Shown: piece after piece, positions 1-64,000 of the stretch
Position numbering within the stretch: the stretch's first letter is position 1
Layout: each line of letters starts with the position of its first letter
Assembly (NCBI GenBank): GCA_016840095.1
Contig: JAEOSZ010000011.1
Coordinates: 27,506-91,505 of the forward strand
Reading direction: 5' to 3'
From: Candidatus Heimdallarchaeota archaeon
GTDB taxonomy: Archaea > Asgardarchaeota > Heimdallarchaeia > Heimdallarchaeales > Heimdallarchaeaceae
Length of the DNA: 64,000 nt
Position numbers and translations under genes: made by a program
Notes under the pieces: model-generated
The model's input: only the letters and a program-made list of their open reading frames with translations
Told to the model about the DNA's origin: nothing
Databases searched by the model: none

Positions 1-895
1 GTACTCTTACTGCAACACCTCTTAAAGTCGCATCAATTACATCATCTAGCAATTCACAATCAAATTTCATGTATTGAAGTTCTAGATCAATACTTGTTGT
101 TGCTCCTTGAATCAATCCAGAAAGTAATTCATAACTATTGTCTGGTGAAAAGATAGGAGTTACTTCAGCATACTCAACAAAAGTCGATGGAGAAAATGGG
201 TGTTCATAAGTTCCACTAGTTTCAGGAGCTTGTAAATCTCCAGGATTTACAATAGTTGAATAAGGTGTAGAGATTAAACCATCATCGACAAATACATCTT
301 CAAAATACGAAGCGATGGAAGCATCATTAAACAGAAAACCCATCTCTCTATTTGTTCTTGCTTCAGGTGATTCTGGAATGCTTGAAGGTGCCCAGTTACC
401 TGAGTAGATATAAGTTTCTTGAGAATCGACAATCCAGAATTTTGCATGTGTAAAAGCAAATGAACTACTTGTCCAATAAACATCTATTCCAGCAGCATCT
501 AGTTGGATTGCTGCTCTTTCTGTATAATCATCTTCATAACTATTAACACGATCATCTGAAAGCTGAACAACAACATCAACTCCTCTACCATGAGCAAGAA
601 TCAGCTCATCGACCAAAGATTGACTGGATAAAGTATACACTTCTAAGTAGAAGGAAGTTTGAGCATTTTTAATAGAATTTAACACTATTTGATGTGCATT
701 ATCAGGTCCAACAAAAGTAGTTATGTTAGTAACCCCTGAGAATGTAGTTGTTGTGATAGCATCCAGAGATACATCTCGTTGACTATTTGTAACATTTGCC
801 GCAATTGCTACTTCTTGATTTACATTTAAGGGAATAAAAACCGAGAAGAGTAGCGACAAAATTACTAAAAAGACAAATTGATTTTTTCTAATCAT
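1..895 (-). CDS. Secreted phospholipase D-family protein (3' end runs off the window)
   Basis: Not in the ORF track. Manual translation from ATG at 895 gives MIRKNQFVFLVILSLLFSVFIPL (signal-like), then FVGPDNAHQIVLNSIKNAQTSFYLEVY and the HKD motif FTHAKFWIVD...YSGNW. Confidence 0.85.
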   Translation of the reverse strand, partial: MIRKNQFVFLVILSLLFSVFIPLNVNQEVAIAANVTNSQRDVSLDAITTTTFSGVTNITTFVGPDNAHQIVLNSIKNAQTSFYLEVYTLSSQSLVDELILAHGRGVDVVVQLSDDRVNSYEDDYTERAAIQLDAAGIDVYWTSSSFAFTHAKFWIVDSQETYIYSGNWAPSSIPESPEARTNREMGFLFNDASIASYFEDVFVDDGLISTPYSTIVNPGDLQAPETSGTYEHPFSPSTFVEYAEVTPIFSPDNSYELLSGLIQGATTSIDLELQYMKFDCELLDDVIDATLRGVAVRV

Positions 896-951
896 ATCTA
901 TACATACAGATAATAGTAAATAAATATGTATCGTCTGGAACAAAAAACATT

Positions 952-1449
952 CTACAGACGTTCTAAAATTGTATTTGCTAGCTTAACTTCTTCTTGTATA
1001 TCTGATTTTCTTGAAGCCATTTTAATAAATCTTGAATATTGATTGAAATCCCTCTCGGATATTCCAAAAGTTTGAATAATATCTTCTTTTGTAATCTGAT
1101 GAATTTGCGGAAGTTCAATCAATTCAGAGGCAAAATCAAGAGGTGACATTTTTAGTTCAATTACTTGATAAGGTTCTCCCCAAAAAGAATTCAAGTATAC
1201 AAGATCATCAGTAGTAGCTCCCCAAACGTAGACATACTTCTTGTTATCTCTAATCTTCTCTGAAATTTTAATTTTTGATTTAACGAAAATGAAAAGTCCT
1301 GGTCCTTCGTCATGTTCTAAAACTTCAGTTCCATATTTTTGAGCAATAGTCCCGAACTGATGAGGAAATTCACTAGTATTCTTTATCTCGTAAATAATTT
1401 TCATACTCACATCAAAGAATTGAATCTTAAAACATTTTCTTAAGCTCAA
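952..1449 (-). CDS. Hypothetical protein (probable start at the MKIIYEIK Met)
   Basis: 165-aa ORF directly downstream of and co-oriented with the XPD helicase; no recognisable motif. Confidence 0.6.
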   Translation of the reverse strand: MSLRKCFKIQFFDVSMKIIYEIKNTSEFPHQFGTIAQKYGTEVLEHDEGPGLFIFVKSKIKISEKIRDNKKYVYVWGATTDDLVYLNSFWGEPYQVIELKMSPLDFASELIELPQIHQITKEDIIQTFGISERDFNQYSRFIKMASRKSDIQEEVKLANTILERL

Positions 1450-1460
1450 AAGAAGATATA

Positions 1461-3563
1461 TTAATTTTCATGATATTCATAGAACTTGTTGAGTTTTTCT
1501 TCTAGAATCTTCCTCTCTGGCTGTACCAGGTGTAGATTATCTTTTAACCATACAGGAAGATGTTTTTTATAATAATGTCTTGCAAATCGGTAATCCATCA
1601 AAATAATGGCAGCATAATCTTCTAAGCTTCGTATTGGTCTTCCTGCTGCTTGTGAAGCTCTTGTGATAGCAGGAATATTATATCCAAACTCTCTACCTTT
1701 AGTTGGAAATTGTTTCTCAAGGTAATCTATACTTGCCTTAACAGTTGGAATAGGTTTTGCATAGGGGATACCGATAATGATTACACTTTGCATTTCACCA
1801 GCTGGATAATCGCTTCCTTCTGAAGATCTTCCACCTAAAACAGAAATTAATACTCCTCCTTTCCTCCTAGATTCATTCTTGAAATCTTGGATTAATTTAT
1901 CATTATCCCGTGATGACATTCCTTGGTGTGCAATATAAAGTGGTTTAGATAAAGCTCTCTCTAAACCAGTTTCAAGAATACTTCTCATAACCACATAACT
2001 TGCACAAAAAATCCCCACATTTTTTGGAGTTGACTCAGCTACTTCTGTGATTACATCTAGCATTGTTATGAAAGTTGCAGGGATTCGGTCCTCAAGCTTT
2101 GATGATACTTTATCAATAACTAGTGTTACATGATTCTCTTTTTTGTAAGGAGATGGTAAACTTAGATTTTTCAACTTTTCATCTGGTATTCCAATAAGTG
2201 AAGTGTATGCTTCAATTGGATCTAACGTTCCAGATAAAGAAACAGACATATGAACTTTTTCAAGAAGTTCTCCAGTTATTGTTCTGGGATCAAGAGATTG
2301 TGTTAATAATTTGGGAACTATATTTCCAGCTTTAGACTCTGTCTTGAGTATGAAATGTGCATAATCATCCCTGCCTTTTGTTTCGATAAGCTGTTTAAGA
2401 TAAGAAACGACTGATGATGTATAGGAGAGAGGGGCTTTGTTTTGCTTTGTCTGAATTTCCTTAACAAAATCAGCAAGTCTATCTAAAGATTTTAGGAGCT
2501 GACTATCTATCTTTTGATCTGCTCGTTTCTCTACTTTTTTGATGAATTCCTCTGGACTAAAAACTAATTCATCTTTTACTTCCATAGACGAGCTCTCATC
2601 AATAAGTATTGCAGATAGTGCTTCTAGTAAGTCATAAACCTCTCCCATTTTGTATTTCATAGCCTCGGCTTGAGCATTCTCAATACTAAAGTTTGAGAGA
2701 GTACTACTACTTATATCAACAGCTGTTGAAGGTAAATTATGTGCTTCATCAATTACAAGAATGATGTCCTTCAATTCTTTATCCAAATTCATAAGAAAAT
2801 TCATTTGAATACCGGGATTGAAAATATGTTGATAACTAGCAGCTATAACATCAACATTGGGTATGATTTTCTTTGAAATCTCATAAGGACAAACATCTAG
2901 AGATTTTCCAATTTTGAAAATCTCTAAACTATCTAAAACTTGCTTTTTAGTTAATTCCTCAACTTTGTTCTTAATATCTTTTTTAACTAAATTTGAGAAA
3001 TGTTTACACTTATTTTCTTTTTTTAGATGCCTACAGATATCTGCAGCATTACCTGCATCAATTGCAAATTTCTGAACAATCGGATGTAAACATAATTCTT
3101 TTCTCCCTCTAAGAGCTATACCAGAAATTGGTTTCAGTTGCTTAATCATTTTTAGTTCTTCAATAACTCTACTCATTTGTTGATGAGTTCTACAACAGTA
3201 AACAATTGTCTTTTTCTTCTCCATACAAAGAGGAAGCAAAGCAGTTAGAATTGCTATGGTTTTACCAACACCATTTGCAGCTTGAATTACGACATGTTTT
3301 TGTGTTTTATTTTCTTCTGAAATCTTCTCGATAATTTGTTCCTGAAGGGGTCTTATCTCGATATAAGGGAAATATTCCTCCCACAATTTGGTTGGATTTG
3401 TTCGTTTATGTACAACTGGTTGAGATGGTTGAGATGGTTGATCAAGAGGAGCATCACATTTGATACACATGCCATTTTCTATGTTCGAAGGAATAATCTT
3501 ACCACATTGAGAACAGAAAATGTAGTCATCCACCCCAGGTTCACTCGAATTCCGATTACTCAT
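1461..3563 (-). CDS. xpd: XPD/Rad3/DinG-family Fe-S DNA helicase with an N-terminal Zn ribbon
   Basis: Q motif RPLQEQ, Walker A AANGVGKT, CRTHQQ, four Fe-S cysteines (GRKELC...ADIC...KC...VCPYE), DEAH box, SGTL, SEGSDY, QAAGRPIRS, DYRF; N-terminal CSQC...CIKC. Confidence 0.92.
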   Translation of the reverse strand: MSNRNSSEPGVDDYIFCSQCGKIIPSNIENGMCIKCDAPLDQPSQPSQPVVHKRTNPTKLWEEYFPYIEIRPLQEQIIEKISEENKTQKHVVIQAANGVGKTIAILTALLPLCMEKKKTIVYCCRTHQQMSRVIEELKMIKQLKPISGIALRGRKELCLHPIVQKFAIDAGNAADICRHLKKENKCKHFSNLVKKDIKNKVEELTKKQVLDSLEIFKIGKSLDVCPYEISKKIIPNVDVIAASYQHIFNPGIQMNFLMNLDKELKDIILVIDEAHNLPSTAVDISSSTLSNFSIENAQAEAMKYKMGEVYDLLEALSAILIDESSSMEVKDELVFSPEEFIKKVEKRADQKIDSQLLKSLDRLADFVKEIQTKQNKAPLSYTSSVVSYLKQLIETKGRDDYAHFILKTESKAGNIVPKLLTQSLDPRTITGELLEKVHMSVSLSGTLDPIEAYTSLIGIPDEKLKNLSLPSPYKKENHVTLVIDKVSSKLEDRIPATFITMLDVITEVAESTPKNVGIFCASYVVMRSILETGLERALSKPLYIAHQGMSSRDNDKLIQDFKNESRRKGGVLISVLGGRSSEGSDYPAGEMQSVIIIGIPYAKPIPTVKASIDYLEKQFPTKGREFGYNIPAITRASQAAGRPIRSLEDYAAIILMDYRFARHYYKKHLPVWLKDNLHLVQPERKILEEKLNKFYEYHEN

Positions 3564-3878
3564 AAGTGTCTTTGTTTTTTTTCTTTGAGACCATATAAGC
3601 TTATTGCAATAGAAATGAGAAAACAGTGCATCATTATCAAGATTATAACAATTTTCGAGTAGAATTACAATTTTTTAGAAGATTATATTAATAAATATCC
3701 TTGTGTATTATAGTATTAATACCTCTATAACTAGACTAGTTAACATGACAACTAGCAATGTATATATATGAGATGTAATGGAAATCTATTCGGCAGATTA
3801 GATAAAAACTAATAATACCTCTGGTTGGGGTCATTTACAACTTAGGGGATATAACAACAGTCTGGTTAGGGAAGCTAA

Positions 3879-5654
3879 ATGACACAAGAAAATATTAGAA
3901 CTATAGATGAATTATTGGAAAATACTACCGTTCTATTGGAGACTATAGCTTCCGAAATTGTACATTCAACCAGCAAAATCTATGCAAGTTATCCTCCTGG
4001 TGAGGCTAGTTCAAGTTTATTTAAATTTGAAGATGACAGTTTTCTTAGAGATTTCACTGACAATTTTGAATCAATAAAAAAAGTTCTGAAAAAAGAAATT
4101 CCAAAACTCCCCTATGATAGAGAAGATGAGATTCTCATTCTTGCTAATCTTTTAACTGAAATAAAAGAGTATGAAATGGCTTTAGAAATCTATAATAAGT
4201 TAGCTAATACTAATCCAGATAATCAGTTTGCTTGGTCAAATTTGATGTCAATTTATATACTTCTTGGGAAACATAAAGAAGCAATGGATTGCTATCTTAA
4301 CCTGCGTCCAGAATTTATTGAACACTCAAATAATGAGAAGAAAGATCCAACATCTGATGCATACAGAATTCTAAATATTTCAACAGCATATCCTCTTCCA
4401 AAGTCATTAAGATCACTAACCAGAAGAGCACATACATCTACTGAATTGAAACAGCAATTTGAAAAAGAACTAAGGGAGTTATACACAAACAAAGATTTTG
4501 TAAATGGACAAGAGGCTCTAGCAAATAATAACACTGATGAAGCTTTTATCCTCTTCTCTAGTGTAGTTCTAGAACAACCAGATAGTCATGTAATATTATT
4601 TTTCACAGGAAAAGCTGCACTTGAAGGTCAACATTACCTCATAGCTGAGGAATATTTCAAAAAAGCAGTACAAATAAAAAATAACATACCTGAGTATTGG
4701 AATGAGCTTGCTGATTGTTTCTTAGCTCAACATAAAAATGAGCAAGCAATCAAAGCAATAAAAACAGCTTTAACATTGGACCCAACTTGTTTAGAATGTT
4801 GGACACTATCTGGGTCAGCTATTGCCACTATTGAATCAATGGGAGAATATGAGTATTTTGTTAAACAAATTCAATTGATGTCTTCCGCAGAAGCAATTGT
4901 TCGTTTCGTAACAGGTCTTGTTAGTAAGAAGAGATATGAGCATGCTTTAGAGATTCTCCAAATTGGGGTTTCTAAATTCCCTGAGGATATAGGTATTTTA
5001 GAAAACCTAGCACTGGTTTATGAAAGAATGGGGAGAGTTGATGAAGCAATAGGAATTTATGAAGAACTGTTGATATCCGGGAAAGGAGTACAAAAATATC
5101 TTCAAAAAATTACTTCTATCTTAACTGTACTTCATGATGATAAAAGACTGGTCAGAATTCTTAAAATGGTATCTTCTTATCTCCCATGGGATGAAACAAC
5201 TTTATGGAATAAGATAGGAGATTTACTAATGAGAGCTAAGGATTATCTTGGAGCTAGTGAGGCTTTCCGAAAAGTAATTTCATTTGATCCAGATGATTCA
5301 AGGATTCAATTTAATCTTGGACTTGCTTACCAAGAACTATCTTTATTCAAAAAAGCAGAAGAGACCTATAAGAAAGTATTAGAATTAAATCCAGAAGATC
5401 ATGCAGCTCTCAATAATCTAGGCAATGTTCTCAAAGAGCTTAAGCGGTATGATGAAGCAATAGAAGCATACCAAACAGCTATTGATATAGAACCTAACAA
5501 AGCAATTTCTTGGGCAAATCTTGGAATTCTATATGAAGAATTGAAGCTTAAGAATGAAGCTAAAGACTGTTACGTAAAAGCAAAAAATATTGCTATTAAG
5601 AACAAAGATTATAAAACTGCTGCGAGATTCGAAGAGTGGGAAAACTCTATATGA
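3879..5654 (+). CDS. Tetratricopeptide repeat protein
   Basis: Many canonical TPR units, e.g. IQFNLGLAYQELSLFKKAEETYKKVLELNPED and ALNNLGNVLKELKRYDEAIEAYQTAIDIEPN. Confidence 0.92.
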   Translation: MTQENIRTIDELLENTTVLLETIASEIVHSTSKIYASYPPGEASSSLFKFEDDSFLRDFTDNFESIKKVLKKEIPKLPYDREDEILILANLLTEIKEYEMALEIYNKLANTNPDNQFAWSNLMSIYILLGKHKEAMDCYLNLRPEFIEHSNNEKKDPTSDAYRILNISTAYPLPKSLRSLTRRAHTSTELKQQFEKELRELYTNKDFVNGQEALANNNTDEAFILFSSVVLEQPDSHVILFFTGKAALEGQHYLIAEEYFKKAVQIKNNIPEYWNELADCFLAQHKNEQAIKAIKTALTLDPTCLECWTLSGSAIATIESMGEYEYFVKQIQLMSSAEAIVRFVTGLVSKKRYEHALEILQIGVSKFPEDIGILENLALVYERMGRVDEAIGIYEELLISGKGVQKYLQKITSILTVLHDDKRLVRILKMVSSYLPWDETTLWNKIGDLLMRAKDYLGASEAFRKVISFDPDDSRIQFNLGLAYQELSLFKKAEETYKKVLELNPEDHAALNNLGNVLKELKRYDEAIEAYQTAIDIEPNKAISWANLGILYEELKLKNEAKDCYVKAKNIAIKNKDYKTAARFEEWENSI

Positions 5655-6193
5655 ACCTCAACAGTGAAAAGTCTAAGGAAGCATGGAAAGTTGCTCAAAC
5701 TTCTTTAGCTCAGTTTTTACAAAATAATAGTTTTGAGGTTTGGGAAGAAAGAAGGATTGAGAACAAACGACTAGACTTACTTGCTAAAAGAAGTGTTGGA
5801 GAGAAGATTTACTACATTGTTTTTGAAGTAAAACACTATAACAAAGTTTCAGCTGGAAATGAGGATAAATTTCTGGAACAGCTAAATGAATATCTGAAAT
5901 TACTTATTCTTCGTGAAATAGAAAGAAAGAAATTTCAATTTGTATCTAAGAAGGTTGTTTTCACAGGTTATCTAGTTTTTGCAAATGATTATGGAATTTA
6001 TAGAAACAGAAGAAAGAACTGGAGAAAAAGTAGAGACTTTCCTGATAACAAAGAGTTAGAAGAAATTTGGAAGAGAAATGTTTACCTGTTTTCATCGACT
6101 CAAGAATATATACAGAAAAACCTTGAATCTGTTGGACTAACTTTTTACTCTCAATCTACAATTGCTGAGTTTTTTGGTGAAAATAAACAATAA
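5636..6193 (+). CDS. PD-(D/E)xK nuclease-fold protein (likely ATG at 5651 overlapping the TPR stop)
   Basis: FLQNNSFEVWEE...KRLDLLAKR...YIVFEVKH fits the restriction-endonuclease/Hjc-like D...ExK catalytic pattern. Confidence 0.7.
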   Translation: MGKLYMNLNSEKSKEAWKVAQTSLAQFLQNNSFEVWEERRIENKRLDLLAKRSVGEKIYYIVFEVKHYNKVSAGNEDKFLEQLNEYLKLLILREIERKKFQFVSKKVVFTGYLVFANDYGIYRNRRKNWRKSRDFPDNKELEEIWKRNVYLFSSTQEYIQKNLESVGLTFYSQSTIAEFFGENKQ

Positions 6194-6225
6194 TAATAAA
6201 AATCCATTTACTATATTTTATTCAG

Positions 6226-7158
6226 ATGAGTGTAGATATTACCAAATACAAAGAGAAACTTTTCTCCATACAGATTTTAGACCAAGGAGTAAGTATTTTC
6301 ACCGAAAAATTCACTGATTTTCTAAATATAGACGATGTTTTAGTATTTGGTTTCATATCTGCACTGTACAGCTATACATATGCTATTGGACATGAGGAAG
6401 TTATTTCAATAGACTTTGGAACAAGTAAATTTCTCTTCTCAGAACTATATGATGGAAAACTACTAGTCATTATTACCAAGGAAGATTTACATAGAGAAAT
6501 TGAGTCAGAGCTAATAGAGAATATATCTTTACGTTATGAAATTTTGACAGAAGATACATCCATTACAGAAATATCCTCTTTATTTGATATTGGTGATACA
6601 ATTATACCTCTCGATTTAGTCGCTGAAATAAGAAGGAAGGGACAGAAAAAACCAGAAGAAGCATCTGTACATGAATTCCAAGAAGAAGTAGAAGAAATGT
6701 TACCATTACCTGAAATTTCAGTACCATCTGTTCAAATGGAAGAATTCTATGTAGAAGTTCTAACAGACGAGGAAAAGCTAGGTGAAGATAAAATTAACAG
6801 CATTAAGAAATCCTTAACTAATTTCTTCTTAGGTTACAAGAGGCTGACTTCTAGTTTGTTTGCTGTAGCAAAAGATGAACAACTTTTCTCATTTGTGTTT
6901 AGTAGACGTATGTTTGCTGACATCTATCCTATTATAAAATATATAATGACTCATCCATCAGAAATGAGTGTAGATTCAGAATCTGAAACTAATACTATTA
7001 GGTCCATTCAAGTAGAAAATGTATCATATTGGGTGTTAATTTATACGAATAAGAAACAAACCACAAAAGCAATTGTTTTTAGTAATTTTTGTGATGAATT
7101 AGAATCTATTTCTCCTCATTTGAGTAGAATTTCAAAATTTGTTGAAAGAATGCTCTAG
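6226..7158 (+). CDS. Asgard longin-like domain protein with a probable second roadblock/longin-like domain
   Basis: N-terminal SIQILDQGVSIF...DDVLVFGFISALYSY...ISIDFGTSKFLF...LLVIIT is typical of Asgard longin-like domains; acidic linker; C-terminal alpha/beta domain. Confidence 0.6.
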   Translation: MSVDITKYKEKLFSIQILDQGVSIFTEKFTDFLNIDDVLVFGFISALYSYTYAIGHEEVISIDFGTSKFLFSELYDGKLLVIITKEDLHREIESELIENISLRYEILTEDTSITEISSLFDIGDTIIPLDLVAEIRRKGQKKPEEASVHEFQEEVEEMLPLPEISVPSVQMEEFYVEVLTDEEKLGEDKINSIKKSLTNFFLGYKRLTSSLFAVAKDEQLFSFVFSRRMFADIYPIIKYIMTHPSEMSVDSESETNTIRSIQVENVSYWVLIYTNKKQTTKAIVFSNFCDELESISPHLSRISKFVERML

Positions 7159-7297
7159 CTTATACTACTTTAGAAATTAAGACCATTTTATTAAAATTGA
7201 GAGTTTTTATACTGAATACTCCTCTTACTTTTGAAATAGACGAGAATAAAGATAAGATTGATATACTATTAGTTCTAGTACTTACCCAAGAATACTG

Positions 7298-7684
7298 GTG
7301 GATAAAATGAGTCTGTCTGGTCAACAAATCGAAAAAATGCTACATGAATTTGAATCAAATACAGAAGGAGTATTAGGATGTTCAATAATTTATGCAAAAG
7401 ATGCTTTATTATTAGCAGAATCATCTCAAAAATTTGAAAGACTTGTTATTCAATGGTTAAGTGAAAAGATGCTCTCATTGGCAAAAGAATCACTCCAACA
7501 ACTTATGAAAGAATTTACTTTAATGAGTGTTACAATAGAAGAAAAAGATCACTTTGTGTATCTTCGTCCAATTGGTGATGAATATTATGCAGTAATTATT
7601 ACTACAAAAGAAGAAAACAGAGGACTTCTAGAACATAACATCAAAAGATTGTTGCAGCAATTGACACCGATGATGATTGGATAA
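7298..7684 (+). CDS. Roadblock/LC7 (LAMTOR/MglB-like) domain protein
   Basis: 128 aa; TEGVLGCSIIYAKDALLLAE...SVTIEEKDHFVYLRPIGDEYYAVIIT...GLL pattern. Confidence 0.8.
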   Translation: MDKMSLSGQQIEKMLHEFESNTEGVLGCSIIYAKDALLLAESSQKFERLVIQWLSEKMLSLAKESLQQLMKEFTLMSVTIEEKDHFVYLRPIGDEYYAVIITTKEENRGLLEHNIKRLLQQLTPMMIG

Positions 7685-7707
7685 ACAAAGAAAAGAGGTA
7701 GAAAGCA

Positions 7708-8091
7708 GTGGATTTAACGACTCTCAAAGTATTAGCTAAAATGGCTAGTGGTGAAGAAGGACCCAACGAAAGGTTCAAATTCATATCACCTGATACACAA
7801 GGTGTTCTTTGTTCCAGCTCAACTTTAGAGGAATTACATAACTGTATTTTGGATCTAGACCCAGAAATAATAAAAGCTCATGTATGTTCATGTGAAGACT
7901 CTGATGAAACTGGAGCTCGTGATTTAGCTTTCTATGTACATTATGTCTTTGGAGATGCTGAGCTTTCAATGAAAATTTATAGTGCTGCAGAAAGATTTGT
8001 TGATGAACCTGTAAAACTAAAACTGGAAATCAGTAATCTGATATTCACACGATTATTAAATTTTAGCGAAATTGCTTTAATTCCTGATTAA
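7708..8091 (+). CDS. DUF5752-like small protein
   Basis: STLEELHNCILDLDPEIIKAH...DLAFYVHYVFGDAELSMKI resembles the DUF5752 pattern; GAGGT SD upstream of GTG. Confidence 0.55.
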   Translation: MDLTTLKVLAKMASGEEGPNERFKFISPDTQGVLCSSSTLEELHNCILDLDPEIIKAHVCSCEDSDETGARDLAFYVHYVFGDAELSMKIYSAAERFVDEPVKLKLEISNLIFTRLLNFSEIALIPD

Positions 8092-8154
8092 TCTCTTACA
8101 TCATAATTTTTTTGTATATTGAATTTTTGTTTCGTTCGTTATTATTGAATATAG

Positions 8155-10284
8155 GTGCAAAAATTGAGCTCAAAATGTCCAACCTGTAAGGGTCATGGAA
8201 AAATTATAAAAGAGAAAATGACATGTCCAAAGTGCTTAGGTATAGGTAAGACTGCCTTTACACTTGGTGGAAATGAAGAGGGAGAAGCTTGTGAGAAATG
8301 TCAGGGGAAAGGGAAGATTATACTCAGAGAAAAGTGTCCAACTTGCGGAGGAAAAAAAACCATTCAGCTTTGTTCAAACTGTAAAAGAATCATTAAAGAA
8401 TCAACATCTTCAGGTATATGCGATGTCTGTGAAGATAAGAAGGTTCCAGTTGTTTATTTTTTAAAGCCACCAATAGATTCTCAGTTAGTTAGAAAGGGAA
8501 TGTTGCTTTTATCAAGAGTAGATGCTGTAAAGAAAGTAGGAGTCTTTGTTCAAATCGCTCCTGACTTGAATGTTTTAATAAGAACAAAAGATGTTACTCA
8601 GGATTATGCATGGGATATTGGAGAGGAAGTAATTGTTAAGGTTAATTTCATAAATGATCAAGGAAAGTTCTTTGGTATTCCTGAAAACATCAAGGATTAT
8701 ACAAAAGAATCTCTCAGAGGAAGAGTAAGAAAACTCCAGATTAAGGATTTAAAACAAGATATGGAAGGTTCCTTTATTTCCCTCAATGCTCAAGTGGTGT
8801 CCGTTCTGCAAACATCAGGCCCTACAAGATTCACTTTGGTTGATTCAACTGGCTCAATAAATTGTGCAGCTTTTATTAAACCAGGAGAAAGAGCATTTCC
8901 AGAAATAGGAGAAGATGCAGTTGTTGCAGTCTTTGGGGAAATAAATAAACATAGAGATATTTTGCAAATTGAAATTAGAGATATGGAACTTTTGGGCACA
9001 ACAGAGAGTTCCATCTTAGTAAAGGATATTGAGAAAGCTATTGATAAGAAAGCTACCCCTAAGAAAACAGAATTTTCTATCAAAAGCGAGCTTCTCGAGA
9101 AACTCAGACCTGAACTAACCAAAGCTGCTAAACGAATAAGAAAAGCGATTTTTACAGGACAACCAATAATCATCAGAAATCATGCTGATGCAGATGGAAC
9201 TGTAGCTGGTTTTGCTGTTAGAATGGCAATTAAGAAACTAATGGAAGAAGAAGGGTATGATGATGATACTATTAGAATTAGATTGAAGAGATTACCTAAT
9301 AAACCTCCATTCTTCGATGCAATCGATGTTACAAAAGATCTTGATTTTGCTTTATCAGATCAAGAGAGATTTGGTGACAAACTCCCCTTGTTTATTTGTT
9401 TAGATTTTGGTTCTAGTACAGAATCTCTTTTTCCTTATTTACAAATTAAGTCCTTAGATTTGGAAATAATTGTTATTGATCATCATTTTCCTGATAAGGA
9501 AATTCAAGAGTTAGTAGATATTCATGTGAATCCTTATTTCATTGGTGGGGGATACGAACTTTCAGCTGGTATGCTAGGTTTTGAGTTAGCGAGGATTATT
9601 TTTCCTGGTATTAGTGATGATTTGATGCATTTACCCGCTATTGCTGGATTAATGGATAGGGTCGAAGGTGAAGAACTTAAACAGTACATCAAATTAGCTG
9701 AATCCAAAGACTACACTGTTGATGATCTTAGAAGTATAGGACTTGCTGTGGATTTTGAAGTATATCAACTCAGATTCTCAGAAGGACAAAACCTTCTGAA
9801 AATTTTGTTTGGTATAGAAACTCCAGTTGAATGGCATACAAAGATGTATAATTTAATTGGAAAAGAAACAAAGAAGATGATGGAAAAGGCGTATAAGAAT
9901 GCTTTACCTCACAGTAAAACAGCTGAATTAGAGAATGGTGTACTTTTAGTAACTATAGATGTAGAGTTATACACACACAGGTTTACTTTTCCAAATCCAG
10001 GAAAATTGACTGGATTGATATTTGATCATTATTGTGAAAAGAATCCAACAAAAGCAGTAGTAACATTGGGTGAAGGGCCAGATTTTATTATCCTTAGGTC
10101 TAAAGGACTTGTAATTAATTTTCCAGATGCAGTAAAACTAATGCAAACTAAACTTCCTGAAGCTGATGTGGAAGGAGGAGGGCATGAAGTTGTTGGGTCA
10201 TTCAAATTCTATGAAGGGGTTCGAAAGAAAGTCAAGAAATTTTTCATAGATTACTTATCTGGATTAAACATAAAAATGATTTAG
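8155..10284 (+). CDS. Archaeal RecJ-like DHH exonuclease with DnaJ-type Zn finger and S1/OB folds (COG1107 type)
   Basis: CxxCxGxG repeats, S1-like domain, OB fold (QTSGPTRFTLVD), HADADG, LDFGS, IDHH, GGGHE. Confidence 0.92.
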   Translation: MQKLSSKCPTCKGHGKIIKEKMTCPKCLGIGKTAFTLGGNEEGEACEKCQGKGKIILREKCPTCGGKKTIQLCSNCKRIIKESTSSGICDVCEDKKVPVVYFLKPPIDSQLVRKGMLLLSRVDAVKKVGVFVQIAPDLNVLIRTKDVTQDYAWDIGEEVIVKVNFINDQGKFFGIPENIKDYTKESLRGRVRKLQIKDLKQDMEGSFISLNAQVVSVLQTSGPTRFTLVDSTGSINCAAFIKPGERAFPEIGEDAVVAVFGEINKHRDILQIEIRDMELLGTTESSILVKDIEKAIDKKATPKKTEFSIKSELLEKLRPELTKAAKRIRKAIFTGQPIIIRNHADADGTVAGFAVRMAIKKLMEEEGYDDDTIRIRLKRLPNKPPFFDAIDVTKDLDFALSDQERFGDKLPLFICLDFGSSTESLFPYLQIKSLDLEIIVIDHHFPDKEIQELVDIHVNPYFIGGGYELSAGMLGFELARIIFPGISDDLMHLPAIAGLMDRVEGEELKQYIKLAESKDYTVDDLRSIGLAVDFEVYQLRFSEGQNLLKILFGIETPVEWHTKMYNLIGKETKKMMEKAYKNALPHSKTAELENGVLLVTIDVELYTHRFTFPNPGKLTGLIFDHYCEKNPTKAVVTLGEGPDFIILRSKGLVINFPDAVKLMQTKLPEADVEGGGHEVVGSFKFYEGVRKKVKKFFIDYLSGLNIKMI

Positions 10285-10294
10285 GATGAAGAAA

Positions 10295-11827
10295 TTAGCT
10301 TTCTTCTTCATCTTCAATTGCTTCTTTTTCTTCATTTCGTTTTCTTCTAAAAACTCTGTTAAAACCTTTAGACACTCCACTCTTCGTTTTTGAATATGCT
10401 CCACCGATCGCTCCTGCAACCTTCTTTGTTGGAGTAATAATCACTTTTCTAGCTGTTGATTTGGCACCATACTTAATTCCTTCTTTGATAAGCATATTTG
10501 CATAATCCTTCCATGAATCTTCACCACGCTTGATTCTTTCCAACCTTTCTTCCAATTCCTCGAAAGAAGGTAACATCTCAAATCTATAAAGCTCTGGAGA
10601 AGTATAGAAACGGAATCTGGAGGACCATCGATAACTTAGAAGGAAGAATATCATTAACACAGGTAGAAGTATAATTGCAAATTTATCTTTTAAACCAACT
10701 AGATCGTTAAGAGTGAAAAATGTTTGAGTGAATAAATCTTCAGTAGAGATGAACTGAAGTATAGTAACATGATATCCAAGAACTAATCCCATTAATGTAA
10801 TAAGAACACCAAGTGGTCCCATAAACTTAGGGATTTTTAGTAATCCCCATTGATCCTCAACTTTGGTTTCTTTAGCTCCTTTAGTAGGTGTTTCTTCGAT
10901 TGTGTAGATTATTTCCTCTTCTTCCTTATTTTCTATTTTCTTGATTCTTCTGCCATATCTAGAAACAGTATAGAAGATCAGGAATAGAGCCATAATTATA
11001 CTACCTGCATTATCGTATGGAATAATTGTGGATTCATTTCTATATTGGAAAGTATAAATGGCATATTTCCATAGTGTAAAAGAAGAAAATACGAAAAAGA
11101 ATGCTAGAATTGTGTAGAAAACATCATCTCTTTTACCCCATACAAAGATGATAATATTAACTAGAACTATAGCAAGCAACGCAAAAAAGATTGTGACTAA
11201 AACGAAAACAAGACTAGTTATAGTTTCTATTGTAATTGGTACCATTAAGAATCGTCTAATTGTATCATAAATTACATATCCTGCGAGAAAAGTATTTACC
11301 AACGAGAAAAAGAAAACAACACCACTAAAGATGATTGTACCTTCATCAGCTTGTTTTCCAAGAAACATTATACTTCCTAGAACTTTGTTTCCCCAAAAAT
11401 TTCTAGAAACTGAAAAAGTAAGAAACATTGAAACTACAATCCAGCTAAAATAACAAATCGCTGCAATATAAGGAGAGATTACAGGGACGAAGTATACTAA
11501 TGCTGCTCCTCCTGTAGCAAAAACTATAGCTGGAGGAACCCAGTATTTCAATGGGTATTTTGCGAAAAACAATCCAAACAAAACATAAGTAATTGCTACC
11601 GATATTTCTACAGATATCAGTATATTTCCAACTAGTTTTAGCAATGCAATTGTATCAGGTGAAACTATTGTTACATATTTACGAATTGCGTAAAATATAG
11701 TGGTGGTTAAACTGATAAGAACGAAAGCTACTGTGTAGAAAATATATCTTTTACTGAAGAGTACCTTTATGCCACTTATGAAGATATTCTTTATGTATTT
11801 GTAGAATGCTTTTTCAACATAAGACAT
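10295..11827 (-). CDS. Polytopic membrane protein of unknown function
   Basis: 510 aa with about 11-12 hydrophobic segments and a charged C-terminal tail. Confidence 0.75.
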   Translation of the reverse strand: MSYVEKAFYKYIKNIFISGIKVLFSKRYIFYTVAFVLISLTTTIFYAIRKYVTIVSPDTIALLKLVGNILISVEISVAITYVLFGLFFAKYPLKYWVPPAIVFATGGAALVYFVPVISPYIAAICYFSWIVVSMFLTFSVSRNFWGNKVLGSIMFLGKQADEGTIIFSGVVFFFSLVNTFLAGYVIYDTIRRFLMVPITIETITSLVFVLVTIFFALLAIVLVNIIIFVWGKRDDVFYTILAFFFVFSSFTLWKYAIYTFQYRNESTIIPYDNAGSIIMALFLIFYTVSRYGRRIKKIENKEEEEIIYTIEETPTKGAKETKVEDQWGLLKIPKFMGPLGVLITLMGLVLGYHVTILQFISTEDLFTQTFFTLNDLVGLKDKFAIILLPVLMIFFLLSYRWSSRFRFYTSPELYRFEMLPSFEELEERLERIKRGEDSWKDYANMLIKEGIKYGAKSTARKVIITPTKKVAGAIGGAYSKTKSGVSKGFNRVFRRKRNEEKEAIEDEEES

Positions 11828-11893
11828 GATTAATCAATAATATCGGTCTATAAAAAAAGTTTGGAAACAAATTGATTTTTGTTTTGAAGAATT

Positions 11894-12691
11894 TTGTTAT
11901 TCAGAACACCTTATATTACACTCATTGTTTATTCTATTAAACATCTGTTAGGTGTTATAATGATTAATGAGGTATATGTGATTCAGGAAAGTGGTATTCC
12001 ACTTTACTATTATAATTATGAACAAATCATCTCAAAGATACAAGTTAGAGATGATTTTTATACTCTTCAAGCAGGTTTCTTTGCTGCGCTTGTTCAATTT
12101 GGATCTGAACTAGCTCAAGATGAGTTAAAGTATATTATCTTCAACAATAGAACATATGGTATTAAAAGAAGTAACGATCTATTTGTAGTTTTTAGTGATA
12201 ATATCCAACTGTCTGTGGAACAGCTAAAAGAATTGGATAAGAAACTTGAAATTGCTTCCTCTTATATAAATAAGAAATTAGGCGACACAAATCTAGATAT
12301 CACTTATGCAATAAATGAGCATCAAATGGAACAGCTTATTGGTAATTTTAGTGAATTTCTTTATCAGGAAAAAATTATTGAAAAAGAAGAAATTTTGGAT
12401 AAAAATGTCCTAAAGAATCAGGTTCAAAAATTCGTTTTCAAAGCAATCGGCTATGAACCTGGAAAATGTAACATAGGACACAGAGAAAGAATGATTAGGC
12501 TAACCATGGGAATGATATCAATGATTATTGGTTTAGTTTATTTTGCTCTAGTAGCAGTGTACCCTATACTTCCTATCTGGACAGTTTTCTTTACTTTTAT
12601 TCCATTCTTAATAGGTTTTGTTGGAATCTATCAATCTTTCTTTAGATTCTGTGTTTCAAATGCATTTAGAAAAGTATACAATATGAATTAG
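11894..12691 (+). CDS. Longin-like domain fused to a C-terminal DUF2892/YgaP-like membrane hairpin (probable start 11960)
   Basis: MINEVYVIQESGIPLYYY...LQAGFFAALVQFGSEL...LKYIIF (longin-like); C-terminal YEPGKCNIGHRERMIR, two TM helices, RFCV. Confidence 0.65.
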   Translation: MLFRTPYITLIVYSIKHLLGVIMINEVYVIQESGIPLYYYNYEQIISKIQVRDDFYTLQAGFFAALVQFGSELAQDELKYIIFNNRTYGIKRSNDLFVVFSDNIQLSVEQLKELDKKLEIASSYINKKLGDTNLDITYAINEHQMEQLIGNFSEFLYQEKIIEKEEILDKNVLKNQVQKFVFKAIGYEPGKCNIGHRERMIRLTMGMISMIIGLVYFALVAVYPILPIWTVFFTFIPFLIGFVGIYQSFFRFCVSNAFRKVYNMN

Positions 12692-12702
12692 GTGGTAAAA
12701 AA

Positions 12703-12861
12703 ATGTCCAAAGTAGAATTAAAACTGAATTATGAAGGCGCGATTTCAAGCCCTGAAAACGTTAAGAAGGATTTTAAGAAAGCAATTAGAATAGTAGCACT
12801 CTCGTTTATATCAGCAGCAGTATTGAGTTCTATATTGTACTTATTACTTTTCTTTTCTTAA
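12703..12861 (+). CDS. Small tail-anchored membrane protein (52 aa)
   Basis: Manual ORF MSKVELKLNYEGAISSPENVKKDFKKAIRIVALSFISAAVLSSILYLLLFFS with a GGTGG SD at 12691-12695. Confidence 0.6.
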   Translation: MSKVELKLNYEGAISSPENVKKDFKKAIRIVALSFISAAVLSSILYLLLFFS

Positions 12862-12914
12862 TCTTTCATTCATAAATGTTATATAAGCTGAAATAAGTTT
12901 TTTAGAAGATAAGA

Positions 12915-13751
12915 ATGTTTGAGATTTTCGAAACTTTTCTCTTTGATGGAGATGGAGTTCTTTACAAAGAAGATTCACCTCTTCCAGGAGCTATTGAATT
13001 TTTACAATTACTTGCAAAAAGAGGCAAACAGATATTTATTTTAACAAATAATAGTACAAAAACTAGAGAAGAATTTCAAGAAAAACTGAAGAATTTAGGG
13101 ATAACTTTACCTATTGATCATATCCTAACTTCAGCATATCTAACAGCTAAATATATTGAGAAAGAAAGTCCCAACTCCTCTGTATATGTCATTGGAGAGC
13201 AAGGTTTGAAACAAGAGTTAACTTCTGTGGGATTGAACATAGTAAATAATTGGGAAGAAGAGAATGATGAGGATATCTTCAATCTAGGTTTCGATGAGAT
13301 AGAATATGTTGTTACTGGAATGGATAGAAGTTTCAATTATACAAAGATTGCTCGAGCTACACATATTCTAGTAAATTATGAGAAAGTTAAGTTTATTGCA
13401 ACAAATGGTGATTTTACTTTTCCAACAGTTCAAGGTTTAATTCCAGGTGGTGGCGCAATGATTGCGATTCTAGAAGCATTATCTGATAGAAAAGTTGCAG
13501 GAATAATTGGAAAACCAGCACCATTGATGTATGAAAAAGCTGTTGAGATTGCCAAATCAAAAAAGGAAGTTTCTATAATGTTTGGAGATAGAATTGAAAC
13601 AGATATTTATGGAGCTAATGATGCTGGAATTACTTCTTGTTTAGTATTATCTGGTGTAACAACCATGAATGATCTTGGGAAGCTTGTAAATGAAGAAGGT
13701 CCAGATATAATTATTAACAATCTTGCAGATGCTATTGAGGATTTTAACTAG
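12915..13751 (+). CDS. HAD-IIA hydrolase (NagD/phosphoglycolate phosphatase-like)
   Basis: FDGDGVLY, LTNNST, IGKP, GDRIETDI motifs. Confidence 0.92.
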   Translation: MFEIFETFLFDGDGVLYKEDSPLPGAIEFLQLLAKRGKQIFILTNNSTKTREEFQEKLKNLGITLPIDHILTSAYLTAKYIEKESPNSSVYVIGEQGLKQELTSVGLNIVNNWEEENDEDIFNLGFDEIEYVVTGMDRSFNYTKIARATHILVNYEKVKFIATNGDFTFPTVQGLIPGGGAMIAILEALSDRKVAGIIGKPAPLMYEKAVEIAKSKKEVSIMFGDRIETDIYGANDAGITSCLVLSGVTTMNDLGKLVNEEGPDIIINNLADAIEDFN

Positions 13752-13788
13752 CTCTTCACCTTAAATTTTTATAGTTGGAAACTATCAC

Positions 13789-16599
13789 ATGTTTGTGAAA
13801 CAAATTTCCTCTCTGGTTAATAAAAGCAAAGCATTTCTTCTTATCACTCTATGTTTGTTTTCATGCACATCATTTAGTAATGCTGTTGATGAATCAGCAT
13901 CAGTACCCTCTTGTGCCCCAGTTGAATTAGACAGTGTTGTTAGAGAAAAACTATTTTTAGATAAAATTCTGATATCAAAAGATAATGACTTCTTTAGAGT
14001 TTTAATTAAACCAAATAAAGAAGATGACATCAAGTCTCTTAAAATCTTAGGGAAGGATCTGAAGTTTTTTGACATATTTGATGGTATTGCAATAACAATT
14101 TCAAAAGCTGATTTACTGAATCAAATAGATAGAGGAAAAATTATATCAGTTTGGGAAAATTCTGTTATTACAGCTGCAGGTTCAGATACTCAACTAACTT
14201 CTTTAAGCTATACCAGAGATGTGGATGATTACAATAGCAAAGTAAAATCTCAAGCTCTCTGGGATTTAGGTTTTTATGGAAATGATACCATTGTAGCTAT
14301 CCTTGATACAGGGATAAAATCTACTCATCCTGCATTGAATGTTAATATGGACAATGAGAATAGGATAATAGATGGCTGGAATTTTATAGAAAACAATGCT
14401 AATTATGAGGATGATAATGGACATGGAACAAAAGTTGCAGGAATAATTGGTGGAAATGGTCTAGCCGGATATGATAGAGGTGTTGCTCCAAATTGTGATT
14501 TTCTAATTGGTAAGATTCTATCCTATGATGCCACAGGAACAGTTGAAGATTTAATTGAAGGATTAGATTGGGCAATTGCTAATGGAGCAGATGTGATAAA
14601 TCTCTCTTTAGGTAAAGATGTAACCGAAAAAGATTCACCTGAAGTTGAAGCAGTGAATAACGCAGTTGAAAGTGGAATTGTAGTTTGTGTTGCTTCAGGA
14701 AATTCCCGTGGAGATCCTTCATTAGGATATAATGACAAATATACAGTTTTAAGTCCTGGAATTTCCATGAAAGCAATTACAGTAGGAGCTGTAGATAATA
14801 ATAGTGTTCTATATGAAAAAAGCAGTGCTGGACCAATAGTACCTCATTATAATCAGAGTTCTGAGAATCTTCTCTTAGATTCTCCAGATTTTGATGAAAC
14901 TTGGATGAAACCAGATGTTGTTGCTCCAGGTGTTTTATTAAATACAACCTCAACACATCTACAAGGAACAACATTGGCTTCTGGAACAAGTTATTCTACT
15001 GCTGTTGTTTCTGGAGTTTGTTCTTTATTAAAACAAGTTTACCCTGACCAAAAACCATCTGTGTTGAAAGCTTCATTGTTAGAAACTTCAGAATCATTGG
15101 TAATAGATTACATCTCCCCTTATGCTGAACACATAAATTTCTTAATCCCTGAGACACATCAAGGTGCAGGATTAGTAGATGTTAATGAATCTAGAGTATA
15201 TTTGCAAAATCCAAACAGTATAACAGTTTGGCCATCAAATGCTCCATATTTAAGAAATATCTTCTTGAAAAATGAAAGACATTCATTTTACATACACCTT
15301 TTTATCAACAAGGAAATCAACAGATTGAGCTTAATTCTTCCAGCCCCCTTAAGTGATTTCTTTAGTTTATCAATTCCTTCATTTTACGATATTGGTCAAT
15401 ATGATTTGCTTGTTAATTTTACAACTGAGAATCTTTATACAGGACACATAGTAAATAGCATTGATTTCAATGTTAGTTCTGAGATTTTTTCATTAAATAT
15501 CGATTTCCAAGTAAGATATGGAAAAGGTAGAATCTTGTTTGATGTTAGTGAGAATGGTAACCAACAATTTTATTCAATGTTTGGAAATCTTCATTATCTT
15601 TATGACTTTGCAAGAAGCTATGGTTTAACCCCTCAAGTGCTTAATATTGATGGAGATGCTGAACAACTAAGCCAAATGAATCTTAACGATTTTGAAGTAA
15701 TTGCTTTGATTAATCCATCATTTAATAGTCTTACATCACTAGATGAAGCAATTATATCTGATTATATTTACCCTGGAGGAGAGTATCAAGGTGGAACATT
15801 GATTATTCTTCCTTCAGATCTAAGTAATGTGACTAAACTCAATAGTATTCTGGGGATAACAGATATAGTGTATACACCTACAGGATTAATCAATGAAACT
15901 ATAGACTTAACACTAGAAGCTCATCGAATTGCTTCATATCCAAGTGAAATTCAGCAATTATTCATCCCCTCTCCTTTTGAAGTGATAAGGTATAATGATT
16001 CTCTAAATTCAATTGCTGATCGATTTGCTTATTATGATAATAGAGAAAATAATGGTTCACTCATTATCGCAGCAAATGATTTGGATATGTTTCTAAATTC
16101 ACCTTATCTTTACAATGAGTTTAAAATTAATTATGACATTTCAAATTTAGTCTTAAATTTCGGTGATAATTTAGAATTACTAGAAAATATAATCAGTAAT
16201 TCTGTTGAAACTTTAGTTGACATTAACTATACTATTTCTGAGTTAGAGGTTGTACAAGGAAAGGAAACCTTGGAGATTAGAACAAATGCCGTTAATACTT
16301 ACAAACCTCTAACTAATTGGGATTTCTATTTGACTATAGAGAAAAATGGCATTATTCTTGCTCGAAGTTATGATGTAATAGATTATGAGAATGGAACTCA
16401 TTTGCTTGTTTTCAATCCAGCTAATTTTTCTATCTCTCCTCAAAAATATACTCTTGCAGTTCGTTCATCAGCAGGGACATATTATTGGACAATCCGAATT
16501 ATAGCCAATGTTTCTTGGGGACCAATTGTTGTTGAAATCTCATTGGCATTATGTATTGTATATTTGCTTATAGTTAGAAAAAAAAGACCTAAGTCGTAA
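13789..16599 (+). CDS. Membrane-anchored subtilisin-like S8 serine peptidase
   Basis: Signal peptide; catalytic triad ILDTG, HGTKVAG, GTSYS; C-terminal TM plus RKKRPK. Confidence 0.92.
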   Translation: MFVKQISSLVNKSKAFLLITLCLFSCTSFSNAVDESASVPSCAPVELDSVVREKLFLDKILISKDNDFFRVLIKPNKEDDIKSLKILGKDLKFFDIFDGIAITISKADLLNQIDRGKIISVWENSVITAAGSDTQLTSLSYTRDVDDYNSKVKSQALWDLGFYGNDTIVAILDTGIKSTHPALNVNMDNENRIIDGWNFIENNANYEDDNGHGTKVAGIIGGNGLAGYDRGVAPNCDFLIGKILSYDATGTVEDLIEGLDWAIANGADVINLSLGKDVTEKDSPEVEAVNNAVESGIVVCVASGNSRGDPSLGYNDKYTVLSPGISMKAITVGAVDNNSVLYEKSSAGPIVPHYNQSSENLLLDSPDFDETWMKPDVVAPGVLLNTTSTHLQGTTLASGTSYSTAVVSGVCSLLKQVYPDQKPSVLKASLLETSESLVIDYISPYAEHINFLIPETHQGAGLVDVNESRVYLQNPNSITVWPSNAPYLRNIFLKNERHSFYIHLFINKEINRLSLILPAPLSDFFSLSIPSFYDIGQYDLLVNFTTENLYTGHIVNSIDFNVSSEIFSLNIDFQVRYGKGRILFDVSENGNQQFYSMFGNLHYLYDFARSYGLTPQVLNIDGDAEQLSQMNLNDFEVIALINPSFNSLTSLDEAIISDYIYPGGEYQGGTLIILPSDLSNVTKLNSILGITDIVYTPTGLINETIDLTLEAHRIASYPSEIQQLFIPSPFEVIRYNDSLNSIADRFAYYDNRENNGSLIIAANDLDMFLNSPYLYNEFKINYDISNLVLNFGDNLELLENIISNSVETLVDINYTISELEVVQGKETLEIRTNAVNTYKPLTNWDFYLTIEKNGIILARSYDVIDYENGTHLLVFNPANFSISPQKYTLAVRSSAGTYYWTIRIIANVSWGPIVVEISLALCIVYLLIVRKKRPKS

Positions 16600-16993
16600 G
16601 GATTTGATAAACCTTCTTTCCATATTTACCCAATATGTTCATTGCAAGTGCTAATGTATAGATGTCTTTAGATGCAGCGAGAACTATATATTGATCAAGA
16701 TTTAGTAGTATAACAAAACCTTCTGATCCTTTTATTATTACTTGATCAAGGTTACCACACTTAATTTGGTTTACTGTTTGCTGTCCTGCTGAATTAAGAG
16801 CTGATGCTAATGCTGACATTACTACCTGATCTGTACTTCGTTCTGCAAAGAAAGCTAATTCTTGCCCTTCAGAACTCACTACAGCAATAGCACTGAGGCT
16901 ACATTCTCTTGAGATATCTCGCAAAATTACTAATAATTCATTTTTCTTTTCAGGTGAGAGAGTTTCGAACATTAATCTATAATGAGTGTGCAA
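16589..16993 (-). CDS. Roadblock/LC7 domain protein (probable start 16972)
   Basis: AIAVVSSEGQELA...MSALASAL...LDQVIIKGSEGFVIL. Confidence 0.85.
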   Translation of the reverse strand: MHTHYRLMFETLSPEKKNELLVILRDISRECSLSAIAVVSSEGQELAFFAERSTDQVVMSALASALNSAGQQTVNQIKCGNLDQVIIKGSEGFVILLNLDQYIVLAASKDIYTLALAMNILGKYGKKVYQILTT

Positions 16994-17023
16994 AATTATA
17001 AACTTTCGTAAATGAATCAGATT

Positions 17024-17650
17024 CTAAATGAGTCTGTCTCTATGTGTTCTACAAACAGGAGTATAGATTTCAAAACTTGATGACTTGGATTTATAATTCC
17101 AAGAATTTAACGCAAAAGCCTCCTTTCCACAGATAAAGCAAGCTTTTTCATCTACTAAAGGCAATTTCTTTCTTGGCATTCTGTTCCAGTGATTTTTGAA
17201 CTCTTCAAAACTCTCTAGATATTTTTGATGCATTTCTTTAGCCCCTCTGTCTTCGCTTGTAGTATGTCCTGTAATGAAGATAATATAACTCCAGAGCACT
17301 ATATCAAGGATATTTCCAAATGATTTTATTGGAATATAGTGATAACCTTTGATAACAATTTGATGAAAGCTTGGTTTAACAACGTAATCTATCACTAAAT
17401 CTCTTCTTTGGGCAGATTGTCCTAATTCCAGCTTGTATTTCTTTGAAATATTTACGATTCTTTGACTCAGCTCTTCAAACAACCAATCTATTGTTTTCTG
17501 ACTTCCTCGTTTTCTACTATTTAGAAATTTAATTTCTAGAATAGGAAATGAGATAGTAATGAAAGCCTCCCCTACAGCAGAATTAGCTTTACGGACTAGA
17601 TACTCATATAATCCAGAAGGATAGGTGATTTTACTTTTATCAAAGCTCAA
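17024..17650 (-). CDS. Hypothetical protein with a C-terminal Zn finger
   Basis: CFICG...PVCRTH at the C-terminus. Confidence 0.6.
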   Translation of the reverse strand: MSFDKSKITYPSGLYEYLVRKANSAVGEAFITISFPILEIKFLNSRKRGSQKTIDWLFEELSQRIVNISKKYKLELGQSAQRRDLVIDYVVKPSFHQIVIKGYHYIPIKSFGNILDIVLWSYIIFITGHTTSEDRGAKEMHQKYLESFEEFKNHWNRMPRKKLPLVDEKACFICGKEAFALNSWNYKSKSSSFEIYTPVCRTHRDRLI

Positions 17651-17719
17651 ATCTTTTCACTTGTAGGTCTTTCTTAAATTACATTATGAAAAAAACTAGC
17701 CTAAAAACTTAATGTAAGA

Positions 17720-18049
17720 TTATTTGCCTTTTGCAGTACTTTCAACTAAAGCTTTTAGCTTATCTCGCTTTGCTCCTATAAGAGAGTTGAATGGTTTTCC
17801 ATCTTTAAAGACAACAAATGTAGGAAGACTCGAAATCATGTATTTTTGAGCAAAAATTGATTCTTCGTCCATGTTCATACGAAGGAATCTTACTGTATTT
17901 GCATGTTTTTCAGATAACTGTTCAAAGAATGGTTCAATACTTCTACAAGGTCCACACCATGGTGCCCAGGTATCTACAATAATTGGTTTAGTTTCTGTTT
18001 TTAGAATATTTTCAAATTCTTCATTTGTCACATTTGGTACTTTACCCAT
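17720..18049 (-). CDS. trxA: Thioredoxin
   Basis: WAPWCGPC motif, cis-Pro SLPT, 109 aa. Confidence 0.95.
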   Translation of the reverse strand: MGKVPNVTNEEFENILKTETKPIIVDTWAPWCGPCRSIEPFFEQLSEKHANTVRFLRMNMDEESIFAQKYMISSLPTFVVFKDGKPFNSLIGAKRDKLKALVESTAKGK

Positions 18050-18243
18050 TTAGTTCCCCTTTCAGCTTTCTCAAGAGTTTAGATAGTGTTTTTTGCACTA
18101 CTATATATCTATTCACATTTTGAGTAATTTTTTCAAATAAAAGTTTATGTAAAACAACCGACAGAAGGAAAGTTTAAGTATTTTTCAAAATAGTTTGTAG
18201 AAGTAGAATAGAGAAGTTTGTTATAACCTAGGAGCAAAAATCC

Positions 18244-20268
18244 ATGAATTCTCGCATTTATGATTCAATAAAAGAACAACTACAAGAGATTCTTCTAAAG
18301 AAATACAAAGTTACAACAGAATTAGTATGGTCTAAGCCCCATACTTCTGATTTGGGGGATATAAGTTTTCCATTATTTAATGTAGCAAAAGAAACTTCTA
18401 AATCTCCTCAAGATGTTGGTCAAGAATTGATTAGTAATCTTTCAAAAACAGAAATCATAGAAAAAGTTGAGCTAAAAGGTGGTTTTCTTAATATTTTTCT
18501 CAATCAAAATGAGTTTACAAAATTAACTCTGTTAAACATTGTTTCTACAGATGTTTATGGAAAAAGTAATTCTAGAAAGGATGAAAGAGTTATCGTAGAG
18601 CATACTTCAGCAAACCCCATTAGTCCATTACACATAGGAAATATTCGAAATTCTATTCTAGGGGATGTTATTGGACGTATGTATAGATTCCTAGGCGCGG
18701 CTGTAAATTTTAGATATTACGTTAATGATTTAGGACGTCAAATTGCTCCAGTAATAATTGGTTATTTCTTATTAAAAGAGAAAAAAATCAAACCTGACAC
18801 TAAGATCGATATCTGGATTGGAAAGATATATGCTTTAATGAATACTTTTTATGAAATTTATTTGGCAAAAAAGGAAATTGAAAAATTATCTATTAAACCA
18901 ATTTCTGAGAAGTCTTCTTATGTAATAGATGAAGCTGAATTAGAATATTATGAATCAGAACTAGAAAAATTGGATACTGCTAAACAACAGAAAGAGAGAA
19001 TAGTTAAGCAATTACGCAAACTCAATCGTGTTCAAAATTCACTAAAAGTGAAATTGCCACAGTTATATCTTCATCTGAAAAATCTTCTTGATCTGAAGAT
19101 TGAAGATTTAGAGGAATTGGTAAACTCACATCTTGCAGCTTACTTTGATGGAAGAGATGAAGTAATAAAGAAGAAATTTAGAGAAGTGACAGAAAGTACT
19201 ATGTCTGGACATACTGAAACACTGAATCTCTACAATATTCATCATGAGGTCTTTGACTGGGAATCGGAAGTTGCATGGTCTGGTGAAGTCGATAAGATAC
19301 TTTCTCAATTAGATGTAAACGGATTTCTTAGACACGATGGACAGGCTCTTTTACTCAGAAATGATATAATTGCATCACAATTAGGTTTCAAAGAAAAATA
19401 TAATATCAAGCATGAAATTCCTGATTTAATCTTAGTTAATTCTGAAGGAGTTGCCCTATATCCTTGTAGAGATATTGCATATCATCTCAATAAATTGGAG
19501 AAATTTAATGCAAACTATTGTATCAATGTAATTGGTAAAGACCAACAACTTGCACAATTATCAGTAAGAACAGCTTTGTATGGTTTGGGAGAAAAAGAAA
19601 AAGCTGATAGTATCTTGCATTATGATTATGAGATTGTTACTTTAGAAGGAGAAAAAATGGCAGGTAGAGAATTTGAATATGTTACATGTGATGAGTTACT
19701 TGAATTTGCAAAAAATGAAATAGATAATATTCTTGAAAATCGTGATTATACGCCAGAAATTAAGAAAGTAATTTCAAGTAAGGTATCTACAAGTAGTATT
19801 CGTTATTCAATACTTAAAATTGATCCACAGAAAGCTGTTGATATCATTGTAAAAAAGGCAGTAGATCCAAATGAAAATTCAGGTCCTTTTCTGCAGTACT
19901 CCTATGCTAGAGCATTAAACATTCTAGAAAAAGCTCCTGAGAAAGATATTGATGTAAATGAGATAATTAAGTCTGCAAAAGACATCAATTACTCAATAAA
20001 AAACGAAGCTGAATGGAGAATTGTTAATCTAATGGAAGAACTCCCATTTGTCATTTCAAGGGCTTTAGAACAACTCAAACCTGACACTGTTGCGAATTAT
20101 GCATTTTCATTAGCTTCAGCTTTCCACAAATTCTATGATGCATGTCCAGTTTTACAAGCTGAAGATAAAAACAGTCTTGATACAAGAGTTACAATAGTTC
20201 ATTCTTTTGCAAAAAGTCTGGAGAGTCTGTTTGAAGTAATGGGTATAGATACTTTGGAAAAAATGTAG
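18244..20268 (+). CDS. argS: Arginine--tRNA ligase
   Basis: VEHTSANP...LHIGNIRN, RDIAYH, SGPFLQYSYARA, FHKFYDACPVL, C-terminal LEKM. Confidence 0.95.
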   Translation: MNSRIYDSIKEQLQEILLKKYKVTTELVWSKPHTSDLGDISFPLFNVAKETSKSPQDVGQELISNLSKTEIIEKVELKGGFLNIFLNQNEFTKLTLLNIVSTDVYGKSNSRKDERVIVEHTSANPISPLHIGNIRNSILGDVIGRMYRFLGAAVNFRYYVNDLGRQIAPVIIGYFLLKEKKIKPDTKIDIWIGKIYALMNTFYEIYLAKKEIEKLSIKPISEKSSYVIDEAELEYYESELEKLDTAKQQKERIVKQLRKLNRVQNSLKVKLPQLYLHLKNLLDLKIEDLEELVNSHLAAYFDGRDEVIKKKFREVTESTMSGHTETLNLYNIHHEVFDWESEVAWSGEVDKILSQLDVNGFLRHDGQALLLRNDIIASQLGFKEKYNIKHEIPDLILVNSEGVALYPCRDIAYHLNKLEKFNANYCINVIGKDQQLAQLSVRTALYGLGEKEKADSILHYDYEIVTLEGEKMAGREFEYVTCDELLEFAKNEIDNILENRDYTPEIKKVISSKVSTSSIRYSILKIDPQKAVDIIVKKAVDPNENSGPFLQYSYARALNILEKAPEKDIDVNEIIKSAKDINYSIKNEAEWRIVNLMEELPFVISRALEQLKPDTVANYAFSLASAFHKFYDACPVLQAEDKNSLDTRVTIVHSFAKSLESLFEVMGIDTLEKM

Positions 20269-20279
20269 GTGAGGTTATC

Positions 20280-21290
20280 GTGTTAAAGGATACAATGATC
20301 TATGGAGGTTTTGATCCAGCTTTTATTGATATTGATATTCAACCTATCAACCAGAAAAAAACAGGATTTATCAAAGAACTTCCTAAAACAGGATCTCATC
20401 ATATTAATACAAAAATAGATTTTCAACCCGGTGGAAATGGTTTCAACCTTTGTAGAACTTTAGCAACACTAGGTAGAAATATAACTTATGTAGGACCTTC
20501 TTCTACCTTCTTTGAAAAATTAGTGAAAGACAAAGGCATCCCGGTGAAAATCACAACAATTGAGAATGTTAATGTAAATTATACTACAATACTAAATATG
20601 TTGGATGGAGAAATTCAATTCAATTCAGTTCAAGGAAATCTTTCAATAGGAAACTTAACTCCAAAAATTATCAACTATTATCGCGAGAGTCCTTTAAAAC
20701 CAATTAGTAATGTAGCTCTTAATGCGTCTTCAGTTGAATGGATAAGTTCTCTTCTTCTAAGTCTAGTAGATGAAAACATACTTGATAGGATTGAAAATGA
20801 AATTGAATCACTTGATCTTTTGACCTCATGTTCTGGAGTTTCTTTTGATGGAATTATTTTCATAGATCCTTCTGATATTTCTAAATATGATAGAATAATT
20901 GAATTCAGCACAATATTAAAACAGTTAAGTAAATTTGAAGGAGAAAAATATCTCTCAGTCAATGAACATGAATTAGCTACACTAACAGATAAATTTTCAA
21001 AGTCACCTGCAGAATTATCAGAACATCTAAAATTACCTATCATTTTTCACTCAGCTGAACAAGTCATTTTCTATGGAAAAGAAAAAATCATGTTAAAAGC
21101 AAAGGAATTAGAACGAAAAGTGAAATTTGTAGGAGCAGGTGATTGTTTTAATGGTGCTTTTCTAGATTCAATTTTCGATTCTTGTTCCATTGAAGATTCC
21201 TTATCATATGCTATAGATGCTGCATCACATCTGATTGAGACTGGAATATACCCAGACTCATTACATATCTCAAAAAGAATAAATAGCTAA
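20280..21290 (+). CDS. PfkB/ribokinase-family carbohydrate kinase
   Basis: PGGNGFN and VGAGDCFNGAF motifs; NEHE. Confidence 0.85.
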   Translation: MLKDTMIYGGFDPAFIDIDIQPINQKKTGFIKELPKTGSHHINTKIDFQPGGNGFNLCRTLATLGRNITYVGPSSTFFEKLVKDKGIPVKITTIENVNVNYTTILNMLDGEIQFNSVQGNLSIGNLTPKIINYYRESPLKPISNVALNASSVEWISSLLLSLVDENILDRIENEIESLDLLTSCSGVSFDGIIFIDPSDISKYDRIIEFSTILKQLSKFEGEKYLSVNEHELATLTDKFSKSPAELSEHLKLPIIFHSAEQVIFYGKEKIMLKAKELERKVKFVGAGDCFNGAFLDSIFDSCSIEDSLSYAIDAASHLIETGIYPDSLHISKRINS

Positions 21291-21334
21291 ACATTAGATA
21301 TAACTTAAGCCTTTATACGGATGTTTATAGTACA

Positions 21335-22369
21335 ATGTCACTAAAAGTCGAAGATTCCAAGGAATACAAAGAAATACACAAACGAGTAGAACTTCTACAA
21401 CTCTTGAAACAATATTATGGCTCTGGAGCTAATTTCTATGACTTTGATACTGGTGAGATTCCTTTACGTGACCTTATCGCTTTTATGTCTGATGAAGGCT
21501 TTCCCAGAAGATTACCAGAGACTGAACATGTTCTAAAGAGAATAGATGAAGAGATAATATCATTAGAGAACAAGAAAAAAGAAATGAGATTACAAGAAAT
21601 GGAATCAAGAAACTTGAACTCATTACTGATTATTACTTCTTGGACAAAATTAATTGGGACTCAAAATAAAGGTGTATTTCTAGATAAACCAGTAATGGAT
21701 TTACGAAGAGATACTATCGTAATGCTAACTGATGAAACTCAGACATTTAAGGAACTTACAGATGAAAGATTAGCGGTTATTTTTGGTCCAGGAATATATC
21801 ATTCTGAATTTGCAGTAGATAGAGGTAATTATCTTGAAGATTCATTGGAAATAAATGGAATATGTTTACCATTGGAACTTCTTGGAAAAATCTATACAGC
21901 TGATAAGATATACCAGTCAGACAAAATTGATGCTACAATAACAGAGGTATCGACCATACTACCTTTTCACATTATTGAACAGGCAGAAACAGTTCAAACC
22001 TATGTTAAAGGGATTATTAGTAGAAATGTTTTCCATCCCAACAAAGCAGCCTTAGAGAAATTCAACCATCATATTATGGAAGGGGGATCTTATCCCGCGG
22101 CTGAAGGGTTCAAAATCATGTCAGCACATCCACTTTGGTATAACAAGCTTTTAGTTGAACCTGATTATGAATATAGAACTGGAAGTGGAAAGAGGGCATA
22201 TAGTACAGCTGGAATCGGGGCTTTATCTGGAATGGTACATAAGCTTAAACCAATAATATTTTCTTCACCCTCTAAAGAAAGAGAACAGCTAGAACGAATT
22301 GCAAATATTGTAACCCAATATAGAGAGATGGGATTTCAACTTCTAAAAACTTGGATACCTTCCTACTAG
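21335..22369 (+). CDS. Hypothetical protein
   Basis: 344-aa intact ORF with an N-terminal coiled coil; no recognised motif. Confidence 0.7.
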   Translation: MSLKVEDSKEYKEIHKRVELLQLLKQYYGSGANFYDFDTGEIPLRDLIAFMSDEGFPRRLPETEHVLKRIDEEIISLENKKKEMRLQEMESRNLNSLLIITSWTKLIGTQNKGVFLDKPVMDLRRDTIVMLTDETQTFKELTDERLAVIFGPGIYHSEFAVDRGNYLEDSLEINGICLPLELLGKIYTADKIYQSDKIDATITEVSTILPFHIIEQAETVQTYVKGIISRNVFHPNKAALEKFNHHIMEGGSYPAAEGFKIMSAHPLWYNKLLVEPDYEYRTGSGKRAYSTAGIGALSGMVHKLKPIIFSSPSKEREQLERIANIVTQYREMGFQLLKTWIPSY

Positions 22370-22370
22370 T

Positions 22371-22895
22371 TCAAAGTATTTCAACTGTAGCTATTATTTC
22401 AAGAGCCTTTTTCTCAATAATTTCTAGTTTTTCTTCACATCCATAATATTCTGCTAGTTCTTTTAATTCCAATATAGGGAGTTTCTTTTGTTTATCATCC
22501 AATATGTTCTCGGAAATAGTATCTAGAAATAAATTGAACTCTCGCTCTACTTGATTTTGTTCATTACCAAATGCTATGATCATTATTTCTGTAGATGAAT
22601 CTTTTATGCCTAAGAGATCTATTGAACTAGAAATCTGTCGTTTTCCTGCTAGACGTACTATGAATTCAGTTGAAAAATCCCTTGCAATGTTTTTGTTGTT
22701 GTGAAAAGCTCGTTTTGTGTGAAACAAAGCAGCTACAATTTGTTTATCACTTATCAAGAATTTTGGATCTAACACTTGCAGATAAACTGCTTCTTGTTTT
22801 TGATTTTTTATCTTCTCAATAATCTTATCTGAATTAAGCGATTGAGGAGTAGAAAAAACTAAGTAGTTATACTCGAAACCACTAAGTTCATCCAT
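22371..22895 (-). CDS. cgi121: KEOPS complex subunit Cgi121
   Basis: QVLDPKFLISDKQI...NIARDFSTEFIVRLAGKRQISSSIDLLGIK. Confidence 0.88.
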   Translation of the reverse strand: MDELSGFEYNYLVFSTPQSLNSDKIIEKIKNQKQEAVYLQVLDPKFLISDKQIVAALFHTKRAFHNNKNIARDFSTEFIVRLAGKRQISSSIDLLGIKDSSTEIMIIAFGNEQNQVEREFNLFLDTISENILDDKQKKLPILELKELAEYYGCEEKLEIIEKKALEIIATVEIL

Positions 22896-22903
22896 GATAC
22901 TTC

Positions 22904-24427
22904 TTACAACTCCTTTGGACCTCTAATGATATCTAAGATCATTTTTTCCATGTCAATAGGTTCGAAATCTGAAGTTGCTAATTTGATAGCAGATGTTAAT
23001 TTGCTTTCAGATGATGAGTGAATTTCGAAAAGAACATCACCTTTCTTGAATCTATCTCCTCTTTTTACTCTGAGGACAACACCAGCTGTTTTGTCTGCAG
23101 GAGCACCAGCTTGTCTAGCTATTGTTGAAATCGGGGCACTATCTACTGCATAAACAACACCATCACTTTTTGCTTCAATAGTGTCAATATAGGGAGCTGT
23201 AGGAATATCATCAACTTTAATATTTTCATCTCCACCTTGAGCAGAAACAATTTCTCTGAATTTCTGTAAAGCTTTACCACTTTTTAGAATATCTTCAGCA
23301 TATTCGAAACCATATCCTCGTGGACACCAGTTGTGAGCTTCTAGAATAATACCTGATAATGAAAGAGCCTTTCTCATTAAATCTGCACTTCCACTTTGAT
23401 CAGTTAGGATTTGTAAAGCATCTTTTGCTTCTAAAGCGGGACCAATTTTACTTCCAATAGGTCTGTCACCAGGACTGATTATACAATCAAGTTTGATTTT
23501 CAGAGCATACCCTAATGAAGTGAATAAACTACCAACTTCTTGAGCATCCTCTCTATGAACAACTTTAGCTCCCTTACCAGTTGGTAGATCAATTAGAACA
23601 TATTCAGATCCAGCTGCTATTTTCTTAGCAATAATACTAGCAACCATGAATTCCTTAGGATCGATTTTTACAGTCTCAAGAACTGAGATAATCTTATCAG
23701 AAACATCTGCCAAACCTACAGTTTCACCACTTACAATGCATCCTCCAGTTGTATCTACTACATTTGTCATTTCTTCAAGTGTTAGTTCACAAGGCATAAG
23801 CAATTCTACTGCATCAATTGTTCCGGCTGGTGATGTAATAGCTCTAGTGGAAACTTTGGGAATTGTGAGTCCTGAAGCTGCTAAAACAGGTATCATAATA
23901 GGAGTTATTCTATTTCCTGCAATACCTCCAATACTATGTTTATCAACCACAGGCTTTTTCTTAGGATTTAAAATCTGAGAGTTATGAATAATAGCTTTAG
24001 CAACTGAGGTTGTTTCTTCCATAGTCAAACCTTGGACTTGGAATAACGACATCAATACTGCAATTTGAGTTGGATGCATCAAATTTTTATCTATAGATTC
24101 GAAAATAGCATCTATTTCTTCTTCTTTAAGCACTTCTCCCCTCATTTTTTTATGAATTAGATGAATTAAATGTTCATTAGTGAGTTCTTTAAGAACTATC
24201 TCACTGCCTTTCTGGATTCCATGCTCTTTGGCTAGTTTTCCAGATATCCCTACTGTATTTTCAGGATAATTGTCACTTGTGGATACTTTTAATCCAATAT
24301 TAAAAGGAGAAATCTCAATTAATTGCCCAGGCAAAATATCATATTTGTGGGCTAAATCAGAGTTAATTAACATATATTCTGGCTCTGAATCTAATACATT
24401 ATCTAATCTTACTGTTAATTTTATCAT
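22904..24427 (-). CDS. deoA: AMP phosphorylase (archaeal thymidine-phosphorylase family)
   Basis: DKHSIGGIAGNR, PKVSTRAITSPAGT, ASIIAKK, IGPALEA, AGAPADKTAG; extra N-terminal double-psi-barrel-like domain. Confidence 0.9.
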   Translation of the reverse strand: MIKLTVRLDNVLDSEPEYMLINSDLAHKYDILPGQLIEISPFNIGLKVSTSDNYPENTVGISGKLAKEHGIQKGSEIVLKELTNEHLIHLIHKKMRGEVLKEEEIDAIFESIDKNLMHPTQIAVLMSLFQVQGLTMEETTSVAKAIIHNSQILNPKKKPVVDKHSIGGIAGNRITPIMIPVLAASGLTIPKVSTRAITSPAGTIDAVELLMPCELTLEEMTNVVDTTGGCIVSGETVGLADVSDKIISVLETVKIDPKEFMVASIIAKKIAAGSEYVLIDLPTGKGAKVVHREDAQEVGSLFTSLGYALKIKLDCIISPGDRPIGSKIGPALEAKDALQILTDQSGSADLMRKALSLSGIILEAHNWCPRGYGFEYAEDILKSGKALQKFREIVSAQGGDENIKVDDIPTAPYIDTIEAKSDGVVYAVDSAPISTIARQAGAPADKTAGVVLRVKRGDRFKKGDVLFEIHSSSESKLTSAIKLATSDFEPIDMEKMILDIIRGPKEL

Positions 24428-24578
24428 TTTATTTCCGCCAGATTCATTTTTATATCTTTAAACAGTAAGTGGTTTTTAGCCTATAATAAGCGTTGCGTAT
24501 CTGTAAAAAAACGAATTTTTAGCTTAATTTGTCTTACCCGTAATAATTATTAATCATTTTTTCTATAATAATTTAGAA

Positions 24579-24728
24579 ATGTTTAGCGATAATGGTTCAG
24601 AAAAAATTAAGGATAAGAAAAAAGAAGAAAAGCCATTCAATTGTACTGGCTGTGAAACCCCTTTAGGGAAATATGATGAAACTTGTCCTAATTGTGAAAG
24701 AAAGAATCCCAAGTATCTAATTGGTTGA
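24579..24728 (+). CDS. Small Zn-ribbon protein (49 aa)
   Basis: Manual ORF MFSDNGSEKIKDKKKEEKPFNCTGCETPLGKYDETCPNCERKNPKYLIG with two CxxC motifs. Confidence 0.7.
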   Translation: MFSDNGSEKIKDKKKEEKPFNCTGCETPLGKYDETCPNCERKNPKYLIG

Positions 24729-24788
24729 TTCAATCATTGAGAAACTATTTATATGCTACTCAAATTCATATCTGTGTAGGTAAGTAAA

Positions 24789-24965
24789 ATGGCGGAAATT
24801 CCACTCCCCCCAAGTAACAAGAAATCAGATGATGGTGATTCTGATGCTGATTGTGAAAAATATGATCCTATAATGGGTGGATATTGTAAGTACTACGTTA
24901 CTAAAACCGGAGAATGTATGATAAAATTCAGTTTGTGTGATGGTTTTGGGATTTTAAAGAAATAA
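24789..24965 (+). CDS. Small four-cysteine protein (58 aa)
   Basis: Manual ORF MAEIPLPPSNKKSDDGDSDADCEKYDPIMGGYCKYYVTKTGECMIKFSLCDGFGILKK; TATA-like TTTATA and AGGT upstream. Confidence 0.6.
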   Translation: MAEIPLPPSNKKSDDGDSDADCEKYDPIMGGYCKYYVTKTGECMIKFSLCDGFGILKK

Positions 24966-24973
24966 CAAATGAG

Positions 24974-25807
24974 TTATCTTCTAAGCAATTGATCTAAATC
25001 ATTACTGATTTCTTTAACATTTGCTACTATTCTGTTTTGACCTGTCCCTTTATTTCCTTCAGTATCTATTGTTGCTGAAGTCAGAAATAGAGGTTTGAAG
25101 AATTCTCTAATCATCTGTTTTCCATCACCAAGAAGACATGAACAGGTTCCAACATACTTATCCCCTTCAACTCTTCTTACTCTGAAGAAGCTGACATGGT
25201 TTGCACGATCTCTCCAGATAATAAGATTTGCAGATAAGTAAATATTGTCTCTGATAATGTGTCCTAGGTAAACATTAGGATCAAGACCGAGTTCATATAA
25301 ATCAGTGTTGGTTTGTTTATCAAAATTTGTTAGCACCATTATTTTTGTGTTTTTAGAGAGTTGTTCATATCTTTCTATAGGGATTTGTTCTGTTGATTCT
25401 TTGACTATGAATGTGTATGACCTATCTCTTCGTAGTGTATAAGCAGCTTGATATTCGATCATTGCGGAGGCTAATTCTAATAGTAATGGAGCTTCTTTTT
25501 TACTGATTTCGAATTTTTCGATAGATTGAATAGGAACTTTAGATTTTGTTAATAGACTACATACAAGAACTCCTATTAGATCATGCGATAGTGAACCAGC
25601 AACAATACAACCAGACGGCAAAAGAATTGCAGGCAATTGATTTAAGGGAATGCCTTTTTTCTCAGCTGATTCTCTTTTCTTACTTACTTGATGAACTATT
25701 AGTTTTACTTCTTGTGTTTTTAGTGCGCTTATAACTGCTGTCAGAAACTTTAATGTAGGCTGACAGTGGTCACAGTGCTCATCGTGAATATATATTTCTA
25801 ATTCCAT
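24974..25807 (-). CDS. Thioredoxin-fold domain fused to a DICT-like sensory domain
   Basis: N-terminal HCDHC with QLPAIL cis-Pro; C-terminal LASAMIEYQA...IERYEQLSKNTKIMVL resembles DICT. Confidence 0.55.
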   Translation of the reverse strand: MELEIYIHDEHCDHCQPTLKFLTAVISALKTQEVKLIVHQVSKKRESAEKKGIPLNQLPAILLPSGCIVAGSLSHDLIGVLVCSLLTKSKVPIQSIEKFEISKKEAPLLLELASAMIEYQAAYTLRRDRSYTFIVKESTEQIPIERYEQLSKNTKIMVLTNFDKQTNTDLYELGLDPNVYLGHIIRDNIYLSANLIIWRDRANHVSFFRVRRVEGDKYVGTCSCLLGDGKQMIREFFKPLFLTSATIDTEGNKGTGQNRIVANVKEISNDLDQLLRR

Positions 25808-25886
25808 TTTGCCCCAACAATCTAATCAATGAACGAATAAATAGAGATTTGAAATGATTATTATAAACATTGTCGTTCTATGTATT

Positions 25887-27143
25887 TTATCTGCCAGTTT
25901 TTCCCCTAATATAACGGTCAAGGTATTTTTCTCTAGCTAGTTCTATGGCATCATAGGCATGAGAAAAGCAATCTAATCTTCTTTCAGGGATTGGATCCCA
26001 TCCTCTACCATCACTATTTTCTGCTAGCAGTAGATGTTTCCACATCTGTTCGGTTATTTCACTTTCTGGTAGATGAGCAAAATACCATCGTGCTTCCCAA
26101 CAAAGCCTTTCCAATTTCTGATTGTCTTCATCTCTAGTCCAAAGATCCAATCTCCTATCTGGAGCCCAACTTCCTGTTTTCATATAGCCAAGATCTTTTG
26201 GTTTATTGTCCTTTAGATATTTGAAAGGTAAGATCATTTGGTTTTCTGGGATTTTCATCATTCTTTCAATGAATTTCCTCAGATCCTCATGTGTTATCAT
26301 TTTTCCCTCAACAAGGCTTCTATAACCAAAAAATTCGATATCTGTTCCATATGGAATAACTAGACCTGTAGATTTCTTATGCCTTGATAAGTTTCTTATC
26401 GCTTTCTTTTGTGAAATAAAAGGAAATTTCATTAAGCTGGCTGATGAGAAAATGCTCCAAGCTTGAGGTACTTTTAAACCAGTAATTGTTCCCTTAACAC
26501 CTTTTAACTCAACTGGATTGAAATTTGATTTTCTAGCAGATTTTTTGAGCCCTTTTACAGCTCTTCTATATTTGAAAAACTTACTCAAAATTCCTTTCGC
26601 TTTCATAAATTCTATAATATAATGAGTTGCAGAGAAGTATGGAAAATTATATTCATTAGAATCATTTAGTAGAGGGGAGCTCATATTGTATAATTCTTCA
26701 TCAATGAAAGTATATGAAAAATCGAAATTCTTTAGGACTCTTGGAATTAAAGGATCATAAGCTAATTCAGGTAACCAGAATCCCTTAGGTTTGTAATTCA
26801 AAGTTGACTCAAGAACATCATTGTTGAATTCTATCTGTTTTTTCATATCAATAACAGGTAATAGAGGAAAGATTGGATGTGAATATCCACAGCCTACCAT
26901 CTCGAATTTACCTTGTTCTATTCCTTCCTTTAGTAAATCAATTACTTCAGGATAACTGTTCTTTAGAATCTCTAAAGTGACACCTGTAAAATTGAGAACC
27001 ACTTCCAGTTTAGGAATATCTAGTAGAGTAGAAAGAACTGGAATGTAACTTTTGTTCACAACATCTGGTATCTCACTAACTGGAATTTCTGCATACTGTA
27101 AATTAGCATGTAAAACGATAGTAGAATACACAAGAGGAAACAC
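25887..27143 (-). CDS. GH57 glycoside hydrolase, Pyrococcus-type alpha-galactosidase
   Basis: HANLQYAEIP, KGFWLPELAYDP, GTDIEFFGY and AENSDGRGWDPIPERRLD match the GH57 alpha-galactosidase subgroup; divergent from galT. Confidence 0.85.
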   Translation of the reverse strand: MFPLVYSTIVLHANLQYAEIPVSEIPDVVNKSYIPVLSTLLDIPKLEVVLNFTGVTLEILKNSYPEVIDLLKEGIEQGKFEMVGCGYSHPIFPLLPVIDMKKQIEFNNDVLESTLNYKPKGFWLPELAYDPLIPRVLKNFDFSYTFIDEELYNMSSPLLNDSNEYNFPYFSATHYIIEFMKAKGILSKFFKYRRAVKGLKKSARKSNFNPVELKGVKGTITGLKVPQAWSIFSSASLMKFPFISQKKAIRNLSRHKKSTGLVIPYGTDIEFFGYRSLVEGKMITHEDLRKFIERMMKIPENQMILPFKYLKDNKPKDLGYMKTGSWAPDRRLDLWTRDEDNQKLERLCWEARWYFAHLPESEITEQMWKHLLLAENSDGRGWDPIPERRLDCFSHAYDAIELAREKYLDRYIRGKTGR

Positions 27144-27245
27144 TTAATTCATAATATAAACGTTTTGGGAGGTAAAAAATGGTAATTTTTATTTAGCTTA
27201 GAAATATCCGAAGATATTAAATACACCAATAGCAGTTCTAAAGCA

Positions 27246-28202
27246 ATGAGTCAAAGAGAAATCAGAAAGAATCCTTTTACTGACGAATGGATAATCTATT
27301 CTGAAGCGAGACAAGCAAGGCCTGATAGAAAAAAAGACTCTTGCCCACTATGTTCAGGATCTCCAGAGGTTCCTGAATTTACAGAACCAATTAGAATTCC
27401 TAATAAATTTCCAGCACTTGAAATTGGAAAAGAGCCTAAGAAAATTAGTTCTGGAGAATTTCAAATAAAAATGAGCAATTATGGAAGATGTGATATTGTT
27501 GTTTATACAAATGAGCACAATTTCAAATTTATCGATTTATCAGATGAAGAAATTTTCCAAATTTTTCAAACATGGATAAGTGCTACTAAGGAATTCAATT
27601 TGGATAAGAATATCAAATACATTCTTCCTTTCGAAAATTACGGTGAAGACGTTGGGGCAACTCTTATTCATCCTCATGGTCAAATTTATGGGTTTCCTGT
27701 GATTCCAAATTTAGTTGAAAAGGAATTTGATTCCATAAAACAATTCAAAGAAAAAAACAATTCTTGTATGGTCTGTAATTATATCGAAGAAGAAAAGGAA
27801 AAGGAAGAGAGAATCATTTTTCATGATATCAATCTTGTTGCTTTAGTTCCTTATTTTGCTAGACATGCATTTGATGTGTTTGTATATCCCAATCGTCACG
27901 TCAATTTTCTACATCAATGTACTAGATCTGAGATGAACTCCTTTGTTTCAACAATTAAACAAACAATCACTTCTTTGAATAGCATTTTTGAAAAAGAGAT
28001 TAGCTATTCTCTCTCATTACATCAGAGTCCTTTGAATACTCAAGGTTCAAACATGTTCCATCTTTATTTCAAACTACACACTCCTCAGAGAAATATCAAG
28101 TCTCTTAAGCTTCTAGGAGCTGTTGAAACCAGTACTATGACCTATATTAACGGAATGTTGCCAGAGATTGCTGCAAATAAAATCAGAGAAAAAATGTCTT
28201 GA
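27246..28202 (+). CDS. galT: Galactose-1-phosphate uridylyltransferase
   Basis: RQARP, CPLC, PNKFPAL, FENYG...GATLIHPHGQIY. Confidence 0.92.
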   Translation: MSQREIRKNPFTDEWIIYSEARQARPDRKKDSCPLCSGSPEVPEFTEPIRIPNKFPALEIGKEPKKISSGEFQIKMSNYGRCDIVVYTNEHNFKFIDLSDEEIFQIFQTWISATKEFNLDKNIKYILPFENYGEDVGATLIHPHGQIYGFPVIPNLVEKEFDSIKQFKEKNNSCMVCNYIEEEKEKEERIIFHDINLVALVPYFARHAFDVFVYPNRHVNFLHQCTRSEMNSFVSTIKQTITSLNSIFEKEISYSLSLHQSPLNTQGSNMFHLYFKLHTPQRNIKSLKLLGAVETSTMTYINGMLPEIAANKIREKMS

Positions 28203-28394
28203 ATTAGTTTCTGTTAGTTGGGTAAAATTGAGATTTCCTTACTTGTAAATGACTGATACTCTAATATTACCATTTAGAAAGATTGTAATCATAGCCTCTA
28301 TTTTTTTCGAACTTCTCAATTTTAGAGGATTCTAAAATAATACTTATAATAAAAGTAAACACTTGTTAAGATTAGACAATATTGGAGGTCTAAA

Positions 28395-31300
28395 ATGAAA
28401 AAAAAGGCAATTTTGGGTTCAGCCTTGTTGGGTTTGACAATTATCCTTCTTACAATGAGCGGGTCAGTGACTCAAGCTCAGATAATTTCACAAAACACCA
28501 CACTCGACGCTGATATTCTGAACCCTGTTTTTGTAGAAGAAATGCGAATAATCGCTGGTATAGATTCTGCTGCCGTTGTAGAACTGGACCTAATAGGAGG
28601 CGCCATGCCTGCAATAGATGCAAATCCTCTATTCAGCGAAGTGAAAAGTTGGGCTTTTGTTGCTTCAAACCAATCAGATTTTCAAGATTATATTTTAAGG
28701 AGACCTTTCAAATCTCCCGAAAATGCTACACTTTTATTAGAAATTGATGCATCTTTAGGAGTTGGAGGTAGTTTGGTTAGAGCAATTGAAATAGCTTTAT
28801 TATTTAATGCAGCTTACGGAACAAATTTGATGTGGTCAAGAGCTGAAGGCTTACTTGGAAGTTATTTATACATATTTTCAGGGAGTATGCCAGAAACCAT
28901 ATTCAATACATTGATTACAGAATTTCAAACAGACATTAGTAATGGATTTGTGTCCCTACTCGATCCAGTTGAAGTAACTGATTCTCCTGTAAAAGTAGCT
29001 TTTATGGGTAACATGAAAGTTGATGGAAAGCTGACAGCAGCTAGAGGAGTATATTATATTGATCCAGATGCAATTACTGGAGCTACTACATATACATTAT
29101 CAACTGATAATATATTTGGAGAAAATGTGTGGCCAAGAATCGCACTACAACCAATATTCTCGGTTCTAAAATTCAGATTCCCATATACAATAAATCCTCT
29201 AAGTATTACACCAGATCCAAATAACTTTGCTCCTCAAATAACAGGAAAAATGGATTGGGATCTAAATACACCTTGGTCACTACCAAAACTTGGAAGTAAT
29301 TATGAAGTTGTATTTAACATTAATCACACAGCACTAGCATCATCTCCTAGAGTATCTGTAAATATGGCATATGATCAAGATTTACTAAATACTGCAGGAA
29401 GATTACAGATGGACTATGTGGTTTCGAATACTGGAACTGAAGATGCTGTAGATATTGAGATTAGTTATCCTCTAGGACCTGATTTCTTAGATTTCTTAGC
29501 TCAAAAACCAAAACTTTGGGATTTGAGAGATGATGTAACTATTGATGAAGGATATTCAAATGCGATTACAGGAACTATATTGATGACCTTTGAAGGAGAA
29601 ATGTTCATTGATGAAGGTTTATATCCAGATATCATTTATGAACAAGAATTTCTAATTCTTGATGGATGGTATCAGAATAATACTGATATGTCTTATATTG
29701 ATATAAATCCTGCAAATACTATTCAACAAGTTAAGACTGATAGTATGTTCTATGATCTGGGAATACCAGGACAAACAGGCACAGTATCAACTTATATAAA
29801 CTTTAATTCATCACTTGGATTACCTAATGCATTAGTTGATCAAGCTACTGCTTTCTTAGCACCAATAAGTATGTTTGATTATGAATTACATACACTTGGT
29901 GATCTAATTGCTGACTATCAATTTGAACTAAAAGATGCAGTACAAGCTGCAGGAGATTATTTGTTCAATATACTGTACTCTGAACAAGACATCTTTACCC
30001 CTGATACTATGGATTTTGATTTCATTACTAAAGAAATTGGTAGAGTGGGATTAGAAGATAGTTATAATGAAACTTTTCTGAGTACAATAATTCCATTATT
30101 ACATCCCGGTGAATCAGTTAACGTAAGCTGGGCTCTAGATAACATTCCCTCTCAAGCTAATCATTATGGAATGATGGGTCTAGATGAAGTAAATGTTGGA
30201 GCAAGTTTTCCTGCTTTACAATTGACTACTGTCGATAAAACTGGTTATGATGTCTTACGATATCTATTTGGTTTAGGCGATGCAATCTTACCTCATTTAG
30301 GTGATAGATTCAGTAGACCATTAAGCTACTATGAGCCTTGGACAAATACTTGGTTATCAACTGGTGCAAGATTTGCATATATGGATGCAGAAGGTTTTGA
30401 ATACTATGGATTCAGCAATGGAATTAATCTCCAAATAGCAGATGATGAAGCTGTTCTTAATGTGCATGTTTCGTTAAATCAAACTGCATACTTAGTAGGA
30501 GATCCTGTTACTGTCTATTATACAATAGAAAACACTGGAAATCTTCCAGCTGAAGAAGTAATTCTTGCTCTATATCATGGGCGAATGGGACCTGATTGGC
30601 AATTGGTAGATCCTGAATTATTCTGGGTTGATGAAATTGGAACAATTGCACCAGGTGCAATATATAACAGTCAAGCTGATGTTCTAGCTAATTCCTTCTT
30701 GGGAATACACCCTGTTTATGGTGTTGTTGGTTTCAAGAGTGATGTTGGACAAACCATTTTATCCGATGGAATAATTGAATTATCTCCAGGATCACTTGGA
30801 TTAACATCTATCTTTGCTGGAGCTGCAGAAACCTATCAAATAGTTGCTTCTAATATGGATTGGGGTTTGGTTTTACCAAAGACTCTAAATAGAAGACCAG
30901 CATTCCCACAACCAATACTAGACATTGATGTAAGTGTTGAGTATATCATTCCAACAGATGCTCCTTGGGAATTAGAAATCACTATAACTGTAACAAATAT
31001 TGGTGATGAAAGAACCCATATAACTGCAGTTCAATTTTACAATGCAACTGAGATGCAATTATTACGTAAAACTACAACTAAAGGACTGACTGCAAATGAA
31101 ACATATCTAGGTATAGGTGTCATCAGATTCAAAGGAATAACTCTCCTACCTGGAGAATCTGTCATATTTACAATGAGATGGATGTTCCTTACTAGCTATG
31201 GTTGTTATATTCCTGGTATCATAATCGTTTATGATAGTAGATTCAGAAGTGATCTTGCGGTCGATGGAATTATCGAAGCACCTGATGTAACAGATGCGGC

Positions 31301-31514
31301 TTTATTAGCTGCACTAGATGGGTCAGCTCAAGAAGAAGAAGATTGGGAAGATTATGGACAATCGACACAAACTGGATCCTCAGCGGGAGCTGATGTTTTC
31401 ACAGGTGGAACTCATACAAGAAGACTAGGATCTTATGACATAGTATTCTGGTCAATCAGTGCAATCTTCGTTACAGCAGTCGCTACCGGCACAAGAAAGA
31501 AACTTAAAAAATAA
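28395..31514 (+). CDS. Large secreted cell-surface protein with CARDB/Ig-like domains and a C-terminal anchor (possible S-layer component)
   Basis: Signal peptide, GGAGG SD, three V/I-x-N-x-G motifs (VSNTG, IENTG, VTNIG), acidic composition, C-terminal TM plus RKKLKK. Confidence 0.75.
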   Translation: MKKKAILGSALLGLTIILLTMSGSVTQAQIISQNTTLDADILNPVFVEEMRIIAGIDSAAVVELDLIGGAMPAIDANPLFSEVKSWAFVASNQSDFQDYILRRPFKSPENATLLLEIDASLGVGGSLVRAIEIALLFNAAYGTNLMWSRAEGLLGSYLYIFSGSMPETIFNTLITEFQTDISNGFVSLLDPVEVTDSPVKVAFMGNMKVDGKLTAARGVYYIDPDAITGATTYTLSTDNIFGENVWPRIALQPIFSVLKFRFPYTINPLSITPDPNNFAPQITGKMDWDLNTPWSLPKLGSNYEVVFNINHTALASSPRVSVNMAYDQDLLNTAGRLQMDYVVSNTGTEDAVDIEISYPLGPDFLDFLAQKPKLWDLRDDVTIDEGYSNAITGTILMTFEGEMFIDEGLYPDIIYEQEFLILDGWYQNNTDMSYIDINPANTIQQVKTDSMFYDLGIPGQTGTVSTYINFNSSLGLPNALVDQATAFLAPISMFDYELHTLGDLIADYQFELKDAVQAAGDYLFNILYSEQDIFTPDTMDFDFITKEIGRVGLEDSYNETFLSTIIPLLHPGESVNVSWALDNIPSQANHYGMMGLDEVNVGASFPALQLTTVDKTGYDVLRYLFGLGDAILPHLGDRFSRPLSYYEPWTNTWLSTGARFAYMDAEGFEYYGFSNGINLQIADDEAVLNVHVSLNQTAYLVGDPVTVYYTIENTGNLPAEEVILALYHGRMGPDWQLVDPELFWVDEIGTIAPGAIYNSQADVLANSFLGIHPVYGVVGFKSDVGQTILSDGIIELSPGSLGLTSIFAGAAETYQIVASNMDWGLVLPKTLNRRPAFPQPILDIDVSVEYIIPTDAPWELEITITVTNIGDERTHITAVQFYNATEMQLLRKTTTKGLTANETYLGIGVIRFKGITLLPGESVIFTMRWMFLTSYGCYIPGIIIVYDSRFRSDLAVDGIIEAPDVTDAALLAALDGSAQEEEDWEDYGQSTQTGSSAGADVFTGGTHTRRLGSYDIVFWSISAIFVTAVATGTRKKLKK

Positions 31515-31542
31515 TTTTCTTTTTCTTTTTTCTTTTATTTTT
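31515..31542 (+). terminator. Archaeal oligo-T terminator
   Basis: Repeated T-tracts immediately after the stop codon. Confidence 0.55.
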
Positions 31543-31602
31543 ACCCATGTAATAGCTTGTTTTAAATAGTGATTTGTCGCTAGATTCCAAGAGCGGAACT
31601 GA

Positions 31603-34593
31603 ATGACAATATCAGTTGAATCTAATTCAGATATGTACATCTTTGACAGCCTTATGCTATATAATTTTAAAATGCATAAGACTACAGATTTAAAGCTATC
31701 AGAAGTTCCAATTGTTGTCATTTCAGGCGCTAATGGGAGTGGAAAAACACAGATTTTGGAAGCTCTAATAATTGCAATAGGTCATGTCCCAAATAGAGTT
31801 TCATTGAGTACCTACAAAGAGGTTGTTGGTCCTTTTGACAAGTTCACTCAAATCAAACTTAAATTGAACAATCCACGATTAAGTGATAAAAGAGTTTTCA
31901 CAACTTCGGACCCTGATTTAATACCGTATGTTGAAGAAGATTTTTTCATTGTTGATGTAAAAATAAATCATGATGGAAATATTAGAAGAAAGATAGTTGA
32001 TAAGAGAGGAAAGGGAATAAACGTTACAAAGAAGCAAATCCAGATTCTAATGAGAAATATCGGAATATTTGACGATACCATGCTAAATTTTACTGAGGAA
32101 GGTTATCTTAGTTCTTTTGCCGATGGTTCCCCTCACAAGAAATTAGACAGTTTGCTAGTGGCAACAGGACTAAAAGAGATATTCAGTAGTTATATCAACT
32201 CAAAGAAAAAAGTTCAAGAGAAGGAGAGAGAGTATTCACCTTTAGTAATGCAATTAGAAAAAGAGGAGAATAAATTAGAGAGACTCAGAGAGAATTTTGA
32301 TAGAATACAGAAAAAGAGAGAACTCATCGAAAAATATGATTTCCTTGAGAGGGAGTTATTCTGGTTTAATGCTATGGAAAGTCAGAAGCATTTAGAAGAA
32401 TCAACTCAGAATCTTATTACTAAAAAGACTGAATTGGATGACATAGAAAAGAAGCTTGGTGCTTCTTTGATTGATCAAGAAAATCTTAGTGAAGAGGTAA
32501 AAAAAGTAGAGGAGTCTCTAGTTGATAGAAAGACCAAAATGAGAGAAATGTCTGACCAAAGAAATAGATTGGAAGGTCAGAAAGAAGAGAAAAATAGAGC
32601 AGTAGTATCTTCAAAAAATCAGATAAGAAATATTAATCAGAAATTGAGTGAATTTGAGAATATTCAAACTGATGAGGGATTAACTCAAAAAAGAAATTTG
32701 CAAAATCAACTGGATGATGTAAATAGAGAATTGTCTAGTCTGAACAGTGAACTACAAACTAGTCAGATAAATCTAAAAAACAAAGTTGTAGAAGAGGATA
32801 AAATTAAACAAAGAATTAACGAAAGATCTCAACTTTATGGAGAGTTATCCGATTATGAAAGAAAATTGATAAAGGACTGTATTTTATATAAAGAGAAAAT
32901 TCAAAATTCAGATTTTAAGGATGAAATAATCGGACCAATTTACGAAATAATTTCGATAAAGAAAGGGTTCGAGAATTATACTGAAGTTGTAAAAACATCT
33001 CTCGGAAGATCTCTTTTTGGATTTGTTGCTACTTCTCATAATGCATACAAAGAAGCAAAGCGAATCTATGATGAAGTTTTCCCCTCGTTTAAACCGAATT
33101 TCACAGTAGGGAGGGTATTAGAGGATGAAAAAGGTCCAAAACCTGATTACTTAACAAGCCAAATAATAGAAAATAAACCTGAAGGGATAATTGATTTTGC
33201 AGTCAATTTAATTGAAGCTCCATTTCAAGTTAAGCTATATTTAGTTAAATTTGTAAGGATACTATTAGGTTCTCCATCATTACCTCCGAATCTCTTAACA
33301 GATTATGCAAAGCAATTCAAAACTAACATTCTGACAACTGATTGTAACAGTTACTATCTCTCTCAAGAAGCATTCTCAAGACCACCAAGAAGATATAACT
33401 TAAAGTTGAGTTTAGATCTGAACAAATATCAGTCAATTGAAAGAATAAGAGAACAGCATCAATTAGTTCAATTTGATATCGAAAAGATAACAGAAGATAA
33501 AATCAGAATTACCAGAAGCTTAGCTGAATGTGAAGGTAATAAACGAGATTTAGAAACCCAATTGAAACCATGGAAAATGGGAGCTGACGAAATAGAGAAT
33601 GAATTTTTAAGATTACAGCAAATCAGAACCGCTGCAGAATCCTTAGTAAGATCAGAAACTGAAAACCTTACTAAACTAGATACAGAAATTACTAAACTTG
33701 CAGACAATATCATTGTAATTGAGAAAACTGTATCTGAAGAGCAGAAAAAATTCGATGTAGTAAGAAACAAGTTGAATAATTTAAATCAAGAAATCAAAGA
33801 TTTTTCAGCTGAAAAAAATAAACTTATACGAATGATAGATTTTCTTGAAATAGAAGTATCTGATCTCAAAACAGCATTTGAAACACTAAATGAACAAGCT
33901 GTTCAGAAAGGAGAACCTCCAGAAAATATCCGCTCTGATAAAGAGGAGATCTCCTCAGAATACAATAAAATTAAAGGACAATTAGAATTATTAGATATTA
34001 CCCCTGAAGTATCACAGGAAAGCATAGAAAAACAAGAACAACATGTCAATATCCTTCGTGATGAAGTGAAAAATACAGAAGTTCATTTGAATAATCTGAA
34101 AGAAGATTTAGATAAAAGAATCAATGAGTGGGAAGGAGGACTTCACAATATTGTAGAACATTTGAATAAGATGTTGAGCTTGCTTCTTCAAGATATCTTT
34201 GAGAATGTATCTATACAAATTCGAAATTATAATGATGAAAAAAATGCAGGGTTACATATTGAAGCAGAAACTAAAGGAGATAATAGAAAATATAGACAAC
34301 TCTCTGGGGGAGAAAAAACACTATTAGCTCAAGCGATAATTCTTGCGCTGCATATGATTAACCATTCTCCAATACATGCAATAGATGAGTTTACTCAAAA
34401 GCTTGATAAAAGGAATAAGGCTCTTGCATTTTCCATGGCTTTAGCAACATATAGAATTTCAAAAGAGAGTAGGATAATTACCCCTCAATTTATACTTATA
34501 ACACCCTCTCTCGATGATGTAGAACTCTCAAAAGAATTCGCTCATAAGGTTTTGATAGAGAGTAAAGTTAAGACTCCTGAGGTGAAAACTTGA
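31603..34593 (+). CDS. SMC-family ATPase, SMC5/6-like
   Basis: LYNFKMH, Walker A GANGSGKT, coiled coils, hinge IIGPIYEII...SLGRSLFGFV, signature LSGGEKT, Walker B/D-loop AIDEFTQKLD, QFILITP. Confidence 0.88.
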   Translation: MTISVESNSDMYIFDSLMLYNFKMHKTTDLKLSEVPIVVISGANGSGKTQILEALIIAIGHVPNRVSLSTYKEVVGPFDKFTQIKLKLNNPRLSDKRVFTTSDPDLIPYVEEDFFIVDVKINHDGNIRRKIVDKRGKGINVTKKQIQILMRNIGIFDDTMLNFTEEGYLSSFADGSPHKKLDSLLVATGLKEIFSSYINSKKKVQEKEREYSPLVMQLEKEENKLERLRENFDRIQKKRELIEKYDFLERELFWFNAMESQKHLEESTQNLITKKTELDDIEKKLGASLIDQENLSEEVKKVEESLVDRKTKMREMSDQRNRLEGQKEEKNRAVVSSKNQIRNINQKLSEFENIQTDEGLTQKRNLQNQLDDVNRELSSLNSELQTSQINLKNKVVEEDKIKQRINERSQLYGELSDYERKLIKDCILYKEKIQNSDFKDEIIGPIYEIISIKKGFENYTEVVKTSLGRSLFGFVATSHNAYKEAKRIYDEVFPSFKPNFTVGRVLEDEKGPKPDYLTSQIIENKPEGIIDFAVNLIEAPFQVKLYLVKFVRILLGSPSLPPNLLTDYAKQFKTNILTTDCNSYYLSQEAFSRPPRRYNLKLSLDLNKYQSIERIREQHQLVQFDIEKITEDKIRITRSLAECEGNKRDLETQLKPWKMGADEIENEFLRLQQIRTAAESLVRSETENLTKLDTEITKLADNIIVIEKTVSEEQKKFDVVRNKLNNLNQEIKDFSAEKNKLIRMIDFLEIEVSDLKTAFETLNEQAVQKGEPPENIRSDKEEISSEYNKIKGQLELLDITPEVSQESIEKQEQHVNILRDEVKNTEVHLNNLKEDLDKRINEWEGGLHNIVEHLNKMLSLLLQDIFENVSIQIRNYNDEKNAGLHIEAETKGDNRKYRQLSGGEKTLLAQAIILALHMINHSPIHAIDEFTQKLDKRNKALAFSMALATYRISKESRIITPQFILITPSLDDVELSKEFAHKVLIESKVKTPEVKT

Positions 34594-35357
34594 CTGATCA
34601 AGATATAATTGATGATACTTCAGATATAATTTCAACCTATATAGAGGAGAATAGAGAATGGGTTGAGAATATATTTCAACTTGTTTTTGAGCTCAAGAGG
34701 AAATATGGTAAGTCAATAAGAAAGAAGGAAATTGTACAATTGATTGAATCTGAAGAGGATCGGTCCAAAGTTTCTGATGCTTATATATATTTGCAGAGTA
34801 AAAAAGAAAGTATTCTGGATTCAGCTCTTTATGAAGATTTCATCAAAATGAATGAATTAAGAGAAAATGATCTTTTAGAACAACTCCTTTATCCACATGA
34901 AAGACTAAAAACTTTCGCAGATAAAGTAAAAAGTTTGTGTATTCCAATAACATATTTCTCAGGAACAACTAAAACATCCTATGAGGAACCTTTAAACAAT
35001 TTAACTGAAGAAGTAATAAATTTAGAATCAATGGAAGATATTAAGAATTTTTTGAATAAATATCAATCTTTCATGGAGCATCTATCGATAAATTTTCTAG
35101 ATAAAGGTGACATCTTGAACATTGAAAATGAAATTAAGGAAAAGCTAGTAGGTAAGAAAATCAAGAAGAATAAGATGAACGAGCTCTTAACAACTTTAGA
35201 AGCTGAAGTTTTATCCAAATTAATAAGTGAAAAGAAAATTCAAGTGATTTTGAATGATGATGAACTAATTTTTCAAAACGAATTAGAAGAAGAATCTGAA
35301 GTTATTTCAAGTTCAGTACTTCTCTCACCAAAAAATACGAATGAAGAAAGTGAATGA
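34590..35357 (+). CDS. Putative kleisin (Nse4/ScpA-like) subunit
   Basis: TTG start overlaps the SMC stop, with a GAGGTGA SD; helical N-terminus; C-terminal LSKLISEKKIQVILNDDELIF resembles the end of a kleisin winged helix. Confidence 0.5.
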   Translation: MTDQDIIDDTSDIISTYIEENREWVENIFQLVFELKRKYGKSIRKKEIVQLIESEEDRSKVSDAYIYLQSKKESILDSALYEDFIKMNELRENDLLEQLLYPHERLKTFADKVKSLCIPITYFSGTTKTSYEEPLNNLTEEVINLESMEDIKNFLNKYQSFMEHLSINFLDKGDILNIENEIKEKLVGKKIKKNKMNELLTTLEAEVLSKLISEKKIQVILNDDELIFQNELEEESEVISSSVLLSPKNTNEESE

Positions 35358-35965
35358 TTATGGAAGAGAATCATCTGGAAGAGCCTATTGAAGTTAATGA
35401 GGTTGTAGAAGAAAATAATTTTCTACCTTCTTCTATATCAGATGAGGAAAAAGGAGAACTCTTTAGAGAACTTACAACAATTTTATCCAGAAAATGGGTA
35501 AAAGAAAAAGTTACAGTATTTGGATGTTCAGAGCTTGATTTATTATTAGCAACTCGCTTCGATATCCAAACCTTGAGAGAAACAATTGATGAATACAGAT
35601 CATTTGTTCAGATCTTAGGTCTCAATGTCATTGAATATGATATGAATGGAGAAAAATGGTATTGTCTTAGATCTTCACATTACGCTCCATCCGATTTACA
35701 ATCAGCTGAATTGATTGTTTTAGGAACTATCATTGCTTATCTGGAAAGTGATAGAGATAAACCAATAACTACTGAAAGAATAAAAGAGAAATTAGTAATT
35801 ACAGGAAAGATGAAAGAATATCTTGTAGAAAATAGTCTGAGGAGATTAACAAGGCTTGGGTATATTAAGAAAAAGCAAAGTGAGTGGGACTATAACTACA
35901 GAACATTCATAGAATTTGGTGAAGATGAGAGGGAAAAAATCGTTGAGGAGTTCAGAAGGATTTGA
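35354..35965 (+). CDS. KITE (Nse1/Nse3-like) tandem winged-helix protein
   Basis: LRETIDEYRSFVQILGLNVIEY...KWYCL (WH-A) and AELIVLGTII...VENSLRRLTRLGYIKK...YNYRTFIEF (WH-B). Confidence 0.7.
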   Translation: MIMEENHLEEPIEVNEVVEENNFLPSSISDEEKGELFRELTTILSRKWVKEKVTVFGCSELDLLLATRFDIQTLRETIDEYRSFVQILGLNVIEYDMNGEKWYCLRSSHYAPSDLQSAELIVLGTIIAYLESDRDKPITTERIKEKLVITGKMKEYLVENSLRRLTRLGYIKKKQSEWDYNYRTFIEFGEDEREKIVEEFRRI

Positions 35966-36417
35966 AGGGACAAGAAGCAATCTACTGCTATATCAGGTGT
36001 ACTTTCTGTAATCAGATGAAAACTCTAAAAGATGCTGCTCTAGAAGGATGGGAAGTCTGCAACAGATGCCAGTTAGTTTTCTGTGATGAATGCAAAAAAG
36101 CTAATGAGAAAGAAGAATTATGTCCAGGATCTGTTTACACAACAAAACATTCAGCAAATTTTGACCTTCTTCCAGTTGAACAAATAATTGAAACTGCAAA
36201 TAGCATTGAAAGGCAACCAAAGGAAAGCAAGTTTATATCAAAAATCTTCTTTGAAGATGAAAAGAAAAAAATTGAAGTCCTTAGAAGAAATAATAAGAAA
36301 AAAGATTCAGCTGATTTTAGTATTGTTAGATTTCGAGAAGAGCAATGGAGAAAATTTGGTACTGTTTTAGTTAAGAGGAAAGATGGTAAATTTCTAACTT
36401 GGGGTCAATTAGAATAA
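35962..36417 (+). CDS. RING-like two-zinc finger protein
   Basis: CTFC-x16-CNRC-x4-CDEC-x9-CPG...H; start overlaps the KITE stop. Confidence 0.65.
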   Translation: MKGQEAIYCYIRCTFCNQMKTLKDAALEGWEVCNRCQLVFCDECKKANEKEELCPGSVYTTKHSANFDLLPVEQIIETANSIERQPKESKFISKIFFEDEKKKIEVLRRNNKKKDSADFSIVRFREEQWRKFGTVLVKRKDGKFLTWGQLE

Positions 36418-36450
36418 GAAAAGAAAAATGAAAAAAGAAAAGGTAGGAAA

Positions 36451-39327
36451 TTAGATTCCAGTTATTGCTTCTGCACGAGAACCTAGTATCACATTTGTGA
36501 TGAAGAGACTGATTATCTGTAATAACATCAGAAGCACACCAATGGCGCAGAAAATCTGGAATTTTAATGGATTCCATGCCATGTACCATGTGATTGTTCC
36601 AGCTCTCGCTGACAGTATCAGAAATATAGTCGTTGAAACTTCTGACAAACAGTACAGGAATGAAACTAAAGATCCTGCAAATACATTCAGTGAGATTAAT
36701 GGAATAGTAATCTTAGCGAAAGTCTTCATTCTTGATGCACCTAAATTAAATGAAGCCTCCTCTAAGACTTGGTCTACTTGTTGTAACCCTGCATAAGCAG
36801 AACGAACCGTAAATGGTATTTTCCGTATAGTGTAACTCATCACCAACAGAGTTATTGCAACTCCTACAAAGGGATCTAACCTTAATCCTGCCGTAATTTT
36901 CGCCATCATGTTGTTGAATCCAGTTGGATTTGCAGATGCTATTCCACTCCAATCAAATGTTCTATAATACCCGATTGCTAGCACGATTCCTGGAATTGCA
37001 ATAGGTATAGTAACAACTGCATCTAGTATTTGTCTTCCTCTGAACTCCTTTCTACTTACAACATATGCAGCAAGTGAGCCTATTATAATGATAATTAATA
37101 CAGCAAGGACACTATAGACAAGCGTATTAATAATATAAGGAGGTATATTATATTGTGATTCCGTAAAGATGTCTTTGTAATTTGAACCCGTGAATGATAT
37201 ATCTGAAGGTCGCGTGCCACCTAGTGTTTCTAGAAATGACATCAGTATAACTCCTACATGTACAAGCAAAGAGAATGTAAATAACAATATCAAAAATGGA
37301 TAGATTATAAGCAGTTTCCATCTTGCTTTGGATAGCCTATATTGTCCTGCTCTTCCTTTACTTACCATTGAATATGTTTTTAGAGATACATATTTTCTAA
37401 TTGCAAAGAATCCAATAAGGGCTATAATTAGAAGTATCGCTCCAAGAACACAAACTTCAGGCGTGATCTCAACTGACCCCGCTTTGGAAAAATTTTCAAA
37501 AACATAATATGGTAGGAATTTCTTAGCTTCAGCATCTCCCATTGCTGCAAAGATAATTGGAGTACCTACATCCTCCATAGAAAGGATTAGTACTAAGATT
37601 GCACCAGCTCCTATCCCAGGCATTGCCAAAGGTAAAGTAACAGAACGGAATAATCTAAAACTTCCAGCTCCAAGATTCTCAGCTGATTCTTCCATACTAG
37701 GATCGATATTTAAGAATGAAGAAAATGCATTAAGGTAGACTAAAGCATAGAAATGAGAAACCTGAACGAATACTATAGCAAACATTCCAGAGAATATTAA
37801 CTTTGTTTGAAATAATGGTATAAGTAAGAAATTATTCAAGAAACCATTCGGTCCTAAAATTAGTCTGAATCCCATACCTGAAATGAAAGGAGGTATAATA
37901 AGTGGTGCAAGAGCAAGAACACTTACCAATTTCTTTCCTGGGAATTCAAATCTGGCTAGAACAAATGCTAAAGATGTTCCTAGTATGACTGAAAAGATAG
38001 TTGTCATAAAACCAAGTATTATTGTATTAAGTACTTCACCATGATCTTTACCACTCAGAGTTATTACAGTAATTTCAACTGTATCTTCATACTCTGCAAT
38101 TAATGGCAGACTAACAGCAACTTGGGAAATATCTAAGATTACGGTTCCACCCTTTAACTGTGAAAGGAACAATAGATTATTAGTCGTATCTATATAGAAA
38201 TCACTTGTTCTAAATACAGCTGTGGTATATTCATTCAAATGTATAAAATTAGAAATGTTTGTAACATCAAATACTTGAATACCATAAGAGAAAGGAAGAC
38301 TATCATCTAATGAAATGAAGTACCCTAAATTACCCAATATCTCAACTTCATAGAGCTCACCAACTTCTGCATCAGTGTAATGTTCAATCAGCACTAGGTT
38401 TGATGGATCGGAAATATTGAAAATTCCTAAACCTTCTTCAGCTAGTGTTATGTAAGCAATATCTCCCACTATGTCAATATCCTGAGTTGGTAGTGGGTCG
38501 ATGATTGAAAGAGAATCAGTTGTGTGATGATAAGCAAGAACTGGAAGACTAGGGTCGGTTATATCATAGATTTTAACTCCAGTTGTATAACCTACAACAT
38601 ATAACAAATTATTGTCAACAAAAATCTCATCTGCATCAGTGGCAACATCTGTTACGTTTAATACAACAGGTTCAAATGGATCTGTAATATCAATAATTGC
38701 AAAACCCTTTCCATTAACATCTAAAAATGCTAGATTATCCTCCACTAACAGAAAATCTGTATTGTTAGCTAAATCATAAATGTGACACATTGGAGCGAAA
38801 CTTTCATACACATCAGATATGTTGAAAATTACTAGACCACCTTTTCCTGCAGCAGTGTACAGAAGATCATCAACAATAACCATTTCATTAAAACCACTGA
38901 TTTCCTCATAGTATTGCCGTACTTCCGTAATCTCAGATGGGTTCGTAATATCTAGAATTTCTATACCATGACTTCTTTCAGCGCTAAAAACAATATTTCC
39001 ATCAACTGAAACAGCTGCAGCAGGTCCTCCAAAATCTTGTTTGTCTTTAGAGAAGAATTGCGTTTGATTATCTCCCGGAAAATTAAAGAAACGTTCTGAA
39101 AAAACATTAGCTATCGGAGCTCCAGAAAATTGTCCATTGAAATAAACCGCTCCTGTTAGAACTGAGAATAGTGGGATAATCATCCAAACAATAAAAATGA
39201 ATGCCACAAGAACTATTATGAAATTTGTCGACGGTTCTCGTAATAATTTGACATAAAGAAAATCAATAATTGATCTTCTCTTTTTTACTTTTCCCTCTTC
39301 ATTTGATTTATCACTAGAGCTAGCCAT
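36451..39327 (-). CDS. Fe3+/thiamine-type ABC permease with an inserted LVIVD beta-propeller
   Basis: Two permease halves with EAA-type motifs (SMEESAENLGA, VLEEASFNLGA); repeats such as GIEILDITNP, GLVIFNISD, GFAIIDITDP, GVKIYDITDP, GLGIFNISDP after TM1. Confidence 0.88.
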   Translation of the reverse strand: MASSSDKSNEEGKVKKRRSIIDFLYVKLLREPSTNFIIVLVAFIFIVWMIIPLFSVLTGAVYFNGQFSGAPIANVFSERFFNFPGDNQTQFFSKDKQDFGGPAAAVSVDGNIVFSAERSHGIEILDITNPSEITEVRQYYEEISGFNEMVIVDDLLYTAAGKGGLVIFNISDVYESFAPMCHIYDLANNTDFLLVEDNLAFLDVNGKGFAIIDITDPFEPVVLNVTDVATDADEIFVDNNLLYVVGYTTGVKIYDITDPSLPVLAYHHTTDSLSIIDPLPTQDIDIVGDIAYITLAEEGLGIFNISDPSNLVLIEHYTDAEVGELYEVEILGNLGYFISLDDSLPFSYGIQVFDVTNISNFIHLNEYTTAVFRTSDFYIDTTNNLLFLSQLKGGTVILDISQVAVSLPLIAEYEDTVEITVITLSGKDHGEVLNTIILGFMTTIFSVILGTSLAFVLARFEFPGKKLVSVLALAPLIIPPFISGMGFRLILGPNGFLNNFLLIPLFQTKLIFSGMFAIVFVQVSHFYALVYLNAFSSFLNIDPSMEESAENLGAGSFRLFRSVTLPLAMPGIGAGAILVLILSMEDVGTPIIFAAMGDAEAKKFLPYYVFENFSKAGSVEITPEVCVLGAILLIIALIGFFAIRKYVSLKTYSMVSKGRAGQYRLSKARWKLLIIYPFLILLFTFSLLVHVGVILMSFLETLGGTRPSDISFTGSNYKDIFTESQYNIPPYIINTLVYSVLAVLIIIIIGSLAAYVVSRKEFRGRQILDAVVTIPIAIPGIVLAIGYYRTFDWSGIASANPTGFNNMMAKITAGLRLDPFVGVAITLLVMSYTIRKIPFTVRSAYAGLQQVDQVLEEASFNLGASRMKTFAKITIPLISLNVFAGSLVSFLYCLSEVSTTIFLILSARAGTITWYMAWNPLKFQIFCAIGVLLMLLQIISLFITNVILGSRAEAITGI

Positions 39328-39492
39328 TTTTTTTCAACCAAATTTGGATAGATAGTGATGTAATATCTTAATGCTTTTTGAAGTTTATCCCTAGTTTTTA
39401 TATAAACAATTATTAAAATTAAGCTTACTTTTAGTTTACTTTACCTAGCTTAACATGATAAATATAGAAAAAAAGGGAAAAGGGAGGTATGT

Positions 39493-40986
39493 TTATTTCT
39501 TTTTCTTCCTGATTAAAACCAATGTTGCTACAAAAATTGTTGTAATGAAAACAGGTATCATTGCAAATGCGTTTGTTTTAGTTGTAGTTGGGTTAAGGAA
39601 GTTCAGTATTGCATTATATTTTGCTACAGCAAAACTATACCATTCACCATCTTTTTGAGCTGAGAAAAGTGGATCATCTTGATATTGTTCATTCCAATCA
39701 ATTGATTCTTGCTCAGTCATTGTTACGGCTCCAAGATCGTCAACCAGATCAAAGAACGTAGTACTGTTGATAGTCAAATCTTCGAGTTGAGTAACCATTT
39801 GACCCCATGTGTTTCTTAAAAGTGTATGTGGTTCTGTGATTGTGTTATGGAAATAGTAAATAGTTGTATCTAAATTCTCTGTTGCAAGTGTCTCATTGAA
39901 ATCAATACCTTCATTGTTAAGAGTTTCAATGAATAAGGCTTTGTGGTAAGGTTTTGTCAAACCAAAAGGAGTATCAAAAGCTGTTTCATTAACGGGAAGT
40001 CTATCTAGACCTTCTGTTAACCAAACTGCTTGACCTTCAGGAGTATTAACGTATGTTAGGAAAGCTACTGCTTTATCATAATCATCACAGTTAATTCCCA
40101 TAGCAATTGGATCACCATTAACAATTGATTGACCTTGTGGAATAATATATTGACAACTTGGATTTTCTCTATTAGCAATAACTCCATAGAAATCTATAGT
40201 CATTGCTATACCTACTTCACCACTTACGACAGCAGCTCTTGTATCAACTGATCCGGGATAGATTCCTGAGTTAGCACCCATTCGAGTCATAATTGACCAT
40301 CCTTCTTCCCAGCCAAAAGCTTGGAGTATGATTTGGTAAATTCTTGTGTTTGAAGTAGTTAAAGGAGGATCACCCATACTTATTGCTTTGACACTTGGAC
40401 TGATGTAATATGCTGGACTAGCCAATTCTTCCCATGTAGATGGTACATCTAAACCATAAGTATCTAAGAAATCATGATTTACTGTAAATCCAAAAGAAGA
40501 GATAGCATTTGCTGCCCAGATAATACTTCCATTTGCTGCAAAAGATTTCATCGCTGCACCTGCAAGTTCATTTGGAACACTTTCATTTATTGCGGTAAAC
40601 AATGTTGCATCAGTGACTGGGTCAATGTGTTTTAATAAGCCCCATTTCTCAACTGTGTTGAATAATGCGGGACCACCACCCCATGCAATATCTACTGATT
40701 TAGAAGGATCTTCCAAAAGTGTTTTCCATCCTGAATCTGTAGAAGCTTGTCTAAAATCAAAGTCAGTTACTGTCATCCCAAAAGTATTGTATGATGAGGC
40801 AACGAAAGCTTCTGCGAATGCTCCTGTTAAGGTAGAATCATGGCGAGTAACAAATTTTAGAACACCAGTAGCATCTTCTATTTCTGTAGGAGCTACAGCT
40901 GTATTTGCACTAGTTATCAAAACTGTTGACCCTGCAGTTAATGATGCAATCAAAAAAACTAGAATAGCTATTCTTTTTATATTCAT
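39493..40986 (-). CDS. ABC transporter substrate-binding protein (Fe3+/thiamine class), C-terminally anchored
   Basis: Signal peptide, DIAWGGG, PSTWEELASP, GWEEGW, IDFYG, PEGQ; C-terminal TM plus RKKKK. Confidence 0.88.
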   Translation of the reverse strand: MNIKRIAILVFLIASLTAGSTVLITSANTAVAPTEIEDATGVLKFVTRHDSTLTGAFAEAFVASSYNTFGMTVTDFDFRQASTDSGWKTLLEDPSKSVDIAWGGGPALFNTVEKWGLLKHIDPVTDATLFTAINESVPNELAGAAMKSFAANGSIIWAANAISSFGFTVNHDFLDTYGLDVPSTWEELASPAYYISPSVKAISMGDPPLTTSNTRIYQIILQAFGWEEGWSIMTRMGANSGIYPGSVDTRAAVVSGEVGIAMTIDFYGVIANRENPSCQYIIPQGQSIVNGDPIAMGINCDDYDKAVAFLTYVNTPEGQAVWLTEGLDRLPVNETAFDTPFGLTKPYHKALFIETLNNEGIDFNETLATENLDTTIYYFHNTITEPHTLLRNTWGQMVTQLEDLTINSTTFFDLVDDLGAVTMTEQESIDWNEQYQDDPLFSAQKDGEWYSFAVAKYNAILNFLNPTTTKTNAFAMIPVFITTIFVATLVLIRKKKK

Positions 40987-41233
40987 TTTCTAATCAACCT
41001 TTTTTTTGATATAATCTATATCAAATTACATTTTTGCATTTAGACTATAAAGTTTTTGCACTATCGACAAAAGTTCTCTTAGGCTTATGCCAATAAGAAG
41101 TACTATAATCTTATTTAAACTCCCATACATTGATACTTTTAGCTTTTTCTCTATAAAAAAAATAGTTGTCATACAATAAAACTCAATAATAGCTAGTGGC
41201 TACTTCTTTTAAATTGAATAAAATAGTGATAAT

Positions 41234-42769
41234 ATGAAAAGTAAACACTTCATTAGCATTGGTATTCTAATTCTTTTTACTTCAGTGATAAGTAATCAAG
41301 TTTCTGGAAACACATTGTTTTTGACTGAGTTAACATCACATACTGAAATTCAAAGCACAACTCTAGATTTTGAGAATGTCGTTTTCATAACCTGGGATGG
41401 AACTAATTATAAGGCTCTTGAAGATTTGATTAATGATGGAACTCTAGTCAACACAAAGAGAGTTGATGACGTAGGTTATAGACAAACTGTAAGAATTTCT
41501 TCACATTTAACTAGCACAGGAGCTGGTTTAGCTTGTTCAGAAACAGGTTATGGTCCAGAACATAATCTAATACCTTATAACATGTTTGGTGCTCCAGAAG
41601 AAGACAAAGTATCTATTCCAGATGGTATGACTGTTGGAGAAAAACTGAAAAATGTTTATGGAGATGATATCACAAACATTTTTGTTTTTTCTTGGCAAAC
41701 AGGAGAAATGGATTTGACTTACATTAATCAAAATCCGATGATAGATCCAATTTATGACAATATGAAAGAAGATTTCGATGTATATTTTGCTTCTGAAAGC
41801 CTAAACTGGACTCCCAGTGATCCAGAAGCAAGAGATGCTACATTTCATGGTTTCTATGAAGATGTTCAGAAATATCAATCTCCTGTAATGAGAGCTGAAT
41901 TTCTTGGAAACAAAGCTGCAGATTTTCTTGCTAATAATGTGACAACTGATAGGTTTTTCCTACGAATACATCTAACAGAACCTGATCAAGCCGGTCATGG
42001 ATATGGTGTAAGAGATACTTCAACAGGAGAGTATACGCCAGAATACAGGCAATCTTTGATAGACTGTGATATTGCCACAGGAATGATTTTAGATGAGCTT
42101 GAAAATATGGATGTATTGAATGAAACCTTAATTATTATAGGGGCTGATCATGGTATGTATCATCGAAGTCATGATGGTGGAGTTTGGCCAGTTAATCACC
42201 CAGAAATAACTTCTATGACATTTATAATCAATGATGATGCTGTACAACATCCTACAGGTCTTCCTGTATATCAAAGGGATGTGGTCCCAACTATCTTAGC
42301 TTCCATGGGTATTAATACTGCAGTCTTCTCACCTTCATATGACGGTGGAGACCAAGAAGGACAACCATTCTGGGAAAGAACAGATACTGTTGATCCTATT
42401 ATTTACAGTGCTAGTTATCAATTCCTTGGACAAGCTTGGACGGATTTTACTACAGATACAAAGCTAACCGAAACTTTCAACCTCTCCTTGATAACCTTTG
42501 ATTGGGATAATACCTTGAATGGTGTTCTAGAAGTTGATGATCTTGTTATCGAATCTGATTATTCTAGATGGGAAAGAGTAAACTTCTTCAATATTGATGT
42601 TGAAGATTTCAAATCAGGCAAGAGTACATTCCACTTTACAGTAACAGATTCGTCTGGAAATTCAAGTACATTCGATCTTGTAGCTAAGGTTTCTGCACCG
42701 ATTTGGTTCTCAATAATAGGTGTTCTTGTCGTTAGTTCTTACATAGTAGTAAAACGAAGAAGGAAATAA
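41234..42769 (+). CDS. Secreted alkaline-phosphatase-superfamily enzyme (NPP/phosphodiesterase-like)
   Basis: FITWDG, HLTEPDQAGHGYG, IIIGADHG, DVVPTIL; signal peptide and C-terminal anchor. Confidence 0.85.
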   Translation: MKSKHFISIGILILFTSVISNQVSGNTLFLTELTSHTEIQSTTLDFENVVFITWDGTNYKALEDLINDGTLVNTKRVDDVGYRQTVRISSHLTSTGAGLACSETGYGPEHNLIPYNMFGAPEEDKVSIPDGMTVGEKLKNVYGDDITNIFVFSWQTGEMDLTYINQNPMIDPIYDNMKEDFDVYFASESLNWTPSDPEARDATFHGFYEDVQKYQSPVMRAEFLGNKAADFLANNVTTDRFFLRIHLTEPDQAGHGYGVRDTSTGEYTPEYRQSLIDCDIATGMILDELENMDVLNETLIIIGADHGMYHRSHDGGVWPVNHPEITSMTFIINDDAVQHPTGLPVYQRDVVPTILASMGINTAVFSPSYDGGDQEGQPFWERTDTVDPIIYSASYQFLGQAWTDFTTDTKLTETFNLSLITFDWDNTLNGVLEVDDLVIESDYSRWERVNFFNIDVEDFKSGKSTFHFTVTDSSGNSSTFDLVAKVSAPIWFSIIGVLVVSSYIVVKRRRK

Positions 42770-42789
42770 CCTTCTATTCCCTTTTTTTC

Positions 42790-44391
42790 TTAATGAAAAT
42801 TGACTTTTTTCTGTTCATACCCAATTCTATTACCATTATCGTCTTGGAATATAAACTCAATAAAAGTTGGTCCTAGGAAATTAGTTGCAGGAATTTCCAC
42901 CATTTTTGGTTCATGAGAGTTAGATTCTAAAACCATAGGATAGAGGTGGTTTGTATATAGTCCCCCTCTTGAAAAAGAGACTCGTAGTGTCCCTATAATT
43001 CCCTCCTCATTTCTATTGTAAAGATGAACGGGAATGCTAAATGGTTTATGAATAGGTGCAGAATCTGGTGCTGTTACTCTGATTTCAATGCTTTTATCCT
43101 GTTTATCTAAATCTAAGTCTGGGAATGAAAACTTCCAGTTGATTTCTTCAAAAAATGTAGGCATTGATTTAGCATTATCTGTTTTTCTAATGCTCTTCCT
43201 ACCCTCAATAATGCCTTTATCCCATTTTACTTCTTTATGAGCATGTATAGACACATCGTGCTCTTTCATGTCATCATAACTGTATCGTACTTCTCGGATG
43301 TTCGAATTACCTAAAGTGTTTCCTCTCTGTAAGAGTATGCAATTTGGACTTCTGTATAGATATCTAAAATCATGCTGCAGAGTAGGATCAATAGGGAACC
43401 AAACACCATTCACAAAAAATTCTGCTTGTGAATGATGTACCCATCCTTCATGCTCACTAAGAATAATACTGGTTGTCAATCTTGCAGGAACATTTGCTGC
43501 TCTGCATAAACTAACAAAAAGAGCTGAAAACTCTGTACAATCACCTAGTTTGTTTTCTATTGCATAAGTAGCTCCATAATCTCCATCTTGAGGTACATAA
43601 GTGAGATTCTCTTTTACATATTTTAGGAAAGCCAAAACTTTGCTGAGAGGTGAATGAGAAGCATATCTTCTAGCAACATTGGAGATGTCTCTATTTGATG
43701 AATCCAGAAAAGGTTCAGGTTTTGTATATCTCTGAAATACATCAGGATAAAGCTTCTCAATATTTTCTTCCTCCCCTCTAATGCGCGTGACATCGTAAGC
43801 AACTAATCTTGTAATCAAATCTGCTTTATATGCTAGAGTAATTTTTTCTTTTGGATTAATTTGGTGGAAATAAAATCTTAACCATCTATTTCCTTCATTA
43901 TCTGTTATCAGTTTTGTCGGTTTAAAATTACTTTCAACACTCAATACCTGTTGAATTGGAGATATTGAAGGTGGGATCATTAAATCAAGAATAAAGTTGT
44001 TTAATGGGAAGTTGTTAGGGTTTGTAAGTTGAACTCCATTGAAGAGAACCCAACGATAAATCAAGTGTTTATTTGTTCGAATATTCACTTTTTCCCTTCT
44101 TTTATAGTCCCCTTCAATTTGTAGGAAATATGTACCGGAAAATAAATCAGGCGTTATTGGAAAAGAATAGATTTGCTGTAAACCAGTTTCTTCTAATCTA
44201 ACTTGATCTGAATCAATAATTGTACCTATTGGAGAAATCAGTAATATGTGTAATTTCTGATGTGTTCTACTTCCAACAAATGGTATGTCTTCCTGTTTTC
44301 CTGAGATTAAAATAATGTCACCTATTTCTGCTGCTAAATCACTAGATAAGGGTCGAGTCTTATTTTGTTTAACATGAACAATATTAATCAT
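42790..44391 (-). CDS. Transglutaminase-like domain protein
   Basis: GDCTEFSALFVSLCRAANVPAR...HSQAEFF...WFPIDPT Cys-His-Asp triad. Confidence 0.88.
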   Translation of the reverse strand: MINIVHVKQNKTRPLSSDLAAEIGDIILISGKQEDIPFVGSRTHQKLHILLISPIGTIIDSDQVRLEETGLQQIYSFPITPDLFSGTYFLQIEGDYKRREKVNIRTNKHLIYRWVLFNGVQLTNPNNFPLNNFILDLMIPPSISPIQQVLSVESNFKPTKLITDNEGNRWLRFYFHQINPKEKITLAYKADLITRLVAYDVTRIRGEEENIEKLYPDVFQRYTKPEPFLDSSNRDISNVARRYASHSPLSKVLAFLKYVKENLTYVPQDGDYGATYAIENKLGDCTEFSALFVSLCRAANVPARLTTSIILSEHEGWVHHSQAEFFVNGVWFPIDPTLQHDFRYLYRSPNCILLQRGNTLGNSNIREVRYSYDDMKEHDVSIHAHKEVKWDKGIIEGRKSIRKTDNAKSMPTFFEEINWKFSFPDLDLDKQDKSIEIRVTAPDSAPIHKPFSIPVHLYNRNEEGIIGTLRVSFSRGGLYTNHLYPMVLESNSHEPKMVEIPATNFLGPTFIEFIFQDDNGNRIGYEQKKVNFH

Positions 44392-44489
44392 GTGATAACC
44401 ACTAGCTCAAGTAATGCAGATAGGTGAAGAAGTATATTATTTATACTATTTTCTGCATTCAAAATAACCTAAAAATTTAATTTAAATAT

Positions 44490-44643
44490 ACGTATTATTG
44501 TCGGAGTGTCTGTAGTAACTGTATTTGGTAATTCATAAAATCATTCCAATTATTGAAATAAATTCGAATCTGGAGGTTTTTAACTTTTTAACGTATTTTT
44601 GTCGGTAAAGTCGATTCAATTCATTTAGCAGAAAAGTTTAATT
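44490..44643 (+). promoter_or_regulatory. Twice-repeated ACGTATTWTTGTCGG motif plus BRE/TATA-like element
   Basis: Copies at 44490-44504 and 44591-44605 (14/15 identical); AAAAGTTTAATT just upstream of the 44691 gene. Confidence 0.45.
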
Positions 44644-44690
44644 AGGAGTAAATTTCTATATTAGGTGCACTTACGTGCACGGTGAAATAA

Positions 44691-45776
44691 ATGAAAAGAA
44701 AATATATTTTCAGTTTAATTCTAATTGTGGGAATGATTGCTGGTATGACACAAACACAATCATTACTGATTTATGACAATCCCCTACAATTCGGAGGTAA
44801 CAAAATAGCTTTTGATATCTCTCATGGTGGTTATCATACAACAGAAGCTGATCTAGCTCCCATTATCGGAAACTTAACTGCCGCAGGTAACGAAGTTATC
44901 TACATTAATGATACATGGTCAATTACTGATGACATTGATGCTATATTCTTCACACAACCTGACGACAACTATACAGTTGCTGAATTAGCAGATATTGTAG
45001 CCTGGTTTGAACTAGGAGATAAATTCATGTGGGTATCTGGAGATTCAGATTATGGTGGTTTCTTCAATCCATGGGCAGGCAATGGCATTCTTGATGCTAT
45101 TGGATCAATTGCAAGACTTGATGGAACTTCAATTGAAGATCCAGAAAACAGTGATGGTTCTGCTTATCGTGCTGCCGCAACCGAAGTTGGTTATGGTGAC
45201 CCATTGTATGATACAATGGCTGAAGCACTTGCAGGTGATGCTGATACTGGAATGACTATTCCAGCAGGTGTTATCTTCCATGGACCATGTGCTATTGTAG
45301 CATATGACGGAACATACTATAAAGATCTTAGATATGGTGAATCCGTATTCCCAGAAAGAGTAAATGTAATCTTAACATACAGTGAAGATGCAATTTCCCT
45401 TGACTCCGATGTTAGTGATGGATGGGGAGCAAACAACACTGCAGGTGAATACAGTATCGATTTATATGCAAACGTAACAGGAGACATCTTTGATACTGGT
45501 CTATATCCAGCACTTGTACATGAAAAATTCAGTGAACACAGCAGCAACTTAATGGTTTCTGGTGAAGCTATTTATACATACTACAAATTCATGTATAACC
45601 AAATAACAGAAAATGGTGTATATAACGATGGATTACACTATGGTCAATGGTTAGTCAATAACATCCTAAACTACTTCTTAGTAGACAAAGGAGTACCAGA
45701 AGAAACATCCGCATTCTATCTTATTCCATTAGCTGCTATTGGTGTAATTTACGCAATATCCCGCAGAAAGAAATAA
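44691..45776 (+). CDS. Secreted GATase1-like/GIFT (DUF4350-type) surface protein
   Basis: Signal peptide, KIAFDISHG, C-terminal TM plus RRKK, GGTGA SD, T-tract terminator. Confidence 0.65.
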   Translation: MKRKYIFSLILIVGMIAGMTQTQSLLIYDNPLQFGGNKIAFDISHGGYHTTEADLAPIIGNLTAAGNEVIYINDTWSITDDIDAIFFTQPDDNYTVAELADIVAWFELGDKFMWVSGDSDYGGFFNPWAGNGILDAIGSIARLDGTSIEDPENSDGSAYRAAATEVGYGDPLYDTMAEALAGDADTGMTIPAGVIFHGPCAIVAYDGTYYKDLRYGESVFPERVNVILTYSEDAISLDSDVSDGWGANNTAGEYSIDLYANVTGDIFDTGLYPALVHEKFSEHSSNLMVSGEAIYTYYKFMYNQITENGVYNDGLHYGQWLVNNILNYFLVDKGVPEETSAFYLIPLAAIGVIYAISRRKK

Positions 45777-45901
45777 AACATTTCTTTTCTTTTTTCTTTT
45801 TCTTTTAGGTCATTAAAAATACGATATTTGATTCACATTTTTTATCTAAATTGTTAAATAACTTCTAAAGAATTCAATAGTGCAGAAGAAGTGAGAAACC
45901 T

Positions 45902-46315
45902 ATGGTGATAATATGGGGTTATACACCTTCAGAAACTCTTAGTAATAATAAAATTGTTGGAGAAGGAATAAGTGAGATTAAACAAATGTTTTCTGCTTTA
46001 CTTTTCAAAACAGGAGTCAAGGGCTTTGCAGTGAAATTAGAGGAAATCTCCCCCCTATCACAAGTTAAGTTAGCTTTGGTAATAGACTCTCAACCAATAT
46101 CTGAAACTACAATCTCTCCAGAAAAAGCAGGAGAGTTTTCATTTGACTTGGATGAGCTAGTAATTCCAAAAACAAAAATAGAAGTTGTATTAATTGTTTT
46201 GAAAGGATTTATCGAAGTTTCTATCTCTTCAATTGGAACTGGGATGGGTTTTCAAAAAGTTGATAATGAATTTGTTCCAACAAATCATTTAGCATTAGGA
46301 GTGGTTATACCTTAA
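45902..46315 (+). CDS. Hypothetical beta-rich protein
   Basis: 137-aa ORF; no recognised motif. Confidence 0.55.
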   Translation: MVIIWGYTPSETLSNNKIVGEGISEIKQMFSALLFKTGVKGFAVKLEEISPLSQVKLALVIDSQPISETTISPEKAGEFSFDLDELVIPKTKIEVVLIVLKGFIEVSISSIGTGMGFQKVDNEFVPTNHLALGVVIP

Positions 46316-46830
46316 TATTCAAGCTTCTTTCTCATGGAAAGTAATTTTACAGAATAACCTAATTTTTCGTAGAATTCTACTCCAGGTTCGTTAAGGAGGT
46401 GCACATATAGACTTAATTCATCAGCTTGATTTTCTCTGGCAAAATCTTTCTCAAATTTTTCCATCAATTTAGATCCTATTCCAAGTCTTCGAAAATCTTC
46501 ATCTACTGCTATATCAGAAATATGCGCAATAACTCGTTTCTTAAAGAAACCTGAATGTTTCTTAGTATAACCAAATAAGAACCCAATAATCTTGTCATCA
46601 GATCTAGCAACATAAACAATTTGAGATGGTTCATAAAGTGCTTTAGAGACCATGAAGCTGAAGTTGGTCTTACCATCTTTATCAAGGGTAAAATCCTCGT
46701 CAAAATTAGCATGCCATTCAATGGTCTTTACCCAAATTTGAACAATATCCTTTATGTCTCCTTTTTCAGCTTTAGATATATGTATATCTGGCAAATCTTC
46801 TTTCACTGAGTTCATTAGATTGTTATACAC
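46312..46830 (-). CDS. GNAT N-acetyltransferase
   Basis: IAVDEDFRRLGIGSKLM and NEPGVEFYEKLGY. Confidence 0.92.
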   Translation of the reverse strand: MYNNLMNSVKEDLPDIHISKAEKGDIKDIVQIWVKTIEWHANFDEDFTLDKDGKTNFSFMVSKALYEPSQIVYVARSDDKIIGFLFGYTKKHSGFFKKRVIAHISDIAVDEDFRRLGIGSKLMEKFEKDFARENQADELSLYVHLLNEPGVEFYEKLGYSVKLLSMRKKLEY

Positions 46831-46911
46831 CTACTAGTTTCTATGTTTTACTGTATGTTATAACTACTAGTTGAGATTTATTATTAGTGAAAAATCTTTT
46901 TATTATTCATT

Positions 46912-48189
46912 TTGTTACTTGAAATTGTTCTTATGTTAGCTAATAATCCTTCGAAACAGACTAAACATGTTGAAAGAGATTTTTCGAATATCTCGAAGTA
47001 TAAAGAAAAAAAGTCTATAAGAGATTTAGATGTTAGAAACAAACAGATATTGGTTCGTGTTGATTACAATGTACCTCTAGACGAATTCGGTAGAATTACT
47101 GATTCTAGGAGAATAGAGAATACTTTACCCACATTAAATTATCTTTTAGACCAGAACTGCAGTATTGTGTTAATCTCTCATCTTGGTAGACCTGGAGGTA
47201 AGATTGTAGAATCTTTAAGGATGAATCCTGTACATGAAAAACTACAAGAACTCTTTCCGGAAATAAACATTCTAAAAGCAGATGATTGCATTGGTGAGGA
47301 AGTTCAAAAGTTAGCTGAGAATCTAAAAGAAAGAGAAATACTCCTTTTAGAAAATCCTAGATTCTATATTGAAGAGAAGAAAAATGATTTAGTTTTTGCA
47401 GAGAAATTATCCAAATTAGCTGATGTATATGTTGATGATGCTTTTGCAACAGCTCACAGAAAACAAGCTTCTACTCATGGTGTGTGTGCTTTCATTAAAG
47501 AGAAAGGTTATGGTTTTTTAGTTGAAAAAGAATTAGAGTTTTTATCATCTTGCATTAAGAATCCTAAAAGACCTTTTACTGTTATACTGGGAGGAAAAAA
47601 GGTTGAAGATAAACTTGCAGTAATCAAATATCTTGTAGATTTAGCTGATAATATTATTATTGGAGGTGGTATGGTTTTTACTTTTCTACTGGCAAATGGA
47701 AACCAAATTGGTAAATCTGTTGCAGACCTATCCAAAGTTGAAGTGATCAAAGGTCTTATTAGAGATGATACTCATTCAACACGAATCTATGTTCCACTAG
47801 ATGTTATTGTCTGTGATGAAATTGAAAATCCAAAAATAATAAAAACTGTTCCAATTGATCAGATAGGAGAAAATGACATAGGTGTTGATATTGGTCCAGC
47901 TACTATTGTTTCAATAAAGAACATCTTAGCAGAATCTAAGCAAGTTATTTGGAATGGTCCAATGGGTGTTTTTGAGAAAAAAGAATTTGAAAAAGGCACT
48001 AAAGAGATTGCTGAATTTTTAGTTAATAATCAAATTTTCACTATAATCGGAGGAGGAGATAGTGCAGCAGCTATTGAGAAATTCAACCTTGAAGATGGTG
48101 TATCATTTATATCTACCGGAGGAGGAGCTAGTCTGGAAATTATGAGGGGTGCTTTACTTCCTGCTATTGATTGCTTGTCAGATAAATAG
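46912..48189 (+). CDS. pgk: Phosphoglycerate kinase
   Basis: VRVDYNVP, SHLGRP, LLENPRF, DAFATAHR, WNGPMGVFE, GGGDS, STGGGASLE. Confidence 0.96.
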   Translation: MLLEIVLMLANNPSKQTKHVERDFSNISKYKEKKSIRDLDVRNKQILVRVDYNVPLDEFGRITDSRRIENTLPTLNYLLDQNCSIVLISHLGRPGGKIVESLRMNPVHEKLQELFPEINILKADDCIGEEVQKLAENLKEREILLLENPRFYIEEKKNDLVFAEKLSKLADVYVDDAFATAHRKQASTHGVCAFIKEKGYGFLVEKELEFLSSCIKNPKRPFTVILGGKKVEDKLAVIKYLVDLADNIIIGGGMVFTFLLANGNQIGKSVADLSKVEVIKGLIRDDTHSTRIYVPLDVIVCDEIENPKIIKTVPIDQIGENDIGVDIGPATIVSIKNILAESKQVIWNGPMGVFEKKEFEKGTKEIAEFLVNNQIFTIIGGGDSAAAIEKFNLEDGVSFISTGGGASLEIMRGALLPAIDCLSDK

Positions 48190-49755
48190 CTAAAACATCC
48201 AAATGAAATAAAGCAACAGAGATACTATTGCTCCAACTACTATACTAAATAGATTTACAACATCATTTCTTAGCCATTTAACACCTGAATAGTGTTCTGT
48301 AGGTTCATTACAGTGTTCATTCTTTTCTGTGATTTTTTCGCAAACATTACACTTGTTAAGTTTCTGAATTGTGCAGGCAAAAATACTATCAAAATATGAT
48401 CCTATGAAACCACCTATAACTACTGGAATAACAAAACCCCACATTGTTAGTGGAAAAACTGCATAGTTGTCTACAAAGCTGAAACCAAAACCTATGAAAG
48501 CTATAATCACTGCACCTAAAGTTGAAGCTAATAATCCGAGAATTGATACTGCTCCAGGTGTTCCTTGATCAACTTTAATCCACGGTTTAAATGACAATCT
48601 AGGTTTAAATTTTGATAAAGCCCCAATTTCGGTACCAAGAGTATCAGCTAAACTAACAGCTATTGCTCCACCTGCAATAACTGTAATGATTGGTTCTCTG
48701 AATAATATGATTAAGAATGCTAAGATTGCTGGAATCACGCTATTAACCATAGCTTGAACACTATCTCTTCGAGTGTCACCTTTTTCAAATTCTTGACTTA
48801 TAGATTTCTTTTTGTTTTTTCCAAGAAATGTTGTAAGACTTCCTAGAATAAAGAAAGCAACATACATAATTCCCCAAACCCAAGATCCAAGACCAAGAAT
48901 TACTAAACCAAAATATAGTCCTGCAATAGCTCCATCCCAAGTAAGTGCTTTCAGAATAATTCCAGCTACTGCTAGAAACAAACCTATTGCTGCTCCTGTT
49001 ATTATTGCATTGTTTGATAAAGAGGAAACAAAAGAAAATGATGTAGTAGACAATATAAACAATACAATTGCATTTGCTGCTGGAACTGCAATATTATCAA
49101 AACCTTTAGGAGTCATTGCTTCTACAAAAGCTGTTACAAAACCTGTTATCAATCCTAGATAAACAGATAATGCAACTGGTTGTGATAAGATCAAACAACT
49201 TATTGTAACAGCTCCGAAAGAAGCAAATGCTGCAGCCCAACTTCCGAGAAGTGTTTTTGTTCCTCCAAAGATTTTGTAAGCTTTATCATTTCCAAACTTA
49301 GAACCAACTACTGCACTTATACCATCACCCCACACCAATGGCATAAATGAGCCAAAAAGGATGATATTTGATGGATTTGTTTTATCTGGATTGAAAAATA
49401 AAATTACTAAAACTGTTAACGAAATTGCATAGAACACAGTTCCGTAAGTATGCCCTTCTTCTACACCTTTAAGTCTAAATTTCTTAATTGGAGAGCCAGG
49501 GCATGTGAAATAGGTAAATGGTATAAAAAATACTGGACCTATCATTGCGAACCAGATATTGCTAAAAACAAAAGGGAATAGTAGAACAACATTACCTACT
49601 GAAAGATGAACAATCTTTCTCGATGTACCTCCAGATACTTTATCTTTTCTTCTTAGAATTTCAGCGATAAATAGTGTAAGTAGAACAAAAACAAATAATG
49701 CTGCTAAGCCAATGATGTCAGACATTTCTATTTTGGTAGGCAATGAGAAATCCAA
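48190..49755 (-). CDS. Phytol/dolichol kinase-like (CTP_transf_1) domain fused to a DUF92 (TMEM19/VTE6-like) domain
   Basis: RKIVHL, WGDGISAVVG, KTLLGS, DNIAVP, then RDSVQAMVN, ADTLGTEIG, GTPGAVSILG, NDVVN. Confidence 0.85.
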   Translation of the reverse strand: MDFSLPTKIEMSDIIGLAALFVFVLLTLFIAEILRRKDKVSGGTSRKIVHLSVGNVVLLFPFVFSNIWFAMIGPVFFIPFTYFTCPGSPIKKFRLKGVEEGHTYGTVFYAISLTVLVILFFNPDKTNPSNIILFGSFMPLVWGDGISAVVGSKFGNDKAYKIFGGTKTLLGSWAAAFASFGAVTISCLILSQPVALSVYLGLITGFVTAFVEAMTPKGFDNIAVPAANAIVLFILSTTSFSFVSSLSNNAIITGAAIGLFLAVAGIILKALTWDGAIAGLYFGLVILGLGSWVWGIMYVAFFILGSLTTFLGKNKKKSISQEFEKGDTRRDSVQAMVNSVIPAILAFLIILFREPIITVIAGGAIAVSLADTLGTEIGALSKFKPRLSFKPWIKVDQGTPGAVSILGLLASTLGAVIIAFIGFGFSFVDNYAVFPLTMWGFVIPVVIGGFIGSYFDSIFACTIQKLNKCNVCEKITEKNEHCNEPTEHYSGVKWLRNDVVNLFSIVVGAIVSLLLYFIWMF

Positions 49756-49811
49756 TTCTAGTTCCTCTTTAAATTCACAATTACATCAGAGAAGGAAGGT
49801 CATTAAAAAAC

Positions 49812-50402
49812 CTACTGCTCACTAAATGCATCACCTTTATTGAAACTCTCTACAGCTTTAGCTCTATCAACAGCATCAACCATTCCATCACATCTGGGGT
49901 GATAAAATTGATCACATTTGCGACATACTTGTTCATTTTTTCTATTTCTATATCGCGTAAAGTAAGCTCTACTAGAGAAGTAAAGAGCAATAGTTACGAG
50001 GATAACCACAAAAGCCCACCAATTCATTGCTTGAGCAAGTGTGACAATTGAGAGAATTACTGATAAACCAGCAGCAATCATTGCTATTCCAAGAAAGAAA
50101 CGGCTAACATCCTTTATCAAACGTGGGGGGTCAAGAAATGCACTTATTGGAGTAAAAATAAACAATACTAGCATAGCTGTAAAAACCATCCAAAATGTAA
50201 CTTTGAGAACAAAAACCATAATTGGAGCTAAGATTAAACCAGCAATCATTCCACTATAAAGATTAACACAACCTCTACAAACTTTTTGACCTTTTATTAC
50301 ATACATGTGGTCATCAAAATTTTTACATAATGGATGATGAGCTAACCTATAAGGGGAAAGCATCCACTTTTCACGCTTAGTCATCCTTTTTCTCTCTTTC
50401 AT
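49812..50402 (-). CDS. DUF2085-like membrane protein
   Basis: HHPLC...VCRGCVNLYSG, four TM helices, C-terminal CRKC...C. Confidence 0.6.
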   Translation of the reverse strand: MKERKRMTKREKWMLSPYRLAHHPLCKNFDDHMYVIKGQKVCRGCVNLYSGMIAGLILAPIMVFVLKVTFWMVFTAMLVLFIFTPISAFLDPPRLIKDVSRFFLGIAMIAAGLSVILSIVTLAQAMNWWAFVVILVTIALYFSSRAYFTRYRNRKNEQVCRKCDQFYHPRCDGMVDAVDRAKAVESFNKGDAFSEQ

Positions 50403-52422
50403 CTAAATCACTGAAATACATGACATATAATGTATTGATTATAACGCTGAATATTAAACCCAAGAGCATTAGCTTGTTTTCTCTAGTAATTTTATCTTGA
50501 TATTCTAGTGTTAAGGAATTAAATTTTGTAAACATCTGTTTAAATTTGTTGTCTATAGAGTGATTACCGGTTTGAGTATTTTCAAGATTAAAATTCTCAT
50601 TTAATAGCTCCTTAAGAATCGCTTGTTTAAGCTGTATAATAGGTTTAGTTTCTTCTGAAAAAGTCTTTGACCAATCAATTTCAACGAGATACTTATCAGA
50701 AATGTAATTATTTATGAAACTAAAGAAAAATTGATCAAGCAGACCAAGTACCTCTGCTATAGACAATTCTTTTATATTCTCTTCATCCTGAAGAAAAGCA
50801 ATAGTTTTTGTCTCAAATGGAGGTTGTCCATCGTTCTCAGAGTTAATAATCTCCATATCCCTCTGAATCCTTTCATTCATTTGTTTTAGAATATCAACTT
50901 GCTTAGTAATCGAGTTTAGTTTTAGCACTTTCCCAAGTACTTGTTGTCCTAAATATAAGCTTCTTTCAGCTGGTGTTAACTCAAATAACGTGGAAAGCAG
51001 TCTATTATCTTCTTTTATCTTGATATTGTCCAATAGCTTGAATGTTCTTAAGATTACATCATACTTCATTTTGTTAGTTATCTGAACAGTTCCAGAAATA
51101 TCTTTCAAAATCTTTATGCACTGAGAAAATTCTCCTAATGCAAAATTGATTTCAAATAACAGTTCTAATAGATTAACTAAAGAGGAATCTTTAAACTTAA
51201 CAGCTATTTCCTTCCCTTTTCCAGCAAAAGTCAAGGCATGTTCAAACTCCCCTAGACTCAAGTGTATTTGTGATTTTGCATGATAGATAGCGATTAAGCT
51301 TTGTTTATCTTTGATTTTGTCTGTCACCTTCTCAAGCTCATCTAAGATTTCCATAGCTTCATCAAATTTGTTTTGATTGACAGCAACTTGACTAAGCAAT
51401 TGTTTTAGCTTGCCAAATTCCTGAATCATCTCTTCATGGTTTCCACCTGATAGATATTGAAGAGCTGCAAGCCCTAGTTCTATTACAATTCGGGATTCTT
51501 CAATTAATTTTTCTTTTTGAAGAGATTCAGCAAGAATCAGAATCATAGAAATGTCATTTCTTGTTATTTCAGTCTCTGTTTTTTTATTAAAAATCTTCAA
51601 ATTCTCTATTACTTGATTATAATTTTTGAGGTTGAAATTCAACCTAGCTTTTGTATAGAGTACATTTTGAACTCCTCTATCATGTTTCATCTCTTTAAAT
51701 AATATTTCTGCAATATTTAGAAACTCATTAGCAAGACTTTGTTCTAATTGATTTGCATAAACAGATCCGAGATTAAGAGAAACTGTAGCTTCTCCTAATG
51801 CATCTTTCATCTTTTTTCTTAATATTAAGCTTTGATGATAGAAATTAATTGATTTTTCATATTCCCCTAAATAGAAATACAGTCCACCTAAACTTGAAAG
51901 AGTATATGCTTGTCCTTCCTCGTTTTCATTGTTTCTATCTAAATCAAGTACAATATGGTACAATTCTCTGCTTTGTTCGAAGTTCCCTCGCTCCAAATGA
52001 AGATTTGCTAGATTATGATATATCACAGCTTTGTTTTGATTATTGAGAGAATTTTCATGCGTTCTAAGAATATCGGAATAAATTTCCATTGCTAAATCAC
52101 TTCTAGCCATTCTTCTAAGAATTTTAGCATACTCAATCTTAGCATCTACAATCTCATTAGAGGGAAAATCATGTTTCACTAAGATTTCCATTACTTTGGT
52201 AATGTGTTCAAAAGCTTGTTTATTTTTAGCTAAAGAATAATAAGCTTTAGCTAGAATGAAGTGGTTATTCTTTAGTGCAGTAATGTTCATATCCAGATTT
52301 TGTTCGAAGTTTTTCTTAGTTATTACGACAATTTCGTTATACTTATCATTTTTAAGTAAATCCTGGATATCTTCTTCCAAATAGTTGAACATTTTTCCAT
52401 CATCTACGATACAGATGAACAC
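50377..52422 (-). CDS. Tetratricopeptide repeat protein
   Basis: TPR_12-like units (AYTLSSLGGLYFYLGEYEKSINFYHQSL, EATVSLNLGSVY). Confidence 0.85.
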   Translation of the reverse strand: MFICIVDDGKMFNYLEEDIQDLLKNDKYNEIVVITKKNFEQNLDMNITALKNNHFILAKAYYSLAKNKQAFEHITKVMEILVKHDFPSNEIVDAKIEYAKILRRMARSDLAMEIYSDILRTHENSLNNQNKAVIYHNLANLHLERGNFEQSRELYHIVLDLDRNNENEEGQAYTLSSLGGLYFYLGEYEKSINFYHQSLILRKKMKDALGEATVSLNLGSVYANQLEQSLANEFLNIAEILFKEMKHDRGVQNVLYTKARLNFNLKNYNQVIENLKIFNKKTETEITRNDISMILILAESLQKEKLIEESRIVIELGLAALQYLSGGNHEEMIQEFGKLKQLLSQVAVNQNKFDEAMEILDELEKVTDKIKDKQSLIAIYHAKSQIHLSLGEFEHALTFAGKGKEIAVKFKDSSLVNLLELLFEINFALGEFSQCIKILKDISGTVQITNKMKYDVILRTFKLLDNIKIKEDNRLLSTLFELTPAERSLYLGQQVLGKVLKLNSITKQVDILKQMNERIQRDMEIINSENDGQPPFETKTIAFLQDEENIKELSIAEVLGLLDQFFFSFINNYISDKYLVEIDWSKTFSEETKPIIQLKQAILKELLNENFNLENTQTGNHSIDNKFKQMFTKFNSLTLEYQDKITRENKLMLLGLIFSVIINTLYVMYFSDLDEREKKDD

Positions 52423-52432
52423 AGCTTGGTGT

Positions 52433-52969
52433 CTATCCGCTTCTATCTTCTAGCACTATTGTGTTTGCAATAAAATCTCCAAGTCTTCTTCCTTCTTCAT
52501 TACATAAAGGTAAGAAAAGATCAATTATAGTGATGAAGCATATGTTTCTAATACATGCTTGTCCTGCAGTTATTTGACGACCTGTATCGTAATCAACTAC
52601 TTTTAGTTTCATGATTGATTTACCAAAGCCTCTTCCAGTTTCTGGAATGATATCTCTGAAACAACCTAAAGGTGGGCATATGTTTGAAATACATCCATCA
52701 ATGATTAGAGCAAAACCTCGGTCACAGTAATTTCCCTTCAAACTAATATAATGTTCTTTGGGAATTCTTCCTCCAGCTACAGGCATTGTTTGAGCTTGAA
52801 CATAAGGCTGAGGTGGAACATATTGAGGTTGAGCTGGTTGAGCCTGTGGAGCTTGGGCTTTTGGCGCTGGCTCAGAAGCTGTACCTAGCTGTTTTCCACA
52901 ATTCAAACAAAATTTATCTTCTGGAGCTGTAGATGAACCACAATTTGGGCAAAAGAACTTCTTTGACAT
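52433..52969 (-). CDS. Zn-ribbon plus RDD-family protein
   Basis: CPNCG...FCLNCG, Pro/Gln-rich linker, RGFALIID, GKSIMKLKVVD, RRLGDFIANTIV. Confidence 0.85.
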   Translation of the reverse strand: MSKKFFCPNCGSSTAPEDKFCLNCGKQLGTASEPAPKAQAPQAQPAQPQYVPPQPYVQAQTMPVAGGRIPKEHYISLKGNYCDRGFALIIDGCISNICPPLGCFRDIIPETGRGFGKSIMKLKVVDYDTGRQITAGQACIRNICFITIIDLFLPLCNEEGRRLGDFIANTIVLEDRSG

Positions 52970-53070
52970 TTTCTATTCTCCTAGTTAATATCATTTTAAC
53001 AACTAACAACTATTTAAGTATATTTTAAAAAATTTGTATATTAATTCGTTTAGAGTATATTAGAAGCGAT

Positions 53071-54294
53071 TTATTTTGATTCTTTCACAATTTTAGTATA
53101 TGCTTTTACTAGATTTTTTCCTACAACTGGAGAATCAAAGTTTTTCAAGGCATGTTGTTGAGATTTAAATGCTACTTCTTGACTTTTCTCTTTATTTCTA
53201 ATTATGTCAAGAACTTTATCTACCAGTGCAATACTATCTTTTGTTGGATATAACCAATCACATTTTGGTGGAATCATCTCATTCATGGGAGGTTTATCGA
53301 CTGCTATCACAGGTAATCCGGAAGCCATCGCTTCTATTAATGGTGTACCAAAACTCCCCTCCTCAGCAGGATAAAGTAGAACGTCACTTATGTGATACGC
53401 TAAAAGTAGCTCTCTATCATCAATATATCCTGTTATTATAACAGAGTCTTCAATCTCTAAATTTACAACATCTTCCTTTATTTTTGATAAGAGTGGTCCA
53501 TCCCCAACAACTAGAAAAGTTATTTCAGAATTTCTTTCTAGAATTTCAGGAAAATACTTAATCACTTCATGTTGGGATTTTCTATTGATATAAGGTCCTT
53601 GGAGTAAAACAATAGAATTACCTTGATCCAAATCATATTTATCACGAAAAGTTTCAAGATCCTCTAATTTAGGAAGTGCAGAGAAAATCTTACAATTAAG
53701 GGAATGAGGCATAAGTATTACTTTCTCCTTCATAGCTTTTGAAAATCTCTTTATTTTATCAAGCAATGAAACTGAGGTTGTAAATATCTTATCACAGTGT
53801 TTTACTAGTCTTCGCAAAAGCCTTGAATAAGGTCTTTTTACCCAAATTCTTGATTTGAGATTTCCTGTAGTAACTGCTCCATGAACTGATACAACTAATG
53901 GTATACTGATTTGTTTTCTCTTCTTTGCTTTAGCGAAATTATAAGCTGCTACTTCTGTTGCATGTATAAGAGAAATGTCAACCTCTAATTTCAAATCTGA
54001 GTAAACTTCAAATGCTTGTTTCGAGAAGCTTCTGTGGTTTTTAGCATTAAAATGGGTTAAAGTACTATATGCCCCTCTTGCAGAAATTTGTTCTGGAAGA
54101 TAGTAAAAATGGATATTTTCTCTATTTGCTAACTCATCATCAGAAGATAGCTTAGTTGTAGTTGCAATATAGATATTTATTCCTTGATTTGCCAATGATT
54201 GAACTAGAGAATAAGAATATCTACGAAGCCCAGCCATAGGTCCTACATAAGGAGGTCCTATCTCTATCGTAGGAATGAAGATAGAGAAATCCAT
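53071..54294 (-). CDS. Glycosyltransferase family 4
   Basis: LVVGDGP, GSFGTPLIEAMASGLPVI. Confidence 0.9.
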   Translation of the reverse strand: MDFSIFIPTIEIGPPYVGPMAGLRRYSYSLVQSLANQGINIYIATTTKLSSDDELANRENIHFYYLPEQISARGAYSTLTHFNAKNHRSFSKQAFEVYSDLKLEVDISLIHATEVAAYNFAKAKKRKQISIPLVVSVHGAVTTGNLKSRIWVKRPYSRLLRRLVKHCDKIFTTSVSLLDKIKRFSKAMKEKVILMPHSLNCKIFSALPKLEDLETFRDKYDLDQGNSIVLLQGPYINRKSQHEVIKYFPEILERNSEITFLVVGDGPLLSKIKEDVVNLEIEDSVIITGYIDDRELLLAYHISDVLLYPAEEGSFGTPLIEAMASGLPVIAVDKPPMNEMIPPKCDWLYPTKDSIALVDKVLDIIRNKEKSQEVAFKSQQHALKNFDSPVVGKNLVKAYTKIVKESK

Positions 54295-54392
54295 ATGAAA
54301 AAATTAGAACTGACTACAAAAGCATTTTGGTGAGATTTATTTACTAAACACAACATTTTGTCAAACCACAATAATAAAAAAAAGATTAACTA

Positions 54393-55190
54393 TTGTGTTA
54401 TTGTATGCTTGACATAGAAGACGAAATTTACGATCAGGTTTTTGAGAATGGATTTTCATCAAATTCTTTGAGTTTAATTCGAGAAAACATCAACAAAATA
54501 ACTGCAGAGTTTCTCACAGATATTTTAGCTGAAAACATCAATGTTCATACTCAGTATAAGATTCTAATTGAATTTCTAACAAAAGTCTGGAATAAGAATA
54601 CTAACCAAAGTCTAAATTTTCTTAATTACATAGCTGGAATTCTCCACAAATTATTCTACCTTGCAAGAGAATATCCCTTAGGAAAAGATATACCTGAATA
54701 TCTTACAAACGAAATCATAGAATTTCATAAGATTCTATGTGATTTTAAATTGGAATGTTTAGATGAAGAAATTTCGTTACAAGATGAGTTGCTTGAAGAA
54801 GTAGAATCTTTTGGTGATCTTTTTGATATTATAGGTAAATACTCTGGATTTCCTCAAAAGATTAACGAGATGTTCAGAATTGGAGCACTGATGCTCTATC
54901 TATTTTCTCAAAATGAACATCAAGTAATCAAGAATATAGATGAGCTTGCTCTCTATATCTCCCGCTGTTTGATTCTATGGCGAATGGATGTTTTAACCGG
55001 TGAAGAAATTAAGGTGTGCTTTGAACAAGCTACAATCAAGTACTCTGATGAATTAGATCTGAATAAATTTAGAAAGATTTTAGCTTTAGAAATTCAAAAC
55101 TACCAATTCTTGCAATATGGTATAAATCACGAAATGGTAAAGATAGTTGCAAAAACATTTCATAAAATATATTCCAAAAAAAGAATTTGA
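54393..55190 (+). CDS. Hypothetical all-alpha protein
   Basis: 265-aa ORF; no recognised motif. Confidence 0.6.
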   Translation: MCYCMLDIEDEIYDQVFENGFSSNSLSLIRENINKITAEFLTDILAENINVHTQYKILIEFLTKVWNKNTNQSLNFLNYIAGILHKLFYLAREYPLGKDIPEYLTNEIIEFHKILCDFKLECLDEEISLQDELLEEVESFGDLFDIIGKYSGFPQKINEMFRIGALMLYLFSQNEHQVIKNIDELALYISRCLILWRMDVLTGEEIKVCFEQATIKYSDELDLNKFRKILALEIQNYQFLQYGINHEMVKIVAKTFHKIYSKKRI

Positions 55191-55207
55191 ATTTGAATCA
55201 ATTCTTC

Positions 55208-55648
55208 TTATTTATTATTAACATAAGATTTAAGCTCTTCAGAAATTCTTGAAGCTTTCTTGATTTCAGGAGCAAGGTAATTCAGTAAGTCTCTGGGGAT
55301 CTCCTTTCTACTGAATATATTTTGAAGAATCTCATCTAGTACGTCTGCTCTAAGGTCTGGATTTTGTAACATTTCCTTAACAGTTGTTATTTTCATACTT
55401 GAAGGTAGATTATCTTCCAATGCTGTTATTGAAGACCAAGCTTGAATTGTTGAATACACAGACATATCTGGTGTGACCACATCTAAAGCCATTCTAAAAC
55501 GCCATTTCTTAACTTCTATAGGAGAATTATCAGTTGCAATAGCTCTGCCTAACTTCATGGCATTTTCTTGGTTTGGTTTTCGATTATAGTCTTCGAGCAA
55601 GTTTCTTATTTTGCCTTTAGTGACCTCTTTACTCACGTAAATCCCCAT
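55208..55648 (-). CDS. Hypothetical protein
   Basis: 146-aa ORF with TATA-like sequence upstream. Confidence 0.65.
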   Translation of the reverse strand: MGIYVSKEVTKGKIRNLLEDYNRKPNQENAMKLGRAIATDNSPIEVKKWRFRMALDVVTPDMSVYSTIQAWSSITALEDNLPSSMKITTVKEMLQNPDLRADVLDEILQNIFSRKEIPRDLLNYLAPEIKKASRISEELKSYVNNK

Positions 55649-55944
55649 CTTTATCTATTTAAAACTAGTACTGAGGAATATATATATCTTGCTCTTTACA
55701 GTTCTAAAAGTAGTAGTTTCGAGAAAAACAGAATATGCCACCTTCTTACAATACACCTTATGTTAAAGATGACTTTGTGAAAAAGGTGTGAAAAAAATAG
55801 TAAGACGACCTTGTAGTAAGGTTTTGCAGTTTTTATCTCCAAAAATTTGTTCTAGATGGGTTTGTGGGTCATAAAATCACTAAATTTTGGAGAGTGGGAA
55901 AATAGTGAAAAAGTGTAAGACACAGAGGTCTTACCTTACTGTAC

Positions 55945-57186
55945 TTAAAGTTTGAATAGATTATAGAATGCTAAAATGGAATAAATTGCAGTTCCTTTCC
56001 ACAATATATCTTCATCAACATCGAATTTTGGATGATGATGGGGATGAATTATACCTTTTTCTTCATTATACAGACCCAAAGCAATGAAAGCTCCTTTTGT
56101 TTCATTAAGGTAGAAAGCAAAATCTTCTCCACCCATTGTAAGATCTACTTCCTGCACTTCGTCAAGAGTTTTTAGAATTTCAATAACATCATTAACGCTT
56201 TCATCATGGTTTATTGTTGGTGGATAGTAGATTCCTCCTATCTCAAACTCAACAGAACCTTCACATCTCCACGCACGACTATATCCCTCAACAATCTCTC
56301 GCATTCGAGTCATTATGTGGTTTCTTACGTCATTATTGAAGGTTCTAAATGTACCTTCTAACCTAGCAGAGGAAGGGATAATGTTATGAGCATCACTTCC
56401 TTCCAACATTGGAACTGAGATAACAGCTTTTTCTAAAGGATCAATTTCTCTGCTAACAATCTTTTGGATAGCATTATAGATGTCTACCATAACTGATGTT
56501 GGATCAAATGTTTGATGTGGTGCAGCTGCATGACCCCCTTTTCCCTTAATGTCTATGATAAATTGGTCAGAAGATGCAAGGAAAGGTCCTTTTCTAGTAG
56601 CTATGATTCCGCTTTCAATTTCTCTCCATACATGAATACCAAATATCTGGTCAATATCAACAATATGGCCTTCTTCTACAATTTTCTTTGCTCCTCCTCC
56701 ACCTTCTTCAGCTGGTTGAAAGATTAGTTTGATTTTTCCAGTGAGCTTATCTTTGTGTTTGAAAATAATATGAGCTGCACCAAGTAACATAGCAGTATGA
56801 GCATCATGTCCACAAGCATGCATTTTACCAGGTACTTGACTACAATAGGGTTTATCATTGTCTTCAGTAACATTAAGTGCATCGATGTCAGCTCTGAGTG
56901 CAATAACTCTTCCTTCTTTTCCAGAATCAAAAGAAGCTATAATACCTGTTCCTGCAGTTTTCTTGATTTCATAACCTATTTTTGTTAGTTCATCTTCGAG
57001 AAGAGCAGAGGTTTTGACTTCTTCATATCCAGTTTCTGGATTCATATGAAAATGTCTACGTTTTTCAATAACATATTGTTCTAAATCTTTAGATTCGTTA
57101 ATTAGAATTTGTTTGAATTCTTCAATATCCATACTAAGGAGGAATAGAATCGTTATTTCTACTTTTCTATTTGAAGATACTAACAA
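55945..57186 (-). CDS. M20D amidohydrolase/carboxypeptidase (probable start 57132)
   Basis: ALRADIDAL, MHACGHDAH, FQPAEEG, GGHAAAPH, GGEDF, HHPKFDVDE. Confidence 0.93.
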   Translation of the reverse strand: MLVSSNRKVEITILFLLSMDIEEFKQILINESKDLEQYVIEKRRHFHMNPETGYEEVKTSALLEDELTKIGYEIKKTAGTGIIASFDSGKEGRVIALRADIDALNVTEDNDKPYCSQVPGKMHACGHDAHTAMLLGAAHIIFKHKDKLTGKIKLIFQPAEEGGGGAKKIVEEGHIVDIDQIFGIHVWREIESGIIATRKGPFLASSDQFIIDIKGKGGHAAAPHQTFDPTSVMVDIYNAIQKIVSREIDPLEKAVISVPMLEGSDAHNIIPSSARLEGTFRTFNNDVRNHIMTRMREIVEGYSRAWRCEGSVEFEIGGIYYPPTINHDESVNDVIEILKTLDEVQEVDLTMGGEDFAFYLNETKGAFIALGLYNEEKGIIHPHHHPKFDVDEDILWKGTAIYSILAFYNLFKL

Positions 57187-57325
57187 CTTAATTTGATTCT
57201 GTTTTTTTGATAAATGCTATTTTGCAAAGATGTATATCTTCTGGTACTTGTTTAGATGGAGTTGCGTTGTTTGATCCAGATTTACATTATACTGTCCACT
57301 GTTCTATTGAAGCAATGAAATTAAG

Positions 57326-57346
57326 AAATTAGATAAAATCTAATTT
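57326..57346. promoter_or_regulatory. Palindromic operator candidate upstream of the metal ATPase
   Basis: AAATTAGAT-AAA-ATCTAATTT is a perfect 9-bp inverted repeat about 70 bp upstream of the ATG. Confidence 0.4.
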
Positions 57347-57414
57347 TCTCTTTCTTATTTTTTTGTTAAAGGATAATTTTTAAGTGTATAGAATATTCTC
57401 GTTTTCTGAATACG

Positions 57415-59571
57415 ATGCCTGAATTACGTGGAGTAGTAAAAGGAATGGACTGCGCTAACTGTGTTGCTAAAGTAAAGAAGAACATAGAAGGCTTACCAGG
57501 CATCAAAGATGTTCAGCTAAATTTAGTTTCTACAAAAATCATTGTTGACTTCGAAGAAGAATCTTCAGAAAAAGCTATAATCAAAACAATAAAACGTTTA
57601 GGATATGGTTTTGATAGTGCTTATGAAAAAAGATCTTTTTTCAATATCAAACATAATAAAAATTTACTTTTCTTCTTTGTAGGATTAATCTTTCTGATTG
57701 TTGCCTTAAGCAATGAATATTTTGGATTACCTCATTTTGCATGGTATCTACCAATTGTAACAATTGGTGGAATTCCAATTTACTTGAAAGCATTCGCTTC
57801 TATAAGAAGTAAATCTCTCGATATCGACATACTGATGGTAATTGCTGTTATTGGAGCCATGAGTATTGGATATTGGGAAGAAGCTGCAGAGATAATTGTT
57901 CTATTCACTCTTGCAGAGCTCTTAGAAGCTTTTTCGATGGACAAAGCAAGACAATCGATTAGAGAATTAATGGATTTAACTCCTCCAACAGCTATTAGGT
58001 TGATAAAAGGTAAAAAGCATGAAGAGGTTCCATTAGAAGATTTGGTTGTAGGAGATAGAGTAAGTGTTAAACCAGGTAGTAGAATTCCAATAGATGGAAA
58101 AATTGATTGGGGAAAAACCAATGTTGATCAAAGTCCAATTACTGGAGAATCTATCCCCATAAACAAAAACGTTGGAGACCCAGTATACTCTGGTTCAATA
58201 AATTTGGATGGCTATATAATTCTTCGAGTTACTCGGATGCCTCAAGAAAGTACAGTAGCTAGAATTCGACAGCTCATCGAGGAAGCTGAACAACAGAAAT
58301 CAAAAAGAGAACAGTTTATCCAGAAATTTGCAAAATTCTATACACCTATTATGGTTAGTATAGCCCTATTTGTTTTCTTAATACCTGGAGTATTCATGAA
58401 CATTCCAGTCAATGTGGATATTCTAAGGGATTGGTTATATCAAAGCTTAGTGATTTTAGTGATTTCATGTCCATGTGCTTTAGTTCTTTCAACACCAATT
58501 ACAGTTGTCACAGCAATAACTCGAGCATCAAAAAGAGGAGTATTAATCAAGGGAGGTAAATATCTAGAAGCTATCTCTTCAATAGATTATTTAGCGATGG
58601 ATAAAACCGGCACTTTATCTACTGGGAAACTCAAAGCTTACAAAGTTGAAGCTTCAGAAGGATACTCTGAGAAGGATATAATTGAAATTGCATATGGTTT
58701 AGAATATCATTCGGAACACAAGATTGCAGAAGCTATAATTGAGTTAGGTCTTGAAAACCAAGCAAGATTGTTTGGTTACAAAGATGTAGAAATAATGCCA
58801 GGAATGGGAATTAAAGGTACTAGAAAAAAGGTAACCTATTATCTTGGAAATGAATCACTTGTAGAAGAAGTCATTGGGTTGGAATCCTATGAATTAGATT
58901 GTGAAGAAACAGAGAGCATTGTATCATATGTTGTTGCTGACAAAAAAATAATTGCACACATTCATATGTCAGACCAACTAAGAAGTGAAACTAAAGAATC
59001 AATTGATGCTTTAAAGAAACTTGGAATCAAAGATATCGTTATGCTTACTGGAGATAATGAAGCAGTTGCTTCAAAAATTGCAGAAGAGTTGGGAATTAAA
59101 TATAAGGCAGAACTTTTACCCGAAGACAAAATGCTTTTCATAAAGAAGCTCAAAGAAAAAGAACAAGCAGTTGTGATGGTTGGAGATGGAATTAATGATT
59201 CTCCAGCATTAGCATTAGCAGATGTAGGGATTGCAATGGGAGCAGCTGGTACATCTATTGCCATCGAAACCTCTGATATTGTTCTTTCTTCTGATAATCT
59301 ATTCAGTCTCCCCTATTTGTTTAAGCTAAGTAAGCAGACAAAAAGAACTATTCAAATTAACATTTTTCTGTCGTTGTTTATTAAATTCTCTTTCTTCATC
59401 CTTGTATTCGTCAGTGCTGCAACTAATGTTCTTGGATCCTTCTTAGGTGATAATCTTCTATGGTTGGCTGTTCTCATTGGAGATATGGGTGCATCACTTC
59501 TAGTTATTTTGAATGCTATGAGAGTTGGAAGAAAAAGATACTTTTCAGGAGATAAGTTGCCAAAGAAATAG
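57415..59571 (+). CDS. Heavy-metal P1B-type ATPase (Zn/Cd/Pb, CadA/ZntA-like)
   Basis: HMA GMDCANC, TGES, CPC, DKTGT, SEH, MLTGD, GDGINDSP, WLAVLIGDMG. Confidence 0.93.
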   Translation: MPELRGVVKGMDCANCVAKVKKNIEGLPGIKDVQLNLVSTKIIVDFEEESSEKAIIKTIKRLGYGFDSAYEKRSFFNIKHNKNLLFFFVGLIFLIVALSNEYFGLPHFAWYLPIVTIGGIPIYLKAFASIRSKSLDIDILMVIAVIGAMSIGYWEEAAEIIVLFTLAELLEAFSMDKARQSIRELMDLTPPTAIRLIKGKKHEEVPLEDLVVGDRVSVKPGSRIPIDGKIDWGKTNVDQSPITGESIPINKNVGDPVYSGSINLDGYIILRVTRMPQESTVARIRQLIEEAEQQKSKREQFIQKFAKFYTPIMVSIALFVFLIPGVFMNIPVNVDILRDWLYQSLVILVISCPCALVLSTPITVVTAITRASKRGVLIKGGKYLEAISSIDYLAMDKTGTLSTGKLKAYKVEASEGYSEKDIIEIAYGLEYHSEHKIAEAIIELGLENQARLFGYKDVEIMPGMGIKGTRKKVTYYLGNESLVEEVIGLESYELDCEETESIVSYVVADKKIIAHIHMSDQLRSETKESIDALKKLGIKDIVMLTGDNEAVASKIAEELGIKYKAELLPEDKMLFIKKLKEKEQAVVMVGDGINDSPALALADVGIAMGAAGTSIAIETSDIVLSSDNLFSLPYLFKLSKQTKRTIQINIFLSLFIKFSFFILVFVSAATNVLGSFLGDNLLWLAVLIGDMGASLLVILNAMRVGRKRYFSGDKLPKK

Positions 59572-61489
59572 TTTAATAAACATTTTTACAAAAGAAAAAT
59601 TGGTAAAGCTAATGAGTAAGCCAGATAAGACACTTAACAAAGCAGTTGTTTACATTTTTATTGGTGTATTAATTATTTCATCAATATTTGCTGTAATGAT
59701 GTTTGGTCCCCGACCTGGCCCTCAAAGCAGTATTTTCAATACAACACTTAGATATTATACAAAGGGAACCCAACAGTTATACTATGGAGACTATGCAAAC
59801 TCTATGATACAAGATATAGGTGATTTAGGAATTGTTGTTACAGATTATTCTATGGAATATGCAATATTCTTAGATAATGTTATTGGATCTAAAGAATTTG
59901 ATATGGCAATTATTGAGCTTGAAGGACTCAATGCACCTCATCTAGAGCTATTGTTTAGAGAAGGTTCAAGTCTAAATGTTTTCAATTTTGCAGATAGTAT
60001 TGATGGTGGTTTAACAAACGAATTTATAGACAATATAACTCGAGAAATGGACTCCTATGAAAGGAAGAATCTTATTTACGACTTACAAGAGCATCTTATG
60101 GATAATGTAGTACCAATGATTCCACTTTTCACTCCAGCAAGAACCTTTGCATACTGGAATAATTTGGAAGGATTTACTAGTAAATGGGGAATATCTGATA
60201 GTTTGCCATATATGTCCTTTGATGGATTACACGATAATCAAGATTCAATCACAGAACTAAAGATCGGAATGGGTGGATGGTATGATCTAAATCCACTTAC
60301 TATGACTGAAGATGGTGAGAAGTTACTTGTTTCACTTATTATGGATAAACTAATTCATTTAGATGAAAAAGGGACTCCTACACACTATGGTTTGATAGAT
60401 AGCTGGGAATATGAAAATGATACTACTCTTCTGCTTCACGTGAGAAACGGTGTAAATTGGCAACCAGATGTAGAAGGAATTTTTCCTAGCGAACAAGTTA
60501 CGATAGATGATGTTATGTTCTCCTTAGATATGATTACAAGCCCGTATGCGAATCTGAATAACGAGATCTTTAAATGGATAGATTCTTATGAAGATCACAA
60601 TAGCACAACTATAGCTGTTTACATAGATTCAGATCCCGCTACTCCAGAGAAGGAACCTTATGCATTCGCACTTGAAGATTTGTCAATTTATCCTTTTCCT
60701 GAGTATTATCTGAATGTTGAAAGCACTATACAAGAAATTGTTAATTCTGCAAGATGGACAAAGTTTAGACAAAATCCATTTGGAACAGGTAAATATACTT
60801 TTAATGCAACAGATAGTCAGGTTGATCTTACTGCATCTTTGAAAAGATTCAACAATTGGCATGGTGTAGGTGTTGATCCAATTAAAATCCCAAATCTAGT
60901 TTTTGAAACAATAGAAGTTCAAACTTATCCTGAATCCTATGCTATGAATCTGGAATTACAAGAAGGAAGTAGAATAGATATAGCTGATTTTGGAAAAAAT
61001 CCAGCGATGGTTTTATCTATTCCTGAAGACAATTTTAATGTAGAATTCAAAGTAGAGAATTCTTTAGTTTTTGTGGCTTTTAATTTGGATAATGATATTT
61101 TTGGGGGAGCAAATAATTATGTCACAACAAGCGAACCTGGAGTTTCGAAAGCACTCGCAATTCGAAAAGCATTATCATATATGATACAAAAAACACTCAT
61201 GAATGATGCATTCCATGAGGGATTGTTTAATATTACAGATACTCCGATTTCGAGATATTTCACTGATTATTATTATCAAAGTGTTACAATATATCCATAC
61301 AGTGTTTCAGAAGCAATTAATTATCTTAATATAGCAGGATTCAATATCTCAACTGAAACAAATGGAACTACTGAAGAGTCTAGTTTTGAAATAGTTAGCT
61401 CATTATTATCTCTAGGACTCTTCACTACAATTATGATTACATTAAGAAAAAGAAAAACGAAAGGTGAATTAAATGAACCGTGTAAATGA
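59525..61489 (+). CDS. Family-5 (OppA/DppA-like) ABC substrate-binding protein, circularly permuted (probable start 59612)
   Basis: DLNP, SWEY, VTIDDVMFS, PFGTGKY, VAFN, IRKALSY, YSVSEAINYLNIAG; the usual C-terminal segment lies at the N-terminus; TM helices at both ends. Confidence 0.8.
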   Translation: MEEKDTFQEISCQRNSLINIFTKEKLVKLMSKPDKTLNKAVVYIFIGVLIISSIFAVMMFGPRPGPQSSIFNTTLRYYTKGTQQLYYGDYANSMIQDIGDLGIVVTDYSMEYAIFLDNVIGSKEFDMAIIELEGLNAPHLELLFREGSSLNVFNFADSIDGGLTNEFIDNITREMDSYERKNLIYDLQEHLMDNVVPMIPLFTPARTFAYWNNLEGFTSKWGISDSLPYMSFDGLHDNQDSITELKIGMGGWYDLNPLTMTEDGEKLLVSLIMDKLIHLDEKGTPTHYGLIDSWEYENDTTLLLHVRNGVNWQPDVEGIFPSEQVTIDDVMFSLDMITSPYANLNNEIFKWIDSYEDHNSTTIAVYIDSDPATPEKEPYAFALEDLSIYPFPEYYLNVESTIQEIVNSARWTKFRQNPFGTGKYTFNATDSQVDLTASLKRFNNWHGVGVDPIKIPNLVFETIEVQTYPESYAMNLELQEGSRIDIADFGKNPAMVLSIPEDNFNVEFKVENSLVFVAFNLDNDIFGGANNYVTTSEPGVSKALAIRKALSYMIQKTLMNDAFHEGLFNITDTPISRYFTDYYYQSVTIYPYSVSEAINYLNIAGFNISTETNGTTEESSFEIVSSLLSLGLFTTIMITLRKRKTKGELNEPCK

Positions 61490-62192
61490 AATAAATAATC
61501 TAAATCTAAAAGGAAAACCTATTATTCAATCTTTTAGTGGAAGTGGAGCAATAGGAACAATATTATCTACATTCCTTGTTAAATCTTTGAAAATGGAGCA
61601 AGTGGCAGTGGTTCATGCTGAAGATTTACCTCCTGTAGCAATAGTAAAGGATGGGTTAATTGAACAACCAATAAGAATATTCCAAAATGATCAAATCGCA
61701 TTGATGTCATGTGAGGTTTCTATACCCTACAGTGCTGTACCAGATTTTATAGAAATGTTAGTTGATTTCTATATTCAAAATGAAGTATCTTATATCGTTC
61801 CTGTAGGAGGATTGCCATCTATAATGACACCTTACGAAGAAATAAACTGCTATGGAATAGCCAGCAATGAAGAAACACTGACTTTTCTTGAAGAGAAAGG
61901 AGTTACATTTCTAGAAGAAGGAGTGATTTATGGAACAGTAGTTCAAACCTTAGAGCTCTGTAACACTAAAGGTTTTGATGCAAATTTCGCATTATTGGTT
62001 GAGTGTGATCCTAACATAACAAGTTATGATTCAACTAAGGTACTGGTTCAGAATCTGGCTAAGATTTTTGAGTTTGAATTTGATGAAGAGGAATTCGATA
62101 ATGTCACAAATATAATTAAATCAAGAATCTTAGAAAGCACAAAAATATTCAGAGAAGACACAATGGATAAAACAAGAGAAAGCCATTTGTAA
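61473..62192 (+). CDS. Proteasome assembly chaperone PAC2-family protein
   Basis: SFSGSGAIGTI, LPPVAIVKDG...PIRIF, VPVGGL, C-terminal HL. Confidence 0.85.
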   Translation: MNRVNEINNLNLKGKPIIQSFSGSGAIGTILSTFLVKSLKMEQVAVVHAEDLPPVAIVKDGLIEQPIRIFQNDQIALMSCEVSIPYSAVPDFIEMLVDFYIQNEVSYIVPVGGLPSIMTPYEEINCYGIASNEETLTFLEEKGVTFLEEGVIYGTVVQTLELCNTKGFDANFALLVECDPNITSYDSTKVLVQNLAKIFEFEFDEEEFDNVTNIIKSRILESTKIFREDTMDKTRESHL

Positions 62193-62296
62193 TAATTGAA
62201 ACTAAATTGTTGGTACTGTATTGCAATACTTCTAATGATTTGCTAGGTGAAAGTTGTTTTTTCACCAAAACTTTGAATTTGAAAAGAACGAAGATT

Positions 62297-62344
62297 TTTG
62301 TCGGAATAAAACGACTGCCGACAAATTACAAAAAAGTTTAAATA
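62297..62344 (+). promoter_or_regulatory. Archaeal promoter (BRE plus TATA TTTAAATA) preceded by an inverted repeat
   Basis: TTTGTCGG (62297-62304), 13-nt spacer, CCGACAAA (62318-62325); A-rich BRE; TATA at 62337-62344, about 23 nt before the structured region. Confidence 0.6.
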
Positions 62345-62366
62345 TGTTCAAGGTGAATTTTTACAT

Positions 62367-62731
62367 GGTTAATGGCAGGCTAGGTTAGTGCCCAATTGGA
62401 AGGTCAAAAAGGGACTGCAAACTGAACAGGAAGAGATATCCGATGCTTCTTCCCTCTAAGGGAAACTCAGGGACAAGGTTGAACCCCTTTTTAGATGGTT
62501 TGAACCCCCATTTGGGCTTAGTTAAGACCTCCTAAGCCTGAAATCCCCCAGAACCAGCATGTATTTGCTGGCATCAAACTTCGGTTTGATAAAAAAGGAC
62601 CAGACATCTTCTGTCTGCCAGAAAGGTTCGGTCTTGATGGACCAGATCCTGGAACCCCCAACCAAACCCCCGAAGCGTCGAGTTAGAATTTCCTTCCTGT
62701 TCAGGCAGAAAACCCTTTAGGGTTAACCTTC
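62367..62731 (+). ncRNA. Unclassified structured ncRNA with a long closing helix and BHB-like motif
   Basis: No ORF in the track and more GC-rich than the flanks. 62422-62433 pairs perfectly with 62693-62704; further pairings 62441-62449/62672-62680, 62415-62418/62705-62708 and 62408-62413/62713-62718; at least 7 internal hairpins including cUUCGg. G-U pairs indicate the + strand; promoter upstream, T-tract downstream. Confidence 0.72.
62668..62718 (+). repeat. Direct repeat copy 1 (3' arm of the ncRNA)
   Basis: 48/51 identical to 63449-63499. Confidence 0.95.
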
Positions 62732-62784
62732 ATTTTTTCCTGAAGTTCGAAAGATAAATAAGTAATTCTTACTTAGTTTTCTAG

Positions 62785-63462
62785 ATGAAAGGAGCTCGAA
62801 AACAGATTACATCATGCTGTGTATTTGTATTTATTTTCCTTTCAAGTCACTTACTATTTACTCAAGCTGCACTTTCAGGTTACACTATCTTTTCAAGAAT
62901 ATCATTAATTAACCTCCCACCTACAATTATTTATCGTGAGAATTATCCCAATCAAACTTTATTCGAATTTGATGGTACTTTGGAGATAATCAATAATTAT
63001 ACTCAAACGTTATCTATTACTTCTTCAACGACTTGTTTAGTTTTTTATACAGGAATCTTGTCTTTCGAAAATGAAACCTTATCAGGTACTATACGGGGAC
63101 CTGAACTCTGTGGTAATGCTTTTACTACCCATTATTTTGATCCAGGGATTACTGAAGGATATGTTCGTTTTAAAATATCAGTAAATAATACTCTCAGTTC
63201 TCTTCCTGATGGAAATTTTACTATATGGACTATCTTTGATGATAGTTCTGGAGAACATAGTTACATTCATTATCCTTCAATTATTCAAGTAAATGGTTCA
63301 GATATCAATGTAGTACATACTGGAGCTAATGAAAACTTTACTTTTCCTATTGAAACTTCTTCAACTCCAACAAGTACGATTGTCTTTTCAATGTCTATTC
63401 CATGTTTCTTAGGGATTCTAGTAATTCTTCTAAGGAAGTACGTAAAAACCCCGAAGTGTTGA
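62785..63462 (+). CDS. Secreted Ig-like surface protein with a C-terminal TM anchor
   Basis: Signal-like N-terminus, beta-rich domain with several NxS/T sites and a Cys pair (weakly BsuPI-like), Ser/Thr linker, TM, basic tail; the stop codon lies inside repeat copy 2. Confidence 0.7.
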   Translation: MKGARKQITSCCVFVFIFLSSHLLFTQAALSGYTIFSRISLINLPPTIIYRENYPNQTLFEFDGTLEIINNYTQTLSITSSTTCLVFYTGILSFENETLSGTIRGPELCGNAFTTHYFDPGITEGYVRFKISVNNTLSSLPDGNFTIWTIFDDSSGEHSYIHYPSIIQVNGSDINVVHTGANENFTFPIETSSTPTSTIVFSMSIPCFLGILVILLRKYVKTPKC

Positions 63463-63499
63463 GTTAGAAGTTCCTTCCTGTTCAGGCAGAAAACCCTTT
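63449..63499 (+). repeat. Direct repeat copy 2 of the ncRNA 3' arm
   Basis: 48/51 identical to 62668-62718; followed, like copy 1, by TTAACCTT and a T-tract. Confidence 0.95.
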
Positions 63500-63553
63500 G
63501 TTTAACCTTTTTTTCTTTTAACTATTCAAGCTTCAAAGTAAAAATAGTATGTT

Positions 63554-64000
63554 CTAAAGATTTGTTAGTTTTTCTTGTAGAACATTTCGTACTTCTGATA
63601 TATTCTCTCCAGTTTCATTTGAGACTCTTACAGCTGGCAGAACATTTTCTCCATACTTTCTGAATAAGGACTCCATTTTCTTCTTATCCTTTGTTCTCTG
63701 AAGCCCTTTACTGGTTTCACTGACATCTATATGTGATATAATCGGAAGTATTTCTGCCTTAGGAAATCTTCTGCGTAGGCTTTTTAGCCAATAACGAATC
63801 TTGTTGTCTTTGACGCTTCTACTTATATCAAGAACAATAATGAATATGGTTTCATTTGTCAGTGTAAGATTTTTAATTCTCCTGAAATATCTCTTTTCCC
63901 AGGTACTAGTTACGCAATAAATTAGTCCCTCCTGTTTTCCTTCTTCTAAGGAGATCTCATGAATATCTCCTATTTCTTGCCTAGCAATTTTTCTCTCTGA
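63554..64000 (-). CDS. C-terminal part of a degenerate Roc/small-GTPase-like domain protein (5' end outside the window)
   Basis: Manual translation of a 149-codon open frame: LTNETIFIIVLDIS...IRYWLKSLRRRFPKAEILPIISHID...VSNETGENISEVRNVL*. Confidence 0.65.
   Translation of the reverse strand, partial: SERKIARQEIGDIHEISLEEGKQEGLIYCVTSTWEKRYFRRIKNLTLTNETIFIIVLDISRSVKDNKIRYWLKSLRRRFPKAEILPIISHIDVSETSKGLQRTKDKKKMESLFRKYGENVLPAVRVSNETGENISEVRNVLQEKLTNL

Follow-up and report, generated by a model that had tools for sequence, protein, structure and literature searches.

The locus poses the question of whether an Asgard archaeon holds the two halves of eukaryotic Nse1 in separate genes. In the window (the whole 64,000-nucleotide stretch of DNA that was analysed), the end of a gene for a KITE-like protein overlaps the start of a small gene for a RING-like zinc protein, hereafter the Zn protein, and the original prediction took this pair for a 'split Nse1', a pre-fusion state that could tie ubiquitin-like ligation to an archaeal SMC complex. 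The account that we come to favour, with slightly better than even confidence, is that the Zn protein would be a conserved fourth subunit of the SMC operon, made up of a cross-braced zinc domain and a docking motif, and that its ancestral role would have been that of an E3-like protein or adaptor. The features on which the argument draws are collected in Table 1.

Table 1. Coordinates of the operon genes and of the parts of the Zn protein in the window.
Feature	Position	Strand	Remarks
SMC-like ATPase gene	31603..34593	+	996 aa; operon gene 1; Pfam SMC_N 2.3e-21
Kleisin-like gene	34590..35357	+	255 aa; between SMC and KITE genes, 4-nt overlap each side
KITE-like tandem winged-helix gene	35354..35965 (C45:62859-63470)	+	203 aa; stop TGA overlaps next start
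Zn protein gene	35962..36417	+	151 aa; TTG start; last operon gene
Two-zinc domain (probable)	35998..36150	+	residues 13-63; eight ligands, four pairs
Variable Lys/Arg-rich linker	36262..36327	+	residues 101-122; 8 K/R, 3 D/E
Conserved C-terminal motif	36328..36408	+	residues 123-149; putative docking element

The four ORFs are co-directional, a 4-nt overlap joins them at every junction, and a permease gene ending at 36451 is convergent with the last. The SMC-like ATPase scores far under the NCBIfam cut-offs for canonical SMC proteins (TIGR02168, 117.5 bits where the cut-off is 567) and no hinge match was found in it with Pfam or NCBIfam. The second ORF matched no family in Pfam, NCBIfam or PADLOC; in 15 fetched loci its homologues are found at this position too, and it is a putative kleisin by that position only. 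Read in this way, SMC, kleisin and kite genes share one operon in the window, an arrangement called SMC5/6-related in the main texts of bioRxiv 10.1101/2024.01.07.573240 and PMC8665677. The order SMC-kleisin-KITE-Zn recurs in 15 of the 18 fetched loci, the other three being short contigs.

The separation of KITE and Zn genes is real and not the product of a frameshift. At the junction, which reads TTGA, the KITE stop TGA shares three bases with the TTG start. Across 29 loci the form of the junction varies, with an NTGA overlap in 19 (including 12 from the window's genus), an 11-nt overlap in two, a 1-nt overlap in one and gaps of 0-44 nt in seven, and all 29 have a KITE stop and a separate Zn start. 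Two Logan contigs of run X1, possibly the very sample from which the window was assembled, span the junction (35846-35974 and 35945-36406) without a single difference or indel; the small-share runs X3 and X4 cover the locus in pieces only, and no RNA run was listed as containing it. Separate ORFs at 29 junctions of varying form, together with the intact X1 contigs, rule out the sequencing error at 35962-35965 for which a read check had been proposed. In all 12 loci of the window's genus the NTGA overlap is the sole start codon upstream of Cys13, so the first CxxC is part of the Zn protein. Some gene callers start the protein at Met19, giving 133-aa entries.

The KITE ORF was said to stop right after its second winged helix, which is roughly right: winged-helix and MksE matches in Pfam cover residues 109-196 or so of 203, the MksE match being weak (0.004). 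When 13 members of the KITE family were run through hmmscan, MarR_2 was matched in five, MksE in two and MAGE in one (0.0011), and SMC_Nse1 was absent. A six-frame search of the window's own genome with PF07574 (SMC_Nse1) at E<=10 gave three chance-level matches elsewhere and none at the KITE gene, and comparison of the KITE profile with solved structures found no homology. Matches to the KITE profile A3 occur in 74 of 400 Asgard genomes; the strong ones are confined to families with the Zn gene, and the two share the same eight families. The distant KITE-like operons of families f5, f14, f15 and f28 had no Zn gene on inspection.

The Zn protein has the eight predicted ligands at exactly the predicted spacing (C13-x2-C16-x16-C33-x2-C36-x4-C41-x2-C44-x9-C54-P-G-x6-H63 in the 151-aa translation), although the ORF does not begin with its first CxxC, which comes after 12 other residues. 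In alignment A2, made of 25 sequences from eight families, there is no variation at C13, W30, C33, C36, C44, C54 and H63, and only Cys, His or Asp occurs at positions 16 and 41, a wider set adding Asn and Gly at position 16. Because the ligands are conserved in 25 sequences of eight families, the pattern is not due to chance. A ligand table of 77 sequences gives the order CCCCCCCH (C4C3H), with C4C4 in one subfamily; ligand 5 is Cys or Asp and not His, ligand 8 is His or Cys, and the last pair is spaced C-x8-10-H or C-x4-C. Proteins of the C-x4-C subfamily come from contigs of 558-1442 nt.

Two sequences in the table, P0069 and P0071, have lost ligand pairs 1 and 3 together and kept pairs 2 and 4, and all other ligand variation also falls in pairs 1 and 3. 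As one pair of pairs disappears while the other stays, the domain is probably cross-braced, with two zinc ions bound by the interleaved pairs 1+3 and 2+4. P0069 and P0071 cluster with each other, on long branches, and both come from contigs of less than 1.4 kb on which the neighbouring genes are not covered; their joint loss is probably a single evolutionary event. Scans of genome contigs with P0071 and P0050 as queries gave no match. A low-confidence ESM Atlas model of the homologue P0029 (pLDDT 0.58) has RING and B-box structures among its neighbours in seven of ten rows. The fold and zinc stoichiometry given here are predictions from sequence.

Homology searches place this domain close to no single known family. 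None of the curated Pfam cut-offs was reached by the zinc domain; the matches of 25 family members were all sub-threshold (IBR 10, ANCHR-like B-box 6, FYVE 4, and RING too). Matches to solved structures stayed at chance level (RNF4 0.047, p44 2.2). The resemblance to the Nse1 RING that had been proposed did not hold up: PF08746 (zf-RING-like) gave no match to the Zn ORF at E<=10, a PDB profile search at the same threshold returned no Nse1 chain, and the ligands are C4C3H or C4C4 and not the C4HC3 given for the Nse1 variant RING in the introduction of PMC8750328. In the window's own genome zf-RING_2 has 20 matches, 11 of them above the cut-off and none at the Zn ORF, and hhalign of the zinc domain against the best 8 of these 20 gave a probability of 9.5% over 16 columns. 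Nor is the window's Zn protein a canonical RING-H2 E3, since it has no zf-RING_2 match and the window's genus does not keep the hydrophobic positions of its helix. That helix, which follows ligand 6, is Lys-rich there and hydrophobic in the other lineages of A2. In RINGs the hydrophobic positions of this helix are E2-contact residues.

FYVE, B-box type 1, ZZ and IBR domains would share the central C-x2-C-x4-C-x2-C spacing and differ in the last pair, which is C-x8-10-H or C-x4-C here. IBR, the commonest of the weak Pfam matches, is not known to be cross-braced, which speaks against a cross-brace. The zinc domain would belong to the RING/FYVE/B-box structural class, yet to a family of its own.

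Behind this domain lies a second module, one that would not be expected of a 'split Nse1'. No part of the protein is better conserved than this C-terminal motif, which has a mean column identity of 0.76 against 0.53 in the zinc domain and whose E127 and W129 are invariant in A2. It occurs in operon-type proteins only, and among the 77 tabulated sequences it is missing from all fusion proteins and all short paralogues. This distribution suggests that the motif is probably a docking element. The linker before it is, along with the N-terminal tail, the least conserved part (mean column identity 0.37). With 8 Lys/Arg in 22 residues, the linker could point instead to a protein that binds nucleic acid, as an SMC loader, a targeting factor or a regulator of the operon, with no part in conjugation. 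Weak matches to EndoQ and to the zinc ribbons found in RNA polymerase subunits agree with such a role, but the linker is the least conserved part of the protein, the interleaved eight-ligand pattern differs from that of a zinc ribbon, and the linkage to a conjugation cassette in four families described below would go unexplained. We regard it as unlikely.

A fourth operon subunit agrees with the distribution of the gene. A single copy of the Zn gene is found in 28 of the 31 genomes of the window's family, including all six of high quality. Profile A1 found it in 62 of 400 Asgard genomes, the A2 HMM added G041 and G042, and eight of the 33 sampled Asgard families have it. Counted by hand from coordinates, 60 of the 62 genomes with an operon-type protein, from eight families, have the KITE and Zn genes adjacent and separate, so that the gene is kept in orthologous operons, as the original prediction needed. 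In G079 the Zn gene follows an Arf GTPase gene and not KITE, and in G083 the two genes lie on separate contigs.

Fused versions of the two genes, which the original prediction led one to look for, were found neither in the 400 Asgard genomes, where Zn-gene open frames reach at most 203 aa, nor among 69 matches from 1.84 billion representative proteins. Thirteen longer proteins carry the zinc domain behind another part, and a KITE part is detectable in none of them: in seven (group A) the N-terminal parts are unrelated to KITE (hhalign 0.1%), in three (group B) they are Ras-family domains, and in three (group C) they are Cys/His-rich and belong to no Pfam family. The N-terminal parts of group C might resemble SWIM. 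One of group B, P0099, matches FYVE_2 at 3.9e-4. The zinc domain is thus a new Asgard family that is also used in other proteins, including behind small GTPase domains.

The proposed link to ubiquitin-like ligation was borne out, as a linkage of genes, in sister lineages and not in the window's own family. In family f7 the Zn gene is followed by Prok-JAB (4.9e-9), ThiF (1e-38), a Ubl-like gene and an E2-like gene (UQ_con 0.0044), and in f8 and f29 by JAB and ThiF. An orthologous ThiF gene lies on the contig of the operon in 8 of 11 f7 genomes, in the single genomes of f8 and f29, and in 12 of 16 Hermod genomes. Linkage of cassette and operon extends over the Hermodarchaeia and some Heimdallarchaeia (f7, f8, f12 and f29). 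The E2-like gene is found in 32 of 400 genomes, all within four families, each of which has the Zn operon too; these counts come from related genomes and stand for four families, not for 32 independent cases. G031 has the operon, JAB and ThiF and no UQ_con match. In the window's family, Heimdallarchaeaceae, the E2-like profile of the cassette was matched in none of 31 genomes, and single-protein queries found no JAB or Ubl-like gene in the window's own genome. Four UQ_con E2 matches do occur there, but co-occurrence with a canonical E2 carries no information, since 297 of the 400 Asgard genomes have UQ_con.

This linkage could be read as the whole story, the Zn protein being the E3-like part of the Ubl cassette and lying beside the SMC operon by accident, not as its subunit. 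In f7, f8 and f29 the gene does sit exactly between KITE and JAB-ThiF, and the same zinc domain recurs inside the Hermod cassette. However, in f1, f2 and f3 the cassette is absent and the Zn gene is still coupled to KITE; in Hermod genomes the cassette lies on the opposite side of the operon with a Zn paralogue of its own, while an operon-type gene still follows KITE; and the Zn gene shares its eight families with the strong KITE matches. An accidental neighbour is therefore improbable.

Defence offers another setting, in which a Wadjet- or Lamassu-kind system against plasmids or viruses would work with a Bil- or CBASS-like module and the Zn protein would serve as sensor or effector adaptor. 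The SMC protein has weak PADLOC matches to LmuB (1.7e-21) and JetC, and the cassette E1 and JAB resemble the CBASS E1-E2, BilD and JAB models. Against this, PADLOC gave no match for the kleisin, KITE, Zn, E2-like and Ubl-like proteins, a nuclease gene is lacking, and the Zn gene has the near-universal single-copy occurrence within its family given above. A defence function is very unlikely.

The same has to be said of the split Nse1 in its strict form, in which the Nse1 variant RING descends directly from the Zn gene through a later fusion to KITE, and the Zn protein was already a ubiquitin E3 on the SMC complex. The tightly coupled order KITE-then-Zn mirrors the domains of Nse1, and in f3 the two ORFs share one frame with a single stop codon between them; the domain, likely to be cross-braced, shares with C4HC3 a Cys at ligand 4; sister lineages have the cassette, and the window's genome its four E2 matches. 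The gene pair, the probable cross-brace and the sister-lineage Ubl link thus survive from the original prediction, whereas Nse1 homology and fusion do not. Neither PF08746 nor PF07574 is matched, ligands 5 and 8 depart from the Nse1 pattern, and the gene is confined to a minority of the sampled Asgard families. The strict reading is accordingly highly improbable. A pre-fusion state of Nse1 is a hypothesis suggested by gene order alone, since no Nse1 homology was detectable and no fusion was found, and since there is an extra C-terminal module and no cassette in the window's family.

The reading we prefer, that of a fourth operon subunit, can be put together as follows. The 151-aa ORF is a genuine, conserved fourth gene of the Asgard SMC-kleisin-KITE operon, and its reality, conservation, coupling, ligand pattern, cassette linkage and distribution are established by the data above. 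Its product would be made in step with KITE through the overlapping stop and start codons and anchored to the SMC/kleisin/KITE module by the C-terminal motif of about 27 residues. An ancestral E3-like or adaptor role, in which the protein recruited a Ubl conjugation system to the SMC complex or to substrates of that complex, is suggested because the cassette is linked to the operon and in Hermod contains a Zn paralogue. Heimdallarchaeaceae would then have lost the cassette and kept the Zn gene. As the window's family is without the cassette, the E3-like role is not directly transferable to the gene in the window, whose product would most likely play a structural or regulatory part in the complex, much as the Nse1 RING does, or be a partner of one of the canonical E2s of its genome. 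Complex binding and ligase activity are both deduced from sequence here. The fourth subunit gene is apparently undescribed: no paper on it, or on an archaeal SMC operon with a linked Ubl cassette, was found in the literature searched.

Among known systems, the archaeal SMC5/6-related operons (bioRxiv 10.1101/2024.01.07.573240; Yoshinaga & Inagaki, PMC8665677) share this core of three genes and its order, likewise in an Asgard archaeon, and differ in the conserved zinc-finger gene that is the fourth here; the word 'zinc' occurs nowhere in the main texts of either paper. The current account, as set out in the main text of the former, has these operons consist of three genes and makes the Nse1 RING a eukaryotic invention. 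The Caldiarchaeum/Asgard E1-E2-RING-Rpn11 operon, according to the abstract of PMC5654768, likewise sets a small stand-alone zinc protein beside E1, E2-like, modifier and JAB genes, as in the sister lineages. It differs in that a canonical RING-H2 is not what the domain here represents, that the operon-type protein is tied to SMC and has a C-terminal motif, and that the E2-like and Ubl-like proteins of the cassette are highly divergent (UQ_con 0.0044 only).

The eukaryotic complex gives the closest comparison. Nse1 also joins a KITE module to a following domain with two zinc ions, probably cross-braced here, within an SMC-kleisin-KITE complex, and has a link to ubiquitin-family conjugation that is met here in sister lineages. 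Unlike Nse1, the KITE and zinc parts are separate polypeptides in 60 of 60 adjacent pairs, the ligands are C4C3H or C4C4, a C-terminal motif is added and SMC_Nse1 and zf-RING-like are unmatched; moreover, eukaryotes pair Nse1 with Nse3 whereas a single KITE gene is found here. Nse2/Mms21, a SUMO ligase of the SP-RING type, is docked on the arm of Smc5, and the SP-RING binds one zinc. Likened by description and not by sequence, it too is a separate RING-like subunit, and it uses a second module to dock on an SMC5/6-type complex, as proposed here, although its one-zinc SP-RING contrasts with eight ligands in the Zn protein. No eukaryotic SMC complex other than SMC5/6 is known to have ubiquitin and SUMO ligases built in, and the ligase arm of SMC5/6 may have archaeal roots. 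A bolder proposal, which we hold only tentatively and think doubtful, is that the partnership of an SMC5/6-type complex with a ubiquitin-family ligase predates eukaryotes, with a stand-alone, cross-braced zinc subunit tethering a dedicated Ubl-E2-E1-JAB system to the SMC-kleisin-KITE complex in the common ancestor of Heimdall- and Hermod-type Asgard archaea, and the Nse1 RING, or else the Nse2 arm, as a later fused or replaced version. With recombinant archaeal proteins, the origin of the SMC5/6 ligase arms becomes testable through SMC binding and Ubl conjugation.

The gene for the last protein of the SMC-kleisin-KITE operon (hereafter the Zn gene and Zn protein) is real, conserved and coupled to KITE, and its product combines a set of eight conserved metal ligands with a C-terminal motif specific to the family. 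Furthermore, in four sister families the gene is linked to a ubiquitin-like cassette, i.e. Ubl-like, E2-like, E1 (ThiF) and JAB genes. In the window the four ORFs of the operon are co-directional and each junction is a 4-nt overlap; the TTG start of the Zn gene has three bases in common with the KITE stop TGA.

Coordinates and assignments of the four operon genes in the window
Feature	Position	Strand	Description
SMC-like ATPase	31603-34593	+	996 aa; Pfam SMC_N 2.3e-21
Kleisin-position protein	34590-35357	+	255 aa; kleisin assigned by position only
KITE-like protein	35354-35965	+	203 aa; weak MksE and winged-helix matches, residues 109-196
Cys-rich Zn protein	35962-36417	+	151 aa; TTG start

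The SMC scores far under the canonical SMC cut-offs and gave no match to the SMC hinge, and the 13 scanned members of the KITE-like family matched MksE in two cases, MAGE in one and MarR_2 in five. Elsewhere in the same genome, ORFs at G000:C73:1423-2229 and G000:C139:1426-2076 match SMC_N more strongly than the window's SMC (E about 1e-30), and may be another SMC-superfamily gene split across contigs, or contamination (7.8%). The ligand spacing of the Zn protein is exactly as originally predicted, C13-x2-C16-x16-C33-x2-C36-x4-C41-x2-C44-x9-C54-x8-H63. Its named close homologues are from Heimdallarchaeaceae or Candidatus Heimdallarchaeota, including isolate AB_125 (89% identity), and two closed genomes, those of Ca. 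Heimdallarchaeum aukensis and Ca. H. endolithica, also encode close homologues. The protein belongs to no curated family of Pfam, NCBIfam or PADLOC. A role in a defence system is considered very unlikely.

The predicted split between the KITE and Zn genes proved to be genuine: they are kept as separate adjoining genes across lineages, and contigs of sequencing run X1, which may be the window's source sample, span the junction with zero differences. Behind window position 35390, in the acidic N-terminal tail of KITE, an X1 contig carries a 24-nt in-frame insertion that looks like a strain variant within a low-complexity tail. Genome counts, which rest on related and often incomplete MAGs, place the Zn gene in 28/31 genomes of the Heimdallarchaeaceae, including 6/6 high-quality ones, and, using the family profile, in 62 of 400 genomes sampled across the phylum. 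By sampled family, the profile found the gene in 27/30 genomes of f1, 1/1 of f2, 1/3 of f3, 2/2 of f6, 11/12 of f7 (Heimdallarchaeota), 1/1 of f8, 16/19 of f12 (Hermodarchaeota) and 1/1 of f29, with a single weak partial match in f20; a broader HMM added two f3 genomes in which the Zn gene directly follows KITE. When coordinates were compared by hand, 60 of 62 genomes with an operon-type protein had the two genes side by side, the exceptions being G079, where the Zn gene sits after an Arf-family GTPase gene (2.5e-43), and G083, where the genes lie on different contigs. The complete SMC-kleisin-KITE-Zn order was found in 15/18 fetched loci, the other three being contigs of 2.6-3.9 kb. An f5 operon with no Zn gene was also seen (L042, G068:C246:1-6000), comprising SMC, ORFs of 136 and 126 aa, a kleisin-like gene, a distant KITE-like gene and then a 287-aa ORF.

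The type of KITE/Zn junction varies by lineage. Among 29 loci compared, 19 have an NTGA overlap, with TTG in 12/12 loci of the window's genus and three others, ATG in three and GTG in one; the rest have a 1-nt overlap (one), an 11-nt overlap (two) or spacers of 20-44 nt (five), and two f3 loci (L040 4261-5439 and L041 339-1487) hold both ORFs in-frame, separated by one stop (TAA or TAG) with ATG immediately after. Read-through of that stop would yield a fused KITE-Zn protein. All Zn-gene open frames in the 400 sampled genomes are at most 203 aa, therefore these genomes contain no fused form. Loci of the window's genus have no start codon 5' of Cys13 other than the overlapping TTG, hence the first CxxC belongs to the protein.

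A ligand table was built from 77 sequences, 57 of which have no gap in the eight ligand columns. Cys33 and Cys36 are invariant and position 54 is Cys in all complete sequences, the exceptions being truncated P0058 (His) and P0075 (Pro); position 16 varies (C/H/D/N/G), as does position 41 (C/D). In one subfamily a Cys at +5 takes the place of the final His ligand (+9 to +11) to give C-x4-C, which is a compensated change, as expected of a genuine ligand. Two members of this subfamily, P0069 and P0071, have jointly lost ligand pairs 1 and 3 and retain pairs 2 and 4 along with Trp30 and the C-terminal motif. A cross-brace, in which pairs 1+3 share one metal and pairs 2+4 the other, would predict such a joint loss; sequential sites would not. 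The joint loss was probably a single event, since the two proteins, both on long branches, group in the tree (97/94). In the ESM Atlas model of homologue P0029 (pLDDT 0.58), RING or B-box families account for 7 of the 10 structural neighbours listed, with alignments mostly within residues 1-75 and some extending up to 139.

Conservation in the Zn protein peaks at residues 123-149 (mean column identity 0.76), where E127 and W129 are invariant, rather than in the zinc domain (0.53); the two are joined by a Lys/Arg-rich linker (0.37). Searching 1.84 billion representative proteins with a profile gave 69 matches at E<=0.001, falling into operon-type proteins of 143-192 aa that carry the C-terminal motif, fragments, short paralogues bearing the zinc domain alone, 14 longer proteins, none with the motif, and two repeat proteins matching short pieces (P0064 and P0103). 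Seven of the longer proteins have a helical N-terminal part that is not KITE-related (hhalign 0.1%, the zinc domain matching at 99%), three carry the zinc domain fused behind Ras-family GTPase domains (P0089, P0095 and P0099), three have Cys/His-rich N-terminal parts without a Pfam family and one has an N-terminal zinc domain followed by a coiled coil. By this distribution over the 69 matches, the zinc domain is a reusable Asgard module and the C-terminal motif is specific to the SMC operon; the motif is a candidate docking element. At L026 (11930-13657), an aromatic amino-acid lyase gene has a rubredoxin domain embedded at residues 281-328 and adjoins another lyase gene that lacks it.

In f7, KITE and Zn are followed in order by Prok-JAB (4.9e-9), ThiF (1e-38), genes for proteins of 103 and 270 aa, the latter weakly matching UQ_con (0.0044), and a small ORF, and in f8 and f29 Prok-JAB and ThiF likewise come after the Zn gene. 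Orthologous ThiF shares a contig with the Zn gene in 8/11 f7, 1/1 f8, 1/1 f29 and 12/16 Hermodarchaeal genomes, in the last case 7-9 kb away and upstream of the SMC gene; genomes without this linkage have contig breaks or lack both genes (G087). At the Hermodarchaeal locus L037, one strand carries JAB and ThiF; the opposite strand carries, divergent from the SMC gene, a transglutaminase-core gene, a 128-aa zinc-domain paralogue that lacks the C-terminal motif, a 72-aa ORF, and the E2-like and Ubl-like genes. The transglutaminase-core gene (1457-2329, 1.2e-20) adjoins the paralogue. The f7 cassette genes have Hermodarchaeal orthologues (E2-like 1e-48 to 1e-50, Ubl-like about 1e-31, JAB 1e-38 to 1e-56). 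An HPR...C signature is retained in the E2-like proteins, which match PDB E2s weakly (0.084), and the putative Ubl-like proteins terminate in a conserved Val-Gly plus 0-3 further residues, an ending that would be compatible with cleavage by the JAB peptidase.

In the phylum-wide sample the E2-like profile matched 32/400 genomes, all within f6, f7, f8 and f12, i.e. 4/8 families with the Zn operon and 0/25 without it, a nesting with a chance of about 0.002 (hypergeometric), a figure that makes the association look stronger than it is because the families are kin. Canonical E2 co-occurrence is uninformative, since UQ_con is nearly universal (297/400 genomes). The E2-like profile found nothing in f2, f3 or the 31 genomes of the window's family, two of them closed. 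Single-protein queries detected no JAB, E2-like or Ubl-like orthologues in the window's own genome, whose best ThiF match (33% identity) lies on another contig adjoining a canonical E2. That the Zn protein is part of the cassette and no more than a neighbour of the SMC operon is unlikely. In another Asgard family, f14, a closed genome (L100 / L038, G116:C1:1902000-1925000) has a canonical ubiquitin set immediately upstream of a distant SMC(851 aa)-kleisin-KITE operon lacking a Zn gene. This set contains JAB, a UQ_con E2 (3e-32), a ThiF E1 (6e-59), an AAA ATPase and two RING proteins, one of them SprT/M48-like with a weak zf-RING-like match (0.008), and in 5/6 genomes of this genus the E2 is about 8 kb from the KITE-like gene.

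A model is favoured, on balance, in which the Zn protein is a docked, cross-braced subunit that ancestrally recruited a Ubl E2-like enzyme and whose cassette was lost in the Heimdallarchaeaceae. The C-terminal motif would dock the protein onto the SMC/kleisin/KITE module and the cross-braced domain would recruit a partner, in the ancestor the linked cassette's E2-like enzyme, leading to Ubl conjugation on or near the SMC complex. In the Heimdallarchaeaceae the cassette would have been lost and the Zn gene kept, and the window's Zn protein would more likely be a structural or regulatory subunit, or the partner of a canonical E2. The surface of the helix after ligand 6 is the E2 contact in RINGs; this helix is Lys-rich in the window's genus and hydrophobic in other lineages. 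That the protein is a nucleic-acid-binding loader or regulator seems improbable.

The three-gene archaeal SMC5/6-related operon is already known, and the main text of bioRxiv 10.1101/2024.01.07.573240 describes such operons as each encoding three subunits. The word 'zinc' is absent from that main text and from that of PMC8665677, and a search of the literature, supplements aside, turned up no paper that describes the fourth gene or its linkage to a Ubl cassette.

Profile matches of the zinc domain to known families are all sub-threshold. A PDB profile search gave the RNF4 RING (0.047) and TFIIH p44 (2.2) and no Nse1 chain, and among 25 members Pfam (E<=10) gave IBR (10), DUF4637 (8), IBR_1 (8), ANCHR-like B-box (6), FYVE (4) and zf-RING_2 (3). 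In the own genome zf-RING_2 has 20 matches, 11 of them above cut-off and none at the Zn ORF; hhalign against the best 8 of these 20 RINGs gave 9.5% over 16 columns (reversed control 0.2%). The original prediction also likened the pair of genes to a split Nse1, a likeness that fails at the sequence level because PF08746 (the Nse1 RING family) and PF07574 (SMC_Nse1) gave only chance-level matches elsewhere in the genome (E<=10) and because the ligand order differs. Strict descent as a split Nse1 is given very little credence. The main text of bioRxiv 10.1101/2024.01.07.573240 treats the Nse1 RING as a eukaryotic innovation absent from archaeal kites. The RING of Nse1 has the order C4HC3, as stated in a passage of PMC8750328, whereas the Asgard zinc domain is C4C3H or C4C4.

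Follow-up and report, generated by a model that had tools for sequence, protein, structure and literature searches.

A stretch of DNA of 64,000 nucleotides from a Candidatus Heimdallarchaeota archaeon (the window) carries, in all likelihood, a stand-alone, single-copy RNA gene of the Heimdallarchaeaceae whose transcript is matured into a ring by way of a BHB (bulge-helix-bulge) motif together with the endonuclease EndA and the ligase RtcB. The RNA is real and expressed, and it is very probably circular; we infer that it is covalently closed in the cell and that EndA makes the cuts. It represents a new class of RNA produced by a biogenesis route that is already known, and no description of it was found in the literature searched. 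A precursor of ~370 nt, driven by the gene's own TATA promoter, would pair its ends to form the BHB, a two-subunit EndA would cut after 62420 and 62710, and RtcB would join the cut ends, with the short flanks discarded and a stable 290-nt ring left as the functional product (Table 1).

Table 1. Features of the RNA gene and its surroundings. Positions refer to the window, except for the last four rows, which refer to contigs of the host genome (G000).
Feature	Position	Strand	Basis or remarks
PAC2-family gene	61473-62192	+	upstream neighbour, conserved in 3/5 genera
Archaeal promoter: purine-rich BRE, then TATA box (62337-62344)	62330-62344	+	sequence
5' leader, predicted to be processed away	62367-62420	+	no cover by RNA contigs
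5' BHB arm	62408-62433	+	outer and central helix, bulge (predicted cut after 62420), P1 5' strand
Outer helix	62408-62413/62713-62718	+	sequence
A.A mismatch beside outer helix	A62414 facing A62712		sequence
Central helix, 4 bp	62415-62418/62705-62708	+	sequence
AAA bulges, 3 nt each	62419-62421 and 62709-62711	+	sequence
Mature RNA, very probably circular, 290 nt	62421-62710	+	RNA contigs with head-to-tail junction
Inner helix P1, 12 bp	62422-62433/62693-62704	+	sequence
P2, 5' strand	62441-62448	+	pairs with 62673-62680; double-sided change in four pairs
Optional hairpin P3	62450-62464	+	lost from six close relatives
P4, 5' strand	62477-62481	+	pairs with 62659-62663, closes large A/C-rich multiloop; conserved, scant covariation
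AAYCCC motifs, further starts	62482, 62503, 62542, 62653, 62665	+	sequence
Hairpin P6	62514-62539	+	loop bears invariant GACCUCCU (62526-62533), the 16S rRNA 3' tail match
Second invariant 8-mer CCCCAGAA	62546-62553	+	just past P6
Variable hairpin modules	62554-62651	+	62554-62571, 62573-62590, 62601-62617, 62618-62651
3' BHB arm	62693-62718	+	P1 3' strand, central helix, bulge (predicted cut after 62710), outer helix
3' trailer	62711-62738	+	small hairpin 62711-62724 and T6 tract 62733-62738; no cover by RNA contigs
Cassette gene, 225 aa	62785-63462	+	hydrophobic N- and C-terminal segments; no Pfam family
3'-end duplication pair	C134 7567-7643/8580-8656		
3'-end duplication pair	C11 53870-53918/54931-54979		
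3'-end duplication pair	C158 12214-12259/14153-14198		
3'-end duplication pair	C163 157554-157606/159235-159287		

An earlier note, made from the letters of the DNA, had predicted the two cuts and had proposed a search of RNA libraries, and sediment RNA runs do contain the ring sequence. Part of the window is present in 24 runs from 18 studies, and the junction evidence, which consists of assembled contigs showing neither strand, read counts nor covalent closure, comes from the four runs examined, representing four studies. In all four of these runs, contig cover is confined to 62418-62711, and the RNA contigs contain a head-to-tail junction with exactly three A, as expected from the predicted cuts, the exact position of each cut being ambiguous within the run of A. 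In three runs, loose contig ends run on from 62711 to the 5' end, or lead from the 3' end into 62419. One contig (run X1) is the window's own sequence over 62512-62711 (200 identical nucleotides, its private hairpins included) and crosses the junction into the 5' end, so the variant of the motif with an A.A mismatch is joined as well. Another (run X2, 292 nt, from a relative) has the same 30 bases at its start and end, and is therefore a closed loop of ~262 nt. The junction sequence is absent from the DNA of the host genome, and homologues in a collection of DNA metagenomes lack it too. In that collection 35 sequences matched the junction pattern but proved to be unrelated (0/35 homologues), and all lay on contigs >1 kb, so that small DNA circles would escape this collection.

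Two EndA subunits (~185 and ~190 aa) and RtcB are encoded in the genome; Asgard EndA is an (alpha-beta)2-type enzyme, reported to have broad specificity, and its L1 loop confers tolerance of relaxed motifs (PMC5829648). A mature RNA that is cut by EndA and stays linear in the cell, with the junction produced by ligation during library preparation or by end-jumping of reverse transcriptase, would have both of its ends kept together by P1, and with contigs rather than reads underlying the junction, end-joining in the library would look the same. Such an artefact is nevertheless very unlikely, since four independent studies, and variants from several species, all show the exact three-A junction, one contig forms a closed loop, the ligase is present in the genome, and the known archaeal BHB products are ligated (PMC4731332, PMC12558985).

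The two arms of the BHB were found exactly where the earlier note had placed them, and the BRE/TATA element and T tract that it assigned to the gene are likewise present, with the TATA box kept upstream in all 24 homologues examined. The A.A mismatch that it described is a feature of the window's subclade (7 of 22 homologues) and does not extend beyond it: elsewhere the position is occupied by A-U (14 homologues) or G-C (one), giving a canonical BHB. Transcription would start near 62367, and the T6 tract is the likely terminator. Assignment of the RNA to the plus strand follows from its TATA box and T tract and from the BHB polarity; a sigma-70 promoter scan was set aside as not applicable to archaea. 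The RNA segment has 48% G+C against 28-31% in its flanks, and its predicted fold beats 100 of 100 shuffles (z -4.0, or z -5.9 when folded as a circle).

Conservation of the BHB geometry, on which the earlier note had staked its prediction, is evident in 5/5 genera of the Heimdallarchaeaceae, where the motif is kept with compensatory changes. The central helix is 100% paired in 22 homologues, including two compensated pairs, and reads CUGC/GCAG, CUGU/GCAG, AUGU/GCAU, CUAC/GUAG or GUGU/GCAC depending on the clade, with two 3-nt bulges in every case. Over the same 22 homologues, paired cells make up 96.4%, and double-sided change occurs in 13 of the 47 proposed pairs, a count inflated by the relatedness of the homologues but reached by 0/500 shuffles and compared with 0-6 pairs in slid controls. 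Covariation backs P1, P2 and P6; for P4, P5 and P8, which are conserved, there is little or no covariation.

Within the family, the gene was found in 26 of 30 genomes by BLAST and in 27 of 30 by profile search, both single-contig genomes included, and all 18 Heimdallarchaeaceae genomes at >=88% completeness have a single full copy. The host genome has one full copy and one duplicate of the 3' end. In one relative (G021) the gene is split, with overlap, between two contig ends (C310 1-183 and C90 1406-1549), an assembly break and not a second copy. Outside the family, a two-motif pattern is at background (13 of 369 other Asgard genomes versus 14 for the reversed control, against 25 of 30 family genomes), and no homologue lies upstream of elp3 in 25 other Heimdallarchaeia. 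No copy of the gene turned up in those other Asgard genomes that were searched with a sequence-only model and a 91-position core model, which very distant homologues could escape. Weak profile matches outside the family were rejected, being located within open reading frames or partial and lacking the BHB arms.

The circle, which ranges from 213 to 290 nt among homologues, is built on a rod (P1, an internal loop, P2, the optional P3 and P4) that closes a multiloop whose unpaired parts are G-poor and ~70% A+C. Hairpin modules are gained and lost at fixed points, and those of the window are skipped by the RNA contigs of relatives. The only 8-mers common to all 24 circles are GACCUCCU and CCCCAGAA. 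Two segments of the window (62479-62487 and 62497-62509) show complementarity of 8-12 nt to the T arms of numerous host tRNAs; a function by antisense pairing with the T-loops (up to 12 nt) was dropped, the motif being missing in the most distant genus.

The proposal of the earlier note that the ring belongs to no recognised family agrees with the absence of Rfam matches in the window and in six diverse homologues (scanned in genomic order); nothing in the window passed the gathering thresholds, and at E up to 10 there was nothing credible, nor any partial match around the RNA gene. That the ring is instead a diverged or circularly permuted form of a familiar RNA (SRP RNA, RNase P/MRP RNA, Y RNA, omega-RNA, tmRNA or an rRNA guide) would suit the size of 210-290 nt, the BHB processing as in the Thermoproteus SRP RNA (PMC4731332), and the insertions at the 3' end, a site also used in tRNA and tmRNA genes, but is extremely unlikely in view of these Rfam results. 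Among the individual candidates rejected, the ring fits neither SRP RNA, judged by covariance models and the helix 8 motif, nor RNase P/MRP RNA, judged by its models and the P4 pseudoknot with conserved regions I and V, and the doubled circle aligns neither to the host SRP RNA (contig C59) nor to the host RNase P RNA (contig C122). For a Y RNA, Ro60 occurs in just 2/31 family genomes and the required U-A pair is lost in two genera; for an omega-RNA (IS200/IS605), no tnpB adjoins and the gene is single-copy; for a box C/D RNA or rRNA guide, there are no C/D motifs among the shared k-mers and no conserved complementarity to 16S or 23S rRNA; and for a tmRNA, ARAGORN found no tRNA-like domain. A coding circle was dismissed for want of a conserved reading frame (a 19-codon Met-led frame of one subclade is broken by single-base indels elsewhere), a viroid-like or mobile circular RNA because the gene is chromosomal, syntenic, without a ribozyme match and absent from viral contigs, and a telomerase-like template because the genome has no matching repeats.

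In biogenesis the ring resembles known BHB-made circles, but it belongs to none of the families tested. The circular SRP RNA of Thermoproteus tenax is a BHB-made circle of like biogenesis; however, it is an SRP RNA in permuted form with SRP19 and SRP54 as its binding partners (PMC4731332), whereas the Heimdall ring has no SRP match and SRP RNA is encoded in its host by another gene, which is itself flanked by a BHB. The flanks of that gene (C59 18037-18342, minus strand) are canonical, with a central helix UAGC/GCUA and two 3-nt bulges, and a circular SRP RNA of ~300 nt without permutation is predicted from them. The circular precursors of 16S and 23S rRNA in archaea, including Asgard archaea (PMC12918454), likewise have a BHB stem at their ends and are excised as circles with the flanks discarded, but the Heimdall ring is not rRNA and lies outside any rRNA operon, its likeness being limited to the 7-8 nt of the 16S tail. 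The circular omega-RNAs of IS200/IS605 elements (PMC12558985) are also archaeal circular non-coding RNAs of similar size; in contrast, the Heimdall ring is single-copy and vertical, has a clear BHB, and lacks a tnpB neighbour or an Rfam match.

Archaeal tRNA intron circles (e.g., that of the tRNA-Trp intron, PMC12558985) and metazoan tricRNAs (PMC4536317) share the topology of the Heimdall ring, which corresponds to the intron side, with a 7-nt loop closing. Unlike the tRNA intron circles, however, the ring has no surrounding tRNA and no conserved box C/D, and it is the ring that is conserved and not its flanks. The ring might be a freed tRNA intron, left over from a tRNA-Cys or tRNA-Tyr gene that decayed, its exons wearing away as its intron became larger and took on a role; this is a hypothesis of origin that fits any function, and it appears improbable. 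The joined flanks do give a 7-nt loop equal to the anticodon loop of host tRNA-Cys, cut at the canonical 37/38 position, and the residue corresponding to tRNA U33 is an invariant U, but a 7-nt loop arises from any BHB and the 'anticodon' varies (GCA, GUA, ACA). The 5' leaders differ from clade to clade and are not tRNA-like in a profile test, scoring -16 to +1 bits on the profile of host tRNA 5' halves compared with 16-22 for true halves, and just 1 of 24 beats its own shuffles at p<0.05. Downstream there is no T arm or acceptor 3' strand, and ARAGORN finds no tRNA. A tRNA-derived origin of the flanks is not supported.

Given the ring, the leading reading of its function, which is tentative and placed ahead of that of a protein sponge, is a link to translation, with the ring acting as an anti-Shine-Dalgarno regulator or 16S-tail decoy, favoured because the P6 loop carries a match to the 16S tail and the host uses Shine-Dalgarno leaders. 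Eight bases of the P6 loop recur at the end of the family's 16S rRNA (ACCUCCU, then A), and the first 4-6 bases of GACCUCCU are unpaired in 9 of 10 folds, the last two usually being paired within P6. The use of leaders by the host is seen in the counts of GGAGG (64 proximal versus 8 distal) and GGTGA (161 versus 12). The P6 loop would present its copy of the 16S rRNA 3' tail (ACCUCCUA) for translation control, and this copy could pair with mRNA leaders of the GGAGG type or divert 16S-tail-binding proteins by acting as their decoy. The fuller proposal, that a dedicated, abundant ring mimics the 16S 3' tail and controls translation initiation (or ribosome maturation or dormancy) in trans, is doubtful. 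The match is just 7-8 nt and was spotted after the fact, GGAGG occurs in only ~3% of called genes and the commoner GGTGA leader would mismatch, and confinement to one family speaks against a core translation role. The 16S rRNA itself has a 31-nt hairpin between helix 45 and the anti-Shine-Dalgarno tail in two genera (L145 in G001 and L146 in G022); this hairpin, an expansion segment or small intron, is absent from the single-contig genomes.

Protein-sponge RNAs of the CsrB/RsmZ type carry short single-stranded GGA motifs repeated among variable hairpins. The ring shares this arrangement, but its motifs are C-rich and it is circular. Following the logic of CsrB, the ring may be a multivalent protein sponge or scaffold in which single-stranded AACCC/GAACC repeats bind copies of a single protein and GACCUCCU resembles the 16S tail by chance, an explanation that we hold to be only slightly less likely than the translation-linked one. 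Most circles have 4-6 AAYCCC-type motifs compared with 0.5-1.0 in shuffles (9 of 10 homologues; the pattern was picked post hoc), the unpaired regions have the A+C bias described above, and a GAA before the C-run was re-created by two unrelated hairpin insertions. However, the motif count is only 2 in one genus, the invariance of a unique 8-mer is left unexplained, and the search for candidate partner proteins found only the usual KH proteins, with no family-specific RNA-binding protein identified. Binding of a protein partner by the C-rich repeats may also form part of the mechanism proposed here.

Downstream of the gene, 63445-63499 (plus strand) duplicates its 3' end (55 bp, 93% identical, 781 bp away). 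Relatives have up to six such copies of the 3' arm, each closing a cassette of 0.4-9 kb, and two genera have none. The copies are read as scars of cassette insertions that restore the 3' end, so that the RNA gene is kept intact through repeated insertions. The cassette gene of the window encodes a probable surface protein, as predicted from its sequence, and belongs to a family that is frequent in cassettes but occurs without them too. Cassette arrays in relatives (L103 3769-19928 in G022, L105 in G009, L108 in G019 and L107 in G026) encode mostly membrane-anchored surface proteins, with the 3' arm of the RNA gene repeated at the end of each cassette, and no integrase was seen beside the arrays among the genes examined. 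Host protein genes also show 3'-end duplications of 45-77 bp around inserted DNA (Table 1), one of them at a small zinc-ribbon gene resembling RpoP, which suggests a general route of gene capture at gene ends. Alternatively, the 3'-arm copies could be functional splice arms that allow read-through rings to take in cassette genes (1,071 nt, 62421-63491, in the window), an idea with little probability. The window's copy retains the full 26-nt arm with unchanged pairing energy, and one relative has as many as six copies; against this, the copies have changed in their 16-nt pairing core in ways that disrupt pairs more often than preserve them (4 versus 2), with pair-breaking changes gathering in older copies, a terminator lies ahead of each cassette, similar duplications occur at the protein genes, and two genera do without copies.

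On the upstream side, the PAC2-family gene shares 90% identity with its counterpart in Ca. Heimdallarchaeota AB_125, whose contig bears the 5' part of the RNA gene. Further upstream, 59525-61489 encodes a solute-binding protein of family 5 that has a hydrophobic segment at either end and lacks ABC partners in its neighbourhood; at least two genera retain this gene upstream of the RNA gene. Directly after the 3'-end duplicate, 63554-64000 (minus strand) encodes the C-terminal part of a small Roc/Ras-like GTPase; this gene was not found beside the RNA gene in relatives and is probably the next cassette.

To our knowledge, the BHB circles described so far either arise in the processing of familiar RNAs (rRNA, tRNA introns, SRP RNA) or are forms of them. 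The Heimdallarchaeaceae gene, in contrast, appears to exist solely for making a ring of no known family, and this ring is readily visible in metatranscriptomes of sediment. It enlarges the repertoire of the Heimdallarchaeia by a large structured RNA and indicates that the tRNA-splicing machinery can be the standard maturation route for an unrelated RNA. The exact junction, the invariant loop, and the existence of relatives with complete genomes from enrichment cultures offer testable handles. If the translation-linked reading is true, an archaeal lineage near the origin of eukaryotes would possess a ring-shaped anti-Shine-Dalgarno regulator or decoy.

Follow-up and report, generated by a model that had tools for sequence, protein, structure and literature searches.

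The 3' end of the gene for a 290-nt circular RNA in a Heimdallarchaeaceae genome is followed by cassettes that are bounded by copies of the gene's own tail. We suggest, with a probability of roughly 0.55, that this 3' end is an anchor for an additive capture of DNA, which is independent of an integrase, proceeds through homology and brings in a replacement tail for the RNA gene. The window, by which we mean the whole stretch of 64,000 nt that was analysed, ends where its contig (C45) ends, and the features discussed are collected in Table 1. The PAC2 gene upstream of the RNA gene is 90% identical to that of Ca. Heimdallarchaeota AB_125, which places the source organism close to this archaeon.

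Table 1. Features of the RNA locus (positions in the window) and duplicated gene tails in the source assembly, G000 (contig:first copy/second copy).
Feature	Position	Strand	Basis
PAC2-family gene upstream of the RNA gene (conserved neighbour)	61473..62192	+	PF09754; synteny
BRE/TATA promoter of the RNA gene (A-run then TTTAAATA)	62331..62344	+	sequence; motif kept in nearly all relatives
5' arm: outer helix, 4-bp BHB helix CTGC, AAA bulge (62419-62421), 12-bp closing helix	62408..62433	+	
290-nt circular non-coding RNA	62421..62710	+	fold z, relatives, RNA junction
Proximal, functional 3' arm: BHB half-site, short hairpin, T-tract	62664..62737	+	
Leader of the cargo ORF, promoter-like (TATA-like box 26 nt ahead of ATG, conserved 15-mer ending at ATG)	62747..62784	+	
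Cassette 1 cargo: 225-aa probable surface protein, multi-paralog family	62785..63462	+	
Distal copy of 3' arm and T-tract: putative displaced old gene end (attR-like), decaying	63445..63514	+	
Putative cassette 2 cargo: small-GTPase-like ORF, cut by contig end	63554..64000	-	
Duplicated protein-gene tails	C11:53870/54931; C158:11160/13033, 12214/14153; C163:157554/159235		
Duplicated protein-gene tails	C134:7567/8580; C16:12345/14627; C49:116329/117162		

The region 62408-62718 folds much more strongly than shuffled sequences (z=-5.1), and a DNA search found a match to the RNA in 22 of 24 genomes of the same genus and 26 of 30 of the same family. When 19 RNA genes were aligned, 413 of the 418 cells of the closing helix, the BHB helix and the next helix proved to be paired; compensatory changes were seen, and mismatched cells were absent. 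The terminal BHB has its 4-bp helix paired in 19/19 genes and 3-nt bulges, its first outer pair being an A-A mismatch (the relaxed form). The genome encodes the splicing endonuclease (two PF01974 genes), and in RNA runs X5 and X8, which belong to two metatranscriptome studies, contigs carry the junction GCAG-AAA-CTGAAC, as expected from BHB cleavage and ligation. These contigs, which carry neither strand nor level, cover 62419-62711 only, and one of them (X5 record 19) is identical to 62512-62711. The junction indicates that the 290-nt circle is made with the proximal arm. With a conserved terminal BHB, an encoded endonuclease and a ligated junction, the RNA is a BHB-spliced circular archaeal ncRNA.

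No Rfam, tRNA or tmRNA covariance model matched this RNA. It is not RNase P RNA or SRP RNA, since the true RNase P gene is on another contig and the true SRP gene is on contig C59, and an RNase P/MRP-like reading was rejected because, as judged by eye in the alignment, one strand of the candidate pseudoknot varies and has no partner that matches it. No paper on the circular RNA or on stacks of arm copies was found in a literature search of incomplete coverage, and we regard the gene as an undescribed Heimdallarchaeaceae RNA. Within the circle (62479-62670) there are repeated GAACCCC-like motifs and a conserved GACCTCCT, which is anti-Shine-Dalgarno-like, and several hairpins are present in some species and missing in others. 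The 5' side of the gene varies as well: AB_125 and a close relative (L156, L159) have additional genes between PAC2 and the promoter of the RNA gene. In two complete genomes (G027, G030) the DNA search found no RNA gene, and only a distant PAC2 turned up; the RNA may be absent there or too diverged.

The duplication that drew attention to the locus is a direct repeat, 62664-62718 and 63445-63499, with an offset of 781. An earlier note, made from the sequence alone, had reported 48 of 51 identical positions at this offset (62668-62718 vs 63449-63499), and both a repeat search and BLAST bear this out. BLAST lengthened the match to 74 columns at 88% identity (62664-62737 vs 63445-63514), T-tract included, and gave the 55-nt core E=2e-17. 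The 5' arm is an inverted repeat of both 62693-62718 and 63474-63499. The distal copy differs by C62676>T, C62679>T and T62689>G. In the predicted fold C62676 and C62679 are paired with G62445 and G62442, and both pairs become G-U in the distal copy, as had been claimed; the further statement that T62689 is unpaired is uncertain, as it is weakly paired with A62436 in the MFE fold. The C>T at 63460 does create the TGA stop of the cassette 1 ORF, whose stop codon lies inside the distal copy.

An assembly artefact was ruled out by Logan contigs of DNA run X1 over both cassette ends and by orthologous cassettes elsewhere. The X1 contigs cover 62701-63138 and 63140-63580 with zero differences, and the second spans the distal copy, which is thus bridged by a second assembly. 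Run X1 is possibly the source sample, but orthologous cassettes are nonetheless present in other assemblies. A joint in X1 (62730>63516) was considered as an empty allele and dropped; it probably reflects the distal copy of a sister strain, as a loose end in the same run resembles the C-terminus of a homologous ORF. The genome-wide BLAST of the repeat that the earlier note had proposed found no further arm copy in the rest of the source assembly. One Logan contig, however, continues for 185 nt past 64000 with 35 nt of arm (joint 64000>62678). A third arm copy, missed in the earlier note, thus probably lies behind the GTPase-like gene, no more than about 185 nt past the end of the contig.

The same note had called for a comparison of relatives, and this revealed both empty and variable sites at the 3' end of the RNA gene. 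Extra arm copies are present in 13 genomes of the genus, from one to six in each. G001 has six and G004 has five, and between one and three were counted in each of G000, G003, G006, G010, G013, G016, G017, G019, G021, G022 and G024. Four genomes of other genera were examined and had no arm copy. The 25 spacings between copies range from 390 to 8774 bp, with a median of 1049 bp. The site is empty in G008 (relative to G013) and in G023 (relative to G001), a relative with nearly identical RNA has different DNA behind the RNA gene, and the order of cassettes differs between G004 and G006.

The polarity of the stacks is apparent from a JGI contig (L169), where a newer cassette stands in front of a gene that is 98% identical to the first cassette gene of G013. 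The arm before this gene corresponds to the RNA tail of G013 (142/151). The arm after it corresponds, in both tail and flank, to G008, whose site is empty (238/264). Incoming DNA is thus inserted at the RNA gene, and the former gene end is moved away from it. The copies decay, their scores mostly declining with distance (57 then 28 bits in G013; 58, 44, 27 and 21 in G004, after a short first copy), and the decay is not strictly monotonic, as the most distal copy of G001 is nearly perfect. Each species' copies resemble its own RNA variant. All copies share their 3' end at the terminator region, and their 5' boundaries lie at about -4, -5, -12, -15, -18, -21, -25, -29 and -40 or more relative to the core, several of them clustering at -12 to -15; that of the G022 copy is at about -130.

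Given this polarity, the proximal arm of the window would be the replacement tail. The distal copy reads as an insertion scar, the displaced old tail of the RNA gene, which agrees with the second suggestion of the earlier note, a cassette scar at the RNA 3' end: there are empty, single-cassette and multi-cassette alleles, the stacks are polar, and the ancestral flank is attached to the distal copy. The detail that the scar is an att-like integrase site is probably incorrect, since the 5' boundary is variable and the pattern recurs at the tails of unrelated genes. In G010, a contig that has no RNA gene (C27; L048:874-2868) carries a lone, decayed arm copy with a TnpB/Cas12f-like gene behind it.

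The cargo protein of cassette 1 has a hydrophobic N-terminus, a C-terminal TM segment and a basic tail, and had no match in Pfam or NCBIfam. Its homologs occur in 21 of 30 family genomes, mostly away from the RNA gene, and in the ORF tree the members of one clade, from G000, G013, L165 and L169, all have good arms on both sides. A metagenome search with the ORF gave no match; in the ESM Atlas its leads were all under 0.9, and a 124-aa cargo protein led to unnamed clusters. The leader, with its TATA-like box and pre-ATG motif, is also found in free-standing, arm-free paralogs, which indicates that the cassette was captured as DNA, probably with its own promoter, and the leader in the window may function as such. 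The GTPase-like ORF had weak Roc/Ras matches, below the cut-off, and was not found in 30 family genomes.

Among the proteins encoded in the stacks are surface proteins of the beta-helix type, a SecY paralog and RING, SH3, HTH, TPR and metallo-beta-lactamase-fold proteins. Cargo can be on either strand; many cassettes have antisense genes and some are multi-kilobase and multi-gene. The SecY paralog (PF00344, E=1e-50) is cargo in G004 (L036:9797-11080), similar ORFs (L047:1139-2440 and L052:8890-10188) bring it to three genomes in all, and its identity with a gene of G000 (contig C63) is 46-48%. Single-gene cassettes with eukaryote-like domains include a RING-finger protein in G017 (L045:4644-5123) and an SH3 protein in G006 (L047:4164-4517). 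PHROGs returned nothing for ten cargo proteins. No PF00589 or PF00239 gene was found at the RNA locus in 31 genomes, and there was no recombinase among about 40 cargo proteins.

The layout is not confined to the RNA gene. When G000 was scanned for local direct repeats, seven protein-coding genes were found in which the tail is followed by cargo and then by a 46-92 bp copy of the tail; judged by eye from their sequences, one of them encodes the small subunit of RNA polymerase and another a ferredoxin. The copies end near stop codons. In the five tails that were scored, there are about 20 synonymous vs 12 non-synonymous codon differences inside the repeats, and the synonymous share expected is 16-19% for random single changes, or perhaps a third with transition bias. 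This synonymous excess fits two tails that were once functional alleles. No tail copy was found in G000 at about 40 tRNA calls, RNase P or SRP; its rRNA genes are unassembled. In the relatives, the 23S tail is duplicated in 1 of 13. In that case, the 23S processing-stem tail recurs as three partial copies downstream of the 23S rRNA gene (L145; G013 C12), flanking genes for a TnpB-like, a DUF4379 and a 203-aa protein.

The mechanism that we favour would begin with DNA from a relative in which cargo adjoins a portion of the tail of the RNA gene. This DNA could integrate by a single crossover within the common tail, either as a fragment closed into a circle or through strand invasion with re-entry upstream. 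The incoming tail would make the RNA gene whole again, and the old one would end up behind the cargo. The 3' end of each copy would then be set where homology stops, at the terminator, and its 5' end by the break point of the fragment. Repeated events would build a polar stack, in which the repeats could allow unit loss, gain and reshuffling of cassettes while the distal copies decay. The enzymes could be those of RadA-type recombination and end joining; the circular intermediate and the route by which DNA enters the cell are, similarly, conjectural parts of the scheme. Anchors of 25-50 bp, of which there are many here, are short for RadA-type recombination. E. coli offers a laboratory precedent, in which linear DNA closes into a circle that integrates through one crossover and leaves duplications of 109-950 bp (PMC3240628). 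No donor, circle or uptake system was seen, with no DprA in G000 (89% complete), the arm sequence was not found in IMG/VR, and no joint of an excised circle (attP) occurs in the contigs of two DNA runs, contigs being a form of data that drops rare forms.

The variable 5' boundaries also bear on a recombinase acting in trans, which we consider unlikely. Accretion would then be site-specific, with the arm as the attB core and the cassettes as cis-mobilisable relics, and the candidate enzymes are conserved serine recombinases of 243 and 249 aa, perhaps guided by an acidic protein with a recombinase DNA-binding domain. The geometry does resemble tRNA and ssrA stacks (PMC3146451), PF00239 genes are present in 29 of 31 genomes, and several boundaries group at -12 to -15. 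The acidic-protein gene is present in 18 of 24 genomes of the genus and 0 of 6 of other genera, stacks having been seen only in the genus, and its orthologs in G001 and G004 score just above the PF07508 cut-off. However, the boundaries span -4 to about -130, and unrelated gene tails have been treated in the same way. No PF00589 match adjoins the RNA gene in the 31 genomes, and there is none anywhere in the stack-bearing G004, G006, G013 and G016. The acidic protein has no catalytic domain, is located elsewhere in G005, G007 and G017, and is present in G008, where the site is empty.

The sole PF00589 match in G000 is a fragment at the end of an unrelated contig (L054, C106 end), the origin of which is uncertain in an assembly with 7.8% contamination. 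The two serine recombinases stand alone on contigs C163 and C31 of G000, without mobile-element context (L154:5627-6358 and L155:5184-5933), and PF00239 genes of similar size occur across the family. The acidic protein of G000 is hyperacidic, with a weak C-terminal PF07508 domain (contig C1; L077:275-1204), and its orthologs (L035:2539-3372 and L036:8549-9523) are usually at the far edge of the stack.

The tail duplications at G013 23S rRNA, around DUF4379 and TnpB-like genes, and the G010 arm copy that precedes a TnpB-like gene could point instead to a selfish nuclease, a homing endonuclease or TnpB-like protein that cuts the tail of the RNA gene and brings its replacement, later cargo arriving via the repeats. 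Behind fungal mitochondrial genes there are C-terminal duplications with homing-endonuclease ORFs flanking them (PMC6279837). We regard this as quite improbable, because HNH, LAGLIDADG, GIY-YIG and DUF4379 had no match in about 40 cargo and stack-adjacent proteins, nor by motif scan, in a search in which several cargo families remain without annotation, and the proximal arm shows no consistent 'immune' change. The serine recombinases and the acidic protein might also form a host-encoded capture system dedicated to the genus, acting at transcript 3' ends, with circular mRNA made from some cassettes; we hold this to be a long shot. If true, small promoter-bearing genes would be inserted by it most often at the circular-RNA gene.

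A bolder proposal of the earlier note was that the distal arm is kept because read-through transcripts are spliced with it into a circular mRNA for the surface protein. The size given for this circle, 1071 nt (62421-63491), is arithmetically correct. In favour of the proposal, the distal copy retains an intact BHB half-site, the genome has splicing endonuclease genes, and the ORF clade noted above always lies between good arms. In ViennaRNA, the read-through transcript pairs with the distal arm at 0.72-0.92 and with the proximal arm at 0.07-0.27, a difference of 1-2 kcal/mol that is within model error. The molecule can thus fold on a read-through transcript, but the idea gained no positive support, and a selected circular mRNA is very unlikely. 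All three changes in the distal copy are at bases that are invariant in 19 functional genes. At paired positions of the other copies, 19 of 32 changes break pairing and 13 keep it, and the probability of two pairing-keeping changes in a row is about 0.17; the changes there include 9 C>T and 14 G>A. As the arm is C-rich, its decay by C>T yields preserved pairing automatically.

The gene itself also argues against the circular mRNA. Its promoter-like leader is common to arm-free paralogs, and many cassettes are antisense or multi-kilobase. The stop codon falls at different arm positions in G000 and G013, each time through a C>T, and in L165 it comes shortly ahead of the arm, a pattern that fusion of a gene end to a scar would produce. 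Among the RNA contigs only the 290-nt circle appears, and the proximal helix would form 781 nt earlier in transcription. The two RNA runs have no cover over the ORF, but the populations sampled may lack the cassette, and this gap is not taken as a sign that the ORF is silent. A circular mRNA from this cassette is unlikely, and occasional by-product circles are more likely than a selected one; a true circular mRNA in an archaeon, if real, would be a far greater surprise. Retrocopying of a 5'-truncated precursor RNA, which would give copies that all finish at the terminator and begin at differing points, can practically be set aside, as there is no RVT_1 in G000 (89% complete), the cargo holds TATA boxes, antisense genes and multi-gene blocks, the copies are invariably tandem to their source, and those of protein genes stop near the stop codon.

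Integrons are polar arrays of mostly single-gene cassettes separated by repeats, and the stacks described here are likewise. They differ in that there is no IntI, the repeats are tails of host genes, and the cargo has its own promoter-like leader and can be on either strand. No intI was found next to the array, the upstream gene being PAC2 in nearly all genomes, and an integron was ruled out on these grounds: absent intI, cassettes in both orientations and a leader of their own.

Capture through homology, the reading we prefer, finds a parallel in the single-crossover integration of circularised linear DNA and in homology-facilitated illegitimate recombination, where one homologous patch likewise gives a duplication of variable length (PMC3240628). 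The E. coli case is a laboratory observation, whereas here the duplications, of about 30-150 bp, are natural, repeated and stacked, and the intermediate is conjectural. Homing-endonuclease ORFs of fungal mitochondria also leave an intact gene, inserted ORFs and a displaced tail copy (PMC6279837), but no homing endonuclease was found in the stacks here. As for the host gene, the circular SRP RNA of Thermoproteus tenax is, in the same way, a stand-alone archaeal RNA ring with a tRNA splicing endonuclease site (PMC4731332), the difference being that the RNA described here is not SRP RNA.

The additive flexible islands of Ca. Actinomarinales share small cassettes at RNA genes, a partial-gene repeat at the cassette end, exchange between lineages and envelope-related cargo (PMC7771536). 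Their targets are bacterial tRNA genes, whereas here they are an archaeal, BHB-processed circular RNA and the tails of protein genes. In the tandem ssrA islands of Dehalococcoides, direct repeats of the RNA 3' end delimit islands stacked behind a single-copy RNA gene, and some islands lack integration genes; cis-mobilisable elements and accretion are part of that system (PMC3146451). Those islands have a fixed 20-bp repeat with one crossover, and 16 of them carry a serine-integrase module; the cassettes here have no recombinase, a median length of 1 kb and a circular-RNA target, and the 5' end of the repeat varies by more than 100 nt. Like islands at att sites of RNA genes, the locus has a restored target with its 3' end repeated at the far boundary, empty and filled alleles and entry beside the gene, and it departs from them in the cognate integrase and the fixed crossover position.

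To summarise, the locus behaves like the additive tRNA and ssrA islands (PMC3146451, PMC7771536), yet without a cognate integrase or a fixed crossover. It illustrates how accessory genes are gained without recognisable mobile elements in Asgard archaea, which are close to eukaryotes, and with empty, single and stacked alleles among close relatives and sharp junctions it is a compact test system. What is new here is the polarity, the variable boundaries and the genome-wide pattern of duplicated tails.
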